DNA of 64,000 nt, from assembly GCA_963793265.1 (NCBI GenBank), contig CAWBZI010000001.1, positions 128,001-192,000 on the forward strand, written 5' to 3'. The translations under genes were made by a program, and so were the position numbers. Position 1 is the first letter of the stretch. The number at the start of each line of letters is the position of its first letter. This document shows, piece by piece, positions 1 to 64,000 of the stretch. Source of the stretch: an uncultured cyanobacterium (GTDB lineage: Bacteria; Cyanobacteriota; Cyanobacteriia; Phormidesmidales; Phormidesmidaceae). A model generated the notes under the pieces. The model saw nothing but the letters and a program-made list of their open reading frames with translations, was not told the origin of the DNA and searched no databases.

Positions 1-105
1 GCGGTTGCGGTGGATAGCTCTAGAGAGGGGCGATCGCCAGGGTGCAAGCTCCTGTGGGTCTGTCAGTGAAGATGTAGATGAATCTGTAGCGTCTGTAGCG
101 GTCAC
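1..105 (-). CDS. N-terminus of a pyridoxamine 5'-phosphate oxidase-like FMN flavoprotein (Npun_F5749 type); runs off the window edge
   Basis: Manual translation from GTG at 105 gives MTATDATDSSTSSLTDPQELAPWRSPLSRAIHRNR. LAPWRSxxxxAxHRNR is the typical N-terminus of this cyanobacterial family. Confidence 0.65.
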   Translation of the reverse strand, partial: MTATDATDSSTSSLTDPQELAPWRSPLSRAIHRNR

Positions 106-346
106 GGTAAAAAACCTATAGGAAGTTTTGTAAAAGACTTGTTTTCGGAAGTCGGCTATCGCTATTCTAAAGCTCTACTAAACCAGGACACTGCGGTGCA
201 TCGATACGTTGGCCGCACTTCATTTGCGGCGCGATCACGCCTTAGCGCAATGTGTTCGTGTATTAGCTATATATCTGGGTAATTTGATATAAGAGATCAA
301 GCCCAGCTCCTGCCCTCCTACGGAAGAAAGATTTTTTTACAGCCCT

Positions 347-1453
347 ATGAACATCTGGACGTTTGTGTACTTGGTCATAGGATTAGTTTTATTAGTAGGT
401 GGGGCGGAAGTTTTAGTCAAAGGCGCTTCTAAATTAGCGGCTACCATCGGCATATCGCCCCTCATCATTGGCTTAACGGTAGTGGCCTTTGGCACCAGTG
501 CCCCAGAACTTGCCGTCAGCATCAATGCCAGCTTGCACAACCAGGCCGATATCGCACTCGGCAATGTCGTTGGCAGCAACATCTGCAATATTTTGCTAAT
601 CCTCGGCGTATCGTCACTCATCGCCCCTCTAGTCGTTGCCCAGCAGCTCGTGCGGCTCGACGTACCGATTATGATCGGCGTTTCGGGGCTTGTCATGCTC
701 TTTGGGCTCGATGGCAACATAGGCCGCTCCGATGGGGTGGTCTTATTTGTGGGTGGCCTTATTTACACCTTATTTTTGCTGTATCAAAGCCGGAAAGAGA
801 AAGACCAAAACGTTCAGGATGAGTATGCCAAGTTTGGAGAGCGATCGCTTTCCAAAAAAGACACAGCTACCAACGCTGGCTTGTTTATTGTTGGCGCAAT
901 CATGCTGGTATCCGGCTCTCATTTATTAGTCGATAGCGCAGTCAGTATCGCCACCTTCTTCGGTGCTAGTCCATTAATCATTGGATTAACCGTCGTCGCC
1001 TTCGGGACTTCTTTACCCGAGCTAGCGACTTCAGTACTAGCCAGCTTTCGCGGCGAACGTGATATTGCTGTCGGCAATGTTATCGGCAGCAATATCTTCA
1101 ACATTTTGGTAGTGCTAGGGCTCACCAGCACCGTTTCTGGCACTGGCATCAACGTCTCAATTGAAGCAAGAGAGTTTGACATCCCCATCATGATCGCAGT
1201 CGCGGTGATGTGCTTTCCTATCTTCTTCACCGACAATCAGGTATCCAGGCGCGAGGGCATTTTGCTACTCGCCTACTACTTGCTGTACATCGGCTACCTA
1301 CTCGCCAACGCGACCAATCCAAATTCCTTCTGGGTCGGCTGGATTGGCATGGCAGTCGTGCCTTTAACGCTGCTGATGCTGGGGCTTTTGAGCTGGCGCA
1401 CTTGGGCGACGATGAAGCAAAAGAAAATAGATAAGAAGCTAGGCGATCACTAA
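347..1453 (+). CDS. Calcium/sodium antiporter (YrbG/CaCA family)
   Basis: Two alpha-repeats (GTSAPEL...GNVVGSN and GTSLPEL...GNVIGSN) and about 10 TM segments. Confidence 0.92.
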   Translation: MNIWTFVYLVIGLVLLVGGAEVLVKGASKLAATIGISPLIIGLTVVAFGTSAPELAVSINASLHNQADIALGNVVGSNICNILLILGVSSLIAPLVVAQQLVRLDVPIMIGVSGLVMLFGLDGNIGRSDGVVLFVGGLIYTLFLLYQSRKEKDQNVQDEYAKFGERSLSKKDTATNAGLFIVGAIMLVSGSHLLVDSAVSIATFFGASPLIIGLTVVAFGTSLPELATSVLASFRGERDIAVGNVIGSNIFNILVVLGLTSTVSGTGINVSIEAREFDIPIMIAVAVMCFPIFFTDNQVSRREGILLLAYYLLYIGYLLANATNPNSFWVGWIGMAVVPLTLLMLGLLSWRTWATMKQKKIDKKLGDH

Positions 1454-1473
1454 CAGCTAAGCCTCAAGAACGG

Positions 1474-2196
1474 TTAAGCCTCAGGTTCTACGCCTAAATT
1501 TCTAAGCTGTTCAGCCAGTCGGGCCGCTCTATGTTCGGCTTGCTGAGCCTCGAGCGTGGCTTGCCTTGCAGATTCCTCAGCTTGCCTTGCTTCCTCAACG
1601 GCTTGCCTCGCGGCTTCTGGCGGTGTCATAACCAGATCGCCGTTTTCTAAGAAGTACCGCAGTTGACCGTTGTAAACGCCTAGATGTAAGCCCATTACCT
1701 GACTCCATAAGAAGCCTGCCTGATTGTGCTCAATAGGTTGGTAGGTTCGATCAATGAGACGATAGCCTTCTAGCTCTAGGGTTTCAGGTGAAAACCAAAA
1801 GTATTCTGGCGTACGAAAGCGAGTTTGATACAGCTCTTTCTTCAGCGTTTTATCAACTTTTGCAGTGGAGTCTGAGAGCAGTTCAATAATGACATCAGGA
1901 TACTGTCCTGCCTCTTCCCAAACTACCCACGATTTTCGCGGTTTCTTTTCAGTTTGATTCACTAAGAAAAAGTCTGGGCCACGAAAGTCGCGGTTTTTTA
2001 GCTGCTCTTTGCTGAAATAAATGGTGAGATTTGCACCGATGAAAAAATCCGTTCGATCTCTCCACAGCCATTCTAAGCAGGCCACCAGTAGGGCGAGCTG
2101 AGCGTAGTGTAGGGAACTTTCCATTTCAGGCTCGTTACTTTCTATTTGGGAGGCGTCTGGCATGAGATCGGCCAGTTCGCGAGCGCTAAAAACCAT
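1474..2196 (-). CDS. Uma2 family (DUF820) restriction-endonuclease-like protein
   Basis: GPDFFLV, WVVWEE, PDVIIELLS-ST, K-LY, EYFWF motifs; C-terminal coiled tail ending LRNLGVEP. Confidence 0.9.
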   Translation of the reverse strand: MVFSARELADLMPDASQIESNEPEMESSLHYAQLALLVACLEWLWRDRTDFFIGANLTIYFSKEQLKNRDFRGPDFFLVNQTEKKPRKSWVVWEEAGQYPDVIIELLSDSTAKVDKTLKKELYQTRFRTPEYFWFSPETLELEGYRLIDRTYQPIEHNQAGFLWSQVMGLHLGVYNGQLRYFLENGDLVMTPPEAARQAVEEARQAEESARQATLEAQQAEHRAARLAEQLRNLGVEPEA

Positions 2197-2228
2197 GGCT
2201 CATTTTGCTTATAAAGGGCACGATACTT

Positions 2229-3851
2229 TCATTGTACGGTGATTTTTTCCACCGTTTGCTGTAAAGCTGAATTGAGCACTTTGGCTAAGTGCATCGGATC
2301 GACGCCAAGTAGCGATCGCTCCTCACTCGCTTTAATAGCCGCCTGAGAATGCCACCAAACCGCACTACAAACAGAGGACGTAAGTGAATCAGGCTGATTT
2401 TTCCACTGACCAGACTGTGCGGCACTTGCAAGCAGCCCGCCCATAAGACCTGTGAGTACATCACCGCTACCACCTCGGGCAAGTGCGGGTGTACTCTGTG
2501 GATTGAACCAAAGGTTTTGACCAGAATCTAGACCAGAGGCGATCACACTTCTTGGCCCCTTCAACAAAATAATGGCGCTACTCACCTGAGCCGCCTTCAA
2601 CGCCATCTCTCCCGGCCAACCCTTTTCACCGTGAAGGTCTGGGAACAAACGCTTAAACTCACCGGGGTGAGGGGTTAGGACGGTGGGCGCTGTGCGATCT
2701 TGAAGCGTTTGAATAGGATTATTTTTTGCTAGTAGGTTCAAGCCATCGGCATCTAAAAGCAGTGGGCACTCAGCAGCGAGAACTTGTTGAAGGAGAGCTG
2801 GGACGGTTGGGGTAAGGCCGGGGCCAAGGGCGATCGCATCATATTTACTTAAGTCCAAATCATCAGGCAAAGCAGCGATCGCCCCCGATTCTGTTTCTGC
2901 GCATCCTACTAACAAAGCCCCCGGCAACTGCGGCAGCAGGGCTAATCGAATAGACTCCGGCACTGCCAAAGTGAGCATTCCAACACCGCTAGCCGTAGCG
3001 CCTAAGCCCGTCAGCAAAGCAGCGCCCGCATACTGGCGCGAACCGGCAATCAGCAGCAGATGACCGGCTTTGTATTTGTGTGCGGTGAGGGCGCGATTGA
3101 GAGGGAGATGGGCGATCGCAAACTCATCTGTAATCCGCTGAATCGCAGGCTTCGCGCCCAACACCGCCGTTATATCCGCCAGCGGAATATCAAAATCAAT
3201 CAGGTCGCACTGTCCCAAATGAGCCAGCGCCTCTTCTTGCATAAAGCCTCGTTTCCACAGACCTAGACAGGCCGTGAAGTTTGCCTTAATAGCTGCGCCC
3301 ATTACCTCGCCGGTATCGGTATGAATGCCAGAGGGTAAATCGATGCTGAAGATGAGCGATCGCGTTTCATTAACCGCTTTAATATCATCTGCCAGCGAGC
3401 CCTCAATATCACGCGTCAGGCCAAACCCAAACCAACCATCGACAATGGCATCGCACTCAGCGAGTTCTCTCACCGTTTCGACAAAAGGAACGCCCAAACT
3501 TTTAACATAGTGCGCGTGCTGTTCGGTCAGCGGCTTCAGGCTACCAAAGGGCTGATACACCCTTACCGCGAAGCCTGCAAAGTGAAGCTCCCGAGCGACT
3601 ACCAGCGCATCGCCGCCATTATGACCGGGGCCAGCTAGCACGCCAACCTCAGCATTTTCTATCTCACAGCGCGCCATAAACCAATCAACCAGCCGCCCCG
3701 AGACTTTCTCCATCAGAGCGGATACCGGCATTCCTGCATCGAAGATGCGCTGCTCTACCTGCTGCATTTGCTCAGCAGTCACAATAAAAGGCGCAATCTC
3801 ATCGCGAGAAAGCAACCGTTTCGAGATGCTATCGCCTGATTTTACGCTCAT
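2229..3851 (-). CDS. nnr: Bifunctional NAD(P)HX epimerase/dehydratase (YjeF)
   Basis: GPGHNGGD and DLPSG in the YjeF_N domain; HKYKAG, GPGL, DADGL, TPHPGEF and GGSGDVLTG in the carbohydrate-kinase-like domain. Confidence 0.93.
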   Translation of the reverse strand: MSVKSGDSISKRLLSRDEIAPFIVTAEQMQQVEQRIFDAGMPVSALMEKVSGRLVDWFMARCEIENAEVGVLAGPGHNGGDALVVARELHFAGFAVRVYQPFGSLKPLTEQHAHYVKSLGVPFVETVRELAECDAIVDGWFGFGLTRDIEGSLADDIKAVNETRSLIFSIDLPSGIHTDTGEVMGAAIKANFTACLGLWKRGFMQEEALAHLGQCDLIDFDIPLADITAVLGAKPAIQRITDEFAIAHLPLNRALTAHKYKAGHLLLIAGSRQYAGAALLTGLGATASGVGMLTLAVPESIRLALLPQLPGALLVGCAETESGAIAALPDDLDLSKYDAIALGPGLTPTVPALLQQVLAAECPLLLDADGLNLLAKNNPIQTLQDRTAPTVLTPHPGEFKRLFPDLHGEKGWPGEMALKAAQVSSAIILLKGPRSVIASGLDSGQNLWFNPQSTPALARGGSGDVLTGLMGGLLASAAQSGQWKNQPDSLTSSVCSAVWWHSQAAIKASEERSLLGVDPMHLAKVLNSALQQTVEKITVQ

Positions 3852-3952
3852 GAACTACGCCTCTTTACCTGCAAGCATCCGGGGCATACCAGCTACCTGA
3901 TCGCCCCTATATACCTGTCTATGATGGCGTATCAGTAGAACACGATGCGTCC

Positions 3953-4771
<819 letters not shown>

Positions 4772-4937
4772 TTACTTAAATAACCGACAGGTTTACAGTT
4801 GCTACATGAAAATACCGTAAACCTTGAGGCCGTTGAAGCAAAAGGCTGAATCGATTGGCCCAGCTTCACAATTCCAGGTTGTGCTTTACGAATACGTGAA
4901 GCTGGCGCAGTGTGGGAACGAAAGTATCAAAGTTGAT

Positions 4938-4978
4938 AAAAGAAGCGCCGCTTTAGCTGAAAAGTCTAAGGCGGCGCT
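4938..4978 (-). terminator. Intrinsic terminator downstream of the DUF2808-like gene
   Basis: AGCGCCGCTTTAG / CTAAGGCGGCGCT stem; on the minus strand it is followed by TTCTTTT. Confidence 0.65.
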
Positions 4979-5016
4979 CGTGGGTTAGGTTGCCCATATC
5001 CATCAGCAAAAGTTAA

Positions 5017-5635
5017 TTAGTGCCGGAAAAAACGCCGACGGGTAGGCGCGTAGAAATCGAGCCGTTCGACTCCGGCATACTGCCCTTCGATGGCTCCGAC
5101 TGGAAAAGCAGTGAGCCGGTATATGTAGATGCCATCACGCGGATTGCGAGCTTTTAGTGCGACTGTGACCGGACGGCCCGGCTCAACGGGTGGGTCAAAT
5201 TCTACGGTGAGGGTTCTTTCAGAGCGACCGCCATCTACTACATTTAGAGGCAGGCGATCGCGGCTATCAGCATCAAATGCGTAGCTATCGTCATCGTCAT
5301 AGCGAGGATAGTCAACGCCCTCAATCTGCTCAAACACTATCTTCTCTAACGGCTCAACCGCATCAGCCGGAAAATCAAACGTAAATAGATAGTTCGAGCG
5401 GCGATATTGCAAGTTGTTAGGGATGCGTACGTTAGTTACGCGCAGCGGCCTGCGAAAGCTGATTGCAGAATTAGTAGCCGGTGTTAGTCCCGACAGTTCA
5501 GCATGCAGGCTGAGATTCCTCAAGCTGTTCGGATGAGGAAGGGAGATTGAGGCTTTCTTGGGCTATGGCCGGAGCAAGGGACGCTACTAAAACTGAGGCA
5601 ATGGCGATTGGAAACAGGCGAGAAAGGCTAGTCAT
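5017..5635 (-). pseudogene. DUF2808-like secreted protein; signal-peptide segment is out of frame with the body
   Basis: Body 5017..5523 has YLFTFDFPADAVEPL, VEFDPPVEPG, NPRDGIYIY and AFPVG (DUF2808-like). ATG at 5635 encodes MTSLSRLFPIAIASVLVASLAPAIA-QES but stops at 5500..5498 and is offset by 1 nt from the body frame. Confidence 0.55.
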
Positions 5636-5734
5636 GGGGAGCGATCGCAAGCAGCATCCACTAAATTCTAAATTAAATAAAGTTGAATCAACAAAACCTT
5701 TGCCCTACCATGCCAACAGCCCTTCCTTTCCTAA

Positions 5735-7132
5735 ATGCTTTTATCCATCACCACCACTCACCAGCCCGCAACCGATCTGGGCCATCTGCTACACAAGCAC
5801 CCCGATCGCCTTCAGACCTTTCCGATGAACTTTGGGCCGGTGAGCTGTGGAAAAGCACACGTGTTTTACCCAGAGGCCACCACTGAAAGCTGTACGGTGT
5901 TGCTGTTGCTAGAAGTCGATCCGGCTGGGCGTGATAAGTCAGCTTTTGAAAAGCAAAGTGTGCTCAACCAAACCATCAACGATCGGCCCTATGTGGCCTC
6001 GTCTTTTCTGAGCGTAGCGATGCTCAAGGTGTTCAAAACTGCAATGCTAGGCCGTTCTACAGATCGCCCCGGTTTGGCGCTTAGCCAAATTCCATTGACC
6101 GTAAGCATCCCTGTTTTACCCTGTAGAGGTGGAGAGTTCTTTTTACAGCAGCTATTCGAGCCGTTAGGCTATGAAGCTACGGGCGATCCAATTCCTTTAG
6201 ATCAAACCTTTTCAGATTGGGGAGAAAGTAATTATCTCTCCGTCACGCTCAAGAATACTGTTCGACTAGCTGACTTGCTCAATCATCTATGTGTATTGAT
6301 TCCTGCGTTGGATGATGAAAAATACGATTGGCTAGTAGCAGAGGACATTCATAGACTGTTGCAGCGAGGAGAGAAATGGTTAGCGAAGCATCCAGCGAGA
6401 GAGGTGATCGCCCGCAGGTATCAGCCCCAAAAGCCACGCTACTCTAATGCACCGCTGGCCCGGTTAGAAGAAGACATCTCTTTCGACGCTGAAGCAGAAG
6501 AGAGAGAATATGTTTGGAAGGCGATCGCAGCTCAAAAGCCCAATAATCTACAGCAGCGCCGACTGACCGCAGTCGTTGAAGTACTAAAGGAGCGGGGTGC
6601 TAAGAATGTCGTTGACCTTGGCTGCGGGGAAGGCGATTTACTCGAAAAGCTAAGTGAAGATGATTTGTTTGAGAAGATCGTAGGTGTTGATGTCTCTCAG
6701 CTTGCGATCAGTCAGGCCAGGAAGAAATTGAATTTAGATGACATTTCAGAATCACAGCGCCCACAAGTTTTACAGGGTTCGCTGCTGTATGAGGACGAGC
6801 GATTACAAGGTTGTGATGCGTTGACCATAGTAGAAGTTATCGAGCATATTAATAGCGATCGCCTCCCCGAATTCGAGCATATCGTCTTTGAATTCATACG
6901 GCCAAAAACAATTATTCTAACGACCCCAAATGCTGAATACAACGTGCGCTATCCAATGCCACTAGGCGCATTCCGCGATCCAGACCACCGTTTTGAATGG
7001 ACTCGACAGGAATTTAAGAAGTGGGCTGAGGCGATCGCTAAGCAATACGGCTACACGCTCACCGTCACGGGCATTGGTGATGAGTATTTTGAGCTAGGAA
7101 CGCCGACGCAGATGGGTGTGTTTTGCAGATGA
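5735..7132 (+). CDS. hen1: 3'-terminal RNA ribose 2'-O-methyltransferase Hen1
   Basis: N-terminal ligase-activating domain (ATDLGHLLHKHPDR, NDRPYVASSFLSVA); C-terminal methyltransferase with DLGCGEG, EVIEH, TTPNAEYN and DHRFEWTR. Confidence 0.95.
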   Translation: MLLSITTTHQPATDLGHLLHKHPDRLQTFPMNFGPVSCGKAHVFYPEATTESCTVLLLLEVDPAGRDKSAFEKQSVLNQTINDRPYVASSFLSVAMLKVFKTAMLGRSTDRPGLALSQIPLTVSIPVLPCRGGEFFLQQLFEPLGYEATGDPIPLDQTFSDWGESNYLSVTLKNTVRLADLLNHLCVLIPALDDEKYDWLVAEDIHRLLQRGEKWLAKHPAREVIARRYQPQKPRYSNAPLARLEEDISFDAEAEEREYVWKAIAAQKPNNLQQRRLTAVVEVLKERGAKNVVDLGCGEGDLLEKLSEDDLFEKIVGVDVSQLAISQARKKLNLDDISESQRPQVLQGSLLYEDERLQGCDALTIVEVIEHINSDRLPEFEHIVFEFIRPKTIILTTPNAEYNVRYPMPLGAFRDPDHRFEWTRQEFKKWAEAIAKQYGYTLTVTGIGDEYFELGTPTQMGVFCR

Positions 7133-8895
7133 AGTTAACTATTCCAACGCGATCACTCGTAATTCTAATGGGTGCTTCAGGCTCAGGAAAGTCTTCCTTC
7201 GCTAAAAAGCACTTTAAAGCAACAGAAATTCTATCGTCTGATAAGTTCAGAGCAATGGTGCGCGACGATGAAAGCGATCAGTCAGCCTCTAAAGATGCTT
7301 TTGACGTGCTGCACTATGTGCTGAGAAAGCGGCTAGCGGCGGGGCGGCTGACGGTGATAGATGCGACGAATGTACGCTCGAAAGACAGGCGGTCTTTGCT
7401 GAAGCTAGCGGAGGAGTATCAGGTGAGTGTGGTTGCGATCGCCCTCAACCTTCCAGAGTCAATCTGCCAAAAGCGCAACCAGCAACGGCCAAATCGGCAG
7501 GTACCTTCTGAAGTGGTGAGTAATCAGGTGGAGAGTTTGGGGCGATCGCTAGCCAACCTAAACCAAGCAAGATTTCACCATGTCTATATCCTCACCACTC
7601 CCGAAGAAATTGACGCTGTTGAAATAGAACGAAAACAAATCTCCAAGCCCCACAGCGACAGGCTAAACGTCACCCATCTACTCGGTAAAAAAGTACTGGC
7701 TACTCGTCTCTACAAAAAGATCACCCTCAGACCAGAAAACACCGCCGCTGCCCTAGAAGTCATAAGCCGGTTCGCTCTCAATCCAAAATGGCTAATCTAC
7801 CTACCGCCCACTACCCCACCTGTAGAAACCTCAACCCTTCCTAACTTTTTAGAGCACCCCACAGCCGCCTTCGACTACTACCGTCAGCAAGGCGTCGAAA
7901 CCCTTATGTGTCAAGAAAAACATATGGGAACGCGAGCCGTCATCATCCTATGTCGCAACGAATCGGTGGTGCAAAAGCGATTCGGTCTATCAGAAGCCAG
8001 TATCGGCACCTGCTACACGCGCACCGGACGACGTTTTTTTGACAATTCAGCTTTAGAAAAAGACTTTTTAACGCGCATAAGTGACGCTTTGACCCAGGCG
8101 AACTTTTGGAAAACATTTGCAACTGATTGGATCTGCTTTGAAGGCGAGATAATGCCCTGGTCGCTCAAAGCGAAAGGACTCATAAAACACCGATACGCCG
8201 CAGTTGGAACAGCCGCTACGCACGGACTAGACGCTGCTATCAATCATCTCAAAAGCGCCAATAGCCGCATAGATGTCTCCAACGTGCTATCTCAATATCA
8301 ACATAAAAAAGAGCTATCCCAACAGTACGTAGCTGCCTACCGTAAGCACTGCTGGCCGGTCAATGAACTTTCAGATTTGAAGCTAGCGCCCTTTCACATT
8401 CTGGCAACCGAAGGCAAAGTCCATACCGACAAAACGCATGAATGGCATATGCAGCAAATTGCCAAATGGACTCAGTTTAATACCGAGCTGCTGCTCTCTA
8501 CTCGCTATAAAACCGTTCACGTAAATGATGAAAATAGCTGCGCAGAAGGCATTCGCTGGTGGGAAGATCTGACGGCGGCGGGCGGCGATGGCATAGTGAT
8601 CAAGCCTATGGATTTTATTCACCAGGGGCAAAAGGGAGTTGTGCAACCGGCTTTGAAATGTCGAGGGATGGAGGCTTTGCGGCTGGTGTATGGGCCGGAG
8701 TATTCGCTGCCAGAGAATTTGGTGCGGTTGAAGAAAAGGGGATTGGGGAAGAAACGTGCGATCGCCTTTAGAGAATTCGCACTAGGCATAGAATCCTTAG
8801 AACGATTCGTCAATAAAAACTCACTCCAAGACGTTCACGAGTGCGTGTTTGGAATTCTCGCCCTGGAAAGTGAGTCTGTAGACCCCAGACTGTGA
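7129..8895 (+). CDS. pnkp: Pnkp-like polynucleotide kinase-RNA ligase fusion lacking the phosphatase domain
   Basis: ATGA overlap with the hen1 stop. Kinase motifs GASGSGKS, SSDKFR, DATN. Ligase motifs EKHMGTR, EGEIMPWS, LAPFHILATEG, DGIVIKP, KCRG, C-terminal ESVDPRL. No metallophosphoesterase motifs. Confidence 0.9.
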   Translation: MKLTIPTRSLVILMGASGSGKSSFAKKHFKATEILSSDKFRAMVRDDESDQSASKDAFDVLHYVLRKRLAAGRLTVIDATNVRSKDRRSLLKLAEEYQVSVVAIALNLPESICQKRNQQRPNRQVPSEVVSNQVESLGRSLANLNQARFHHVYILTTPEEIDAVEIERKQISKPHSDRLNVTHLLGKKVLATRLYKKITLRPENTAAALEVISRFALNPKWLIYLPPTTPPVETSTLPNFLEHPTAAFDYYRQQGVETLMCQEKHMGTRAVIILCRNESVVQKRFGLSEASIGTCYTRTGRRFFDNSALEKDFLTRISDALTQANFWKTFATDWICFEGEIMPWSLKAKGLIKHRYAAVGTAATHGLDAAINHLKSANSRIDVSNVLSQYQHKKELSQQYVAAYRKHCWPVNELSDLKLAPFHILATEGKVHTDKTHEWHMQQIAKWTQFNTELLLSTRYKTVHVNDENSCAEGIRWWEDLTAAGGDGIVIKPMDFIHQGQKGVVQPALKCRGMEALRLVYGPEYSLPENLVRLKKRGLGKKRAIAFREFALGIESLERFVNKNSLQDVHECVFGILALESESVDPRL

Positions 8896-8965
8896 TATTA
8901 AAGGCCACATAGCGTTACGATCAGACAAAGCGCGATCGCCTCAACTCCATAAACCTCTCCCTTTT

Positions 8966-11395
8966 GTGTCTATCCTTACGCCCGCTCACGACTGGTTCGC
9001 CCAGCAAAACTGGAAGCCGCTTACCTTTCAAAAACAAACCTGGAAAGCATATCTAGCCAGTAAGAGCGGCATCATCCAGGTACCTACAGGCTCAGGTAAA
9101 ACCTACGGAGCCGTCATCGGGCCACTGATGCAAATGCTATCTGAGGCCGAAAAAACAGACAAGCCACCTGTCGGACTTCAGCTACTCTACATCACACCGC
9201 TGCGAGCTTTGTCCCGCGATATCGAAGCCTCCATTCGGCGTCCCATTGAAGAAATGGACTGGCCCATCACCGTAGAGTCTCGAACAGGCGACACCAAATC
9301 TTCAGTAAAGACTCGGCAGATCAAAAAAATGCCAAATGTCTTAATCACCACACCGGAGTCGCTAGCGGTTCTCCTCTCCTACAAAAACTCAGTCAAACGG
9401 TTTGACAGTTTACGCTGCGTGATTTTAGACGAGTGGCACGAGCTAATGGCCTCCAAACGCGGAACCCAGACTGAGCTGTGCATGTCACGGCTGCGCGAGC
9501 TAAACCCCACCGTACAAACCTGGGCAATCTCAGCAACGCTGGGAAACTTACAGGAAGCGGCTGAAGCAGCCACGGGCATAGACAGCAATCCTGTTGTTGT
9601 CCAGTCAAAGATCAAGCGCAAGACCAAAATTATCAGCATCCTACCCGAATCAGTAGACACCTTTCCCTGGGCCGGACATTTGGGCCTACGAATGTTTGAG
9701 GAGTTAGTAGCCGCGCTGGATATTGAACGCTCCACGCTAATATTCGTAAACACCCGATCGCAGGCCGAGCGATGGTTTCAGGCGCTCAACTTTTCCCTAC
9801 CCGACCACGAAAAGCAGATCGCACTACACCATGGCTCTATCGACTTCGACACCCGCCTAGCCATTGAAGCGGGCATCAAATCAGGCGATACCAAATGGGT
9901 CGTTTGCACCTCTTCCTTAGATTTAGGCGTAGACTTTCAGCCAGTAGAGCGCGTCGTTCAAATCGGCAGCGCCAAAAACCTGGCTCGACTATTGCAAAGA
10001 GCAGGCCGCTCGGCCCACCTACCCGGCGGCACATCTGAAGTGTTCTTTTTGCCCACCAATGCCTTAGAGCTGCTAGAAATATCCGCCTTTCGTAGAGGAC
10101 TCGCCGCCGGACAAATCGAGTCTCGCCATACGCTAGACAAGCCTTATGACGTGCTGCTTCAGCACTTAGTTACATTAGCCTGCGGCGATGGGTTCTCAGC
10201 GAAAGAAACGTTTGCAGCCATTAAGAATACTTTTTCTTACAGAGCGCTAACACAAACAGAATTTGACTGGATATTAGACTTCTTGCAGCATGGCGGGAAG
10301 TGCCTGAAAGCCTATCCACGCTATCAGAAGCTCGTAGTTGAAGACGGTAAGTACGTGATTGCCTCGCCGCAAATTTCAAGAATGCATAAGCTGAGTATTG
10401 GCACAATTACCGGCAATCAGCAGGTAAAGATTGCCTATGCCAAAGGTAGCCGTATCGGTACGGTAGAAGAGAGCTTTGTTTCAAGACTCAAGAAAGGAGA
10501 TGTGTTCTTTTTTGCCGGACGACAGCTCGAATTCTTTCAGATGAAAGATATGACCTTGTACGTGAAGAATGCAAAGAAAAAATCTAACGTAGTGCCTGTT
10601 TGGAGTGGCGGCTATATGGCCATTTCAGACTGCTTGAGTCAATTCATTCGAGAAGAAATCACGCAGGCTAAAGAAGGCAACGTGAGCCGAGAAGTCGAAT
10701 GCATTATGCCAATATTGGCTGCGCAGGATCGAATTTCTCACCTACCAAGCGCCGATCAGTTCTTAATTGAATGTTGCCGTACGCGCGAAGGACAGCATCT
10801 ATACGTCTATCCTTTCGAGGGTCGTAATGTACACGAAGGCATTGGTTTTTTATGGGCTTATCGATTCTCGCAGCTCGGTAAAGCCACCTTTACGGTATCA
10901 GTGAACGATTATGGATTCGAGATCTTAGCACCTAAAGACTATCCATTCGCGAAGCTGTTTGATGAGGGATTCTTCTCTACTCGAAACCTGTACGAAGAAA
11001 TAAAAGAGAGTTTAAATATCTCCGAGCTGACCCAGCGTCGGTTTCGGGGCATTTCTCAGGTGTCAGGGCTGGTGTTTAAGGGCTACCCAAGTTCACGTAA
11101 AACAGCGAATCAGGTTCAGATTAGCTCATCGCTTATCTATGAGGTATTTACTAAATATGAGCCGGATAATTTACTGCTTCAGCAGGCTGAAAGAGAGGTC
11201 ATTGATTCGCAAATGGAGACGCCAAGGCTAGCAGCGGCCCTGAAGCGAATTAATCAGCTAGAACTGGTATGGCAGGAGATTAAGCGGCCTTCTCCTTTGG
11301 GGTTTCCGCTGCTGGTGGAGCGATTGAGTTCAAGGCTGACCAATGAGAGTTTGCGCGATCGCATCGAACGCCTAAAGCAGCAGTGGGACAAGTAG
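8966..11395 (+). CDS. Lhr-family DEXH-box helicase (ligase-associated DNA damage response type)
   Basis: PTGSGKT, YITPLRAL, TTPESL, DEWH, SAT, HHGS, TSSLDLGVDF, QRAGRSAH, PFEGR motifs; 809 aa, Lhr-core size. Confidence 0.92.
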   Translation: MSILTPAHDWFAQQNWKPLTFQKQTWKAYLASKSGIIQVPTGSGKTYGAVIGPLMQMLSEAEKTDKPPVGLQLLYITPLRALSRDIEASIRRPIEEMDWPITVESRTGDTKSSVKTRQIKKMPNVLITTPESLAVLLSYKNSVKRFDSLRCVILDEWHELMASKRGTQTELCMSRLRELNPTVQTWAISATLGNLQEAAEAATGIDSNPVVVQSKIKRKTKIISILPESVDTFPWAGHLGLRMFEELVAALDIERSTLIFVNTRSQAERWFQALNFSLPDHEKQIALHHGSIDFDTRLAIEAGIKSGDTKWVVCTSSLDLGVDFQPVERVVQIGSAKNLARLLQRAGRSAHLPGGTSEVFFLPTNALELLEISAFRRGLAAGQIESRHTLDKPYDVLLQHLVTLACGDGFSAKETFAAIKNTFSYRALTQTEFDWILDFLQHGGKCLKAYPRYQKLVVEDGKYVIASPQISRMHKLSIGTITGNQQVKIAYAKGSRIGTVEESFVSRLKKGDVFFFAGRQLEFFQMKDMTLYVKNAKKKSNVVPVWSGGYMAISDCLSQFIREEITQAKEGNVSREVECIMPILAAQDRISHLPSADQFLIECCRTREGQHLYVYPFEGRNVHEGIGFLWAYRFSQLGKATFTVSVNDYGFEILAPKDYPFAKLFDEGFFSTRNLYEEIKESLNISELTQRRFRGISQVSGLVFKGYPSSRKTANQVQISSSLIYEVFTKYEPDNLLLQQAEREVIDSQMETPRLAAALKRINQLELVWQEIKRPSPLGFPLLVERLSSRLTNESLRDRIERLKQQWDK

Positions 11396-11572
11396 CCTAG
11401 CATCTTTATGTTTGCGGCGGCGTTGTTGCACCGAATGTAGAGAAGAGAGCGGTCAGCTAATAAATTCTTTTGCTGAGGGTAGCGTTTCAGCTCAGCAGAC
11501 ATAGCTATCCGGCTCAGCGTACTACAGCCGTACTCTTTATTTGTGCAACAACACCGCTCTTCTATATTTCTT

Positions 11573-12049
11573 CTAAATACGAGTTTTTGAGTTTTGAGCA
11601 TCTTGAACAGATACTGAACTATATTTCTTTAATGATGCATAAAAAACAACAGCTACATGGCAATACAAAATGGTCGTACAAAGGGAGATTTCTCTCATAC
11701 GCCAATAATCGAAGTTTTCTAACGTATAACCTGATGAAATGTATAAAAACAGATGAAAAAGTCCCGCTACGCTTCCATAAATCCACGTACACAGAATAGA
11801 CAACTTGATCCATATTGGACAAAGGCTTAATACGGCCCTATACCAATCCTGACTATTGCTATGAAGTTTATGCATATTCAGAATAGCTAACCATCCAGAG
11901 AAGATGAGAAGCAATGATGAATCATTGTAAGCAGGTAGCTGGTCTGTTGGTTGTAGTGTCAATAAGTGGGTGTGTACAATTGCATTTCTAACTACTTCTA
12001 TTAAGCAGAAACCCACGGTTCGCTGATCACTACAGGTAGTGTTTTCCAA
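11573..12049 (-). CDS. Possible hypothetical membrane protein or remnant in an AT-rich segment
   Basis: 158-aa ORF with hydrophobic stretches; TTG start; no recognisable family. Confidence 0.25.
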   Translation of the reverse strand: MENTTCSDQRTVGFCLIEVVRNAIVHTHLLTLQPTDQLPAYNDSSLLLIFSGWLAILNMHKLHSNSQDWYRAVLSLCPIWIKLSILCTWIYGSVAGLFHLFLYISSGYTLENFDYWRMREISLCTTILYCHVAVVFYASLKKYSSVSVQDAQNSKTRI

Positions 12050-12379
12050 TAGAGAAAAACACGCCGATGGCGTACTCGTAACTTTGAACGTACTACCTAT
12101 AGTAGATGCCAGAGTTTAGAACCGCTATATGTGGGAAGTGAGCGAACCGTCAACAGAAAGTTAAGAAAAACTTGTTTATAAGTTTTGACCTACTCACAAT
12201 ATTAAAATATCCTAACTGCTGAATCTATCCGAAGGTACTCTCAAGCTCATCGACATATCTAAACACTTTAATATGCTTCAAGAGGGTACCCATAAGCTTG
12301 GGAAAGGCTGAGCTATGCGGCTTACGCAGCATCTACTCTAGACATAGCTTTTGTTGCGATTGACTTCGTAATTTATCAT

Positions 12380-12778
12380 CTACTCAACTAAAGCTATAGG
12401 AATAAACCGTCTATAGCTTTCAAAGTCTTTGTCGGTTGTCAGAATAGAGTACTGCCGTCTAGTAGATATTGCACAAATCAAGAAGTCAGTATTTGCACCT
12501 TGAATGCCCTGCTGACGACAAGTATTGAAGTAGCTAGCAGCTAGCTCATAATCTTCTGTTTCCAAAGAAAAACTAGGAAACGTACGCAAAACAGATTTCA
12601 ACCGCTCGTACTGTGATTGCTCTCGAATGCCAGAAAGCAACTCTTGCCTTACAGCACCGACCAAAACCACTCGACCGTCCGTAATGAGTTCTTGTAGCAC
12701 TGCAACTTTTGGGTGTAGCTGCACTTGAGAGCGCCTAAAAGCCAAAGACCAAACAGAGGTATCAACAACAACCTTCAT
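12380..12778 (-). CDS. vapC: VapC-family PIN-domain toxin
   Basis: VVDTSVW, QELLSG, TDFLI and TTDKDF acidic PIN motifs. Confidence 0.9.
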   Translation of the reverse strand: MKVVVDTSVWSLAFRRSQVQLHPKVAVLQELITDGRVVLVGAVRQELLSGIREQSQYERLKSVLRTFPSFSLETEDYELAASYFNTCRQQGIQGANTDFLICAISTRRQYSILTTDKDFESYRRFIPIALVE

Positions 12779-12975
12779 TGTTTGTGACGCTGTTCTTTGT
12801 AGTCATAATCGTCTTCATAATCGATAGTGCCGAACAGCTCAATCACTTCAAGCTGCTTGCGACGCTGGACGTATTCTTTTAAGGCTTCTAGTACAACGGC
12901 CTGCTCTGTGCGGTGACGGCCTAGCCTTAGCGCCTCTTTAATTAGCTCGCTATCAATTTCAAGATTGGTGGTCAT
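12775..12975 (-). CDS. vapB: VapB-family antitoxin (DUF2191 type)
   Basis: MTTNLEIDSELIKEAL...ALKEYVQRRKQL...LFGTIDY; ATGA overlap with vapC; ATG at 12975 preferred as start. Confidence 0.88.
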   Translation of the reverse strand: MTTNLEIDSELIKEALRLGRHRTEQAVVLEALKEYVQRRKQLEVIELFGTIDYEDDYDYKEQRHKQ

Positions 12976-13155
12976 GTCAACTTCCAATAGTGACTACTCC
13001 TTAGCTAATTGTCGCATGGTTGCGATATGTACGACTCCTTCAATAGTTTGCTTTACGGAAATCCCCCCATCAGGCAGAGCACGCGCAGTAAGCCTCTTGC
13101 TACGCTATGGATACAGAAAGTTAACAATAGTAGCCTACAAGCGGTACTGGAAAAT

Positions 13156-15045
13156 ATGCCAATCAAAGACAAAGAACCTCAGCAGCGGCGCAAGCGAGCC
13201 AACTGGATTTTGCTGGCCATCAGTGCGGTTCTGCTTATTAGTACGTTTTTGCCGAACTCTTTTAGCCAGGCGGCAGAGCAAGTACCCTACAGCACGTTCA
13301 TTAGCCAGGTGAAAGAGCATCAGGTTACGAGTGCGAGCGTAGGCGAAAAGCAAATTCAATATCAACTAGAAGAAGGTGGCGCACTCTATCAAACGACGCC
13401 CGTTTTCGATCTCAACTTGCCTACACTTTTGCAAGACAATGATGTTCAGTTTTCGGCAACGCCACCTTCTGGAAACGCATGGTTTGGTAGCCTGCTGAGC
13501 TGGGTCATTCCACCCCTCATCTTTGTCGCAGTGTGGCGATTCTTCCTGACTCGTGGTCAGGGCGGCGGTGGTCAGGGCGGTATGTTTTCGATTGGGAAAA
13601 GCCGCGCCAAGATTTATGTAGAAGACGAAGACACCAAAATTAAATTCACGGACGTTGCAGGCGTCGATGAGGCCAAAACAGAGCTAGTTGAGATTGTAGA
13701 CTTTTTGCAAAACTCAAAGCGATTTACTGACTTAGGGGCGCGCATTCCTAAAGGCGTGCTGCTAGTTGGCCCTCCCGGTACAGGCAAAACGCTGCTTGCT
13801 AAGGCAGTTGCCGGAGAAGCAGGCGTGCCGTTCTTTAGTATTTCGGGCTCTGAGTTTATTGAGATGTTTGTCGGCGTCGGCTCTTCCCGTGTGCGTGACT
13901 TGTTTGAGCAGGCGAAAAAGCAGGCTCCTTGCATCATCTTTATTGATGAGCTAGACGCGATTGGTAAGTCACGCTCGTCAGGTGGCTTTTATGGCGGTAA
14001 CGATGAGCGCGAGCAAACGCTAAACCAGCTTTTGGCTGAGATGGACGGTTTTGATGCTGAAGAGTCTACGATTATTGTGCTGGCAGCAACAAACCGGCCC
14101 GAGATTTTAGACCCAGCGCTGCTGCGGCCCGGTCGATTTGACCGGCAGGTGCTAGTTGATCGGCCTGATTTGAAAGGGCGTGATGCGATTTTGAATATTC
14201 ATGCCAAGGAAGTTAAGCTCTCTGATGAGGTGGATTTGAAGGCGATCGCAACCCGCACCCCCGGATTTGCAGGCGCAGACTTAGCCAACCTCGTCAACGA
14301 AGCTGCCCTCCTCGCCGCCCGCCGCCACAACGAATCTGTAGAGCAGCAAGACTTTGCAGAAGCGATTGAGCGCGTAGTGGCTGGCCTTGAAAAGCGCAGC
14401 CGGGTGCTCAATGACAAAGAGAAAGAGATTGTCGCTTATCACGAAGTCGGTCACGCTTTAGTGGGTGCCGCTATGCCAGGAACCGATCAGGTAGAAAAAA
14501 TTTCTATTGTGCCTCGGGGTATGGCCGCGCTGGGCTACACCTTACAGATGCCGACTGAAGATCGCTTTTTACGAGACGAGGCTGAGCTGAAAGGGCAGAT
14601 TGCAACCATGCTTGGCGGTCGCTCTGCTGAAGAAGTCGTGTTTGGTTCGATTACAACTGGCGCGGCTAACGACTTACAGCGCGCAACCGATGTGGCTGAG
14701 CAAATGGTGACGAGCTATGGCATGAGCGAAGTGCTTGGGCCACTGGCATACGACCGCAGCAAGCAAAACAACTTCTTAGACAACGGGCAAGCGCCTAATG
14801 CTCGTCGTTTGGTCAGTGACGAAACGGCTAAGGCCATAGACCAAGAAGTGAAAAGTATTGTAGAATCTGCGCACCAAAGGGCGCTGACTATCTTGCGAGA
14901 CAATCGCGAGCTGCTAGAGGAAATCTCTCAGCTACTGCTTAGCGAAGAAGTGATCGAGGGTCAGTATCTTCGAGACATGTTGAATAAAGTGCAGCTAGGT
15001 ACAAAGATTGATGAGGCCGTAGAGAAGGAGATGGCAGAAGTTTAA
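13156..15045 (+). CDS. ftsH: ATP-dependent zinc metalloprotease FtsH (FtsH4-like)
   Basis: Two TM segments, [16 protein letters not shown], second region of homology, HEVGH zinc motif. Start taken at ATG 13156 (MPIKDK). Confidence 0.95.
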
Positions 15046-15103
15046 ATGCGATCTTCAGACACCTTTATCAAAACATCAAGTTAAGTTGCTGAAATCATCA
15101 TGG

Positions 15104-15138
15104 GCAGTGGGTAACCTTCAAGGAAGCTCACTGCTTTT
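15104..15138 (+). terminator. Intrinsic terminator after ftsH
   Basis: GCAGTGGG...CTCACTGC stem followed by TTTT. Confidence 0.55.
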
Positions 15139-15336
15139 CTATGTATCCATATGCGATTACCAATTCCGTAGTTCTTAAAGCTGTGGGCCTAATCGTCATA
15201 GTGAATTAAGTGGTAAGAATTGCACGGATAAAATGCTTTGGCTTTGTTTAATAAATGAAGCCACCAATCTCTTATTTAGCAGCAAGAACTGCCCTATGAT
15301 CTTCAAAAGCACCTCGGACTTAGCACCTCCAAACCT

Positions 15337-15999
15337 ATGCAGATAAAAAGAGGACAACTGAAAAGCTCAAATGCCCTGGTGCCGTCTCCTCTTACAAAGT
15401 CTGCAAACTCTCGCCGCTCTCTACTTTCTAAGCTGGTAGAAACCTGTCTTTGGGGCACAACGCTGCTAATTGCCGTGCCGCTTGCTGGCGTTGCTTACCT
15501 ACAGTATCAGCAGCAGTTTTTAGATCCGCCCGTGGCCCTTGTACTTGGGGGTGCTCCTGAGCGTGAGCAGTTTGCAGCCCAGTTTGCTAAAGACCACCCC
15601 AACGTCAGAATTTGGGTATCGTCCGGCAGTAATCCTGAGTATGCCAGATGGGTGTTTGACGAAGCGCAGGTGCCGAATGAGCAGTGGGCACTAGACTACG
15701 AGGCGGTCGATACGGTGACGAATTTTACGACGCTGGTAGATAAGCTTGAGGACAGACAGATTCGGCAGGTGTATTTGATTACGTCTGACTATCATATGAG
15801 CCGGGCAAGTGCGATCGCTCGAATCGTATTAGGCAGTCGCGGTATCAACTTCAAACCCGTCGCCATTCCGACCGACGGCGATCCTGAAAACCCTGAGACG
15901 GTGGCCAGAGAAGTAAGAGATGGGGCGCGATCGCTGCTTTGGGTCGTCACAGGCAGAACGGGATCGCAATGGAAGCGAACGCTTGGTCAGAAACCCTAA
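15337..15999 (+). CDS. YdcF/DUF218 family protein
   Basis: N-terminal TM segment, LVLGG, SSGS, DTVTNF and ITSDYHMSRA. Confidence 0.88.
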   Translation: MQIKRGQLKSSNALVPSPLTKSANSRRSLLSKLVETCLWGTTLLIAVPLAGVAYLQYQQQFLDPPVALVLGGAPEREQFAAQFAKDHPNVRIWVSSGSNPEYARWVFDEAQVPNEQWALDYEAVDTVTNFTTLVDKLEDRQIRQVYLITSDYHMSRASAIARIVLGSRGINFKPVAIPTDGDPENPETVAREVRDGARSLLWVVTGRTGSQWKRTLGQKP

Positions 16000-16086
16000 C
16001 TTTGTTCTATCTCGAAGTATTTGCTATAAGGTCATAAAACAATCCAGTTCCGGTGATAAGTAACTATCGTTTGCTCAGCTAATCTT

Positions 16087-16845
16087 ATGACAACCGTCTT
16101 ACCAGCTTCTGCCTACACCTCCTCGCAAATCAAAGTATGGCTACGCGGCCTGCTAAGTGTTGCCTGGGCCGATGGCCAGTTTGAAGAATCAGAAAAACAG
16201 CTCATTCACGCTATGGTGGAATCCGAATTTGCCCCTGGTACTGAGTTTGAAACCCTAGAGCCTATCGAACCTGAAGCCCTGGCCGCAGAGCTTCATCTAG
16301 ACAGCGCTGCCGCTCAAAATTTTCTAAGAATGGCCGTGATGGTTGCCCTGGCAAACGGCGTATATTCAGAGCCCGAAAACGATCAGATTATGGCGTTTGC
16401 TCAAGCGCTATCGATAGAGCCTAAAGCTTTGGACTCACTGCAGTCAACGCTCTACAAGCTCAGAGAGCTGGACAGTGCAAAAGCGACCGCAACAGATGCT
16501 AGCGATAATTCTGAAGGTAAAGCTTCTAAAAAAGAATCTGTCGCTGAGGCGCTACATCTACCGGCAATCGGCAAAGCGGTGGCTGACATAGATCCGCTCA
16601 AACCCGCGCGCGAATGGCTCGATCAGCTCAGCGTAGACGATCCCCGCCTCGCTCGATTTGTCTGCAAGCTTGTCCCTTCCCAGTGCCCCTTTGAGCGCGA
16701 CGTAACGCTTTTCCGTCGCAAAGTTGTGCACATCCCGCCCATGTGCAAGATCAATCCTCTATACGATCAGCTTGTCGGGCTGCGCTTTAGAGCACTCTCT
16801 TACTTAGCCGACGACTGTGGTGAAGACATCACGCCCTACACGTAA
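16087..16845 (+). CDS. TerB-like N-terminus plus 'Mo-dependent nitrogenase C-terminal' domain protein
   Basis: WLRGLLSVAWADG; C-terminal CKLVPSQCPFERDV...IPPMCKINPLYDQLVGLRFRALSYLAD. Confidence 0.88.
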   Translation: MTTVLPASAYTSSQIKVWLRGLLSVAWADGQFEESEKQLIHAMVESEFAPGTEFETLEPIEPEALAAELHLDSAAAQNFLRMAVMVALANGVYSEPENDQIMAFAQALSIEPKALDSLQSTLYKLRELDSAKATATDASDNSEGKASKKESVAEALHLPAIGKAVADIDPLKPAREWLDQLSVDDPRLARFVCKLVPSQCPFERDVTLFRRKVVHIPPMCKINPLYDQLVGLRFRALSYLADDCGEDITPYT

Positions 16846-18707
16846 TGCAGCTCAACTCAACAGCCGAGCTGATTAAGGCTGACATTTTAGTCGTAGGGGG
16901 AGGCGCTGGCGGAACAGCAGCAGCTATTCAAGCGGCGCGGCATCAGGCAAGCCTCAAGGTAGTGTTGGTTTCTGAGCTGCCCTGGCTCGGCGGAATGCTT
17001 ACCTCAGCAGGCGTATCCGCGCCCGATGGCAATGAGCTGGCAGCTTTTCAGACGGGCATTTGGGGCGAATTTTTGAAGGCGCTCAGGCAGCGTCATCCCC
17101 AAGGGCTCGGGAATGGGTGGGTCAGCTTTTTCACCTATAATCCAGCGGTGGGCGCTCAGATTTTTGCAGATTGGGCGGCAGCGCTACCTAACTTGCAGTG
17201 GATTTCGGGGCAGAGGGCTCAAGCAGTTTTACGGCAGGGTGATCGCATCACGGGCGTTCGATTTGACGCGATAACCGTACAGGCCAAAATCACGATTGAC
17301 GGCACCGAACTGGGCGACATCCTTGCACTAGCCGAAGTCCCTCACCGCTGGGGCTGGGAAACCCAAGACGTTTGGCAAGAGCCGAGCGCGCCCGTCTCAC
17401 TTACCGACCCAAGCGATCCGCTTTACAAAATCACTCAGCGCTATCCGGTGCAGTCACCGACCTGGGTTGTGATTATGCAAGACTATGGCGAGCAAAACGC
17501 ACCCACGATTGACGCGCCTCCTCGACTTTCTGCCGATAGCGAGTTTGAAAACGCCTGGGCTAACTACGGCAATGCCAATACCTCAGCCGGTGAAAATTGT
17601 CTTAATTACGGTCGGTTGCCAAACAATCAATTTATGATCAACTGGCCTCATCAAGGGAACGATTACGGCGTTAATCTTAGTCGCCTGATTGAATCAGAAT
17701 CGGCAAGAAAAGAATACGGGCAAGAAGCCCAATGGCACTCTCAATCTTTTGCTCGCTACATTCAAACGCACCTCGGTAAACGCTACGGCCTGGCACAAGA
17801 CATCTTTCCAAAAACCGCAGACTCGCCGGGCGGTGCTTTTGCACTCATGCCCTACTACCGTGAGAGTCGTCGGGTCATGGGGCTATCGACCGTTTGCGAA
17901 GGCGATATTTTGCCGGTAAAAGCAGGACAGGTGGCGGCGCTGCCAGTGAACGAGCATGGTGAGGTGAGTGCGATCGCCTACGGCAATTACCCCAACGACC
18001 ATCACTATCCTGGCTTTGAAATGCCGCTAGCGCCCAAAGCCATTTACTGGGGCGGTCGCCAGACGGGTACGCCGTTTACGATTCCCTACGAAGCACTGAT
18101 TCCTGAGAACACCAATGGTTTGTTGGCGTGCGAGAAGAATATTTCTGTTTCGCATGTTGCTAATGGGGCAACTCGGTTGCAGCCTGTCGTGCTGGGTATT
18201 GGGCAGGCGGCGGGTATGGCAGCAGCGATTTGTGTGAAGCAGGGATGTGAGCCGAGGGATTTGGGCGAGAAAGGAAGGGTGCGATCGCTCCAAACCGCCC
18301 TTCTATCGGATCAAACTGCGCCCGCCGCGATGATTCCTCTGTTCAATCTGCCACCGGAGCATCCTCAATGGCTGTCTGTACAACAGCACTATCTCGCTCA
18401 ACCTGAGGCTTATCCAACCACCGGACATCATGTTTTTTCGACCAGCTCATCAGTGCAAATACCCGCATCTATTCGATGTAATTCATCTATTTCTATCAAA
18501 GGTAGCTTTTACTGCAAAGCCGAAAGCCACTACGAACTTCACCAAAAAACAGAGAAAACCTTACCCGATCACGTTCTTTTACTAACAGTTAGATCGGAAA
18601 TTACTGAGTTTTTTATACAAGCATTGAATGGGCAACAAGTAGAGGTTATAGGTACTTGGAATTCAGCCGGAAAATGGCTGCTTTGCGAACGTATTAGAAT
18701 GCTGTAG
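16845..18707 (+). CDS. FAD-dependent oxidoreductase
   Basis: VVGGGAGG, LGGMLTSAGV, IDGTELGD, PYYRESRR, NISVSH-ANGATRLQP; 1-nt overlap with the upstream stop. Confidence 0.88.
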   Translation: MQLNSTAELIKADILVVGGGAGGTAAAIQAARHQASLKVVLVSELPWLGGMLTSAGVSAPDGNELAAFQTGIWGEFLKALRQRHPQGLGNGWVSFFTYNPAVGAQIFADWAAALPNLQWISGQRAQAVLRQGDRITGVRFDAITVQAKITIDGTELGDILALAEVPHRWGWETQDVWQEPSAPVSLTDPSDPLYKITQRYPVQSPTWVVIMQDYGEQNAPTIDAPPRLSADSEFENAWANYGNANTSAGENCLNYGRLPNNQFMINWPHQGNDYGVNLSRLIESESARKEYGQEAQWHSQSFARYIQTHLGKRYGLAQDIFPKTADSPGGAFALMPYYRESRRVMGLSTVCEGDILPVKAGQVAALPVNEHGEVSAIAYGNYPNDHHYPGFEMPLAPKAIYWGGRQTGTPFTIPYEALIPENTNGLLACEKNISVSHVANGATRLQPVVLGIGQAAGMAAAICVKQGCEPRDLGEKGRVRSLQTALLSDQTAPAAMIPLFNLPPEHPQWLSVQQHYLAQPEAYPTTGHHVFSTSSSVQIPASIRCNSSISIKGSFYCKAESHYELHQKTEKTLPDHVLLLTVRSEITEFFIQALNGQQVEVIGTWNSAGKWLLCERIRML

Positions 18708-18793
18708 TCAGGTCAATTCTTCACACAGATTTTCCTGACTTTATAGAGAGTCAACGTAACAGTGAATAACGACTTGGAAATCACTTAGCAACC

Positions 18794-19051
18794 ATGCTGA
18801 CTTCACATCATTCACTGCTCAGCGGCTTTGCAGCCGTTATTTGTGCCACAAGCGTGGTCTATCAAAGCGCGCCTCAAAATATGACAGAATCGCTTGTAGG
18901 GCCACCTGTGCCGACCAGCAAAACTGTTGACGTTTCCTATCGGGGCAGCGGTCGCGTAGAGAGCGATCCTGTAGAAACAGAACAGACTGAAGCTAACAGT
19001 AGCCGTGTTGCCCACAGAGGCAGCGGTCGCGTTCTGACTTTGCCACTGTAA
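18794..19051 (+). CDS. patX: PatX-like RGSGR-containing HetR-inhibitor precursor with two RGSGR motifs
   Basis: 85 aa with a hydrophobic N-terminus; YRGSGR (RGSGR at 18941..18955) and HRGSGR (19016..19030); lies between an FAD oxidoreductase gene and hetR, the context known for patX. Confidence 0.85.
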   Translation: MLTSHHSLLSGFAAVICATSVVYQSAPQNMTESLVGPPVPTSKTVDVSYRGSGRVESDPVETEQTEANSSRVAHRGSGRVLTLPL

Positions 19052-19164
19052 ACACCGTATTCAACGCCGCTCTTAACTGGGAATGGCTTTTATTAGTGAA
19101 TATCCGTATAGGGTGTAGAATATTGACCAGATAATAATTTCCGTATAACCAGATGATTATTTGT

Positions 19165-19178
19165 GTAACTATTGATAC
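19165..19178 (+). promoter_or_regulatory. Candidate NtcA binding site upstream of hetR
   Basis: T-GTA-ACTATTGA-TAC matches GTA-N8-TAC; no canonical TAN3T at about 22 nt downstream. Confidence 0.45.
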
Positions 19179-19277
19179 TGCCTATTAGAGTTTGCACACC
19201 CAGGTTTACATACCCTGCTGTTTTCTTTCATCCATTTTCTGTGCATTCTATAGCATTAAGCATTTTCGCTTGATTGA

Positions 19278-20207
<930 letters not shown>

Positions 20208-20227
20208 GTCTAGCCTCGGCGCTAATT

Positions 20228-20267
20228 AGAAAAGCTCCTGTAGATAGGATTCTACAGGAGCTTTTCT
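20228..20267. terminator. Bidirectional intrinsic terminator between hetR and the convergent ORF
   Basis: Perfect 17-bp inverted repeat AGAAAAGCTCCTGTAGA-N6-TCTACAGGAGCTTTTCT. Confidence 0.8.
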
Positions 20268-20292
20268 TCATTTATGCGGTGTCAGCACAAGT

Positions 20293-20796
20293 CTAGTGGC
20301 ACTGCCTAGACACCATAATGCTTTTTGATTCGTACATACGCTTTTTTAGTCGAGCGAGTGCAGCGGCATCGTCTATAAGCTGTTCTTGATAGCTACGCTG
20401 CCACACCAAAGAACCAGGCTGATTGCGCAACAGATTGATTCGGGTTGCAGTGGCCGCTTTGAACCCCGCAACAAAAGAAGTCAGGCGTCTTGGTTTTCCA
20501 GCAGTAGGACGGCGATCACACCGTTCTCCAGATAGCACAACTAGCGCATGCAAGGCATCTGGGAAAACAGCCCACTGTTCTACTGTGATTTCGCGACAGT
20601 CGGCAGCTAGTAGCAGCTCATCAACAGCGACTTGGGCCAAAGATGAGGCTAGGCCCGTCTGAGACGTTTTTTGAGATAGATCGTCTTGCTGTACTGCCGG
20701 TACGTCGAACAGTTTATAGCTGTTGTGAGTTTTGAGCTGCACGTAATAGAGTGCAGCCTCGACAAACGAATTCTTGATTGCGGATGTTTTTATCAA
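20293..20796 (-). CDS. Degenerate REP-associated tyrosine transposase (RAYT/Y1 HUH)-like protein
   Basis: YYVQLKTHN, WAVFPDALHALVVL, LTSFVAGFKAATATRIN and VWQRSYQEQLI follow the RAYT motif order, but the HUH motif is altered. Confidence 0.7.
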   Translation of the reverse strand: MIKTSAIKNSFVEAALYYVQLKTHNSYKLFDVPAVQQDDLSQKTSQTGLASSLAQVAVDELLLAADCREITVEQWAVFPDALHALVVLSGERCDRRPTAGKPRRLTSFVAGFKAATATRINLLRNQPGSLVWQRSYQEQLIDDAAALARLKKRMYESKSIMVSRQCH

Positions 20797-21100
20797 CGGA
20801 CGCCCTGAACCATTGCACAGTGTCTGGTGTTAGACTGCCCAGCCCGACCGCTAAAGTCCCTAAAAATTGCCAGGTCTAATTGCGAAACCTGTATGAATAG
20901 CAATGCTTTGAGAACGCATATTAGCGTTTAATCGGGATGTGGGGCCTATCCCCTAATCACTCCTTTTTTAAACAAGCGTTAGTCCTTAATATCCGGCTAT
21001 ATTCGTTAAAAATTGCCACAAAAAAAGAGGCCAATAAACCCCTTTTCTTGCACTTTATCTTTTAAGCTTCTCAATGCTTAGCCGTATAAACAAATAGATA

Positions 21101-21182
21101 TGGGCAAAGAGAGACTCGAACTCTCACGACCGAAGCCGCCACATTTTGAGTGTGGTGCGTCTACCAATTCCGCCACTTGCCC
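21101..21182 (-). tRNA. trnL: tRNA-Leu (CAA)
   Basis: Reverse complement GGGCAAGTGGCGGAATTGGTAGACGCACCACACTCAAAATGTGG...GTTCGAGTCTCTCTTTGCCCA; anticodon arm CCACA-CT-CAA-AA-TGTGG; long variable arm. Confidence 0.97.
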
Positions 21183-21257
21183 AGGTAAGAATACCATTAT
21201 ACCGAAGTAGGTCACTTTTTTAAGGTAATTTTGGACTTAGATCTTATCGAAGTTAGA

Positions 21258-22154
21258 TCACCAGTTACGCCAGCCTCTAGGGCGATCGCTAGGTGGCTGG
21301 TCAGGCTTGTCACCTTTAGCTTCTTCAGCTAGCGGCTGGTTATCTAACAAAGCCTGATAGGCAGGTGTGCTTGCCCAGCGGTCTATCTCTCTAGCCCTGA
21401 GCACCGGCACCGGATGGCTCAGATCGTCTGTTTTTAACCGCTTTAGCATCTCACCCGTTTCGCTTTCGCTAATAGCATCGTATGAGCGGGCCTGGTCGAT
21501 AAAAGCGTCTAGATTTAGCTGAGGAGAAAGGGTCGGCGAGCCGCCGGAGAGCTTCATTAGAACGGAGGCTACTGTGCGGGCGTCTTGAGTGGCGAGGAGG
21601 GCAGCGCGATCGCACGTAAATTCAGCGCAGCGCACCCACTCCATAATTTGAGACTGCCAGTTTTGCATAAGCACGTTGCCAAAGGGAAGCTGGCTGGTTG
21701 CTAGCGTCAGCAGGTTTGCCAGCGTCAGGTATACGCCATGATCGCATTTGAGATGGCCCAGCTCGTGTCCAATCACGGCCTGAACTTCAGCGGGATTCAG
21801 CAACTCAATTAGCGAGGTGTGTACTACGACAAAAGGCTGCTTACCACGCATCGCAAAGGTGTAGGCGTTAGGCACCGGATGCTGCTTGATGTATAGCTGG
21901 GGCACCTCTAAGTCGAGCACCTCGCAGGCTTCTACTAGAGACTGGTACAGCTCCGGCAGTTGGTTGGGGCCAACTAAAACGCTAGAAGCAATATTTTCCA
22001 GGTAAAAGAACTGTTCGCCCATAGGGCCAAGGAGGCTGCGGATAGCGACATCTAAGCCAGGCAGACGCTTGAGCGCCTGAGTCGCTTCGCGATCTAGCGG
22101 GTGACGAAATTGATCGGCATTAAGCCCGGTGAGTAAAGCCTTGGAGGTGTCCAT
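21258..22154 (-). CDS. M48 family zinc metallopeptidase
   Basis: PNAYT, HELGH, AEFTCDRAAL and SHP motifs. Confidence 0.9.
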   Translation of the reverse strand: MDTSKALLTGLNADQFRHPLDREATQALKRLPGLDVAIRSLLGPMGEQFFYLENIASSVLVGPNQLPELYQSLVEACEVLDLEVPQLYIKQHPVPNAYTFAMRGKQPFVVVHTSLIELLNPAEVQAVIGHELGHLKCDHGVYLTLANLLTLATSQLPFGNVLMQNWQSQIMEWVRCAEFTCDRAALLATQDARTVASVLMKLSGGSPTLSPQLNLDAFIDQARSYDAISESETGEMLKRLKTDDLSHPVPVLRAREIDRWASTPAYQALLDNQPLAEEAKGDKPDQPPSDRPRGWRNW

Positions 22155-22224
22155 ATGAGTAGTCGATAGCCTTAGGAGGCGCGCCTGAGAAAATATGCTT
22201 TTTGGGAAAACCCTTAAGGATCAA

Positions 22225-22269
22225 CAAAGCCTACACACGCCTGAGAAAATAGCGTTTGTGTAGGCTTTG
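22225..22269 (-). terminator. Stem-loop or terminator downstream of murA
   Basis: CAAAGCCTACACA...TGTGTAGGCTTTG inverted repeat. Confidence 0.55.
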
Positions 22270-22306
22270 CTACTTATCTAGTATAGCGAGCTAACAGGCT
22301 AGCGAG

Positions 22307-23758
22307 TTAATTAGAAGACACGCCTGCAACGGCTGGTGGGACAGATAGAATCTCAGGCGCAATTACAGAGGTAGGCTGAGCGGCGCTGTCTGCTTGGCTG
22401 AGCGGAATGCGTCTGAGGCGCGCACCGACATTGGTAAGCTTTTCTTCAAACTTTTCGTAGCCGCGATCAAGGTGATGGAGGCCGTGGAGGGTGGTTTTGC
22501 CTTTGGCAGCTAGGCCCGCGATCGCCAGTGCCGCAGAGGCTCGCAAGTCGCTCCCAGTCACAGGCGCGCCCGAAAGATGACTCACCCCGCGCACAATCGC
22601 GCAGTCGCCCTTAACCCGAATATCAGCCCCCATCCGATTAAACTCAGCCACGTGCTGTAGCCGGTTTTCAAAGACGGTTTCAGTCACCATGCTATTGCCC
22701 TCAGCCAGGGTGAGCAGTGCCATAAACTGCGCCTGCATATCAGTTGGAAAACCAGGATAAGGCAGCGTTTGTATATCCGTAGCGATCACTTTTTCGCCGG
22801 GAGAAACGCGAATTGTGCTGCGCCCCTCAATTTCAACATTAGTTCCTGTTTCGCGAAGCTTGGCTATCAGCGGCGTTAAGTGGCTAGGATCTACAGGGCC
22901 AACGGTCAGTTCAGAGCGCGTCAAAGCTCCGGCGACTAAGTAAGTACCGGCCTCAATGCGATCTGGAATGATGGAATAGTCGGTAGCGTGCAGGCTAGGC
23001 ACCCCGGTAATTGTGATCGCATTGGTGCCCGCACCGCGAATTTTTGCGCCCATTGCTCGGCAGAAGTTAGCCAAATCAACCACCTCTGGCTCTTGAGCGG
23101 CATTCTCAATAACGGTTTCTCCCTCCGCCAATGTTGCTGCCATCATCAAAGTTTCTGTAGCCCCGACGCTGGGGTAGTCCAAATAGATCTTTGCGCCTTT
23201 GAGCTTGCCACGCGCGCCTGGAACGTAAGCGTGAACAACGCCGTGATCCATATGAACATGAGCGCCTAATGCCTGTAGCCCTCGGATGTGTAGCTCAACC
23301 GGCCTAGCACCGATAGCACAGCCACCCGGCAAAGGAACGCGAGCAACGCCTAGTCTTGCAAGCAGGGGGCCGATGACAAAGAAGCTGGCTCTGAGCTTGC
23401 TGACGATATCGTAGGGTGCTTTAGAATGGCTCACGCTACTGGCATCAACGTCTAATGTGCTGCCGTCGCGAGCAACTTTCAGGCCAAGCGCTGTTAGCAC
23501 GCTAGACATGCGTCCGATATCCATTAAGTCAGGAATGTTGCGAATTCGGCAGGTTTGAGAACACAGTAGCGTGCCGCCGAGCACGACGAGCGCTGAGTTT
23601 TTAGCACCGCTGATGGGGATGTGACCACTGAGAGGTTCGCCGCCCCAAATCTCAATCACAGAGACGGGAGGCTTGGTGGATTTGCCATTTGTAGAGATGG
23701 CGCTAGCAGAAGTAGGAGTAGTAATGGGAGTGGCCTCCAAGAAAAATTGTGAACCCAA
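22307..23758 (-). CDS. murA: UDP-N-acetylglucosamine 1-carboxyvinyltransferase
   Basis: [22 protein letters not shown] (catalytic Cys), [18 protein letters not shown]. Start codon uncertain. Confidence 0.96.
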
Positions 23759-24071
23759 AAAACTGTGAGCTGCGAAAATCGGCTGTAAGAACCGATCTAA
23801 GGGCTTTGACGAATTTGGTATGGATTCTACCCGAAACTTCAGAGTTTCTCCCGGTTGATTTGAACAAAAGTGACGCTATCAATCCTAAATGACCTCTTTC
23901 TGTAGTAGGAAATTACGGACAGAATCGGAAGAATTACCGTATTTGAAAAAATTTCGGAAAGGTTTGCTGTCGCTAAGTGTTGACGAATGTCTCTAACTGC
24001 TTAATAATTGCTAATCGCAGCTACAGACAAAGTGCCCTGGCATTAGGTCGGTAAGTTGCTGTAATAACTGA

Positions 24072-24155
24072 GCGGGACTGGCGAAATTGGTAGACGCGCT
24101 AGATTCAGATTCTAGTGTTCGCAAGGACTTCCGGGTTCAAGTCCCGGGTTCCGCA
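24072..24155 (+). tRNA. trnL: tRNA-Leu (CAG)
   Basis: GCGGGACTGGCGAAATTGGTAGACGCG-CTAGA-TT-CAG-AT-TCTAG...GGTTCAAGTCCCGGGTTCCGCA. Confidence 0.97.
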
Positions 24156-24420
24156 TAGCCATTGATTGAGTGAAAGATGCTTTAAAGCTGACTGGCTAAA
24201 GCACTTTTTTGCTTTGCGTAACTGCGCTTAGGTAGTCTGCCTTTTTTAGGGGTGGAACTTTTCTATGGTTAAGTGAAAATACATAGGCATTTAAATATAG
24301 TGACAAAAGTCGATAAAATGCTGATTAATCTGCTAGGTCGGATTTATCAGGATGGACTGGCATAACTTGTTTATGCATATTTTCATTTGCTGACATCTAC
24401 TTCTCAAATCTTGCTTTCTT

Positions 24421-25239
24421 ATGCTGACAAGCCTGCAAAATTCTACAGTTAAGCAGTTGCGAAAGCTGCAGCAGGCTAAGGAACGTAAGAAACAGGCGGT
24501 TTTGCTCCTTGAGGGCACTCACTTAATAGAAGCCGCTTGTACGGCGGACTATCCGCTGAAAGTGTTTTGCTATACGGAAGCCTGGCAGCAGCGCTATCCA
24601 GACATTTTTCGACAGGCTTTGGCTTTAGCAGAGCAAGTTGAGCTAGTGTCTGCTGATGTACTCAAGTCAATTGCAAGTACGGTGACGCCTGATGGTGTGG
24701 TGGCAACAGCACCCCGGCGAAATGCCTGGCAAGAAGCTGCTAGCCAGCCGGGCGAAGCGATTAAATTAGGCGTGATGCTAGAGACAATTCAAGATCCTGG
24801 CAACCTCGGCACGATTATTCGGACGGCGGCAGCCGCCGGGTGTGATGGTCTGTGGCTGAGCGATCGCAGCGTAGATATTAGTAATCCAAAGGTGCTGCGA
24901 GCCTCGGCAGGGCAATGGTTTCGGTTGCCAATGGCGACGGTAGAGGTGGTAGAGCAGGCGCGGCAGTTAAAAGAACGTGGCGTTCAGGTTATCGCGACGA
25001 CTGCGACGGCTGAGCTGGACTATTGGCAGCTAGATTTGCGAGAGCCGAGCGTGTTTGTGATGGGCAATGAAGGGGCCGGGCTTTCGGCTGAGCTGATGGA
25101 CTGTGCCTCTGTAGCGGTCAAAATACCGGTGATGCCAGAGGTTGAGTCGCTGAATGTGGCGATTTCGACGGCGCTACTGCTGTATGAGGCCAGGCGTCAG
25201 CGGATGGGAGAAATTGTTAAAAGCGACCGCTCTAGTTGA
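24421..25239 (+). CDS. TrmH/SpoU family RNA methyltransferase
   Basis: IQDPGNLGTIIRTA, RASAG, GNEGAGL and ESLNVA SPOUT motifs. Confidence 0.92.
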   Translation: MLTSLQNSTVKQLRKLQQAKERKKQAVLLLEGTHLIEAACTADYPLKVFCYTEAWQQRYPDIFRQALALAEQVELVSADVLKSIASTVTPDGVVATAPRRNAWQEAASQPGEAIKLGVMLETIQDPGNLGTIIRTAAAAGCDGLWLSDRSVDISNPKVLRASAGQWFRLPMATVEVVEQARQLKERGVQVIATTATAELDYWQLDLREPSVFVMGNEGAGLSAELMDCASVAVKIPVMPEVESLNVAISTALLLYEARRQRMGEIVKSDRSS

Positions 25240-25272
25240 GAATAGAAAATACCTCAAAATAAGGAGAACGCA

Positions 25273-26706
25273 TTGGATTCGGCATTTGACTACGATTTGG
25301 TAATTATCGGTGCAGGCGTAGGCGGTCACGGCGCGGCGCTTCATGCCGTAAAACGCGGCCTCAAAACAGCCATCATTGAAGCTTCAGACATGGGCGGCAC
25401 CTGCGTTAATCGCGGCTGCATTCCGTCTAAAGCGCTGCTGGCAGCTTCAGGTAAAGTGCGCGAAATGCGAGACGAGCAGCACTTAAAGGCGATGGGCATC
25501 AGCTTAACTAGCGTGGGCTTTGACCGCGAAGGCATTGCCGACCATGCCAAAAACTTAGTGAACAAGATTCAGGGCGACTTGACCAATAGTCTGACTCGCC
25601 TGGGCGTAGACACCATTCGCGGCTGGGGCAAAATCGCGGCAAGCCAGAAAGTTTCTGTTAAAGACGACAGCGGCACTCGCACCATCACCGCCAAAGACAT
25701 CATCCTCTCACCAGGTTCTATTCCCTTCGTCCCCAGAGGCATTGAAACAGACGGCAAAACCGTATACACCAGCGATGAGGCCATTCGACTCGACTGGCTA
25801 CCTGACTGGGTAGCGATCATTGGTAGCGGATACATCGGCCTAGAATTTTCCGACGTTTATACTGCGCTCGGCTCAGAGGTCACGATGATTGAGGCGATGG
25901 ATCAGCTGATGCCGACCTTTGATCCTGATATTGCTAAGCAGGCCGAGCGAGTGCTAATTAAGCCGCGTGATATTGAAACTCGTGTAGGACTGCTGGCTAA
26001 AAAGATTACGCCAGGTTCGCCTGTGGTAATTGAGCTTGCCGATCCAAAGACGATGGAAACGGTGGACGTGATGGAGGTAGATGCTTGCTTAGTAGCAACG
26101 GGCCGGATTCCAGCGACAAAGAATCTAGATCTGAATATGGTGGCCGTAGAAACCGATCGCCGTGGGTTTATTCCGGTAGATGAGCGCCTGGCGGTGCTGC
26201 GCGATGGTAAGCCGGTACCTCATCTCTATGCGATCGGTGATGCCAACGGCAAAATGATGCTGGCACATTCTGCTTCTGCGCAGGGTATTGTGGCTGTCGA
26301 TAATATCTGTGGCGATGACCGCTCTGTGGACTACAACGCGATTCCAGCAGCGGCCTTTACGCATCCTGAAGTGAGCTTTGTGGGGTTAACAGAACCAGCG
26401 GCGAAAGCGAAAGGAAAGGAAGAAGGGTACGAGGTGGCTTCTGTGCGGAGCTATTTTAAGGCGAATTCTAAGGCGTTAGCTGAAGGGGAGACAGAAGGGC
26501 TCGCGAAGGTGATTTATCGGAAGGATACGGGCGAGATGATGGGGGCGCATATTATTGGGCTGCATGCGGCGGATTTAATTCAGGAGGCGGCGAACGCGAT
26601 CGCCCAAAAGCAGTCTGTCACCGAACTCTCCCAATACGTACACACCCACCCCACGCTCTCTGAAGTGTTGGATGAGGCTTACAAGCGCGCCACAGTCACG
26701 GCATAA
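25273..26706 (+). CDS. lpdA: Dihydrolipoyl dehydrogenase
   Basis: [19 protein letters not shown] redox disulfide, [19 protein letters not shown] start after AAGGAG. Confidence 0.96.
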
Positions 26707-26711
26707 GTTTA

Positions 26712-26744
26712 GAGCCTCGATCTTAAGACTTAGGATCGAGGCTC
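26712..26744. other. Intergenic stem-loop between lpdA and trpC
   Basis: GAGCCTCGATCTTAA-GAC-TTAGGATCGAGGCTC: 15-bp stem with one G-U pair and no U-tract. Confidence 0.6.
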
Positions 26745-26775
26745 CAAATCAGCAACTCTTTCAACTATTAGCATT

Positions 26776-27666
26776 ATGGAAATTCGTCGTCGTCCGCCCA
26801 ACCCTGCAATCTCGGTTGCGAGTCTTGAATATCGAACGAAGGCAGAGGACTCTGAGCCACGTAATATTCTCGAAAAGATCGTGTGGCACAAAGAAACTGA
26901 GGTAACCCGGCAAAGAGAGAAAGTGTCGCTGCAAGATTTGCAGGGGCAGGTGAAAGGAATGCCTGCAACGAAGGGATTTATCAAGGCTCTAAGGGAGCAG
27001 GCACAGCGGCAGAGCCCGGCGATTATTGCAGAAGTGAAAAAGGCATCGCCAAGTAAAGGGGTGATTAGGGATGATTTTGATGCGGTTGCGATCGCCCGCA
27101 GCTACCAGTCAGGCGGCGCGACCTGCCTTTCTGTACTCACCGACAGCAAGTTTTTCCAGGGCAGCTTCGACTACCTCAGTCAAATTCGTCAGGCCGTTGA
27201 TCTGCCTTTACTCTGCAAAGAGTTCATTATCTATCCCTACCAGATCTATAGGGCCAGAGCTGCCGGAGCTGACGCCATCTTATTAATTGCCGCAATTCTG
27301 AGCGATCAAGACATTAATTACTTTGTCAAAATCGCTAGAGCTGTTGGGCTAGACGCACTCGTTGAAACTCATACGTCAGAAGAATTTGAGCGCGTGATTG
27401 GGATTGAGGGGATTGAGCTTATTGGCATCAATAATCGGAACTTAGAAGACTTTACGGTGAGCTTAGAGACGACTAAGGAGATTTTAGCGGCCTATGGCGA
27501 TCGCATCGCGCAGCGGCAGACTTTGATCGTAAGCGAGTCAGGGCTGCATACGCCGGATGACGTGCAGTTCGTGACTGGCGTGGGAGCAAAAGCAATTTTA
27601 GTTGGAGAGTCTTTGATGCGACAGAGCGATCCCGGTAGGGCGATCGCAACGCTTTTAGACCGCTAG
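26776..27666 (+). CDS. trpC: Indole-3-glycerol phosphate synthase
   Basis: [42 protein letters not shown]; cyanobacterial [11 protein letters not shown]-terminus. Confidence 0.96.
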
Positions 27667-27735
27667 ATAGGCGGCTACGCTATCCAGATGAGGTCTATAC
27701 TAAGAAACGTAACGTATAGCTAGTGAAACCACGGT

Positions 27736-29391
27736 ATGAGTCGCAAGAAAGCCATCATTATTGGTTCAGGTATTGGCGGAATCTCTCTAGGCATTCGGTT
27801 GCAGAGCCTGGGATTTGACACCACCATTTTTGAAAAATTAGACGCACCTGGCGGCAGAGCCTACGTGCGCAAAGCAGAAGGCTTCATCTTCGACATGGGG
27901 CCAACTGTCCTCACCGTGCCTCACTTCATCGAAGAATTATTCTCATTGCAGCAAGGCGCTGCGGCCTTGGGCGAACCTGATTTTCCTAAGGAGATCATGG
28001 ATCCAAAAGATCGGATCAAATCGGGTATCACCAGCGGCCCAAACACGTCTAAATACGTCAAGATTGTTCCAATTCTGCCGTTCTATCGTATCTACTTCGA
28101 TGACGGTACCTACTTTGACTACGATGGCGATCCTGAGAACACACTGCGCCAAATCGAAGCGATTGAACCAGACGACCTAGAAGGCTACGAGCGTTTTCAC
28201 AAAGCTGCTAAAGCCATCTTTGATCGCGGATTTATTGAGCTGGGCTACACCTACTTCGGTAACGTTGGAGATATGCTCAAAGTAGCACCCGACTTGATCA
28301 AACTTGACGCCCTGCGTCCTCTCCTATCGTTTGTAAAAGACTACTTCAAAAGCCCTAAGCTTCAGCAGGTCTTCAGCTTTGAGCCTTTGCTGGTCGGCGG
28401 CAGTCCGCTGAGCGTACCAGCTATCTACGCCATGATTCACTTCGTTGAAAAAACCTGGGGCATTCACTTTGCCATGGGTGGCACAGGCGAACTGGTTCAG
28501 GGCTTTGTGCGCAAGTTTGAAGAACTCGGTGGCACCATTCGCTACAACAGCGAAGTTGCCAAAATTGATGTAGAAGGCTCGTACTTTGGTAAGAAAATCG
28601 CCAAAGGCATTGAGCTTAAAGACGGCAGCTACCATGCCGCCGATTTAGTCGCCTCGAACGGTGACTACGCAAACACTTACATGAAGCTGATAGATCCAAA
28701 ATATCGCTTTATCAACCAAGACCTAAAGGTAAAGCTGACACGGCAGTCGATGTCAGTACTGGTCATTTACTTTGGCTTTAAAGCTGACCCTTCTGAAGAG
28801 CTAGACCTACAGCACCACAACATTATTCTCGGGCCTCGCTACGAAGAACTGCTCAAAGAAATCTTTGATCAAAAAGTACTCAGCCCCGACTTCTCACAGT
28901 ACTTACATATTCCTTCGCTCACCGACCCTAGCATGGCCCCTCCCGGACACCATGCGGCCTACACGCTGGTACCGGTGCCTAACAATGGCGGCGATATCGA
29001 CTGGGATATTGAAGGGCCAAAGCTGACTGATAGGGTGCTCACCTTTTTAGAAGAGCGCGGCTATATTCCTAATCTCAAAGAGCGCCTGGTGTATCAAAGC
29101 CATGTCACGCCTGACTACTTTGAAGGCACGCTTAACAGCTACTTGGGGAATGCGTTTGGCGTAGAACCTATTCTGGTTCAGAGCGCTTTCTTCCGTCCGC
29201 ACAACCGCAGTGAAGATATCGAAAACCTTTACCTGGTGGGCGCGAATACGCAGCCAGGCGGCGGTACGCCTTCGGTGATGATGTGCGCGAAGATGACGGC
29301 GCGTGAAATTGCTAAGAACTTTGACGTTCCCGCTGAGATCGTCAATGGCGTAGCAACTGAATCAGCCGTGCCAGAAGTAGCCAAGGTATAG
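27736..29391 (+). CDS. crtI: Bacterial-type (CrtI) phytoene desaturase
   Basis: [38 protein letters not shown] and [11 protein letters not shown]. Confidence 0.85.
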
Positions 29392-29392
29392 G

Positions 29393-30172
29393 ATGCTGCC
29401 CAAAGAAGACATGCTTAAGCGGGTTGAGAACCGAGAGGCGATCACCCGCATTATTGACCGCGCCGAACAAGCTATTCGTACCTGGGAGCCGGTTGCAACA
29501 GACTTTCTTTCACCGCCTGAGCTGTTCGAGGCCCAGGCGGTGTTCAAACAGCTCACGGATATTCACACATTCTCTAGCGGTGGATATCCTCAGGCAGAAC
29601 GGCAAAGAATGGTGATTGCCCGCAGCGAAATTCCGTTTGACGAGCAGCCTGTACCATTGGCTGCGCTCAGCATTGCCGGAAACTTTTTGTTCGACACAGC
29701 TTCTCACCGCGACTTTTTAGGCTCTTTGCTAGGCACAGGATTAGTGCGCGATAAGGTGGGCGATATTATTGTGCTGGGTGAGCGGGGGGCGCAGGCAATC
29801 GTGGTGCCTGAGTTAGTGGAATTTTTGACGACTAGCTTGGTTCAGGTGCGCTCGGTGGCAGTGAAGACGCAGCCGATAGCACTAAGCGAACTGCGGGTGC
29901 GAGAGCCCAAGAAGAAAGAGATGACGACGGTGGAGGCTTCGATGCGGTTAGATGCGATCGCCTCAGCCGGGTTTGGCATGTCGCGCAGCAAAATGGCCGA
30001 CATGATTACCAAAGGCGACGTGCGGGTGAACTGGAAGCCGATTACTCAGTCAAGCCGTACGGTAGAAACAGGCGATCTGATTGCAATTCGTGGCAAAGGG
30101 CGCTTGGAAGTAGGCGAGATGTCCGTGACCAAAAAGCAGCGGTATCGAGTGCAGCTAACGCGGCTGGTGTGA
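29393..30172 (+). CDS. Photosystem II-associated S4-domain RNA-binding protein (YlmH-like)
   Basis: TDFLSPPE, GGYPQAER, GNFLFDTASHRDFLG; S4 domain SMRLDAIASAGFGMSR...RGKGR. Confidence 0.9.
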   Translation: MLPKEDMLKRVENREAITRIIDRAEQAIRTWEPVATDFLSPPELFEAQAVFKQLTDIHTFSSGGYPQAERQRMVIARSEIPFDEQPVPLAALSIAGNFLFDTASHRDFLGSLLGTGLVRDKVGDIIVLGERGAQAIVVPELVEFLTTSLVQVRSVAVKTQPIALSELRVREPKKKEMTTVEASMRLDAIASAGFGMSRSKMADMITKGDVRVNWKPITQSSRTVETGDLIAIRGKGRLEVGEMSVTKKQRYRVQLTRLV

Positions 30173-30460
30173 GGTATAAAAGAATTTGCAAAAACTCAGT
30201 GCAAGCACATAAAAGCTTTCATATTTTTTATGTAACATCACATAATCTTTAGATTTACTCTCATGGATATTTTTGTGTGAGATGCCAACGCTTGAAATGC
30301 ACTCATAGCAAAGGTGATAGCTATTAACAAAGCGTGGAGATTGCCATCAACTAACTGGAGCTGCAATAAACAACGCCCGTATATTTATGTAGATTTCGTT
30401 TAGCTGATGTGCCTCACTGGCAAAGGTACCGGGAACCTGCAAGATTTTGAGTAAGAGGAA

Positions 30461-31855
30461 ATGCGCCTCTTAGCACGTCTACCCAGTCCTAAGAAAATGC
30501 CACGATTAAGCGATCGCGCTTTTCTAATCGTTCAAAACGAAATAGAGCGCCGTTATAAAGATCATCCCGCTGACCAAATAAAGCGGGTTATTTTGCTCGC
30601 GCGGCTAGAAACGCTACGGGCTCAAAAGGGCGACCCTATGACTCGGGTACAGATTTGGGAGGTGCTAAGCGATGTAGCCCCCAACTTTGATCAAAATATT
30701 CTCATGGATGCAGAAAGCGTAGACACAGACTCTCCTCTGTTAGGCATATCTGTCGGCGTCGGCGCGGTCGCTGTACTGGTTTCAACTGCGATCGGCATGA
30801 AGGCAGTTACAGCAGACACTGTTGCACAAGCAGCCGCTCAATCTGCGGGTCAAACTGAGCAACCATCGTCGGTCACTACAACCGAAGAACCCGATCAGGT
30901 AGTAGAAAAAGCGATATACAGCGTAAAGCGACCGACTGAACAGGTGGCTGACAAACAGGATCAGCGACGATCGTTTTGGCCGGATGGGTGGCGCTTACCC
31001 AAGAGAGCACCTAGACCGACTAGAGAACCGCGTTCGGTGCCTGACTCTCAAAGTAATTCCTCAAGCGTGCCTCATTCAGCCGCTTTTGAGATGGCTAAAG
31101 GTATCGGCTGGCAAGCAGCGCTAAAGAGTCAGAATCCGCCACATTCCGTTGAGCACTGGAGCAGTACGGCAAAGCTGTGGAGGCTGGCGATCGCCCATCT
31201 AGAGCAAGTTCCGCCTAGCCACAAAAACTATAAATCTGCTCAGGTCAAAAAAGCGACTTACCAGCAGTATCTTCAAGAAATTCAAACTCGCCAAGCCTCA
31301 GCACAAACCGCACCAAATACTTCTGAGCTAGTAGCAACCGCACCTGCCCCAACTGCACCTGCAGCCCCTCAGTTCTCCAGCAAGCTTACCGAGCAACCCC
31401 CTCAAGAAATACTAAAAAATCCAATTGCTGTTGCCAAGCACTACGGCTGGCTGGCGGCTGTTGCGAGCCAGAACGCGCCCCATTCTGCTGAGAAATGGGC
31501 CGATATTTCTAGAACTTGGCAGCGGGCGCTGATGAGCCTTGAAGGTATTGACCAGGCAAGTCCTATCTATGCTGAGGCGCAGCAGGTGAAGGCGCGCTAT
31601 CAGAAAAACCTGGCGGCTATTCGCGAACGCTATCAGCAAGAGCAAATCGCTACCCAGCGCCTGCAATCTCTACAGGCGTCGCTGGCAGAAATCAATAACG
31701 ACATTACGCCTAACGCTGCACAGTTGGGCCAGCTAGAGGCGATTGTGAAAAAGCTCAAGAGTATCCCAAAGAGTACAGAAGCAGGGGAGCGGGCGCAGCG
31801 GCTAGTGGCTGAAACCAGTGAGGTGATGGATGCGATCGCCACCAACGCTCTATAA
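30461..31855 (+). CDS. Hypothetical single-TM protein with two helical repeats
   Basis: 464-aa ORF; two similar units of the form GWxAAxxSQNxPHSxExW...W..A...L...A......YQ..L. Confidence 0.7.
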   Translation: MRLLARLPSPKKMPRLSDRAFLIVQNEIERRYKDHPADQIKRVILLARLETLRAQKGDPMTRVQIWEVLSDVAPNFDQNILMDAESVDTDSPLLGISVGVGAVAVLVSTAIGMKAVTADTVAQAAAQSAGQTEQPSSVTTTEEPDQVVEKAIYSVKRPTEQVADKQDQRRSFWPDGWRLPKRAPRPTREPRSVPDSQSNSSSVPHSAAFEMAKGIGWQAALKSQNPPHSVEHWSSTAKLWRLAIAHLEQVPPSHKNYKSAQVKKATYQQYLQEIQTRQASAQTAPNTSELVATAPAPTAPAAPQFSSKLTEQPPQEILKNPIAVAKHYGWLAAVASQNAPHSAEKWADISRTWQRALMSLEGIDQASPIYAEAQQVKARYQKNLAAIRERYQQEQIATQRLQSLQASLAEINNDITPNAAQLGQLEAIVKKLKSIPKSTEAGERAQRLVAETSEVMDAIATNAL

Positions 31856-32083
31856 CGTTAGCCTTAGTCGCTTCAGCCTTGACCTCAGTCGCTTCGGCCT
31901 AAAACAGTAGCCACAGATACACACAAAAATCTTCAGAAAACATTTTATTTTAATCAAACTTGATATTTTCCCCCTGTCTCTTACTAAAGCAGCACAGCAA
32001 GGCGGACAGGTTGTGTCAATATAAAAACGGTTTGCCAAGCTGAGGAATCTCTTTAGCACAATTGGCAGGAAATGGAGTAATCA

Positions 32084-34165
32084 ATGGAATCCGCAGAGGC
32101 CATTTATCAATACGCCTGGCTGATACCCGTACTGCCCTTATTAGGCGCAGCGATTGTCGGCTCAGGGCTAATTAGCTACAACGAAGCGACCAACAAGCTC
32201 AGAAAGCCGGTCGCCACCTTTATCGTCAGCCTGATTGGCGCGGCGATGACCTTATCTATCTTAATTTTAGTCAGCCAAGTTCAGGGCCACGCGCCCTACA
32301 CCTATTTGATTGAATGGGCCTCCGCCGGAGACTTCCATATCAACATGGGCTTCACTATCGACCACATCACCTCACTGATGCTGGTAATCGTCACCACCGT
32401 TGCATTTTTGGTGATGATCTATACCGATGGCTACATGTCTCACGACCCGAGCTATGTTCGCTTTTACGCCTATCTGAGCCTGTTTAGCTCATCTATGCTG
32501 GGTCTGGTCGTGAGCCCAAACCTGTTGCAGGTGTATGTATTTTGGGAGCTGGTGGGGATGTGTTCCTACCTGCTGATTGGCTACTGGTATGACCGCGATG
32601 GCGCAGCAGATGCCTGTCAGAAAGCCTTTGTCACTAACCGAGTCGGTGACTTTGGACTGCTGCTGGGGATGCTCGGACTGTTTTGGGCAACCGGGACGTT
32701 TGAGTTTGAGCTGATGGGCGATCGCCTCTCAGAACTGGTCACTACAGGCGTGATTTCAGGTGGACTTGCGGCCCTCTTTGCCGGACTGGTATTCATGGGG
32801 CCGATGGCAAAGTCAGCGCAGTTCCCGCTGCACGTTTGGCTACCTGATGCGATGGAAGGCCCCACGCCAATTTCTGCGCTCATTCACGCGGCAACAATGG
32901 TGGCAGCAGGCGTATTTCTAATCGCCCGCATGTATCCCGTCTTTGAAGACATTCCTACCGTCATGAGCATCATTGCTTGGACAGGTACTATCACCGCCTT
33001 TTTGGGCGCATCAATTGCGATCACGCAAAACGATATTAAGAAGGGGCTGGCCTTTTCTACCATGTCTCAGCTTGGCTACATGGTGATGGCGATGGGCGTA
33101 GGCGCTTATACCGCTGGCCTGTTTCACCTGATGACACACGCTTACTTCAAAGCGATGCTGTTTTTAGGCTCAGGCTCAGTTATTCACGGCATGGAAGAAG
33201 TGGTTGGCCACGATCCAGCGCTGGCGCAGGATATGCGCTTGATGGGTGGATTGCGCAAGTACATGCCGATTACAGCAATTACCTTTTTAATCGGTACGCT
33301 GGCAATTTCAGGGCTTCCTCCGTTTGCAGGTTTCTGGTCTAAAGACGAAATCTTAGGCTCCGTGTTTGAAGTGAACCCGATAATGTGGGCAATCGGCTGG
33401 ATTACCGCAGGTGCCACCGCGTTCTATATGTTCCGCATGTATTTCTCCACGTTTGAAGGTGAGTTCAAAGGGACTGACGCTGACATTCAGCGCATGGTGA
33501 AGCGGCAGTCTTTGCAGATGGCTGGGGCTTCTATGGGGCCGGGTGCCATGAGCACTCAGGAGCTAGCGGTAGAGACGGGGCATGGTGACGATCATGGGGA
33601 TCATCATCACGCTGAAGAGCCGCATGAGTCAGTGCTGAGCATGACGTTTCCGCTGATGATGCTGGCGATTCCTTCAACCTTGATTGGTTTGGTGGGCACG
33701 CCGTTTGCTAACTACTTTGAAGAGTTTATTCATCCTTCAGGCGAAGCGCTGACGGTAGCTGAAATTGCTGAAGAGGTTGATATCAATGAGTTTGTGCGGA
33801 TGGCTGGGCTGTCTGTGGCGATCTCGGTGGCGGGGATTATTTTGGCGGTGCTGATGTATCGGACTAAGGCGATTAGTGCAAGTGTGATCGCTAACAAAAT
33901 CAAGCCCCTCTACAACCTATCGCTCAACAAGTGGTACATCGACGATATCTATCGCGAGGTATTCATTAAGGGCACACGCAACCTTGCTAAAGGCGTGCTG
34001 AACGTAGACGTGAAAATTGTCGATGGTATTGTGAACCTCACAGGCTTTGTCACGCTGGTGACGGGTGAGGGGTTGAAATACTTTGAGAATGGCCGCGCTC
34101 AGTTCTATGCGCTGATTGTGTTTGGTGCGGTGTTGGGATTGGTCTTTGTGTCAGGACTGACATAA
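32084..34165 (+). CDS. ndhF1: NAD(P)H-quinone oxidoreductase subunit 5 (NdhF1)
   Basis: YQYAWLIPVLP, KAFVTNRVGDFG, KSAQFPLHVWLPDAMEGPTPISALIHAATMV, ENGRAQFY. Confidence 0.96.
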   Translation: MESAEAIYQYAWLIPVLPLLGAAIVGSGLISYNEATNKLRKPVATFIVSLIGAAMTLSILILVSQVQGHAPYTYLIEWASAGDFHINMGFTIDHITSLMLVIVTTVAFLVMIYTDGYMSHDPSYVRFYAYLSLFSSSMLGLVVSPNLLQVYVFWELVGMCSYLLIGYWYDRDGAADACQKAFVTNRVGDFGLLLGMLGLFWATGTFEFELMGDRLSELVTTGVISGGLAALFAGLVFMGPMAKSAQFPLHVWLPDAMEGPTPISALIHAATMVAAGVFLIARMYPVFEDIPTVMSIIAWTGTITAFLGASIAITQNDIKKGLAFSTMSQLGYMVMAMGVGAYTAGLFHLMTHAYFKAMLFLGSGSVIHGMEEVVGHDPALAQDMRLMGGLRKYMPITAITFLIGTLAISGLPPFAGFWSKDEILGSVFEVNPIMWAIGWITAGATAFYMFRMYFSTFEGEFKGTDADIQRMVKRQSLQMAGASMGPGAMSTQELAVETGHGDDHGDHHHAEEPHESVLSMTFPLMMLAIPSTLIGLVGTPFANYFEEFIHPSGEALTVAEIAEEVDINEFVRMAGLSVAISVAGIILAVLMYRTKAISASVIANKIKPLYNLSLNKWYIDDIYREVFIKGTRNLAKGVLNVDVKIVDGIVNLTGFVTLVTGEGLKYFENGRAQFYALIVFGAVLGLVFVSGLT

Positions 34166-34195
34166 CGCTTCAATTTTGAATACGGATATAGACTT

Positions 34196-34233
34196 AAGGA
34201 GCATTGGCATTTAGCCCAGTGCTCCTTGTTTTA
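34196..34233 (+). terminator. Intrinsic terminator after ndhF1
   Basis: AAGGAGCATTGG...CCAGTGCTCCTT followed by GTTTTT. Confidence 0.7.
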
Positions 34234-34288
34234 TTGCTATAGCCTTAGCCTTCTAGCCTATTGCGTTCACCATGGCTGTCATCTCGAT

Positions 34289-34729
34289 ATGAAAAACACT
34301 TACCAAACCGATTTCGATGTTTGGACACATCAAACGGCTCAGCTATTGCGTGAAGGGCGCTATGCAGAGATAGAAACCGAGCGTTTAATAGAGGAAGTTG
34401 AGGATTTGGGTAAGCGTGACCGTCGGGCTGTAGTCAGTCAGCTTATTCGTTTGCTGATGAACTTACTCAAGTGGGCATATCAGCCAGCGCGTAGATCTGA
34501 CAGTTGGCTGGACTCCATCACAGATGCTCGCGTTCAAATTCAGCTAGCTTTTGAAGATAGCCCAAGCCTTGAAAACTATCTATCTGCGCAGGTTGAGTCA
34601 AGCTATGAACGCGCGCGTCGCCAGGCTGCGCGGCAAACGGGACTAGATGTCTCTGTTTTTCCGAGCGATTGCCCGTATGAGCTAGAGTCTGTGCTGAACG
34701 AGGATTGGCTACCTTTAGAAAAAGAATGA
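34289..34729 (+). CDS. DUF29 family protein
   Basis: YQTDFDVW, LIEEVEDLGK, LLKWAYQP-RRS-SW, SPSL, FPSDCPY; start taken at ATG 34289. Confidence 0.9.
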   Translation: MKNTYQTDFDVWTHQTAQLLREGRYAEIETERLIEEVEDLGKRDRRAVVSQLIRLLMNLLKWAYQPARRSDSWLDSITDARVQIQLAFEDSPSLENYLSAQVESSYERARRQAARQTGLDVSVFPSDCPYELESVLNEDWLPLEKE

Positions 34730-34732
34730 ACG

Positions 34733-34776
34733 AGTTTGGATAGCGTCACTTAAAAGTTTGGATAGCGTCACTTAAA
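34733..34776. repeat. Perfect 22-bp tandem duplication
   Basis: AGTTTGGATAGCGTCACTTAAA x2. Confidence 0.9.
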
Positions 34777-34809
34777 ATAGGGCTGTTTTGAACTCTATAG
34801 ACTCCCGCT

Positions 34810-35202
34810 ATGTTTGATCATATTTCTATCGGCGTTCTCGATTTGGCCAAGAGCCTTACGTTCTACGATGCTGCGCTGAAGCCGCTAGGACTTAGCCGGA
34901 TGTTTGCGATGGAAGACAGGGGCATCGCGGCCTACGTAGATGACAAGCAGGTTTCTTTTTGGCTTTATTCTAAAGATGTGAATCAGGCGAATTTAGAAAA
35001 CATGCCCAATCCACCGCGATTCCATTTGGCGTTTCGCGCGGCGGATAGAGCGGCGGTGGATGCTTTTTATGCAAGTGCGATCGCCCGAGGCGGAAAAGAC
35101 GAAGGCGCTCCCGGCATCCGCAGCCAATATCACCCGAATTACTACGCCGCATATGTGCGCGACCCTAACGGCTACAAAATAGAGGCAGTCTGCCAACAGT
35201 AA
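34810..35202 (+). CDS. VOC/glyoxalase family protein
   Basis: DHISIGV, HLAFRA, VDAFY, GAPGIR, YYAAYVRDPNGYKIEAV. Confidence 0.9.
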   Translation: MFDHISIGVLDLAKSLTFYDAALKPLGLSRMFAMEDRGIAAYVDDKQVSFWLYSKDVNQANLENMPNPPRFHLAFRAADRAAVDAFYASAIARGGKDEGAPGIRSQYHPNYYAAYVRDPNGYKIEAVCQQ

Positions 35203-35207
35203 AGAGA

Positions 35208-35627
35208 ATGGAAGTCGAAGGATCTATGGAAACAATCGCGCTAAGGCTAACGCCTGGATTAGATATTCGTAGAGACTTAGAAGACTTTGCAAAAAGAGAG
35301 GCCGTTGAAGCGGCTGTTATTTTAGGCGCGGTCGGCAGTCTGTCGCAGGTGTGCCTGCGCTTTGCCGGACAGGATGACCATACCCAGCTAGCGGGTAAGC
35401 ACGAAATTTTGACGCTCTCCGGCATGATCAGCAAAGCAGGCGTACATTTGCACATGAGCGTTTCAGATTCGCAGGGCAACTGCATAGGCGGGCATGTGGT
35501 GTATGGATGCAAGGTGTATACGACGCTGGAAATTGTGATCGCGCTACTACCAAACTTACAGTTCCACAGAGAGATCGATCCAACTACCGGCTTCAAAGAG
35601 CTAAAGATTGCTTCGGTTGAGTCATAA
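35208..35627 (+). CDS. PPC domain (DUF296) protein
   Basis: LRLTPGLD, AVGSL, EILTLSG, HLHMS, GGHV, TTLE, DPTTGFKEL. Confidence 0.9.
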   Translation: MEVEGSMETIALRLTPGLDIRRDLEDFAKREAVEAAVILGAVGSLSQVCLRFAGQDDHTQLAGKHEILTLSGMISKAGVHLHMSVSDSQGNCIGGHVVYGCKVYTTLEIVIALLPNLQFHREIDPTTGFKELKIASVES

Positions 35628-35748
35628 GCACAGGCTGCCATAAGCATCGTCAACAACCTTGCTATATTCCAGATTTCTCTCAGGATGTCATTCGCCTGCT
35701 CTCATATTTGCCATGAGATAGAGGCGTAGGGTTGCCATCAACCTCTGA

Positions 35749-36955
35749 ATGCGCCCTCTAAAACGATTGCTATTAGTATTTTTGGCCAAGATATTTTCGA
35801 TAAAAATAGAATTGCGATCACAACAGATAAAGTCTATCGTCGGCGCTCTTACTACCGCTATTTTAATCCTGTTGTTTGGCCTAACATCGCCCCAACCAGG
35901 ACTGGCTCAGTCTACCGCGCCTGCCATCCCTAACGACACTGTAGCTGCAGATGTTGTTGTAGATGGTAGAGTTCTATTCCGTTTAGGAAGCATTCCTGGC
36001 TTCACGGCAAAGGCCAGGGCCGAAAGTGTTAACCGTGATTTGCAAGCAGCAATACGAACAACCCCATTCGATCAAGATATTCGAGTGGGCATTGTCGAGC
36101 GCGATCGCCTGAGCACCATTCGGGTGAACAATCGCCACCTCCTCTCAATTACAAACAGCGACTTTAGGATGGGCGTGAGCCCGCAGGAGCAGGCAGAAGA
36201 CTGGGTAGGGCTGCTGCAAACGTCGCTAGCTAATGCGCAAAGGGAGCGATCGCCTGACTATGCTCGTGCGGTCATTTGGCAAATTGCAGCGGCGTTAGTA
36301 GCGGCGATCACGCTGTACATACTCATAAGATTTGACCTGCAAAATATCGTCAACAACTTTATTAGCGGCTGGATTTTACTCATTGAGCGTCCGGTGCAGG
36401 TTGGCGACCTTGTAGACGTAGGCGCTGTCCTTGGCACCGTAGATCACATTGGAATGCGCAGCACTCAGCTAAAAACGGCTGATGGCTTCTCGATTATTTT
36501 GCCAAGCCAAGACAAACGGGACAGCGACTCAATTACACAACCCGCCATTTGCGCCACCGCCATCGTCAGAATCGCCTTCTCAAACTGATGTAGAGCCACC
36601 TGCAAAAGCGGGCACGTTCCCAGCCGATATCCTTGCAGATGTGACTCGCTATTCCATTCTTTTGAAAGGACATAAGAGCGTCGCTACTACAGAAATCGAT
36701 CGGCTTGTCGAACAAATGCTGGGGCCAGATGGGCTAGTGATTAGCGATCGCCGTTTTCGCCTGTCGGCCTATCCCAAATGCTTTGTCGGTAGCGAGGCGG
36801 TTAGCTGGATGATAAGAACGCAAAAAGCTATGCAGATAGAGGCGTTTCGGCTTGGACAGTTACTTGTAGATCGCGGCGTTGTTCATCACGCTAGCGATGA
36901 ACACGGGTTTAAAGATGAGCACCTGTTCTATCGTTTCTATAAAGATGAAGTTTGA
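35749..36955 (+). pseudogene. Internally deleted and frameshifted MscS-family channel with C-terminal DEP domain
   Basis: 35749..36588 has a signal peptide, a soluble domain, one TM, then directly LQNIVNNFISGWILLIERPVQVGD...IGMRSTQL. 36482..36955 is in another frame and encodes a DEP-like domain (DRRFRL..YPKCFVGSEAVSWM...GQLL...HH...F.D...FYRF). Confidence 0.65.
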
Positions 36956-37229
36956 GCAAAATCGAGCCAACCACCAGATTCAAAGCGCTAAAGCTTTGAC
37001 GCTGCAATAGCTATATAAGCCAGTGGGCTCCAGTGGGCTCCAGTGACGTGACACACTGATGTATTACATATGTAGTACATACAATAGCTGTGTCTTCACT
37101 CAACTTAACGAAACTTTTTGGATTTTAAAGATAAGATTAAATTAACGTGAGGAAAGAGATTAATAAATTTAGCTTATTTGTTTGTGGCCTTAGTGCATTG
37201 ACAATTCAAGCTGCTAAGAGAGCGCCCAT

Positions 37230-37428
37230 AATGATTAGTAAAAACGTCCATAGCGTCGAGATTCAGCGGAATACTCGTGATCACAAAGGCTGTTTTGTCC
37301 CAGATGAAGTTTATCAATTAGTCGAGATCACGCCATCGGGATGGGCTTTGATTTGCCCAGATAATGCTGTTTGCCACTATGTTGATCCTGAAGAGGTACG
37401 TGAGGCTTCCAAGCGCTGTTTTCTATAG
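37230..37428 (+). CDS. Small hypothetical protein
   Basis: ATG at about 37230 within ORF 37147..37428; co-oriented with the next two small genes. Confidence 0.4.
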
Positions 37429-37510
37429 TCTCTAGAGGTATAGCCCTCAAGGTCATAGTCCTCAAGGTCATAGTCCTCAAGGTCATAGTCCTCAAGGTCA
37501 TAGTCCTCAA
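37425..37510. repeat. 15-bp tandem repeat, about 5 copies
   Basis: ATAGTCCTCAAGGTC units at 37440, 37455, 37470 and 37485, partial at 37500, degenerate copy at 37425. Confidence 0.92.
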
Positions 37511-37545
37511 ATTTAAAACAACCTTTCAAGGCAACAGTAATAATC

Positions 37546-37728
37546 ATGCACTACAACCCTTCCATCAGTGAAGCACCCCGAAATCAGAATACGCCTATCG
37601 TTCATAGAGCAACAGCAGAAACGATTTTAGGTTGGCTAGAGCGAAAGGGCCGATTGATTGCCTATGAAACGGATGATGCTGGCAACAGAATATATCCTCC
37701 TGTGCTGCCAATGAGGCAACACGGCTAG
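37546..37728 (+). CDS. DUF3134-like small protein
   Basis: NPSISEAPRNQ...ILGWLERKGRLI matches the recalled NPSL.E.PR.Q...LL.WLE..GRLI pattern. Confidence 0.6.
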   Translation: MHYNPSISEAPRNQNTPIVHRATAETILGWLERKGRLIAYETDDAGNRIYPPVLPMRQHG

Positions 37729-37753
37729 ATTCACACAACCTGAGGAGAGAATT

Positions 37754-37954
37754 ATGACGAATCCTGGTGAACTTACCCTCTCGCAAGAGTTTCAGATAAG
37801 AGTTTTATCGAAACAGATAGAAACACTAGACATACAGCAGATTCGGGAATATGCAATAGAAGCGACAAGGCAAATTATGGTGAAAGACAATTGGGCAAAT
37901 CACGCCTTCAAATCATACTTTTTGGCCCCCTTGAAGTATCCCTTTAAACGGTAG
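37754..37954 (+). CDS. nblA: NblA phycobilisome degradation protein homolog
   Basis: ELTLSQEFQIR...RQIMVKDN helix-loop-helix pattern; GAGGAG ribosome-binding site upstream. Confidence 0.8.
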   Translation: MTNPGELTLSQEFQIRVLSKQIETLDIQQIREYAIEATRQIMVKDNWANHAFKSYFLAPLKYPFKR

Positions 37955-38102
37955 TCGTGCCTTGAGTTCTGCACCTATGGATATGTAGTCGGTGAGTCAG
38001 GCACTTGGCATACTGAGGTATTGAGTAAACATACTGCTGTACCCTGAGCGCGTATCGCTTAACGAACGATGCGATCGCCTGCTCTCGAAGAACGTACCTT
38101 CT

Positions 38103-38888
38103 ATGGGTTTCCAACTGTCTGAAGTCAAGCTGATGGGCCTGTCTCGTCAGCGAAAAATGCTTTCTGCGCGCGCTAGAATGAGGGGCTTGCAAAGCCTGCC
38201 GGTAGCAGTCAGAAAAGGTCTGTATCGAGGAGGCACTTACGCCTGCCCGGTCTGTGAAAGTTCCATTCGACAGTTTGAATCTTTTGGCCATATTGACCAG
38301 GCTTGGTGCCCGGTGTGCTCGGCAATGCCATGGCAAAGATTAGGCTGGCTCGTACTTCAGCAACACACCAACCTCTTTGCAGGAGCGCCGCTGCGGATGC
38401 TGCACATGGCCCCTGAAGTTGCCTTTGAGCCCAGGTTGAAACAGCTATCTCATCTTGACTATGTTACCGCCGATCTTTACGAACCCGGCGTAATAGTCAA
38501 TATGGACGCTACCAATAATCCCTTCCCAGACGACTCGTTCAATGCCATTTACTGTAGTCACGTCATGGAGCATATTCCAGACGATAGTAAAGCCTTCAGC
38601 GAATTTTTTCGTGTTTTAGCGCCGGGTGGGTGGGCGATATTTATGGTGCCTATTCGGATGAATGCCCTCACTGATGAGGATGCAAGTGTCGTTGATCCCA
38701 AAGTTAGAGAAAAGCGCTTTGGTCAATACGATCACGTGCGTTTTTACGGCAAAGACTTTGAAGATCGTCTGAAGGCGGCTGGGTTTCAGGTTAGTTTATT
38801 TCGGCCAGAAGATGTGGCTGAGACTAACAAGCCGAATAGGGGACTACGCGAGTCTGAAGTTTTGTTTTATGCGAGTAAAGCAGCGTAG
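38103..38888 (+). CDS. Class I SAM-dependent methyltransferase with N-terminal CxxC pairs
   Basis: CPVC x2, LHMAPE, YVTADL, CSHVMEHIPDD, RVLAPGG, FGQYDHVR. Confidence 0.85.
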   Translation: MGFQLSEVKLMGLSRQRKMLSARARMRGLQSLPVAVRKGLYRGGTYACPVCESSIRQFESFGHIDQAWCPVCSAMPWQRLGWLVLQQHTNLFAGAPLRMLHMAPEVAFEPRLKQLSHLDYVTADLYEPGVIVNMDATNNPFPDDSFNAIYCSHVMEHIPDDSKAFSEFFRVLAPGGWAIFMVPIRMNALTDEDASVVDPKVREKRFGQYDHVRFYGKDFEDRLKAAGFQVSLFRPEDVAETNKPNRGLRESEVLFYASKAA

Positions 38889-39174
38889 TGAGGGAATAGG
38901 CGCTTAGAAGATCAATGCCAGGCGATTGATCCTTAAGGTGGTGCTAAGTTGAGCGGCGTTTTTTGCTAGGGGCAGTATCATTCTTGGGCAGTGATCGCTC
39001 CTAATCATTCAGACTTCAAAAACACAGCCACACACTCTTAAGAAAAAATAATCACCTGCGCAGAATCAATTTTTCTCTCTACAGTGTGAAAAGAAGTTCA
39101 GCTTCGGCTTATACAGTTCGTCAGTAGCCTTATCGCATCACAGCTCATCCAAGCCGCAGACTCTCAAATTCGTT

Positions 39175-40761
39175 ATGGATCAATTCCCCTGGCTGTCGTT
39201 CATTATTTTCTTCCCGTTTGCAGCGGCGTTGCTCATTCCCCTCATCCCCGATGAGAATGGCCGCACCGTTCGCTGGTATGCCCTGGTGGTCGGTCTGATT
39301 GACTTTGCCGCCATCGTCTACGCCTTCTCCACCTACTACGACATCAACAGCTCAGGAATGCAGCTCTACGAAAGCTACACCTGGGTGCCACAGCTAGACC
39401 TGCGCTGGTCAGTTGGGGTCGATGGTCTGTCGATGCCGCTGGTGCTGCTAACGGGGTTTATCACCACGCTCGCAATTTTGGCCTCATGGCCGGTGACCTT
39501 TAAGCCCAAGCTGTTTTACTTTTTGCTGCTGAGCATGTACGCCGGTCAAATCGGTGTGTTTGCCGTGCAAGACATGCTGCTGTTCTTCCTGATGTGGGAG
39601 CTAGAGCTGCTGCCGGTATATCTGCTGCTCTCTATCTGGGGCGGCAAAAAAAGGCTGTACGCGGCGACAAAGTTCATCCTCTACACCGCTGGGGGGTCGC
39701 TGTTTATTCTGCTGGCCGCGCTTGGTATGGCCTTCTATGGCGATACGGTGACCTTCGACATGCAGTCGCTGATGGCGAAGGAGTTTCCGCTGAGGCTACA
39801 GCTATTCCTTTACACGGGCTTTTTGATAGCCTATGCGGTGAAGCTGCCGATTATTCCTTTCCACACGTGGCTACCAGACGCGCACGGTGAGGCGACTGCG
39901 CCTGTGCACATGCTGCTGGCGGGCATTCTGCTGAAGATGGGCGGATACGCGATTATTCGCATGAACGTAGAAATGCTGCCGGATGCCCATGCGGTCATCG
40001 CGCCAGGACTGGTGATTTTGGGCGTGGTGAATATTATTTACGCGGCCCTGACCTCGTTTGCACAGAATAATCTGAAGCGAAAGATTGCATACTCATCTAT
40101 TTCGCACATGGGCTTTGTGCTCATTGGCTTGGGATCGTTTACGAACTTGGGCTTAAGTGGCGCGGTGCTACAGATGGTTTCGCACGGTTTAATTGGCGCA
40201 AGCTTGTTTTTCCTAGTCGGCGCAACCTACGACCGTACGCACACGCTGATTTTGGACGAGATGGGCGGCATTGGTCGCAAAATGCCAAAGATTTTTGCGA
40301 TGTTCACTACCTGCTCAATGGCGTCTTTGGCACTGCCTGGCATGAGTGGATTTGTCGCGGAGCTAATGGTGTTTGTGGGCTTTGCAAACAGCGATGCTTA
40401 CGGCTTCAACTTTAAGCTGATCGTAGTGATGCTGATGGCAGTTGGCGTGATTTTGACACCGCTGTACCTGCTCTCGATGCTGCGCGATATCTTCTACGGC
40501 CCTGAGAATGAAGAGCTGATTTCTAAAGAAGTTCTGATTGACGCGGAGCCTCGTGAAGTATTTGTCATCGTTTGTCTGCTGATTCCTATTATTGGCTTTG
40601 GCTTGTATCCGAAGGGGCTAACGCAGCTTTATGATGCGAAGACAATCCAGATTACAGAGCGCATTCGGACGGAGATGTTTGCGATCGCTCAAGACAAAAC
40701 CCCACCGCTCCCCATCGCAACCACACCGTTGCTGAACGCCCCGGAGATCACGACGCCATAG
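39175..40761 (+). CDS. ndhD1: NAD(P)H-quinone oxidoreductase subunit 4 (NdhD1)
   Basis: [54 protein letters not shown]. Confidence 0.94.
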
Positions 40762-40795
40762 CGTTAGAAGCTGTTATTTCGGGCTTTAAAAAACT

Positions 40796-40830
40796 AATCC
40801 CCTTCCGGCTACCACCGCGAAGGGGATTTT
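40796..40830 (+). terminator. Intrinsic terminator after ndhD1
   Basis: AATCCCCTTC...GAAGGGGATT followed by TT. Confidence 0.65.
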
Positions 40831-40990
40831 GCTATCCTGCGTGCGGCAATGGACAACCTAATAAATACCTTCACAAAAGCTCTACGCGTTACTACGCAAT
40901 ATCTTGACACCCCGCGTAATCCCCTATAGCTTAAACATCGTCTGGCTTTAAGCTCAGCTTCAATCACTATCTATCCATCGAGCCGATCCC

Positions 40991-42400
40991 TTGGACTCCA
41001 ACCTGACTAGCGGCACCCTCCAAATCTTCTCTCGCATTTTTTCCGTACGCGGCTGGGCCTTAGAAGCCCGGCTGCTGCGGTGGATGACGCTGCTGTGGGT
41101 CTGCATCGGCATGGTGATTTTGTTTTCGGCCTCTTACCCGGTAGCCGAAGCAGACCCGCAGCTAGACGGAACGCATTACTTCAAAGTTCAGCTGATTTGG
41201 GTGCTCGTTGGCCTGGTGATCTCTCGCTGGATTACCCGCCATCCCATTCAAAAGATGATGCGGATGTCGGGCTTTTTGCTGCTGATTTGTATGCTGATGG
41301 TCATGGCCACGCATATTCCAGGCGTCGGCATTTCAGTAAATGGGGCGACTCGCTGGCTACCCTTTGGCCCGTTTTTGATTCAGCCCTCAGAGCTGATGAA
41401 GCCTTTTTTGGTGATGCACAGCGCTCAGCTATTTGGAAAATGGCATAAGCTAACCAATCAAACGCGGCTGACCTGGCTCGGCATTTTTACGGGCGGACTA
41501 CTGCTGATTTTGGCGCAGCCTAACTTGAGCACCACGGCGGTTTGTGGCATCACAATTTGGCTAATTGCACTCGCTGCTGGGATTCCTTACCGGCAGCTCA
41601 TGATCACAGCGGGAACTGGGCTGATGGCGGCAGTGCTGAGCGTGAGCATTAAGTCTTATCAGCGCGAGCGCATCATCTCTTTTATCAATCCGTGGGCTGA
41701 TCCTAGCGATACCGGCTTTCAGCTCATCCAGAGCATCCTTGCCATTGGCTCCGGCGGGGTAGGCGGCACTGGCTACGGCCTGTCCGTTCAAAAGCTTTAT
41801 TTCCTGCCGATTCAGTACACCGACTTCATTTTCTCAGTCTTCGCTGAAGAATTTGGCTTTATCGGCTGCATTATGCTGCTGTTGTTCCTGGCGGTTTATA
41901 GTACGGTCGCGCTGATGGTGGCTATTCAGGCCAAAAAGACCGTTCACCGCTTAGTGGCGATTGGCTGCATGGTGCTACTTGTGGGCCAGTCGCTGATTAA
42001 CATCGGCGTCGCTACTGGGAGTATGCCGACCACCGGACTGCCGTTCCCCATGTTCAGCTATGGCGGTAGCTCTATGATTGCCAGCCTGATTACAGCGGGC
42101 GTTTTGATCCGCGTGGCCAGAGAGTCTAGAGATGCCGAAGTGCTGACGCTTAGAAGAATTGAGCAAACGCTAGAGCGAACGGCCCGCCGCAGAACGAATC
42201 AGGTGAAGAAGAAGGTGCAGACCCCCTTTGCCCAAAGCGGCGAGCTAAAGAAGTTAACTAAAGCCTCTACTGAGAAAGACTTGCGGACGGCGCATAATCT
42301 GCTTAAAGCACCCGTTGGACGGGTCAAAAAAGCCTCGCTGGCGGCAGAGGGCCAAAAGGATCAGGAAAAGGCACCTGCCGAGAGCAATTTAATCGAATAG
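40991..42400 (+). CDS. ftsW: FtsW/RodA (SEDS) peptidoglycan glycosyltransferase
   Basis: NGATRW, QPSEL-K, QPNLST, SYQRERI, TDFIF, PTTGLPFPMFSYGGSS; long basic C-terminal tail. Confidence 0.9.
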   Translation: MDSNLTSGTLQIFSRIFSVRGWALEARLLRWMTLLWVCIGMVILFSASYPVAEADPQLDGTHYFKVQLIWVLVGLVISRWITRHPIQKMMRMSGFLLLICMLMVMATHIPGVGISVNGATRWLPFGPFLIQPSELMKPFLVMHSAQLFGKWHKLTNQTRLTWLGIFTGGLLLILAQPNLSTTAVCGITIWLIALAAGIPYRQLMITAGTGLMAAVLSVSIKSYQRERIISFINPWADPSDTGFQLIQSILAIGSGGVGGTGYGLSVQKLYFLPIQYTDFIFSVFAEEFGFIGCIMLLLFLAVYSTVALMVAIQAKKTVHRLVAIGCMVLLVGQSLINIGVATGSMPTTGLPFPMFSYGGSSMIASLITAGVLIRVARESRDAEVLTLRRIEQTLERTARRRTNQVKKKVQTPFAQSGELKKLTKASTEKDLRTAHNLLKAPVGRVKKASLAAEGQKDQEKAPAESNLIE

Positions 42401-42490
42401 ATCACATTGTCAAACTAAATCAAAAGCTACAGGCGTTAGCAGTTCGATACAATTGAGAGTATATACCTGCTAATTTTTCGGCCAATTCTT

Positions 42491-43231
42491 ATGGGCGAAC
42501 GCCTCCAACTTTTTTTATATCACCTCAGCCAGCAGGCCAACGGCTGGGTAGAAGGACAGCTTGGCCATTTGAGCTTTTCTAGTATTGGCATCATTGCCGC
42601 TGCTGGGCTGCTCACCAGCCTGACGCCCTGTATGCTCTCAATGCTACCGATTACGGTGGGATATATGGGTAGCTATGAGCTAGAAAATCGCTGGCAGGCG
42701 GTAGGACAGTCGGTTTGGTTTGCCACCGGCCTGGCGACGACGCTGGCTGTATTGGGCTTGTTGGCGAGTAGTTTGGGCTGGGTGTATGGGCAAATCGGGG
42801 TCGGTTTGCCGATTGTGGTGAGTGCGATCGCAATTCTGATGGGCCTAAACCTACTAGAAGCGCTACCATTACCACCGCTACCTTCTTTCAACGGCACAGA
42901 TTTTCTAGAGAAAAACATTCCACGTTCTGCCAAGTCTTACCTGCTCGGGCTGACGTTTGGCCTGGTGGCCTCACCCTGTAGCACCCCGGTTTTAGCCACG
43001 CTGCTTGCCTGGGTCGGTGAAAAAGGAGATCCGGTATTAGGCGCTTCCTTACTACTGGCCTACACCGTTGGCTACGTAGCCCCGCTAATGCTAGCTGGTA
43101 TTTTCACCGCCTCTATTAAGCGCATTTTAGAACTCCGCCGCTGGTCAGGATGGATAACACCCGCAAGCGGTGTACTGCTCGTCGGTTTTGGTCTGTTCTC
43201 TCTGGTCACCCGGCTCTTGCCCGTCGCCTAA
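42491..43231 (+). CDS. ccdA: Cytochrome c biogenesis protein CcdA
   Basis: [12 protein letters not shown] and ASPCSTPVL Cys motifs. Confidence 0.92.
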
Positions 43232-43245
43232 CCACCTTTTTTCTT

Positions 43246-44667
43246 ATGTCCAGTGCTGTTGTTGCCACTAAAAGATACTTTCGCAAAGAGCTGATTCCTT
43301 TACTAGCTGATCTGAAGCTGGCGATTGGACTGCTGCTGGCGATCGCACTATTCAGCATCAGTGGCACCGTCATCGAACAGGGTCAGGGCCTCGCCTTCTA
43401 CCAGGAAAACTATCCCGAAAGCCCCGCCCTTTTTGGCTTCCTCACCTGGAAATTTATTCTCATTGTTGGGCTCAATCACGTTTACAGTACGTGGTGGTTC
43501 CTCGCCATTCTCATTCTGTTTGGCGCGAGTCTCACCGCCTGCACCTTCACCCGACAAATCACCGCGCTGCGCTGGTTCTCACGCACCTGGAACTTTTACA
43601 GCAAGCCGCGTCAGTTTGGCAAAATGGCGCTGAGTACTGAGTTGGATATGGGGCTAGAAGAAGGTTCGATAGAGGCGCTGAAGGCAAAGCTGGGCAATCG
43701 CCGCTACCGAATATTTGAAAAGGCAAACGAAACGCCTGCTGGCGATCAGCCTATGCTGTATGCCCACAAAGGCATCATCGGACGAATTGGCCCGATTGTC
43801 GTTCATGCCAGCATGTTACTGATTCTCATTGGTGCAATCATTGGGGCCATGACCGGCTTTTTTGCCCAAGAAATGGTGCCGAGCGGCGAAACTTTTAGAA
43901 TTCAGAATGTCTTTGAAGCCGGGCCTTGGGCGGCCTCTCAAGTGCCCAAAGACTGGTCAGTCAAAGTCAATCGCTTTTGGATCGATTACTCTCCTGAAGG
44001 CCGCGTCGATCAGTTCTACTCCGATCTTTCGGTACTCGACGACAGCGGTGAAGAAGTTAAGCGAAAAACTATCTGGGTCAATCAGCCCCTACGCTACAAA
44101 AACGTCACGCTCTATCAGGCCGACTGGTCAGTTGCCGCTGTGAGAGTCAGGCTGAACAACAGCCCGGTTTTCAACTTGCCCATGGCCCCGCTACAGACAG
44201 ATAGCGGCAAGGTGTGGGGCACTTGGGTACCTACCAAACCCGACATGAGTGAAGGCGTTTCGCTGGTAGCCCAAGACTTGCAAGGTACGCTGCTGGTGTA
44301 TGACATGAGCGGGCAGCTGGTGTCTACAGTGCGCGAAGGAGGCAGGGCGCAGGTAAACGGGGTGACGATGTTTGTTGATGAGCTGATTGGTAGCACGGGC
44401 CTGCAAATTAAAGCAGATCCAGGGATTCCGGTAGTGTATTTAGGCTTTGGGCTGCTGATGGTCGGCGTGATGATGAGCTACGTTTCGCACTCTCAGGTGT
44501 GGGCGCTGCAAACTGCCGACAAGCTGTATGTAGGCGGCAGAACGAACCGGGCACAGGTTTCTTTTGAGCGCGAATTGCTGGCTATCTTAGATGAGCTGAC
44601 ACAGGCTGAGGACGTTAAGACGAAGCCGGAAGCGGCGGCTTTAGCGGCTACCGCGTCTTTTAAGTAA
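43246..44667 (+). CDS. ccsB: Cytochrome c biogenesis protein CcsB/Ccs1 (ResB)
   Basis: [44 protein letters not shown]; start taken at ATG 43246. Confidence 0.92.
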
Positions 44668-44788
44668 AGTTTGGGTACGCGTTACGCCGTAGTCATGCGT
44701 CAAAGCTCATAGAAGCTTGTTGAAGTTGGCGGCGATCGCTGGCTTAAAATAAGGCGGTTCATCGAGCCTGGGGCCGCTAAACAACGGC

Positions 44789-45280
44789 ATGACGCTATAC
44801 CCAAAAATTCAGAGCAGCCTGCGACTTGGCGTTATTCGGGCCGTTGCCTGGCTGTGTCTGCTCGAAACACTGGCCTTTTCACTCCAAAGCTGTAGCCAAA
44901 GTGAGCTAGCAGGAGACTGCGATCGCCTCCAAAAATCTCTATATACCGCCCCCAACTATAGGGTTTTAAACGCTCTTCAACTGGACCAAGCCGCTGCGAT
45001 CGACGCTTCAAAGCAGCAGGCCATCCTCGCTCAGAAAATAGCTCAAATGCAGATTGACGACGAGACGCTTAGCGCCTATCGCAGCAACTTAGTCGATCTG
45101 TATCTCCACGATAGCGACTTAGGATTACAGGTCGCGTCATTTATGACGGCAGCAGGCGACATTTCAGTGGCAGGCAGCAATCGCACCGCCTACGACCAGG
45201 TCGCCAGCCAAAGAATTATGATTAGTCAGCAGGTGCAAGACCAGCACAATATGATCGCTGGCCATTGCAGTACGCCTTAG
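44789..45280 (+). CDS. Hypothetical lipoprotein-like protein
   Basis: Hydrophobic N-terminus followed by an LQSC lipobox-like motif. Confidence 0.55.
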   Translation: MTLYPKIQSSLRLGVIRAVAWLCLLETLAFSLQSCSQSELAGDCDRLQKSLYTAPNYRVLNALQLDQAAAIDASKQQAILAQKIAQMQIDDETLSAYRSNLVDLYLHDSDLGLQVASFMTAAGDISVAGSNRTAYDQVASQRIMISQQVQDQHNMIAGHCSTP

Positions 45281-45970
45281 TTAGTACGATCTATTGCCGT
45301 GGCGAGATAGAGAGAGCCCTGCGATACCCGTTACAGCAACCAGTCCTAAAACGCTCAGCGGCTCCGGTGTCGTTGCTGTTGGCGCATCATTGGTTGCCAA
45401 AATTTGACCGCGTAGCTCTCCGGGAAAACCCGTGGACGCATCGAAGCGGTTGGTATGCACCTGCACGTAAAGTCCGCCTGTCTTTAGCGTATTGATAAAG
45501 TCAGTCAGCGGCTTGGTGTCGTTAGGATCGCTAAGGCCGTTACCATTCAAGTCGGAGACATCGCTATCGTCCCATACGCCGCTCAATGTGTTGGCTGCAT
45601 AGTCCACAACCAGATCAGCATCGTCTTCAGCGGGCAAGCCGAATATATTGAGCGTATGTGGGCCATTACTCCCAGCAGGCGCGACGTGAATATGAATTTT
45701 ATTGACATCGTTGGGAGCCGTGCGATCGCCCTCAACCAGCTTCTCAACCAAATTTACACCCTCAAACGCAAGCTCGTAAGCAAGCTGAGTTTCATCTTCA
45801 TTCAGCGTAAAGCTGCCTGTACCAACGGCAGTAGAGCCGGTGCCCGGAACCACCTGATCGCCCGTAATATTAGCTGTAAATGTAGCCGCCTGTGCAAGCT
45901 TTGCACTGCCTAATGTGGATGCGATCGCCACGCCACACGCCAGCCAACCTAAGTTCCAGTTACGATTCAT
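45281..45970 (-). CDS. CHRD-domain protein with a PEP-CTERM sorting signal
   Basis: Signal peptide ending AQA; QVVP, IHIH, LYVQVHT, FPGELRGQI; TPEP followed by a TM segment and basic tail. Confidence 0.88.
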   Translation of the reverse strand: MNRNWNLGWLACGVAIASTLGSAKLAQAATFTANITGDQVVPGTGSTAVGTGSFTLNEDETQLAYELAFEGVNLVEKLVEGDRTAPNDVNKIHIHVAPAGSNGPHTLNIFGLPAEDDADLVVDYAANTLSGVWDDSDVSDLNGNGLSDPNDTKPLTDFINTLKTGGLYVQVHTNRFDASTGFPGELRGQILATNDAPTATTPEPLSVLGLVAVTGIAGLSLSRHGNRSY

Positions 45971-46134
45971 CGAAAATCCTATTACTCACACGACTTACTT
46001 CTTTGCAACCCTTAGAAGCTGTTGGGGTACAGCGCTTCTGTAATAGATATTCAATCACTGTAGAATATTCTTTTCAAAAGACCAGCCGTCAATCTCGAAC
46101 TCAGCCACCAGAGCAGTGAGCGCGTATTTTATCC

Positions 46135-46839
46135 ATGCGAATTTTATTAGTAGATGACGAAGTAGAACTCACCGACCCGCTCAGCCGTCTGCTACAGCGG
46201 CAAGGCTACGAGGTGGAAGTGGCCGCAGATGGCCAGGCTGGCTGCGATATGGCGATTAGCAACCACTACGACCTGCTAATTTTGGACTGGATGCTGCCGG
46301 GCAAAAGCGGCTTGGATATTTGTAGGGAAGTGCGATCGCAATCGCAAACCACCCCAGTTTTATTTCTTACCGCCAAAGACACGCTGGATGACCGGGTAGA
46401 TGGATTAGATGCAGGCGCGGACGATTATTTAGTCAAGCCCTTTGAGCTACGTGAGCTGCTTGCTAGAGTGCGGGCGCTCTTACGCCGACCAACTGCGATT
46501 GAGAGTACATCTAGATTAGCAGGCGGCATCGCAGAAGGTGCTTTAGCATGTTCAGATCTCACGCTCAACATAGAAAGTCAGCTAGCCAGTCGCGGGGGGA
46601 AAACAATAGAGCTATCGGAGAAGGAGGTGCAGCTATTGGCTTATTTGATGCGATCGCCCCAGCAGCTACTCACGCATACTCAAATTTACGATGCCGTATG
46701 GGGCAAAGGGGCGACGCCTAATAGCAACGCCCTAGCCGCTCAAATGCGACTGCTACGAAAGAAAATAGAGCAGCCCGATCAGCCTGCCTTGATCCATACG
46801 GTGTATGGCAAAGGCTATCGCTTTGGCGCGGCCTCCTAA
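46135..46839 (+). CDS. OmpR-family response regulator (RppA-like); no adjacent kinase
   Basis: LLVDD, LILDWMLPG, LTAKD, GADDYLVKPF; winged helix ending IHTVYGKGYRF. Confidence 0.92.
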   Translation: MRILLVDDEVELTDPLSRLLQRQGYEVEVAADGQAGCDMAISNHYDLLILDWMLPGKSGLDICREVRSQSQTTPVLFLTAKDTLDDRVDGLDAGADDYLVKPFELRELLARVRALLRRPTAIESTSRLAGGIAEGALACSDLTLNIESQLASRGGKTIELSEKEVQLLAYLMRSPQQLLTHTQIYDAVWGKGATPNSNALAAQMRLLRKKIEQPDQPALIHTVYGKGYRFGAAS

Positions 46840-47141
46840 AATTCAGCCAAAAATTCATCTAGATTTAACTGCCTTAAAAACGCAGTCACTTTTCTTGTTT
46901 GGACGGGCAAATGAACGGGAAATCTTATCTCGGCAGCGATTGTTTACGGGCACAGCCACCCCGAATAATGCCTGAGCGCACCTGTTTTCTCTGTAAAAAT
47001 ACTTAACTATTTATTCTCTGTGAAGTGGGATAAAACACGCAGGATTCTACGTCTACAAAACCAATACGCGTCAAAACGGCGCGATCACATCTGCGTTCAT
47101 CTCTTAAGCGCGCCCTCTTTTCAAGCTAGTGGAAAGCCTAC

Positions 47142-48464
47142 ATGAGCAACAAAAGGAATAGTATCTTTTCAGGTGTTGTCCCGGTAATGGGAGACTCTCA
47201 AACCGTTGTTCCCACCCTTGCTTCCCCAGTCGCAGGCTCTAGAATTCTGACGCAGGCGATCGCTCAAGCCCTAGCCGAAACTAGCCCAACTACGCGCCAC
47301 TCCACCGGCAGCACCCTGCTGGACTCCTTTATTGGCGATGCTGCTCACGACGCGTTTGCTTTGCAAAGGCAGCTCACTAGCCTTAGCTTTGAGCTAAAGC
47401 GCGTTGCTAACCCTAGAATTAGGCGACCGATTGCGCGAGATAAAACCGTCCGAGACAGGCCAATAGCTGAGCAAGCAAGACCTCGCCAGACAAAAAACAG
47501 CGATCGCCCCCAGCCGTCTGCTCAGCCGAGCCAAGCCCTGCCCACCGAAGCCCAAATTATCAGCGCCCAGATCGCTCAGGCTCAGGTCGCAAAAGCACAA
47601 ATTGAGAAGGCTAGAGTTGAAAAAACCCACGCCAGGAAAGCAACTATCCGGCCTTCTCAACCGCAAAAAGTAGCAACCCAGAAAGAAAGCAACCCCTCTC
47701 GGCAACCACTACCTGCGTCACAAAAGAAAGTATACGGCGGCTCTGACTACAAGGCGCTGCAAGCACGAGCGCAGGCAGGCGGCCTCGTTAATCTCGACGA
47801 TTGGCTGCTATTTGGCGGAGCTGATAAGGACAAGCCTATTGGTGGTGACCTGAGCATTCAGCGATCGCAGGCTAGCTCGCACCTCTCAAGCTACCTCAGC
47901 GAGCAGCTTCAAGACTTCACAGCCTCTCCCATTCCAGGCGGCTTTCACGCAACCTTGCACATCGCACAATCTAGTAGCGCCCAACAAGATCAGCATCAAA
48001 CCGTTCTAGGCGTTGATGTCTTCAAGCTCAGCGACTTAACAGCCGATAGCATCCTTGATTTAGTAGACGAGAGAGCTGTAAAGGAAGCAACAGAGAAGCA
48101 AGCAGAAGCGCGAGAAAAGACAGGTGTTGAACCAGTTGAGGTTTTTCGGTCTTCGCCCGAAGCTGTGAGCAACAATCAGCCTGCTGCTTTAGATGAGTTG
48201 AGCAAACAAGTTATCTATCTAAATCAACGAATAGAGTATCTCTCTCAAAAGCTGGCAATGCTCGATGAGGACGGATTGGCAGGCGATCGCACTCACCCGC
48301 CGCAGGCGATTACAGCCACAAAAGCAAATGGGACGCGATCGCGCAGCCACACAAAGGGTTGGAGCCCAGTCGTGCTTGGCACGGAAGTATTTACGCTTGC
48401 CGAAAGTGCCAGCTCACCACAGAAAAGAGTGGCGACTTTGGAATCACTATCGAAAGCGCTCTAA
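47142..48464 (+). CDS. Hypothetical low-complexity protein
   Basis: 440-aa ORF rich in Q/A/S with a coiled-coil segment; no family recognised. Confidence 0.6.
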   Translation: MSNKRNSIFSGVVPVMGDSQTVVPTLASPVAGSRILTQAIAQALAETSPTTRHSTGSTLLDSFIGDAAHDAFALQRQLTSLSFELKRVANPRIRRPIARDKTVRDRPIAEQARPRQTKNSDRPQPSAQPSQALPTEAQIISAQIAQAQVAKAQIEKARVEKTHARKATIRPSQPQKVATQKESNPSRQPLPASQKKVYGGSDYKALQARAQAGGLVNLDDWLLFGGADKDKPIGGDLSIQRSQASSHLSSYLSEQLQDFTASPIPGGFHATLHIAQSSSAQQDQHQTVLGVDVFKLSDLTADSILDLVDERAVKEATEKQAEAREKTGVEPVEVFRSSPEAVSNNQPAALDELSKQVIYLNQRIEYLSQKLAMLDEDGLAGDRTHPPQAITATKANGTRSRSHTKGWSPVVLGTEVFTLAESASSPQKRVATLESLSKAL

Positions 48465-48500
48465 CGGCTAAAGCCAATCACCTAGCCACCCAATAGCGCC

Positions 48501-49562
48501 CTACCGATCGCCATACAAATTGTTGTAATAACCCTTGTACTCCTCAGAAAGCAACGGTTGCCACCACTCACGATTAGATAAATACCACTCAACCGTTTGC
48601 TTTAGCCCCGTCTCAAAGTTGTAGGCAGGCGTCCATCCCAAATCGCGCTCAATCTTAGAAATATCCATCGCATAGCGGCGATCGTGACCAGGGCGATCGG
48701 TCACAAAGGTAATCAAATCGCGTGGCGCGGTAGGCAAGTCTTGAGCCAGCTCACCCATCAAATCACAGAGCTGATAAACAATATCAAGATTCTTTACCTG
48801 ATTGTTGCCGCCGATGTTGTACACATCACCCGGATTTGCCTTTTGTAGCACCGTATCAATCGCCGTACAGTGGTCGCTTACGTGCAGCCAGTCGCGCACG
48901 TTTTGGCCGTCGCCATACACTGGTAAGGGCTTACCCAGCAGAATGTTCAAGCACATTAGCGGAATCAGCTTTTCAGGGAACTGGTATGGGCCGTAGTTGT
49001 TAGAACAGTTTGTGATTAGCGTGGGCATTCCATAGGTGTGGAAGTAGGCGCGCGCTAGGTGGTCGCTACCGGCTTTAGAGGCTGAGTAAGGACTGTTGGG
49101 CGCGTAGGGGGTTGTCTCAGTAAAAGCCGGATCGTCTGCTTCTAAGCTGCCGTATACTTCGTCGGTAGAGACGTGCAAAAATCGGTAGTCTTCGGGCTTG
49201 CCTTTGTCTTGCCAGCGATTGCGAAAGGCTTCTAGCAGCGTAAAGGTGCCGACTACATTCGTTTGCACAAAAGCCGCCGGGCCTAGAATTGAGCGGTCTA
49301 CATGGGATTCGGCAGCGAAGTGAATGACGGTATCAATCTCTTCTTCTTTGAGCACTGAAGCCACCAAGTCGCCATCGCAAATGTCTCCTTTGACCAGGCG
49401 AAATCGGTCTTGGCCTTCTAAATCAGCCAGATTCTCTTTATTTCCGGCATAGCCCAAAATATCGAGGACAATGACCCTTCCATCATGGGTATCACACCAG
49501 TGATGAACAAAGTTAGAACCAATGAATCCGGCACCGCCAGTAATAAGAACGCGTTTTGACAT
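48501..49562 (-). CDS. rfbB: dTDP-glucose 4,6-dehydratase
   Basis: TGGAGFIGS, AAESHVDRSI, STDEVYG, YSASK, NNYGPYQFPEKLIP, DRPGHDRRY. Confidence 0.96.
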   Translation of the reverse strand: MSKRVLITGGAGFIGSNFVHHWCDTHDGRVIVLDILGYAGNKENLADLEGQDRFRLVKGDICDGDLVASVLKEEEIDTVIHFAAESHVDRSILGPAAFVQTNVVGTFTLLEAFRNRWQDKGKPEDYRFLHVSTDEVYGSLEADDPAFTETTPYAPNSPYSASKAGSDHLARAYFHTYGMPTLITNCSNNYGPYQFPEKLIPLMCLNILLGKPLPVYGDGQNVRDWLHVSDHCTAIDTVLQKANPGDVYNIGGNNQVKNLDIVYQLCDLMGELAQDLPTAPRDLITFVTDRPGHDRRYAMDISKIERDLGWTPAYNFETGLKQTVEWYLSNREWWQPLLSEEYKGYYNNLYGDR

Positions 49563-49621
49563 ATTGCTTTAGAGATGAGTGAAAAGATAGTTGAACAGAA
49601 AGAATTTGCTAAAAAGAGAAA

Positions 49622-50698
49622 TTATGTAAGTTCGATTTTTGAGTCGTCACCGACCATAAATCTCAGCGCTTTAGGACGATGCTCGGTAATCGTGAGCTTG
49701 GCGCGCTCGCCAATGAGGCTATCGACAATGCGTCTTTGAATGCCCGCAATAGTGGCTCCTTGCAGTACAACGCTGTGGTCAATTTCAATATTGCTCATGC
49801 TCACCCCATCAGCAATGCTGGTGTAGGAGCCTACAAAGCAGTTTTCAAGTACGCAGTTTTCGCCAATGACAACTGGGCCGCGCACGGTGCAGTTAATGAG
49901 CCTTGAGCCTTTGCCAATCACCGCTCTACCGCTGACTTTGCTCTGCTCGTCTACATCCCCGAGCACTTTTGCCTCAGTCAGATACTCATCTAAAATGATG
50001 CGGTTGGCTTCTAGCAAATCGTCTTTTTTACCTGTGTCTAGCCACCAGCCAGAAAGCTCTTTGGCTTCAACAGGCTGTTTAGAGATGATGAGCTGCTGAA
50101 TGGCGTCTGTAATTTCTAGTTCGCCGCGAGCAGAGGGTTTGATTTGGGCGATCGCCTGATGAATCTCAGGTGAAAACAAATACACCCCTACCAAAGCCAA
50201 ATTCGACGGCGGATCTTTAGGCTTCTCCACCAGCTTAATCACACTGCCGTCAGCAGCAATCTGGGCGACGCCAAACGCAGTGGGATTCGCCACCTGCTTC
50301 AGCATAATAATCGCGCCCAACGGCTTTTTCTTAAAGTCAGCAACAAACTCTACGAGCTGATCTTGAATCAGGTTGTCGCCTAAATACATCACGAATGGAG
50401 AATCACCGAGGAAAGGCTGGGCGATTTTTACAGCGTGCGCTAGACCATCAGGACTTTCTTGGGGAATATAAGTAATGCTTGCGCCAAACTTATCTCCCGT
50501 GCCTGTTTTCTTTTCAATTTCAGGCCCAGTCTCAGGGCTCACGATAATACCGATGTCAGTAATGCCAGCCGCAACAAGACTTTCGATGCCGTACCAAAGA
50601 ATCGGCTTATTGGCGACCGGCACAAGCTGCTTTGCACCCGTATAGGTGAGCGGTCTTAGCCGAGTGCCTTTACCGCCCGATAAAATTAATGCTTTCAT
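49622..50698 (-). CDS. rfbA: Glucose-1-phosphate thymidylyltransferase (long form)
   Basis: GGKGTRLRPLT, KQLVPVANKP, LGDN, EKP, SARGELEITDA, WLDTG; C-terminal hexapeptide repeats. Confidence 0.94.
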   Translation of the reverse strand: MKALILSGGKGTRLRPLTYTGAKQLVPVANKPILWYGIESLVAAGITDIGIIVSPETGPEIEKKTGTGDKFGASITYIPQESPDGLAHAVKIAQPFLGDSPFVMYLGDNLIQDQLVEFVADFKKKPLGAIIMLKQVANPTAFGVAQIAADGSVIKLVEKPKDPPSNLALVGVYLFSPEIHQAIAQIKPSARGELEITDAIQQLIISKQPVEAKELSGWWLDTGKKDDLLEANRIILDEYLTEAKVLGDVDEQSKVSGRAVIGKGSRLINCTVRGPVVIGENCVLENCFVGSYTSIADGVSMSNIEIDHSVVLQGATIAGIQRRIVDSLIGERAKLTITEHRPKALRFMVGDDSKIELT

Positions 50699-50740
50699 GT
50701 ATTCTCCCTTCAGGTCGTAATCTGGTAATAAAGTTGTTTT

Positions 50741-51700
50741 TTATGTAGCTGAAGTAGGCTGCGATACCTGGGTTTGGGCGGCTTCAGTCCGCGCGTAATC
50801 TTTGAGCATTGCTCGCAGGCTCGATCGCCAGTAAGGCGGGCTATGTTCTAACGTTCGAGCGAGCTTCTGAGTGCTCAGGACAGAATAGGCCGGTCTTTGA
50901 GCTGGCGTGGGATAGTCGGCGGTGGTGATGGGATTCACCTCCTGAATTTGTAGCGGGATGCCGAGTGCTTTGGCTTCTTCAAAAATGGCCACAGCAAAGT
51001 CGTACCAGCTTGCAACGCCGCTATTTGTGAAGTGGTAGGTGCCAGCTATCTCTGTAGGCTCGCTGATTAATTTTGAGGCGAGCTGAACAATGGCATCGGC
51101 AATGTCTTTGGCCCAAGTCGGCGAACCAATTTGATCGGCAACAACGCTGAGCGAGTCTCGTGATTTTCCCAGCCTCAGCATGGTCTTTAAAAAGTTGCCT
51201 TTGCCTTCGGTGCCATACACCCAAGCCGTTCTCAAAATCACGTGCGCTTCTAACGCTTCGCGAATAGCCTGTTCTCCGGCTAGCTTCGTTTTGCCATAAG
51301 CACTAATCGGGCCAGTAGCGTCTGTTTCACTACGCGGGGAACCCTCAGTGCCAGCAAATACGTAGTCTGTCGAAATGTGCACCAGCTTAGCGCCACACTT
51401 AGCGGCTGATTCAGCTAAAACCTTTGGCGCTTCGGCATTGAGGCGATAGGCCAAATCGTACTCAGTTTCAGCTTTGTCCACAGCGGTGTAGGCGGCGGCG
51501 TTGATGATGAGGCGAGGCTGTAAGGTGGCGATGGTTTGGGCGATCGCATCCAAATCTGTCAAGTCCAACTGCGATCGCCCTACCGCCGTCACCTCTCCCA
51601 GCTCAGGCACACTCGCCAGCGCCTTCACCAGCTCCTGTCCCACCTGACCGCGTGCGCCTACGAGTAAGATCTTCGGTGAAGTATCGTTGCGATCGCTCAT
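50741..51700 (-). CDS. rfbD: dTDP-4-dehydrorhamnose reductase
   Basis: GARGQVG, NAAAYTAVDKAE, ISTDYVF, YGKTKLAGE, DQIGSPT. Confidence 0.95.
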   Translation of the reverse strand: MSDRNDTSPKILLVGARGQVGQELVKALASVPELGEVTAVGRSQLDLTDLDAIAQTIATLQPRLIINAAAYTAVDKAETEYDLAYRLNAEAPKVLAESAAKCGAKLVHISTDYVFAGTEGSPRSETDATGPISAYGKTKLAGEQAIREALEAHVILRTAWVYGTEGKGNFLKTMLRLGKSRDSLSVVADQIGSPTWAKDIADAIVQLASKLISEPTEIAGTYHFTNSGVASWYDFAVAIFEEAKALGIPLQIQEVNPITTADYPTPAQRPAYSVLSTQKLARTLEHSPPYWRSSLRAMLKDYARTEAAQTQVSQPTSAT

Positions 51701-52275
51701 TATGCAGGCTCCTGTGAGAAGTCTGCATAATCGACCAAATCCGCAGATTCTAAGGTATCACCAGCAGCATCCTTACCCGATAAAATCGGCGTTTGATCGG
51801 CGGTGGGCCACTGAATATTGAGTGTAGGATCGTTCCAAACAATGCTGCGCTCATGCTCTGGAGAGTAGAAGTCAGTTGCTTTGTAGAGTACATCAGCTTT
51901 TTCAGAAAGCACATAAAAACCGTGGGCAAATCCAGGCGGAATCCATAGCTGCTTTTTGTTCTCTGCGCTCAAGATTTTGCCGACAGACTTACCAAACGTA
52001 GGCGAACCCTGGCGAATATCCACAGCGACATCATAGATGCTGCCAATGGCGACTCTAACTAGCTTGCCTTGAGCGTTTCGTACCTGATAGTGCAGCCCGC
52101 GCAAAATATTAGACACCGAACTTGAATGATTGTCTTGAACAAAATCGTAGTGTGTGCCGATAGCTTCATCAAAAGCCCGCTGGTTGAAGCTTTCCAAAAA
52201 GAAACCGCGTTCATCTTGAAAAACCCGAGGCTCGATCACCAGCACCTCGGGAATTTTGGTTTGCGTAATCTGCAT
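51700..52275 (-). CDS. rfbC: dTDP-4-dehydrorhamnose 3,5-epimerase
   Basis: DERGFFLE, QDNHS, LRGLHYQ, QGKLV, GFAHGF; start taken at ATG 52275. Confidence 0.95.
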   Translation of the reverse strand: MQITQTKIPEVLVIEPRVFQDERGFFLESFNQRAFDEAIGTHYDFVQDNHSSSVSNILRGLHYQVRNAQGKLVRVAIGSIYDVAVDIRQGSPTFGKSVGKILSAENKKQLWIPPGFAHGFYVLSEKADVLYKATDFYSPEHERSIVWNDPTLNIQWPTADQTPILSGKDAAGDTLESADLVDYADFSQEPA

Positions 52276-52519
52276 GGGGCTAAAGCTCTTATCCGCATAA
52301 TCTACTAAGATGTACCGCATTTAAAGCATTTAGACGCATCAAATTTGCGGAGATTCATCGAATCTTGAAAAAATATGAAGCTAACCGACTAAGGCCCTAT
52401 CAAGACAAGTATCAGCGCTGTTACGGACAGCTCATACGTACAAGTCAAACCCCTATCACCACGCCCTCTCAAGCGGGAAAACTGAGTTTAGATTTAGTTT
52501 TTAAACCCGGTGGTTCCTT

Positions 52520-53608
52520 ATGACTCGTCCTTTTCTTTCGCTCGTAATTCCGATGAGGGAAGGGTTTTCTGCCCACTGGCTACAAGAGCTGCTCAAGGTC
52601 AAAGGCAATATTGAATTTATTTTGGTACATCCTGCTGGGGTGAAGCCTGAACCGTATGCAGATAGCCGAATGCGCCAGCTTATCAGTCCTTTTCGCGGTG
52701 AGATCATTCAGCGGCTCACGGGTTTGCTTAACGCCACAGGCACCTACGTTCTCACTTTTAACTGCGATGAATACATAAACCCCGACACGCCCGCGATTGC
52801 TGAGCGCTACTTTCAGCAGTTTCCTAATAGCTGGGTAATGCGCTTAGCTAAAGACGAATACGAGTATGGCGACACAGCAGCGCTCAATGCACCCTGGGTC
52901 GATTTGCCAGAAGCCTTGAACCAAATTCCGGTTTGTCGTAAAGCTGACAATAATTTGCGGCTATACGAAGAGGAAGGGCGGATGCTGGAAATTCCGATTG
53001 CACCGATGCACAATCGGTTTGACCTGGGCTGCATTTGGCGCGGGCGGCGCGATCATCTTGGGCCTCATGCCGAAAACTTTGATAAGAAAGTATGGATTAA
53101 TGCCATGGTGCAGGAGGCTTTGCAGGAAGTCATGCAGGGCTTTAAGCTAGCTGGCCCGATTAAATATTTGCCGTTTTGGTGCTTGGATCGGCTGCTGGGA
53201 CTGGCTTTGCAGGCTAAATTCTATGATGCGGCTCAGCCTGAGAAGGTGATCGGACACAAGCTGCCAGGGCCCGCGCAGCTACGGGTGGAAGACAATCCGC
53301 CGGAGTATCGCCGTCGCGGTCGGTTCTATCTGTTTGCAGAGATCATTTTGCTGCGTCGGTTTCCTCAGTACGGCTACATTTGGAATTTGACAATTCACCA
53401 AATTCGGGAGTTTCCCGTGCGAAGCTTTTTGGCGGTTCAGCGTAAGCTTGCCAGCAAGTCGGTAGCGGTGCCTGCGGCGGTTCAGGTGTCGCCCGTGGCA
53501 GATCCGCTGCCTGAGGTTCAGCTAATAGATATTCAGTCGGAAGTGAAGCCTGCTGCTTTAGGGCAGGTTGTGGAGATGCCTTCGTCTGACGTGAAGTCGG
53601 TGGCCTGA
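52520..53608 (+). CDS. Putative GT-A fold (GT2-like) protein
   Basis: LSLVIP N-terminus, EFILV and GTYVLTFNCDEY (DxD-like position); located in a polysaccharide cluster. Confidence 0.5.
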   Translation: MTRPFLSLVIPMREGFSAHWLQELLKVKGNIEFILVHPAGVKPEPYADSRMRQLISPFRGEIIQRLTGLLNATGTYVLTFNCDEYINPDTPAIAERYFQQFPNSWVMRLAKDEYEYGDTAALNAPWVDLPEALNQIPVCRKADNNLRLYEEEGRMLEIPIAPMHNRFDLGCIWRGRRDHLGPHAENFDKKVWINAMVQEALQEVMQGFKLAGPIKYLPFWCLDRLLGLALQAKFYDAAQPEKVIGHKLPGPAQLRVEDNPPEYRRRGRFYLFAEIILLRRFPQYGYIWNLTIHQIREFPVRSFLAVQRKLASKSVAVPAAVQVSPVADPLPEVQLIDIQSEVKPAALGQVVEMPSSDVKSVA

Positions 53609-54727
53609 TTACAAATAGCGCTTTAGTACCTCTACCGTCGCGCGGCCTGTTTTTGCCCAGCTAAACTGCCTTGCGCGCTGTAGGCTGGCCTGGCTGAGCT
53701 GATGGCGCATTTGTGAGTCGGTGGCGATCGCCCCCATCGCCCCAGCAATCTCTTCAAAATTCATCGGATCGATCAAATAAGCTGCATCTCCTACCACTTC
53801 GGGCAAAGAAGCCACCGCCGAGACGATGACCGGGGTGCCGCAGGCCATTGCTTCTAGCACAGGAAAACCAAACCCTTCCCACAGGCTCGGAAAGACTAGG
53901 GCAATAGCACCGCTAAGTAAGGCGGGTAGCTGATCGTAGGGGACGTAGCTGAGGAATTTTATACGCGATCGCACCCCCAATTCCTCAGCTAGCTTTTCCA
54001 GCTCAGGCGTATAGCGAGCATCTGTCGGCCCGGCAATCAGCAAATCATAATCATCAGACCGTTTTTTAGCAGATAGTTTAGAAAGTGCGTGAATAGCCGC
54101 GCTCACATTTTTGTAAGGCGCTTGCCTGCCCAGCATCAAAAAATAAGGTTGGCTCACCTCAAAGCCGTCCGGCAAATCAGGCTTAGCTTCAACGGGCCTA
54201 AAGTTATCAGCGTCGTAAGCCAGCAGGATAGGCGATAGCTTACGAGCTGGAATGCCGTAAAAATCTATGACATCGCGCGCGGTCGCCTCGCTATTGCAGA
54301 TGATGTGATCGGCTTGAGCAAGTACCTGCGGAATGTAATAGCGGTAGTAGTATTTAATCGCGCCGAAGTCTTTTGGAAAGCGCAGAGGGATAAGGTCGTG
54401 AAAAGTGACCACTGACCGATAGCAACGGGCGGATCTTATGCCTGGTAGCGTGAGCGGAATTTCGGGGATGGGTGAGAAGAGTAGAGAGGATGAGTGTGAT
54501 CGCACAAACTTCTCAAGCTGAAATTGAGTCCACCATAACCGTCGCAGGTGTCCGGCAGTGCCTTCAGCCGCCGTCATATTATCGGGAACTGGGATGTAGA
54601 GAGGTAGGCCGCTCGCTGGCGTCGCGAGAAAATCAGGCGAAAGTTCTGCGAGATAAGGCAGCAGGTTTAAAGCGTAGCTAGTGGTGCCTGTAGGCCGGTT
54701 GAGTAGGTAGGTCAGATTGATCAGCAT
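53609..54727 (-). CDS. Glycosyltransferase family 4
   Basis: [36 protein letters not shown]. Confidence 0.92.
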
Positions 54728-54731
54728 CGGC

Positions 54732-55763
54732 TCAAACAGCAGGGGGGCCAGCGGGTGGACGAGTGCGCGGAGCTTTGAGGAAGTGCCGTAGACCTAACCA
54801 TCGGCCTTTGGCAGCAGCCCGATCACTCATCCGTAGCCATAGCGACTGCATAAATAAATAGATCAGGTTCAAGCCCAAAGCAAAAACCGTCGCGTGGCGG
54901 CGCAAAAAGGTGAGCTTGCTAAAGGTGGCATGAACGTACTTGGGCTGAGTGTAGCGGCCTGTGATGCTAGAAACGGCGTGGACGACAAGCGGAACTGGGG
55001 CGATCGCAATCATTTCTCCTTTTTGAAAATAGCGCTCGCACAGGTCGCAGTCTTCGTAGTACAAAAAGTAAGTTTCATCAAACTGGGGGCAGTGGCCGAG
55101 CACGCCTAAGTTGAGCAGCATACTACAGCCGCTTACCCAGCGCGTCGGCCTCGGACGACCCAGCGGATCGCGGATCTCTCGGTGAGAAGAAATTGAGCCC
55201 GTCCAGCGATTAAACCGACCGCTGCCAAACCATAGCTTGCTGTCTTCGCCTAAGATCGGCGTGCCTAAAATAGCAATCTCTTGATAGTCAAAGCACTGGC
55301 GAACAATTGCGACCGCCTCGGGAAGCAGGCGAGCATCCGGGTTAATTAGCCATACAATCGCACGGGGCGATCGCGCATAAATCCACTGCAAGCCCAAATT
55401 ACAGCCCGACCCAAAGCCACCGTTCTCAGGCGCATCTAATACTGTTACCTGTCCGCCTGCGTAGGTGTGTCCATTCAGCCCATGCACCGCGCGATCGCTC
55501 GGTGAGTTATTCACAATCACAATCCCCTGGTTCTCTTCCAGGGTATGCATCAAATCACTGATGAGCGCCGCACTGTAGTAGTTCACGCTCAAAAAGTACA
55601 GAGGTGGTGGGCCTAGTGGCACTGGCGACTTTTGAGACAGCGCTTGAGGCTCACAGAGATCTGAAGACTCGTACTCAATCTCTATTTTGAAACCACTCTC
55701 ATCCGGCTGCGAGCCGTTTTGGTTCTTAGCTTCTGGTGAGGATGAATCTGTCTCAAACATCAT
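54732..55763 (-). CDS. Glycosyltransferase family 2 (rhamnosyltransferase-like)
   Basis: VNY, NGGFGSGCNLG, LINPDA, WVSGCSML, FDETYFLYYEDCDLC. Confidence 0.88.
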   Translation of the reverse strand: MMFETDSSSPEAKNQNGSQPDESGFKIEIEYESSDLCEPQALSQKSPVPLGPPPLYFLSVNYYSAALISDLMHTLEENQGIVIVNNSPSDRAVHGLNGHTYAGGQVTVLDAPENGGFGSGCNLGLQWIYARSPRAIVWLINPDARLLPEAVAIVRQCFDYQEIAILGTPILGEDSKLWFGSGRFNRWTGSISSHREIRDPLGRPRPTRWVSGCSMLLNLGVLGHCPQFDETYFLYYEDCDLCERYFQKGEMIAIAPVPLVVHAVSSITGRYTQPKYVHATFSKLTFLRRHATVFALGLNLIYLFMQSLWLRMSDRAAAKGRWLGLRHFLKAPRTRPPAGPPAV

Positions 55764-56721
55764 GAGCCTGCCCCCGAAAGCGCTTCACCTGATCGGCGGT
55801 GGCTTTTAGCGCAGCGTATGTCAGGCTAAACCACTGGCGCGATCGCTGCTTTTGCAGCATCGGATGCTTTAAATACTTTTGCCATACGTGAGGCGGCGTA
55901 AACGTATAGCGATCGCGCTGCAAAACATCAGCCGGAAGCCGCTGCGGCTCAGCAATCTGATGATCGACCTGATACAGCAAAGACGGGCGCGCCCAGCCTC
56001 GATCGACTGAATCTTGCACGGTGGCCCGGCTAATTGCACCAGCGGTGACTGCCTTTAAAAGCGCACTGCACCATATGCTCGCTAACGGATTGACCGTCGA
56101 GAGCCAGGGCTGACGGGGCATGTCGGTGTAGTGCAAAAGGGCCGTCCGCATAGGGTCATAGCATTCGAGATCGTTCCAGCCTAAAGGCAAAGCGGCTATT
56201 TTTCTAGGCGCAGGACTCATTTCTAAGACGAATTGCTGATATGTCCAGGTTCCCCGCTGCAACGCATCAACTAACTGTGTTGGGTTCCACTGAAGCTGCG
56301 CGCAGTTGAGCAGCATGACACTGTATTGAGGCGATCGCACCGACCCTACCGGCTCTGGCACCGACAGCAAATCGGCCTGCTCAGCGTCTAAGCGATCATC
56401 TGTTTGCTTAAAGGGCTGCTGCCAAATCTCACTGATATCACGAAAAACCAGCATGTCTGAGTCAAGATAAATCGCCCTGCCCTGATATTGGCAAAGTTTT
56501 GGAATAGCAAACCGCTGAAAGGTAAAGGGCGTACGCGGCCTAAGCTGAGGATCAGTAGGTGTTGGAATCTCAATACCAGCGGCGGCTACCGCTTCATAAA
56601 GCGGCCTTATTTCTACGGCGTGCTGCGTGTGGCTCACAATCGAGTGCGTCAATACAGCCGTAGCCAAACTTTGCTCTATCTGCGTACCCAAATAAATTTT
56701 AATTGGCGGGGTAGAAGACAC
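55753..56721 (-). CDS. GT8-like (CDI-like) nucleotide-diphospho-sugar transferase
   Basis: IYLG, HSI, TPFTFQRFAIP, RAIYLDSDMLV, SVMLLNC, LPLGWN, LHYT..QPW; in-frame GTG at 56721 just after the kdsC stop preferred as start. Confidence 0.72.
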   Translation of the reverse strand: MSSTPPIKIYLGTQIEQSLATAVLTHSIVSHTQHAVEIRPLYEAVAAAGIEIPTPTDPQLRPRTPFTFQRFAIPKLCQYQGRAIYLDSDMLVFRDISEIWQQPFKQTDDRLDAEQADLLSVPEPVGSVRSPQYSVMLLNCAQLQWNPTQLVDALQRGTWTYQQFVLEMSPAPRKIAALPLGWNDLECYDPMRTALLHYTDMPRQPWLSTVNPLASIWCSALLKAVTAGAISRATVQDSVDRGWARPSLLYQVDHQIAEPQRLPADVLQRDRYTFTPPHVWQKYLKHPMLQKQRSRQWFSLTYAALKATADQVKRFRGQAHDV

Positions 56722-56726
56722 GGAAA

Positions 56727-57242
56727 TTAGCGTTGGGTCTGCTTTTGGGCGGTAATGATGCGATCGCACACTTCACGAACAGCCGCCTGCCCGCCGTCAC
56801 GCTGCGTAACATGCACCGCGCAGTCGATGTTTTCAGGCATCGCATCGGCAACCGTCATCGGCGTGCCCACGGCTTGCATCACAGGCAGATCGCTTAAGTC
56901 ATCTCCCATACTAGCCACCTGAGTGAGATTAATATTCAGGCGATCGCACAGTTCTTTTAGCGTCTTCAGCTTGTCTTTTACGTTAATAAATACGTGCTGA
57001 ACGTTTAGCCGCTGCGCCCGATGCAGCGTCGCTTCCGACGAATTAGCCGAAATAATCGCCACATCCACCCCCGAGTTAATCAGCCGCTTGATACCCAGAC
57101 CATCTTTGACGTTGAACTTTTTTAAGATCTCGCCCGATTCGGTATAGTACAGACCACCGTCCGTCAAAATACCGTCTACATCTAACACCAAAAGCCTGAC
57201 TGAGGCCAGCCGAGCTGTGAGGGCATCGTTAGAAAGAACCAT
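56727..57242 (-). CDS. kdsC: KdsC/YrbI family HAD phosphatase
   Basis: LDVDGILTDG, FNVKDGLGI, GDDLSDL, GGQAAVRE. Confidence 0.85.
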   Translation of the reverse strand: MVLSNDALTARLASVRLLVLDVDGILTDGGLYYTESGEILKKFNVKDGLGIKRLINSGVDVAIISANSSEATLHRAQRLNVQHVFINVKDKLKTLKELCDRLNINLTQVASMGDDLSDLPVMQAVGTPMTVADAMPENIDCAVHVTQRDGGQAAVREVCDRIITAQKQTQR

Positions 57243-57431
57243 TGAAAACTACCGCATTTTCCAAGCACTCTCTTCCTAGAGTATGCTTATTCGGGATCAA
57301 TCCAGCCAAGTCAGGCCAGATAGGGGGCAAAAGGAGGGACACTTGTCTTTAATGACACAGTTCGTAAAAATTGGATGGATACGATCGGTATGATTTCTAA
57401 GTTGCATTGTTAGTGTTCGGTCTTTTGCGCC

Positions 57432-58361
57432 ATGTCTCCTTCCAACTATGCTCTGACCCAATACACCGAAGCCCCAGCGATTAAAACGCTCGATTTATCA
57501 GCAGCAGGCACCGAAAAGCTGATTGCCTTTGGCGAAGGGCAGCGGCAAAAGTACCTCAACAGCGCGCCTTTTCCTCATCTTATTATTGATAACTTATTTG
57601 ATAACGCGTTGCTGACAGACGTGCTGCGCAATGTCGAGAACCTGGAGCATCCGATTGCTAAAAACTTCTACGGCTCTATTAAAAAGTTTGCTACGCCCGA
57701 TCCACAGGCACTGGGGCCAACGGCAAAGCGCTTTTTGCTTGATTTGTGTTCCTCTCGGTTTTGCCTATTTTTAGAAGCGCTTACAGGCATAGAAGGCATT
57801 ATTCCCGACCCACACTTTGAAGGCGGCGGCGTGCATGAGATGGCTCAGGGCGGCTTTTTGAAAATGCACTCAGACTTCAACTGGCATAAAAAGCTGCGGC
57901 TAGACCGACGGCTGAACATGCTGATATATCTCAACCCAGACTGGCAAGATAGCTGGGGCGGACACTTAGAGCTATGGGATAGCGAGATGAAAAATCAATT
58001 TATTAAAGTGCCGCCTGCTTTTAATAAAACGGTGATTTTCTCGACGACTGACTATTCCTTTCACGGCCTGCCGAATCCTTTGGAGTGCCCTGAGAATGTA
58101 AAGCGGCGATCGCTAGCCCTCTATTACTACAGCAACGGTCGCCCCAAAGGGGAAGTGAAATTTCACCAAAGCACAGGTACACAGTATAGAGAGCGGCCCA
58201 ATGAGATCTTTACACCACCGCATACCGTAGCGACAGGCGGTTTGTATAGGCGGTCTAGGCAAATGAATCTACAGCAGTCGGTGAAAAAAACATTGAAGAA
58301 ATCACTGCCTAAGTCGCTGATAGACCTTTATAAAGCCGGTAAGCGATCGCTCCGTGGCTAA
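57432..58361 (+). CDS. 2OG-Fe(II) oxygenase
   Basis: PFPH, GGGVH, HSDFN (HxD), RRLN..YLN, WGGHLELW, HG, RRSLALYYY. Confidence 0.88.
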   Translation: MSPSNYALTQYTEAPAIKTLDLSAAGTEKLIAFGEGQRQKYLNSAPFPHLIIDNLFDNALLTDVLRNVENLEHPIAKNFYGSIKKFATPDPQALGPTAKRFLLDLCSSRFCLFLEALTGIEGIIPDPHFEGGGVHEMAQGGFLKMHSDFNWHKKLRLDRRLNMLIYLNPDWQDSWGGHLELWDSEMKNQFIKVPPAFNKTVIFSTTDYSFHGLPNPLECPENVKRRSLALYYYSNGRPKGEVKFHQSTGTQYRERPNEIFTPPHTVATGGLYRRSRQMNLQQSVKKTLKKSLPKSLIDLYKAGKRSLRG

Positions 58362-58423
58362 CAGACCAAAGCTTTCTCAGAAAATCCTCTCATCAAACAT
58401 CTAGAAATCTCTTCAAAAGCCCT

Positions 58424-59236
58424 ATGAATCTGCTGACGCCCCTTAAAAACGTTTTTCGCTCAAAACCTCAGGCTTCTGACTGCTTCAACCAGCAGCTCAT
58501 TCAAGACTTTGACCCTACTCACTTCACCACTCGTCAGCCCTTCCCCTGGTACAACTTTCAATCTCTCTTAACTGACGAGACATTTCAAAGTCTCTATGAT
58601 GAGTTTCCATCGCTAGACTTCTTTGAGCAGCATGAGGGACTCTCTCGCAAGTACGGGCAGCGATCGCACGACCGCTACTATCTGGCATATGAGGAGACTA
58701 TTTATAAAAAAGAGGGAGACAAAAAAGAGGAAGGCGATTGCGAAAAAGGCGTCATTCGTCACGAACAGCTCTCGCCTAGCTGGCAAGCGTTTATGGACGG
58801 ACTGCTCAACGATCCTAGCTACCGACAGTTCATCTGCAATCTGCTCGGCGTCAAACACTTTACCGCTCGCTATGCCTGGCACGTAGCCACAGCAGGCCGC
58901 TCAGTCTCTCCCCACATAGACGCCCGCAACAAAATCGGCACCCATATTTTCTACTTCAACACCCAGGGCGACTGGCAGCAAGCGTGGGGCGGGTCAACCC
59001 TAGTATTAGGCGATAAAAATTACGAAGGGATGAATCCTGAGATCTCCGACTTTGGCACCGTAGAAGCGGTCGAAGTCATGGACAACCGCAGCTTCTTATT
59101 TAAAAACCAGCCGGAAGCCTGGCACGCGGTAGATACGATTAACTGTCCGCCTGACACCTATCGCCGTATCTTTAACGTTATTTTTGAAATTCCAAAAGGA
59201 GAAAAGCTCAAACGAAAGCTGTTTGCTGAAAAGTAG
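58424..59236 (+). CDS. 2OG-Fe(II) oxygenase
   Basis: PFPW, SPHID (HxD), WGGST, WHAV, RRIFNV. Confidence 0.8.
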   Translation: MNLLTPLKNVFRSKPQASDCFNQQLIQDFDPTHFTTRQPFPWYNFQSLLTDETFQSLYDEFPSLDFFEQHEGLSRKYGQRSHDRYYLAYEETIYKKEGDKKEEGDCEKGVIRHEQLSPSWQAFMDGLLNDPSYRQFICNLLGVKHFTARYAWHVATAGRSVSPHIDARNKIGTHIFYFNTQGDWQQAWGGSTLVLGDKNYEGMNPEISDFGTVEAVEVMDNRSFLFKNQPEAWHAVDTINCPPDTYRRIFNVIFEIPKGEKLKRKLFAEK

Positions 59237-59434
59237 CACCAGGAAAACAACGATAGACGCTCTCTGCCCAGGGAAGTAAATCGAGTGGCATAACCCCTGC
59301 TGTAGAGCTACTAGCAATGTCTACCTTTAGACCATTTAGCTAAAAAAATGGTTTCACTAAGCTGTGAACAGCAATAGGCAAGCCATGAATAGGGTTTACC
59401 TTTCGCTTAACTCACAAACTGGAACCGTTCTTCG

Positions 59435-59890
59435 ATGACATATACCACACTAGACAGTGTTAAACCCCCTCTCGATAAGTTCAACACATTTGACGCCGAC
59501 ACTAAGCTAGCTTTGCTATGGCGCGGCTATTTAGATCTCAAAGACAATCTTGAACCCAACCCAAGCAACGACGTTGAGGTTTTGGGTGGCGCTTTGGTCA
59601 ACCAAATCAAAGAGATGTCTGAAGAGGAGCAATTGCAGGCTCAAAGAGACGTTGTAAACAGCGCTGATACGGCTATTAGTAAAGAATATGGCGCGCTCAG
59701 CACGAGCGGCATGTTAGAGTTTTGGCTACTGCTAGCTCAAGGCATGGAAGCAGGCAGCGTCGTCAACGTACCTGACGACTACGAGCTACCCGAAGAAACG
59801 GGTGAGTTCGTTGATATGATTAAAGACTACGACTTTGAAGAGAAAGTGAACTTCACGCGCAATGCTGTAGCGCAGATGGGTTCTAAATAG
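59435..59890 (+). CDS. Helical carotenoid protein (stand-alone OCP N-terminal domain)
   Basis: D.KLALLW..Y, EEQLQ..RD, ISKEYG, FW..LAQGM..G.V...P..Y, R.AV..MG; 151 aa. Confidence 0.85.
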   Translation: MTYTTLDSVKPPLDKFNTFDADTKLALLWRGYLDLKDNLEPNPSNDVEVLGGALVNQIKEMSEEEQLQAQRDVVNSADTAISKEYGALSTSGMLEFWLLLAQGMEAGSVVNVPDDYELPEETGEFVDMIKDYDFEEKVNFTRNAVAQMGSK

Positions 59891-59915
59891 ACTTGTACGC
59901 ATGAACCTGTGCGCT

Positions 59916-59985
59916 AAAAAGGCTCCCAATATATTGAGAGCCTTCTGTTTTCAATCATTGCCTGCCGATTATTCGACGGCAGGCA
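59916..59985. terminator. Two stem-loops between the convergent HCP and dps genes
   Basis: AAGGCTCCCAAT/ATTGAGAGCCTT and TGCCTGCCG/CGGCAGGCA. Confidence 0.6.
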
Positions 59986-59996
59986 TTCGACGATCA

Positions 59997-60503
59997 TCAT
60001 CCAACCAGATGAGCTTCTAAGAACCAAAGGCGCTTATCGATAGTCCGAGAGATCTCAACATACAAATCATTTGTATCTTGATCGCCTAGCTCATCGGCTT
60101 TATCAATACTTGCACGCAGGTGCTTAGCATATGCAGCGTAGCGATCGGCTAACGCAGCGACATGCTCCATGCCACCGACAGCTTCAAAGTCATACTCAGG
60201 CAAAATTGACTCGCTCGCAGCAATTCGTACGGTGCCCATCGCCGTTCCTGCTAGCGCGGTGACACGCTCGGCTACCATATCGGCGTATTCCTCAAGCTCG
60301 CCTGCCATCTCATCGAATAGCAGATGAAGCTGATAGAAGTCTTTGCCCTTAACATTCCAGTGAGCCTGCTTGGTTTGAGTACGCAGGTCGGTTGTCGCTG
60401 CCAACGTGGTGTTGAGCATTTCGACGACTGGCTTGCGAGTGTCAAGCGGTAGATCTATCCGGGTGGGATAAAAGACGGGTTTGGAAGCTGTTGTTGAAAC
60501 CAT
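59997..60503 (-). CDS. dps: DNA starvation/stationary phase protection protein Dps
   Basis: KQAHWNVKG, LHLLFDE, DMVAER, DKRLWFLEAH; start taken at ATG 60503. Confidence 0.95.
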   Translation of the reverse strand: MVSTTASKPVFYPTRIDLPLDTRKPVVEMLNTTLAATTDLRTQTKQAHWNVKGKDFYQLHLLFDEMAGELEEYADMVAERVTALAGTAMGTVRIAASESILPEYDFEAVGGMEHVAALADRYAAYAKHLRASIDKADELGDQDTNDLYVEISRTIDKRLWFLEAHLVG

Positions 60504-60766
60504 AAGAGTCTCCAAAAATTAAAGGGGTCTAAACGCTTTTAGAGCAGATAGCTGTAAAAGAGCGCCTCAGAGCAGCGGTAAACGCTAAGAATAGCGCAGG
60601 TGCTTTTTAGCTATTGTTCCATGATTTACGATTTCACAGATTGCTCAGGTGGTAAAACCCCTATCGAACTTCTATATTATACTCATAACGACTTCGCTTT
60701 AGCAATCTTTTACTAGCGGATATCCACCCCAAAAGGTTACTACTGAGGACTTGTATAATCTTTATT

Positions 60767-61681
60767 ATGAAAGTTTCCTGGGCTCAGCAAACAATTCCTA
60801 CTGACCTTCGGCCTTATGTTGCGTACCGGCAACAGGTTAAAGCTGATGAGCGATCGCACCTCCAAGCACGTCATCAATTGGGCATGGCGCAAGCACAGCG
60901 ACTCGCAGAGATCCTTAAAACGAAGTTTGGCGCTACTAGGGTCGTTTTATTTGGCTCTATGCTTTCAGCTAGTGACATTCATATGAGTTCAGACATTGAC
61001 CTGGCCGTATGGGGTTTACCAGTTGAGAAGTATCTGTCGGCGCTCGGCCATTTGCTGATGAGCGCTAAAGAATTTAGTGTGGATTTGGTACGTATTGAAG
61101 AAGCGCCATCTAGCCTTAAAGCTTATATATTGCGAGAAGGTCTGACGCTAGATGCAGCAGCGCCAACGGTTCATCCAAGCAATTCACTCACCATTAGTAG
61201 GTTGACTGTGGCAAGATATGCCGTCTTGATAGCCCGAATTAAGCGAGAGATAGCGGATATTGAAGCTCAATATGAGCAGACGCGATCACAAATAGAAGTC
61301 GCCCGCGAAACCGATCAAAACGCCTACTGGATGGCTGTAAGCCTGGGTCTGCATGGAATCTACAGCGGCCTGGAGAAAATCTTTGAGCAGATAGCGCGTA
61401 ATGTGGACAGCAGTCTTAATAAGCAGTCCGAACGATGGCATAAAGATCTGCTAGAGCAAATGGCGATCGCGCTGCCGAACATTCGCCCCGCCATCATCGA
61501 CGAACCAACCTTTCACGCGCTCGAAAAGTATCTATCATTTCGTCACGTCGTTCGCAGCAACTACGCCTACAGACTTGAACCTGAAAGAATAGACGATAAT
61601 TTCCAAACATTAGAAAACGCTTACGACTTGCTCATTCAGCAACTCCTCAACCACTGCAACTTTCTAGCCGCGATTGATTAA
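60767..61681 (+). CDS. Fused minimal nucleotidyltransferase (MNT) and HEPN (HepT-like) protein
   Basis: N-half VLFGS-X11-DIDLAV and VDLV; C-half [34 protein letters not shown]; one reading frame. Confidence 0.85.
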
Positions 61682-61803
61682 GCAATTACCCTAAATACGT
61701 CCGGGATGATAGCGATAGAGCTACAATGACCCCGTGTAAAACCTATCTATATATATACGCCATATACCTGCTTAATAGCGACCTCTACACCCACGAAGCC
61801 TTT

Positions 61804-63297
61804 ATGACTGCCGCTGCACCTGCAAAGACCACTGCTGCCTCCAAATACGAAGCCGTCATTGGGCTAGAAACCCACTGTCAGCTCAGCACAGAGACTAAAA
61901 TTTTCTCTACTAGCTCTGCGGCTTTCGGCGCTGATCCCAACATGCATGTCGATCCGGTGACGATGGGGCTGCCGGGCGTATTGCCTGTACTCAACGAAAA
62001 AGTTTTGGAGTACGCCGTCAAAGCAGGACTGGCGCTGAACTGTCAAATTGCGCCCTATAGCAAGTTCGACCGCAAGCAGTACTTCTATCCCGACTTGCCC
62101 AAGAACTATCAAATCTCTCAGTTTGACTTGCCAATTGCTGAGCATGGCTGGCTAGAAATTGAAATTCTCAAAGAAGGCAAACCCTTCCGTAAGCGCATCG
62201 GGGTCACTCGTCTGCACATGGAAGAAGATGCAGGCAAGCTGGTTCATGCTGGAAGTGACCTAGCAGGCGCAGCCTATTCGCTAGTGGACTACAACCGAGC
62301 GGGCGTGCCTTTAATTGAGATCGTTTCCGAGCCAGATATTCGCTCGGGCGAGGAAGCTGCTGCCTATGCCGAAGAAATTCGCCGGATTATTCGGTATCTG
62401 GGCGTGGGTGATGGCAACATGCAGGAGGGCTCGCTGCGCTGTGACGTGAATATTTCGGTGCGACCAGTGGGGCGTGAGGAATTTGGGACGAAGGTTGAGA
62501 TTAAGAATATGAATAGCTTTAGTGCGATCACTAAAGCTATTGATTACGAAATTGAGCGCCAGGTTGCCGCCGTTGAAGCGGGCGAGCCCATCTACCAGGA
62601 GACTCGCCTGTGGGAAGAAGGCCCCGGTCGCACCAAAAGTATGCGGATGAAAGAGGGCTCTAGCGACTATCGCTACTTTCCTGAGCCAGATTTGCCGCCG
62701 ATTGAAGTGTCGGTAGAGCAGCTTGACGCGTGGAAATCGGAGCTGCCTGAGCTACCAGCGGAAAAACGCAAGCGCTACGTTGATGATTTGGGCCTTTCGC
62801 CCTATGACACAGGCGTGATTGCAGACGATCGGGCGGTGGCCGAGTACTTTGAGCAGGCCATTTCTACCGGCGCTGACACTAAGCTTGTCGTCAACTGGAT
62901 TATGAGCGACATTGCTGGGTATCTTAATGCCGAAAAGCTGAGCATTACCGAGATTAAGCTAACGCCTGATGCTTTGGCTGAGATGGTGAAGCTGATTGAA
63001 GACGGCACTATTAGCAATAAAATCGGCAAAGATATTTTGCCAGAACTGCTAGAAAAAGGCGGATCTCCTAAGAAAATTGTGGAGAGTAAAGGACTCAGCC
63101 AGATTTCTGACCCGGCTAAGATCGAGGCTATGATTGACGAGGTATTAGCCGCCAACCCCGACGAGCTAGCTAAGTTCCGAGCGGGTAAAACGAAACTAAA
63201 AGGCTTCTTTGTCGGTCAGGTCATGAAGCAAACTGGCGGACGCGCCGATCCTAAGCTGACCAATCAGCTCCTTGGAAAGAAGCTAGCAGGCTCATAA
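61804..63297 (+). CDS. gatB: Asp/Glu-tRNA amidotransferase subunit B
   Basis: [51 protein letters not shown]; start taken at ATG 61804. Confidence 0.97.
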
Positions 63298-63451
63298 CAG
63301 GCTATATCCAGCTCCTATAGCCTGTTTCATACGCTCCGCGTGGTAGACAGTTCGTGATTACGCTCACAAATTCTAGAATACGGACGTATAATTCTAAAAT
63401 AAGTACAAAGAGGGGTTTCGCCCCTCACCCCTCACGTGCCATAATGTGTAC

Positions 63452-63511
63452 ATGTAGATGCACCCTGATGGTAGGGAGAGTCACCAATTCGATTTGGGGC
63501 TCTCCTTTTTT
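63452..63511 (+). ncRNA. Candidate small RNA of about 60 nt
   Basis: Extended -10 TGCCATAAT at 63437..63445; 5' segment GTAGATGCACCCTGA; terminator GGAGAGTCACCAA...TTGGGGCTCTCC followed by T6. Confidence 0.5.
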
Positions 63512-63598
63512 CTTTTTAAAGGCAGCTACGTACGCTAAGTCATAATGCTTGCGCAGGTATTTTTTGAGTGCGAGATGCCATTGGCGTTTCAATAATTG

Positions 63599-64000
63599 CT
63601 AGTCGGGTGACGAGGCAACCATACTTAGGGCCACGGCCTCTGCTACCTTAATGCCGTCAACCGCAGCCGAGAGAATACCGCCTGCGTAGCCTGCACCTTC
63701 TCCTGCTGGGTAAAGTCCTTGGGTATTTAAGCTTTGGAAGATGTCATTGCGTTTAATGCGGATAGGCGAAGAGGTTCGTGTTTCTACACCTGTAAGGACG
63801 GCATCGTTCATCGCAAAGCCTTTGATTTGTTTGTCAAAGGCGGGGATGGCTTCGCGGATAGCAGCGATCGCATACTCCGGCAAACTCTCACTCAAATCAC
63901 CTAAGTGCACCCCAGGCCGATAAGACGGCTTCACCTCACCCAGCTTAATTGAAGGTCTGTCAGCCAAAAAGTCTCCGACTAGCTGTCCGGGAGCCTCGTA
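63599..64000 (-). CDS. C-terminal part of an NAD(P)/FAD-dependent oxidoreductase; starts beyond the window
   Basis: GVETRTSSPIRI and LYPAGEGAGYAGGILSAAVDG. Confidence 0.88.
   Translation of the reverse strand, partial: YEAPGQLVGDFLADRPSIKLGEVKPSYRPGVHLGDLSESLPEYAIAAIREAIPAFDKQIKGFAMNDAVLTGVETRTSSPIRIKRNDIFQSLNTQGLYPAGEGAGYAGGILSAAVDGIKVAEAVALSMVASSPD

Follow-up and report, generated by a model that had tools for sequence, protein, structure and literature searches.

The window, the whole stretch of 64,000 nucleotides analysed here, comes from an uncultured cyanobacterium occurring in seaweed and sediment samples, and all positions below refer to it. It carries a hen1-pnkp operon whose features are collected in Table 1. 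Hen1 consists of an N-terminal ligase-activating domain (Hen1-N, approximately aa 1-245) and an RNA 2'-O-methyltransferase (approximately aa 275-465); its gene adjoins pnkp in the same orientation, and an Lhr helicase gene flanks pnkp on the other side. Promoter and terminator scans gave results at chance level. None of the sequencing runs listed as holding the sequence is of RNA, which is no measure of expression.

Table 1. Features of the hen1-pnkp locus, in window positions
Feature	Position	Strand	Evidence and remarks
hen1	5735..7132	+	TIGR04074, 588.9 bits (cut-off 340); PF12623 at 1-244; matches PDB 4dqz and 3jwg
ATGA overlap	7129..7132	+	hen1 TGA 7130-7132 over pnkp ATG 7129-7131 (translational coupling)
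Pnkp 5'-OH polynucleotide kinase domain, aa 1-168	7129..7632	+	PDB 4gp6, E 2e-53
Junction, about 8-10 aa	7633..7662	+	Replaces a metallophosphoesterase domain of about 263 positions; TIGR04075 gap 172-434, alignment, X1 contig
Pnkp ligase module, aa 179-588	7663..8895	+	PF16542, 553 bits; PDB 4drf
Motif IV Glu to Asp (E487D), GDGIVIKP	8587..8589	+	Predicted to impair sealing

The original prediction described pnkp as an open reading frame of 588 aa encoding a kinase and a ligase but no metallophosphoesterase, joined in frame by about ten residues near 7630-7660. Translation of 7129-8895, Pfam and TIGR04075 agree with this, and the linker falls where it was expected. Pfam assigns AAA_33 to residues 10-139 and PNKP_ligase to 207-582, with no Metallophos (PF00149) match in the protein. 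A single open frame aligns to TIGR04075 by positions 1-171 and 435-851, and residues 1-169 and 179-588 align to the kinase and to the ligase chain, respectively, of the C. thermocellum structures. The loss of the whole phosphatase domain, in frame, is confirmed. As the whole-protein TIGR04075 score is 827.6 against a cut-off of 750, automatic naming conceals the loss, and phosphatase-less forms above the cut-off are labelled ordinary kinase-phosphatases.

The kinase superimposes on the solved structure with an rmsd of 0.7 A over 169 columns (Foldseek). K21, D38, R41, F58, T80, R120 and R123 are present and H133 is replaced by Gln, the residue found at this position in 39 of 108 homologs; the residues essential in the C. 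thermocellum kinase are retained (residue roles and essentiality were taken from PMC3902929). The ligase module is made up of an adenylyltransferase, an insert domain and the C-terminal VDPRL. Its fold, motifs I, Ia, III, IIIa, IV and V, the insert and the C-terminal helical module were all found, with the Glu of motif IV changed to Asp; the motif labels follow in part the DraRnl and NgrRnl papers. The best structural match of the ligase is the Hen1-bound form 4e6n (Foldseek TM 0.95 by target length, rmsd 2.0 A). AlphaFold2 folds both domains with a mean pLDDT of 92.9, values below 50 being confined to segment 172-175 inside the junction. A structure prediction from 13 near-identical rows (pLDDT 42.9) was set aside.

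The ATGA coupling to hen1, also part of the original prediction, is seen in the sequence and in the open reading frame list. Hen1 likewise retains EVIEH and DHRFEW as claimed, and these methylase motifs are present in all five aligned members of the clade described below. The predicted complex of ligase and Hen1-N scored 0.87, the best control scoring 0.00; the mark applied is reached by 116 of 157 solved pairs and by 2 of 215 mismatched pairs. The contacts are in agreement to at least 85%, and the pLDDT of the partner is at least 81. Since this type of pair has already been solved, passing the mark shows likeness only. The interface predicted for ligase and Hen1-N shows no significant excess of clade changes (12 Fisher tests, p 0.05-1.0).

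A deletion shared by two sister lineages

The original prediction proposed a check of reads across 7630-7660. A contig of 4318 bp from a separate metagenome (run X1) bridges the junction, covering 5506-9200 unbroken with 16 substitutions and no gaps; for the remaining three of the four runs, no piece among the matches listed extends 31 letters beyond the junction in both directions. Single records with partial deletions (P0056, P0165, P0194, P0219, P0274 and P0280) resemble assembly or gene-call faults, so such faults do occur among Pnkp proteins, but the present deletion is common to 13 proteins in two clusters. An assembly artefact in the window's genome is refuted by the X1 contig and these 13 proteins, and we give it practically no credence.

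Nor is the deletion private to the strain, a case which the original prediction had considered. A sister lineage of 10 Pnkp proteins (590 aa, 77% identical) carries the same deletion, with breakpoints within about 3 residues of those in the window, whose own cluster has 3 members. The two deleted lineages form one clade (support 100/100) beside full-length relatives, and the phosphatase was likely lost once, in their common ancestor. A cluster of 465-aa Hen1 proteins (9 members, 81% identity, same source type) is the candidate partner of the sister Pnkp; the two genes were not seen linked on one DNA, which weighs against the reading preferred below. Microhomology at the domain borders is unsupported as the cause of the deletion, the longest exact repeats in 8 full-length genes being 4-7 nt, in frame in 4. 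A stretch resembling (R/Q/K)-P-L is, however, encoded at each border.

Scanning 185,579 species genomes for kinase and ligase motifs close together, restricted to distances of 381-441 nt, gave one other true hit. Of the hits, 1 of 8 from species genomes was judged real, as against 0 of 4 from JGI metagenomes and 0 of 1 from viral contigs; among 17 plasmid matches, none extends over 80% of the query at a single site. Within the genus, pnkp is missing or broken in 26 of 45 congeners: in 21 it was not detected, and in 5 the gene is broken. Three congeners with no pnkp match (G006, G018 and G025) have a Hen1 match restricted to the methylase domain, and in sister genome G020 hen1 is split over two frames, which may be a sequencing error. 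The phosphatase-less form is rare and the operon is often lost in the genus.

Selection and drift in the remaining domains

Differences between the two deleted lineages fall in 8 of 136 conserved, 40 of 244 intermediate and 78 of 189 variable columns (Fisher p 5e-14). Strain SNPs in pnkp comprise 12 synonymous and 7 nonsynonymous changes (one-sided p 0.02 against 62% nonsynonymous), and none of the 7 lies in a column conserved to at least 90%. Judged from these substitution patterns, purifying selection continued on the remaining domains after the deletion.

Measured against the cyanobacterial consensus, the kinase (5/66) and the adenylyltransferase core (7/112) fall inside the spread of 453 background pairs, whose 95th percentiles are 7 and 8. 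With the broader consensus, 8 conserved-column differences exceed all 453 pairs (mean 1.7, maximum 4). In the ligase insert, 3 of 23 fixed columns differ, the background maximum being 2. Ligase dN from the window's genome to background genomes is 0.24-0.28 versus 0.12-0.21 among background pairs, and the flanking genes nakx, nnr and lhr are not faster. Relative dN is the sole rate measure between species, dS having reached saturation for most of the pairs (pS 0.48-0.85).

The drift of ligase and Hen1-N is clade-wide and includes the full-length relatives. Members of the clade depart at 27-31 of 187 fixed ligase columns (background mean 5.1, maximum 10), at 14-24 of 99 near-invariant Hen1-N columns (0-10 in 34 of 35 other rows; the window's own Hen1 at 14) and at 8-12 of 64 fixed methylase columns (0-5 in 34 of 35 other rows). 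Y516A/S, I520V, I206A, Q355R and Y407H/N were shared before the loss, and both deleted lineages additionally have L337F, D338E and C339G next to motif III. Decay of the phosphatase before its loss was not seen in the full-length sisters, where this domain is not degenerate (9-11 departures in 125; background mean 6.6, maximum 12).

K264, R298, R301, E340, F422, K492, K510 and R512 of the ligase are present in both deleted lineages. E487D is common to the 3 proteins making up the window's cluster and occurs in none of 108 other aligned Pnkp proteins, the sister lineage having Glu. In the Deinococcus RNA ligase DraRnl, the change E305D leaves 1% of nick sealing and 17% of adenylylation (PMC1807946), and E487D is predicted to weaken sealing in the window's lineage. 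The claim that the catalytic motifs are intact on both sides of the junction has to be given up, given E487D and the drift of ligase and Hen1-N.

Related systems and candidates for 3' healing

Bacterial Pnkp-Hen1 repairs breaks that terminate in 2',3'-cyclic phosphate and 5'-OH, leaves a 2'-O-methyl mark and forms a 2:2 tetramer in which the ligase binds Hen1-N via its insert and C-terminal part; action of the phosphatase is regarded as what must come first at the 3' end. The window shares with this system the gene order and coupling, the kinase residues K21, D38 and R41, a Pnkp-type ligase with insert and C-terminal DPRL, and a Hen1 with N domain and methylase, the domains being 51-54% identical to the solved ones. 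It differs in size (588 versus about 860-870 aa), in the Asp of motif IV, in the divergence of ligase and Hen1-N at normally fixed sites, and in lacking the central binuclear metallophosphoesterase (C. thermocellum Asp187, His189, Asp233, Asn263, His264, His323 and His376). In the tetramer model that has been published (PMC3675462), kinase dimer and ligase-Hen1 pairs are held together by the phosphatases, so the geometry of the window's complex must differ.

In Capnocytophaga gingivalis Pnkp1-Rnl-Hen1 (4xrp/4xru; PMC4411300) the ligase-Hen1 pair likewise has no covalent link to a phosphatase, and its ligase is in direct contact with the kinase domain. There, a T4-type kinase-phosphatase (HAD), Pnkp1, is a dedicated third subunit encoded with a stand-alone Rnl, whereas in the window a C. 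thermocellum-type kinase is fused to the ligase and no dedicated phosphatase was found among the metallophosphoesterases of the genome; the two ligases are 17-18% identical. In P0387 (802 aa, HD-kinase-Pnkp-ligase), too, kinase and Pnkp-type ligase are joined with nothing calcineurin-like in between, but an HD domain at its N terminus (weak Pfam hit, E 6e-5), lacking in the window's Pnkp, may take the place of the phosphatase.

The original prediction suggested a search for a stand-alone phosphatase or a second Pnkp. The window's genome, G000, encodes 12 metallophosphoesterases and one 2H (cyclic) phosphoesterase, the latter at C6:803153-803629. A search for a second or split copy of pnkp found it to be single, none of the 12 Metallophos genes lies inside the operon, and no dedicated partner in trans was found among them. 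The other matches, an ApaH/lambda-phosphatase-like gene of 251 aa and an AAA_33 kinase of 166 aa, were rejected as a second or split pnkp. The Metallophos gene closest to the Pnkp phosphatase is the ApaH/lambda-phosphatase-like one, at C1:840256-841008; it occurs in 45 of 46 congeners and, being core in the genus, is no dedicated partner. Lambda phosphatase opens cyclic phosphates and leaves a monoester (PMC2190708), and 2H enzymes leave a 2'-phosphate (PMC4201822), which would block Hen1. As back-up repair, RtcB, Tpt1 and an Rnl2-type ligase were not found in the window's genome. RlaP, with one gene in the window's genome and present in 6 of 46 congeners, was rejected as a specific partner: it lies about 100 kb off, in the same place as in G065 with its full-length pnkp.

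Possible roles of the shortened enzyme

The architecture, the shared deletion and an ancestral gene neighbourhood are shown; from these we tentatively prefer, at somewhat below an even chance, an inherited Hen1-Pnkp operon that lost its phosphatase in frame and serves as a reduced and weakened kinase-ligase-methylase repair unit with 3' healing outsourced. By anatomy, the window's Hen1-Pnkp pair alone cannot carry out the cyclic-phosphate step; with the end-cleaning phosphatase lost, it would probably repair only breaks that other enzymes have cleaned. The kinase would phosphorylate 5'-OH ends, Hen1-N would bind and open the ligase, Hen1 would methylate the 2'-OH at a clean 3' end, and the ligase would seal breaks already ending in 3'-OH. 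In the weakest step, cyclic and 3' phosphates might be cleared slowly by general phosphoesterases or 3' trimming, with no dedicated partner. Healing and sealing can be separated onto different proteins in vitro (PMC4411300, PMC1920235). This reading is weakened by E487D, by the excess of conserved-column, insert and clade-wide ligase differences, by the core status of the nearest trans candidate, by the ends that lambda phosphatase and 2H enzymes leave, and by the frequent loss of the operon among congeners. The idea that the clean loss suggests a working variant stands in that the in-frame deletion was confirmed, occurs in both lineages and has purifying selection acting after it; its support from fully intact motifs is gone, and the 3'-OH substrates or phosphatase in trans that it proposed are an inference.

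The main rival, slow decay, is unlikely but to be taken seriously: the operon would be dispensable in the genus, selection for ligation weakened in one clade, the phosphatase then lost without cost and the rest eroding. The missing and broken congener genes, the locus-specific acceleration of the ligase, the Hen1-N departures, E487D and the G020 frameshift point this way, the last subject to the possible sequencing error. Both genes are nevertheless open in two lineages 23% apart, change follows a strong gradient of column conservation, synonymous changes are in excess among strains, and the phosphatase of the full-length sisters is sound.

Rather doubtful is a marking of RNA ends in place of repair, where kinase and Hen1 methylase would cap ends (5'-phosphate, 3'-terminal 2'-O-methyl, perhaps 5'-adenylylation) and the ligase would mainly be a scaffold holding Hen1 to the kinase dimer. 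It would fit the concentration of drift in ligase and Hen1-N, the kept EVIEH and DHRFEW, the adenylylation surviving in DraRnl E305D and the methylase-only Hen1 matches. Against it, Glu still stands in motif IV of the sister lineage, both lineages keep the eight ligase residues listed above, and the methylase domain drifts too.

It also seems improbable that the clade first re-tuned ligase and Hen1-N, one branch then dropping the phosphatase and aiming kinase, ligase and methylase at another class of RNA ends (3'-OH/5'-OH breaks, or ends opened by a 2H enzyme). Still more so is a re-tuned ligase accepting unhealed 3' ends (2'-phosphate or cyclic phosphate) and thereby making the phosphatase redundant. 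The clade-wide changes predating the loss, the three changes beside motif III, a 2H enzyme that could make 2'-phosphate ends, and the shift in end specificity of the bacterial system by one mutation (PMC1920235) favour it; yet Tpt1, for removal of the junction 2'-phosphate, was not found in the window's genome, a 2'-phosphate end cannot be 2'-O-methylated although the Hen1 active site is retained, and the full-length sisters conserve their phosphatase.

The weight of the finding is limited by the rarity of the form and the frequent loss of the operon in the genus, and function is predicted from sequence. Two lineages that keep both genes under selection with the phosphatase gone amount to a natural deletion experiment, asking whether 3' healing can be outsourced, whether methylase and kinase work beyond ligation, and how the complex assembles with the modelled linker domain removed. 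The window's Pnkp (P0001), with Asp in motif IV, and the sister protein P0004, with Glu there, provide a built-in control pair. What bacterial Pnkp-Hen1 acts on in vivo is unknown according to PMC4411300; if ligase and Hen1-N were indeed re-tuned first and the enzyme aimed at other ends, this would point to an in vivo substrate of bacterial Hen1-Pnkp other than ribotoxin-cut tRNA.

Architecture of the pnkp-hen1 locus

The window's Pnkp (P0001) consists of a P-loop kinase (AAA_33, residues 10-139) and a ligase (PF16542, residues 207-582), and no metallophosphoesterase was matched in it by Pfam. It covers positions 1-171 and 435-851 of TIGR04075 in a single frame, and the solved C. thermocellum chains correspond to residues 1-169 (kinase) and 179-588 (ligase). 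The hen1 gene (TIGR04074, 589 bits) lies immediately 5' of pnkp with an ATGA overlap. Pfam, TIGR04075 and the solved chains thereby agree on the 588-aa kinase-ligase Pnkp without a phosphatase, ATGA-coupled to hen1, that the original prediction had proposed. No second pnkp was found in the window's own genome (G000, rated 99% complete). Named close homologs carry cyanobacterial names, including Phormidesmis, and DNA of the locus is present in macroalgae and sediment metagenome runs.

Features and their coordinates (window positions unless a genome or locus is named)
Position	Feature	Remarks
3953-4771	HpiC1-like cyclase domain protein (PF22825)	No obvious biosynthetic cluster around; PEP-CTERM-like tail
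7129-8895	pnkp ORF	588 aa, from translation
8966-11395	Lhr, ligase-associated DEXH helicase (TIGR04121)	70 bp after pnkp
12380-12778	PIN-domain (VapC-like) ORF	3.5 kb 3' of pnkp
19281-20207	HetR homolog (Peptidase_S48 + HetR_C)	
G000:C1:32336-33106 (L145:8337-9107)	Stand-alone RlaP nucleotidyltransferase (PF10127)	In 6 of 46 congeners
G020:C5:51487-52855	hen1 in two frames	Either pseudogene or sequencing error; genome also has full-length pnkp and RtcB
L117:9425-10102	Hen1, methyltransferase domain only	G025
L118:9609-10289	Hen1, methyltransferase domain only	G018
G006:C255:1085-1723	Hen1, methyltransferase domain only	G006
L068:2992-6620 / L146:9417-17200	P0160, independent clean phosphatase loss	Thermoanaerobaculaceae, 614 aa

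Other genes intervene between pnkp and lhr in the congeners G066 and G030; Lhr is a neighbour of pnkp, and position does not establish it as a member of the system. HetR is known from some filamentous cyanobacteria without heterocysts, and the named relatives of the window cyanobacterium are not known to form heterocysts.

AlphaFold2 (112 rows) gave a mean pLDDT of 92.9 and a pTM of 0.71, with values below 50 only at residues 172-175. The predicted kinase lies within 0.7 A of 4gp6 and the predicted ligase within 2.0 A of Hen1-bound 4e6n. Paired with Hen1-N, Hen1's ligase-activating N-terminal domain, the ligase scored 0.87, whereas the highest of three controls gave 0.00; the mark of this score is attained by 116 of 157 solved pairs and by 2 of 215 mismatched ones. 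Agreement of contacts is at least 85%, and partner pLDDT is at least 81. Since a like complex has already been solved, the predicted pair shows likeness to that complex and not binding by the window copy.

Origin and rarity of the kinase-ligase form

The deletion is not private to one strain, as ten further proteins (representative P0004), all of 590 aa and 77% identical, have it with borders agreeing within about three residues; their records are of a single source type, possibly from related samples. A Hen1 cluster at 81% identity (9 members, same source type) is the likely candidate partner. In trees of kinase and ligase columns only (20 rows in one alignment, 61 in another) the two deleted forms group as sisters (100/100) adjoining three full-length proteins (100/98), and the whole clade receives 100/100. 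Two of these full-length sisters are held by G066 and G020, also nearest to G000 by comparison of one core gene. The operon flanks are retained in G066 and G030 (nnr and a cation exchanger upstream, lhr downstream), and the upstream neighbours in several further congeners. Flanking genes and tree placement together show that the phosphatase was lost in place, most simply in a single event.

The deletion was absent from all 45 congeners, in which pnkp was full-length in 16, cut by contig ends in 3, broken by stops or frame changes in 5, and without a match at E 1e-30 in 21. Three genomes lacking a pnkp match (G006, G018, G025) carry methyltransferase-only Hen1; in G025 and G018 the ORFs measure about 226 aa, and the usual flanking genes are absent from the loci read. 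This possibly points to a ligation-independent role of bacterial Hen1.

Short kinase-ligase spacing occurred in 22 of the 317 fetched proteins matching both domains: 13 form the two cyanobacterial clusters, two are single clean deletions (P0160, and P0281 of 568 aa at 43% identity), and seven are isolated records whose losses are either partial or larger. A DNA pattern for this spacing, both halves of which matched 26/26 full-length genes tested from two taxonomic groups only, gave eight matches across 185,579 species genomes, not counting that of the window. One was true, a Thermoanaerobaculaceae MAG. There one genome shows the deletion. A relative at 89% has the full-length form, and of the 92 Thermoanaerobaculaceae genomes 40 others matched, none of them by one match spanning the entire query. 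By proteins and genome scan the form is rare, with persistence seen in the cyanobacterial pair alone. The Thermoanaerobaculaceae operon is expanded (hen1, two unknown ORFs, RlaP, a UPF0175/DUF3368 pair, pnkp); RlaP adds NMP onto RNA 3'-OH ends, according to PMC12776372. P0387 (802 aa) is an HD-kinase-Pnkp-ligase protein.

Constraint and drift of the ligation module

P0001 and P0004 differ at 8/136 conserved, 40/244 intermediate and 78/189 variable columns (p 5e-14). Strain variants of pnkp comprise 12 synonymous and 7 nonsynonymous changes (p 0.02, counts small and some contigs shallow), none of the seven at columns conserved at 90% or more. Against a broad consensus, the 8 conserved-column differences are more than any of 453 similarly diverged background pairs shows (maximum 4), these pairs being mutually non-independent. 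With a cyanobacterial consensus the kinase (5/66), adenylyltransferase core (7/112) and C-terminal module (4/50) stay within background and only the ligase insert (3/23, maximum 2) exceeds it, so the degree of constraint depends on the set. Column gradient and strain variants, weighed against the background pairs, show that constraint after the loss is real, yet looser than usual. Slow decay of the operon, which the column gradient and the synonymous excess speak against, is a live rival to the reading we favour; we consider it rather unlikely.

In full-length sisters, 27-31 of the 187 fixed ligase columns are altered (background mean 5.1, maximum 10, 42 rows), but only 9-11 of the 125 phosphatase columns (background mean 6.6, maximum 12). 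For Hen1-N, five clade members differ at 14-24 of 99 columns and 34 of 35 other rows at 0-10; P0416, the one exception, has clade-like changes. Both hen1 and pnkp are faster in G000 than in congeners; its flanking genes are not. Judged from these alignments, the ligation module is drifting in the whole clade, full-length members included.

Catalytic motifs had been described as intact on either side of the deletion. This holds for the kinase, in which the residues found to be essential in C. thermocellum Pnkp (PMC3902929) are present, but not for the ligase, whose motif IV Glu is Asp (E487D). This Asp occurs in none of 108 aligned homologs and, of all the proteins fetched, in a single other, divergent one; in the sister lineage Glu is retained. 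As reported in PMC1807946, the same change in the Deinococcus ligase DraRnl brought nick sealing down to 1%, adenylylation to 17% and the last step to 27%, and the motif IV glutamate of NgrRnl binds the catalytic metal (PMC7261155). By analogy, Asp may impair the window's ligase. End marking without sealing would accommodate such impairment, the motif IV Glu of the sister lineage standing on the other side, and we think it improbable; a re-tuned ligase that accepts unhealed 3' ends is more improbable still. Assembly artefact can be dismissed, as one contig of a separate metagenome run (X1) spans 5506-9200 with 16 substitutions and no gaps (the remaining three runs are fragmented at the junction) and the 590-aa cluster has the same borders.

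Proposed repair without a phosphatase domain

As described in PMC3675462, the Pnkp phosphatase clears the cyclic phosphate first, after which Hen1 adds its methyl group and the ligase, activated by Hen1, seals; with the phosphatase absent, the pair alone therefore cannot complete ribotoxin-type break repair. Healing and sealing by separate proteins works in vitro (PMC1920235, PMC4411300). Neither RtcB nor Tpt1 was found in G000, and none of its 12 metallophosphoesterases and one 2H enzyme is a clear partner, because the lost domain's nearest match belongs to the core genes of the genus and was ruled out as a dedicated partner, lambda phosphatase opens the cyclic ring and leaves a monoester (PMC2190708), and the product of ThpR keeps a 2'-phosphate (PMC4201822).

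The literature searched yielded no account of a kinase-ligase Pnkp next to Hen1; an earlier mention, for instance in the main bioinformatic survey, is possible. The window pair is derived from the Pnkp-Hen1 system and would function as a portion of it. Because the defining phosphatase feature is missing, it counts as a variant, short of full membership. The reading we favour, tentatively, is a reduced repair unit in which the window's Pnkp and Hen1 would act on 3'-OH ends, with 3' healing outsourced to other enzymes.
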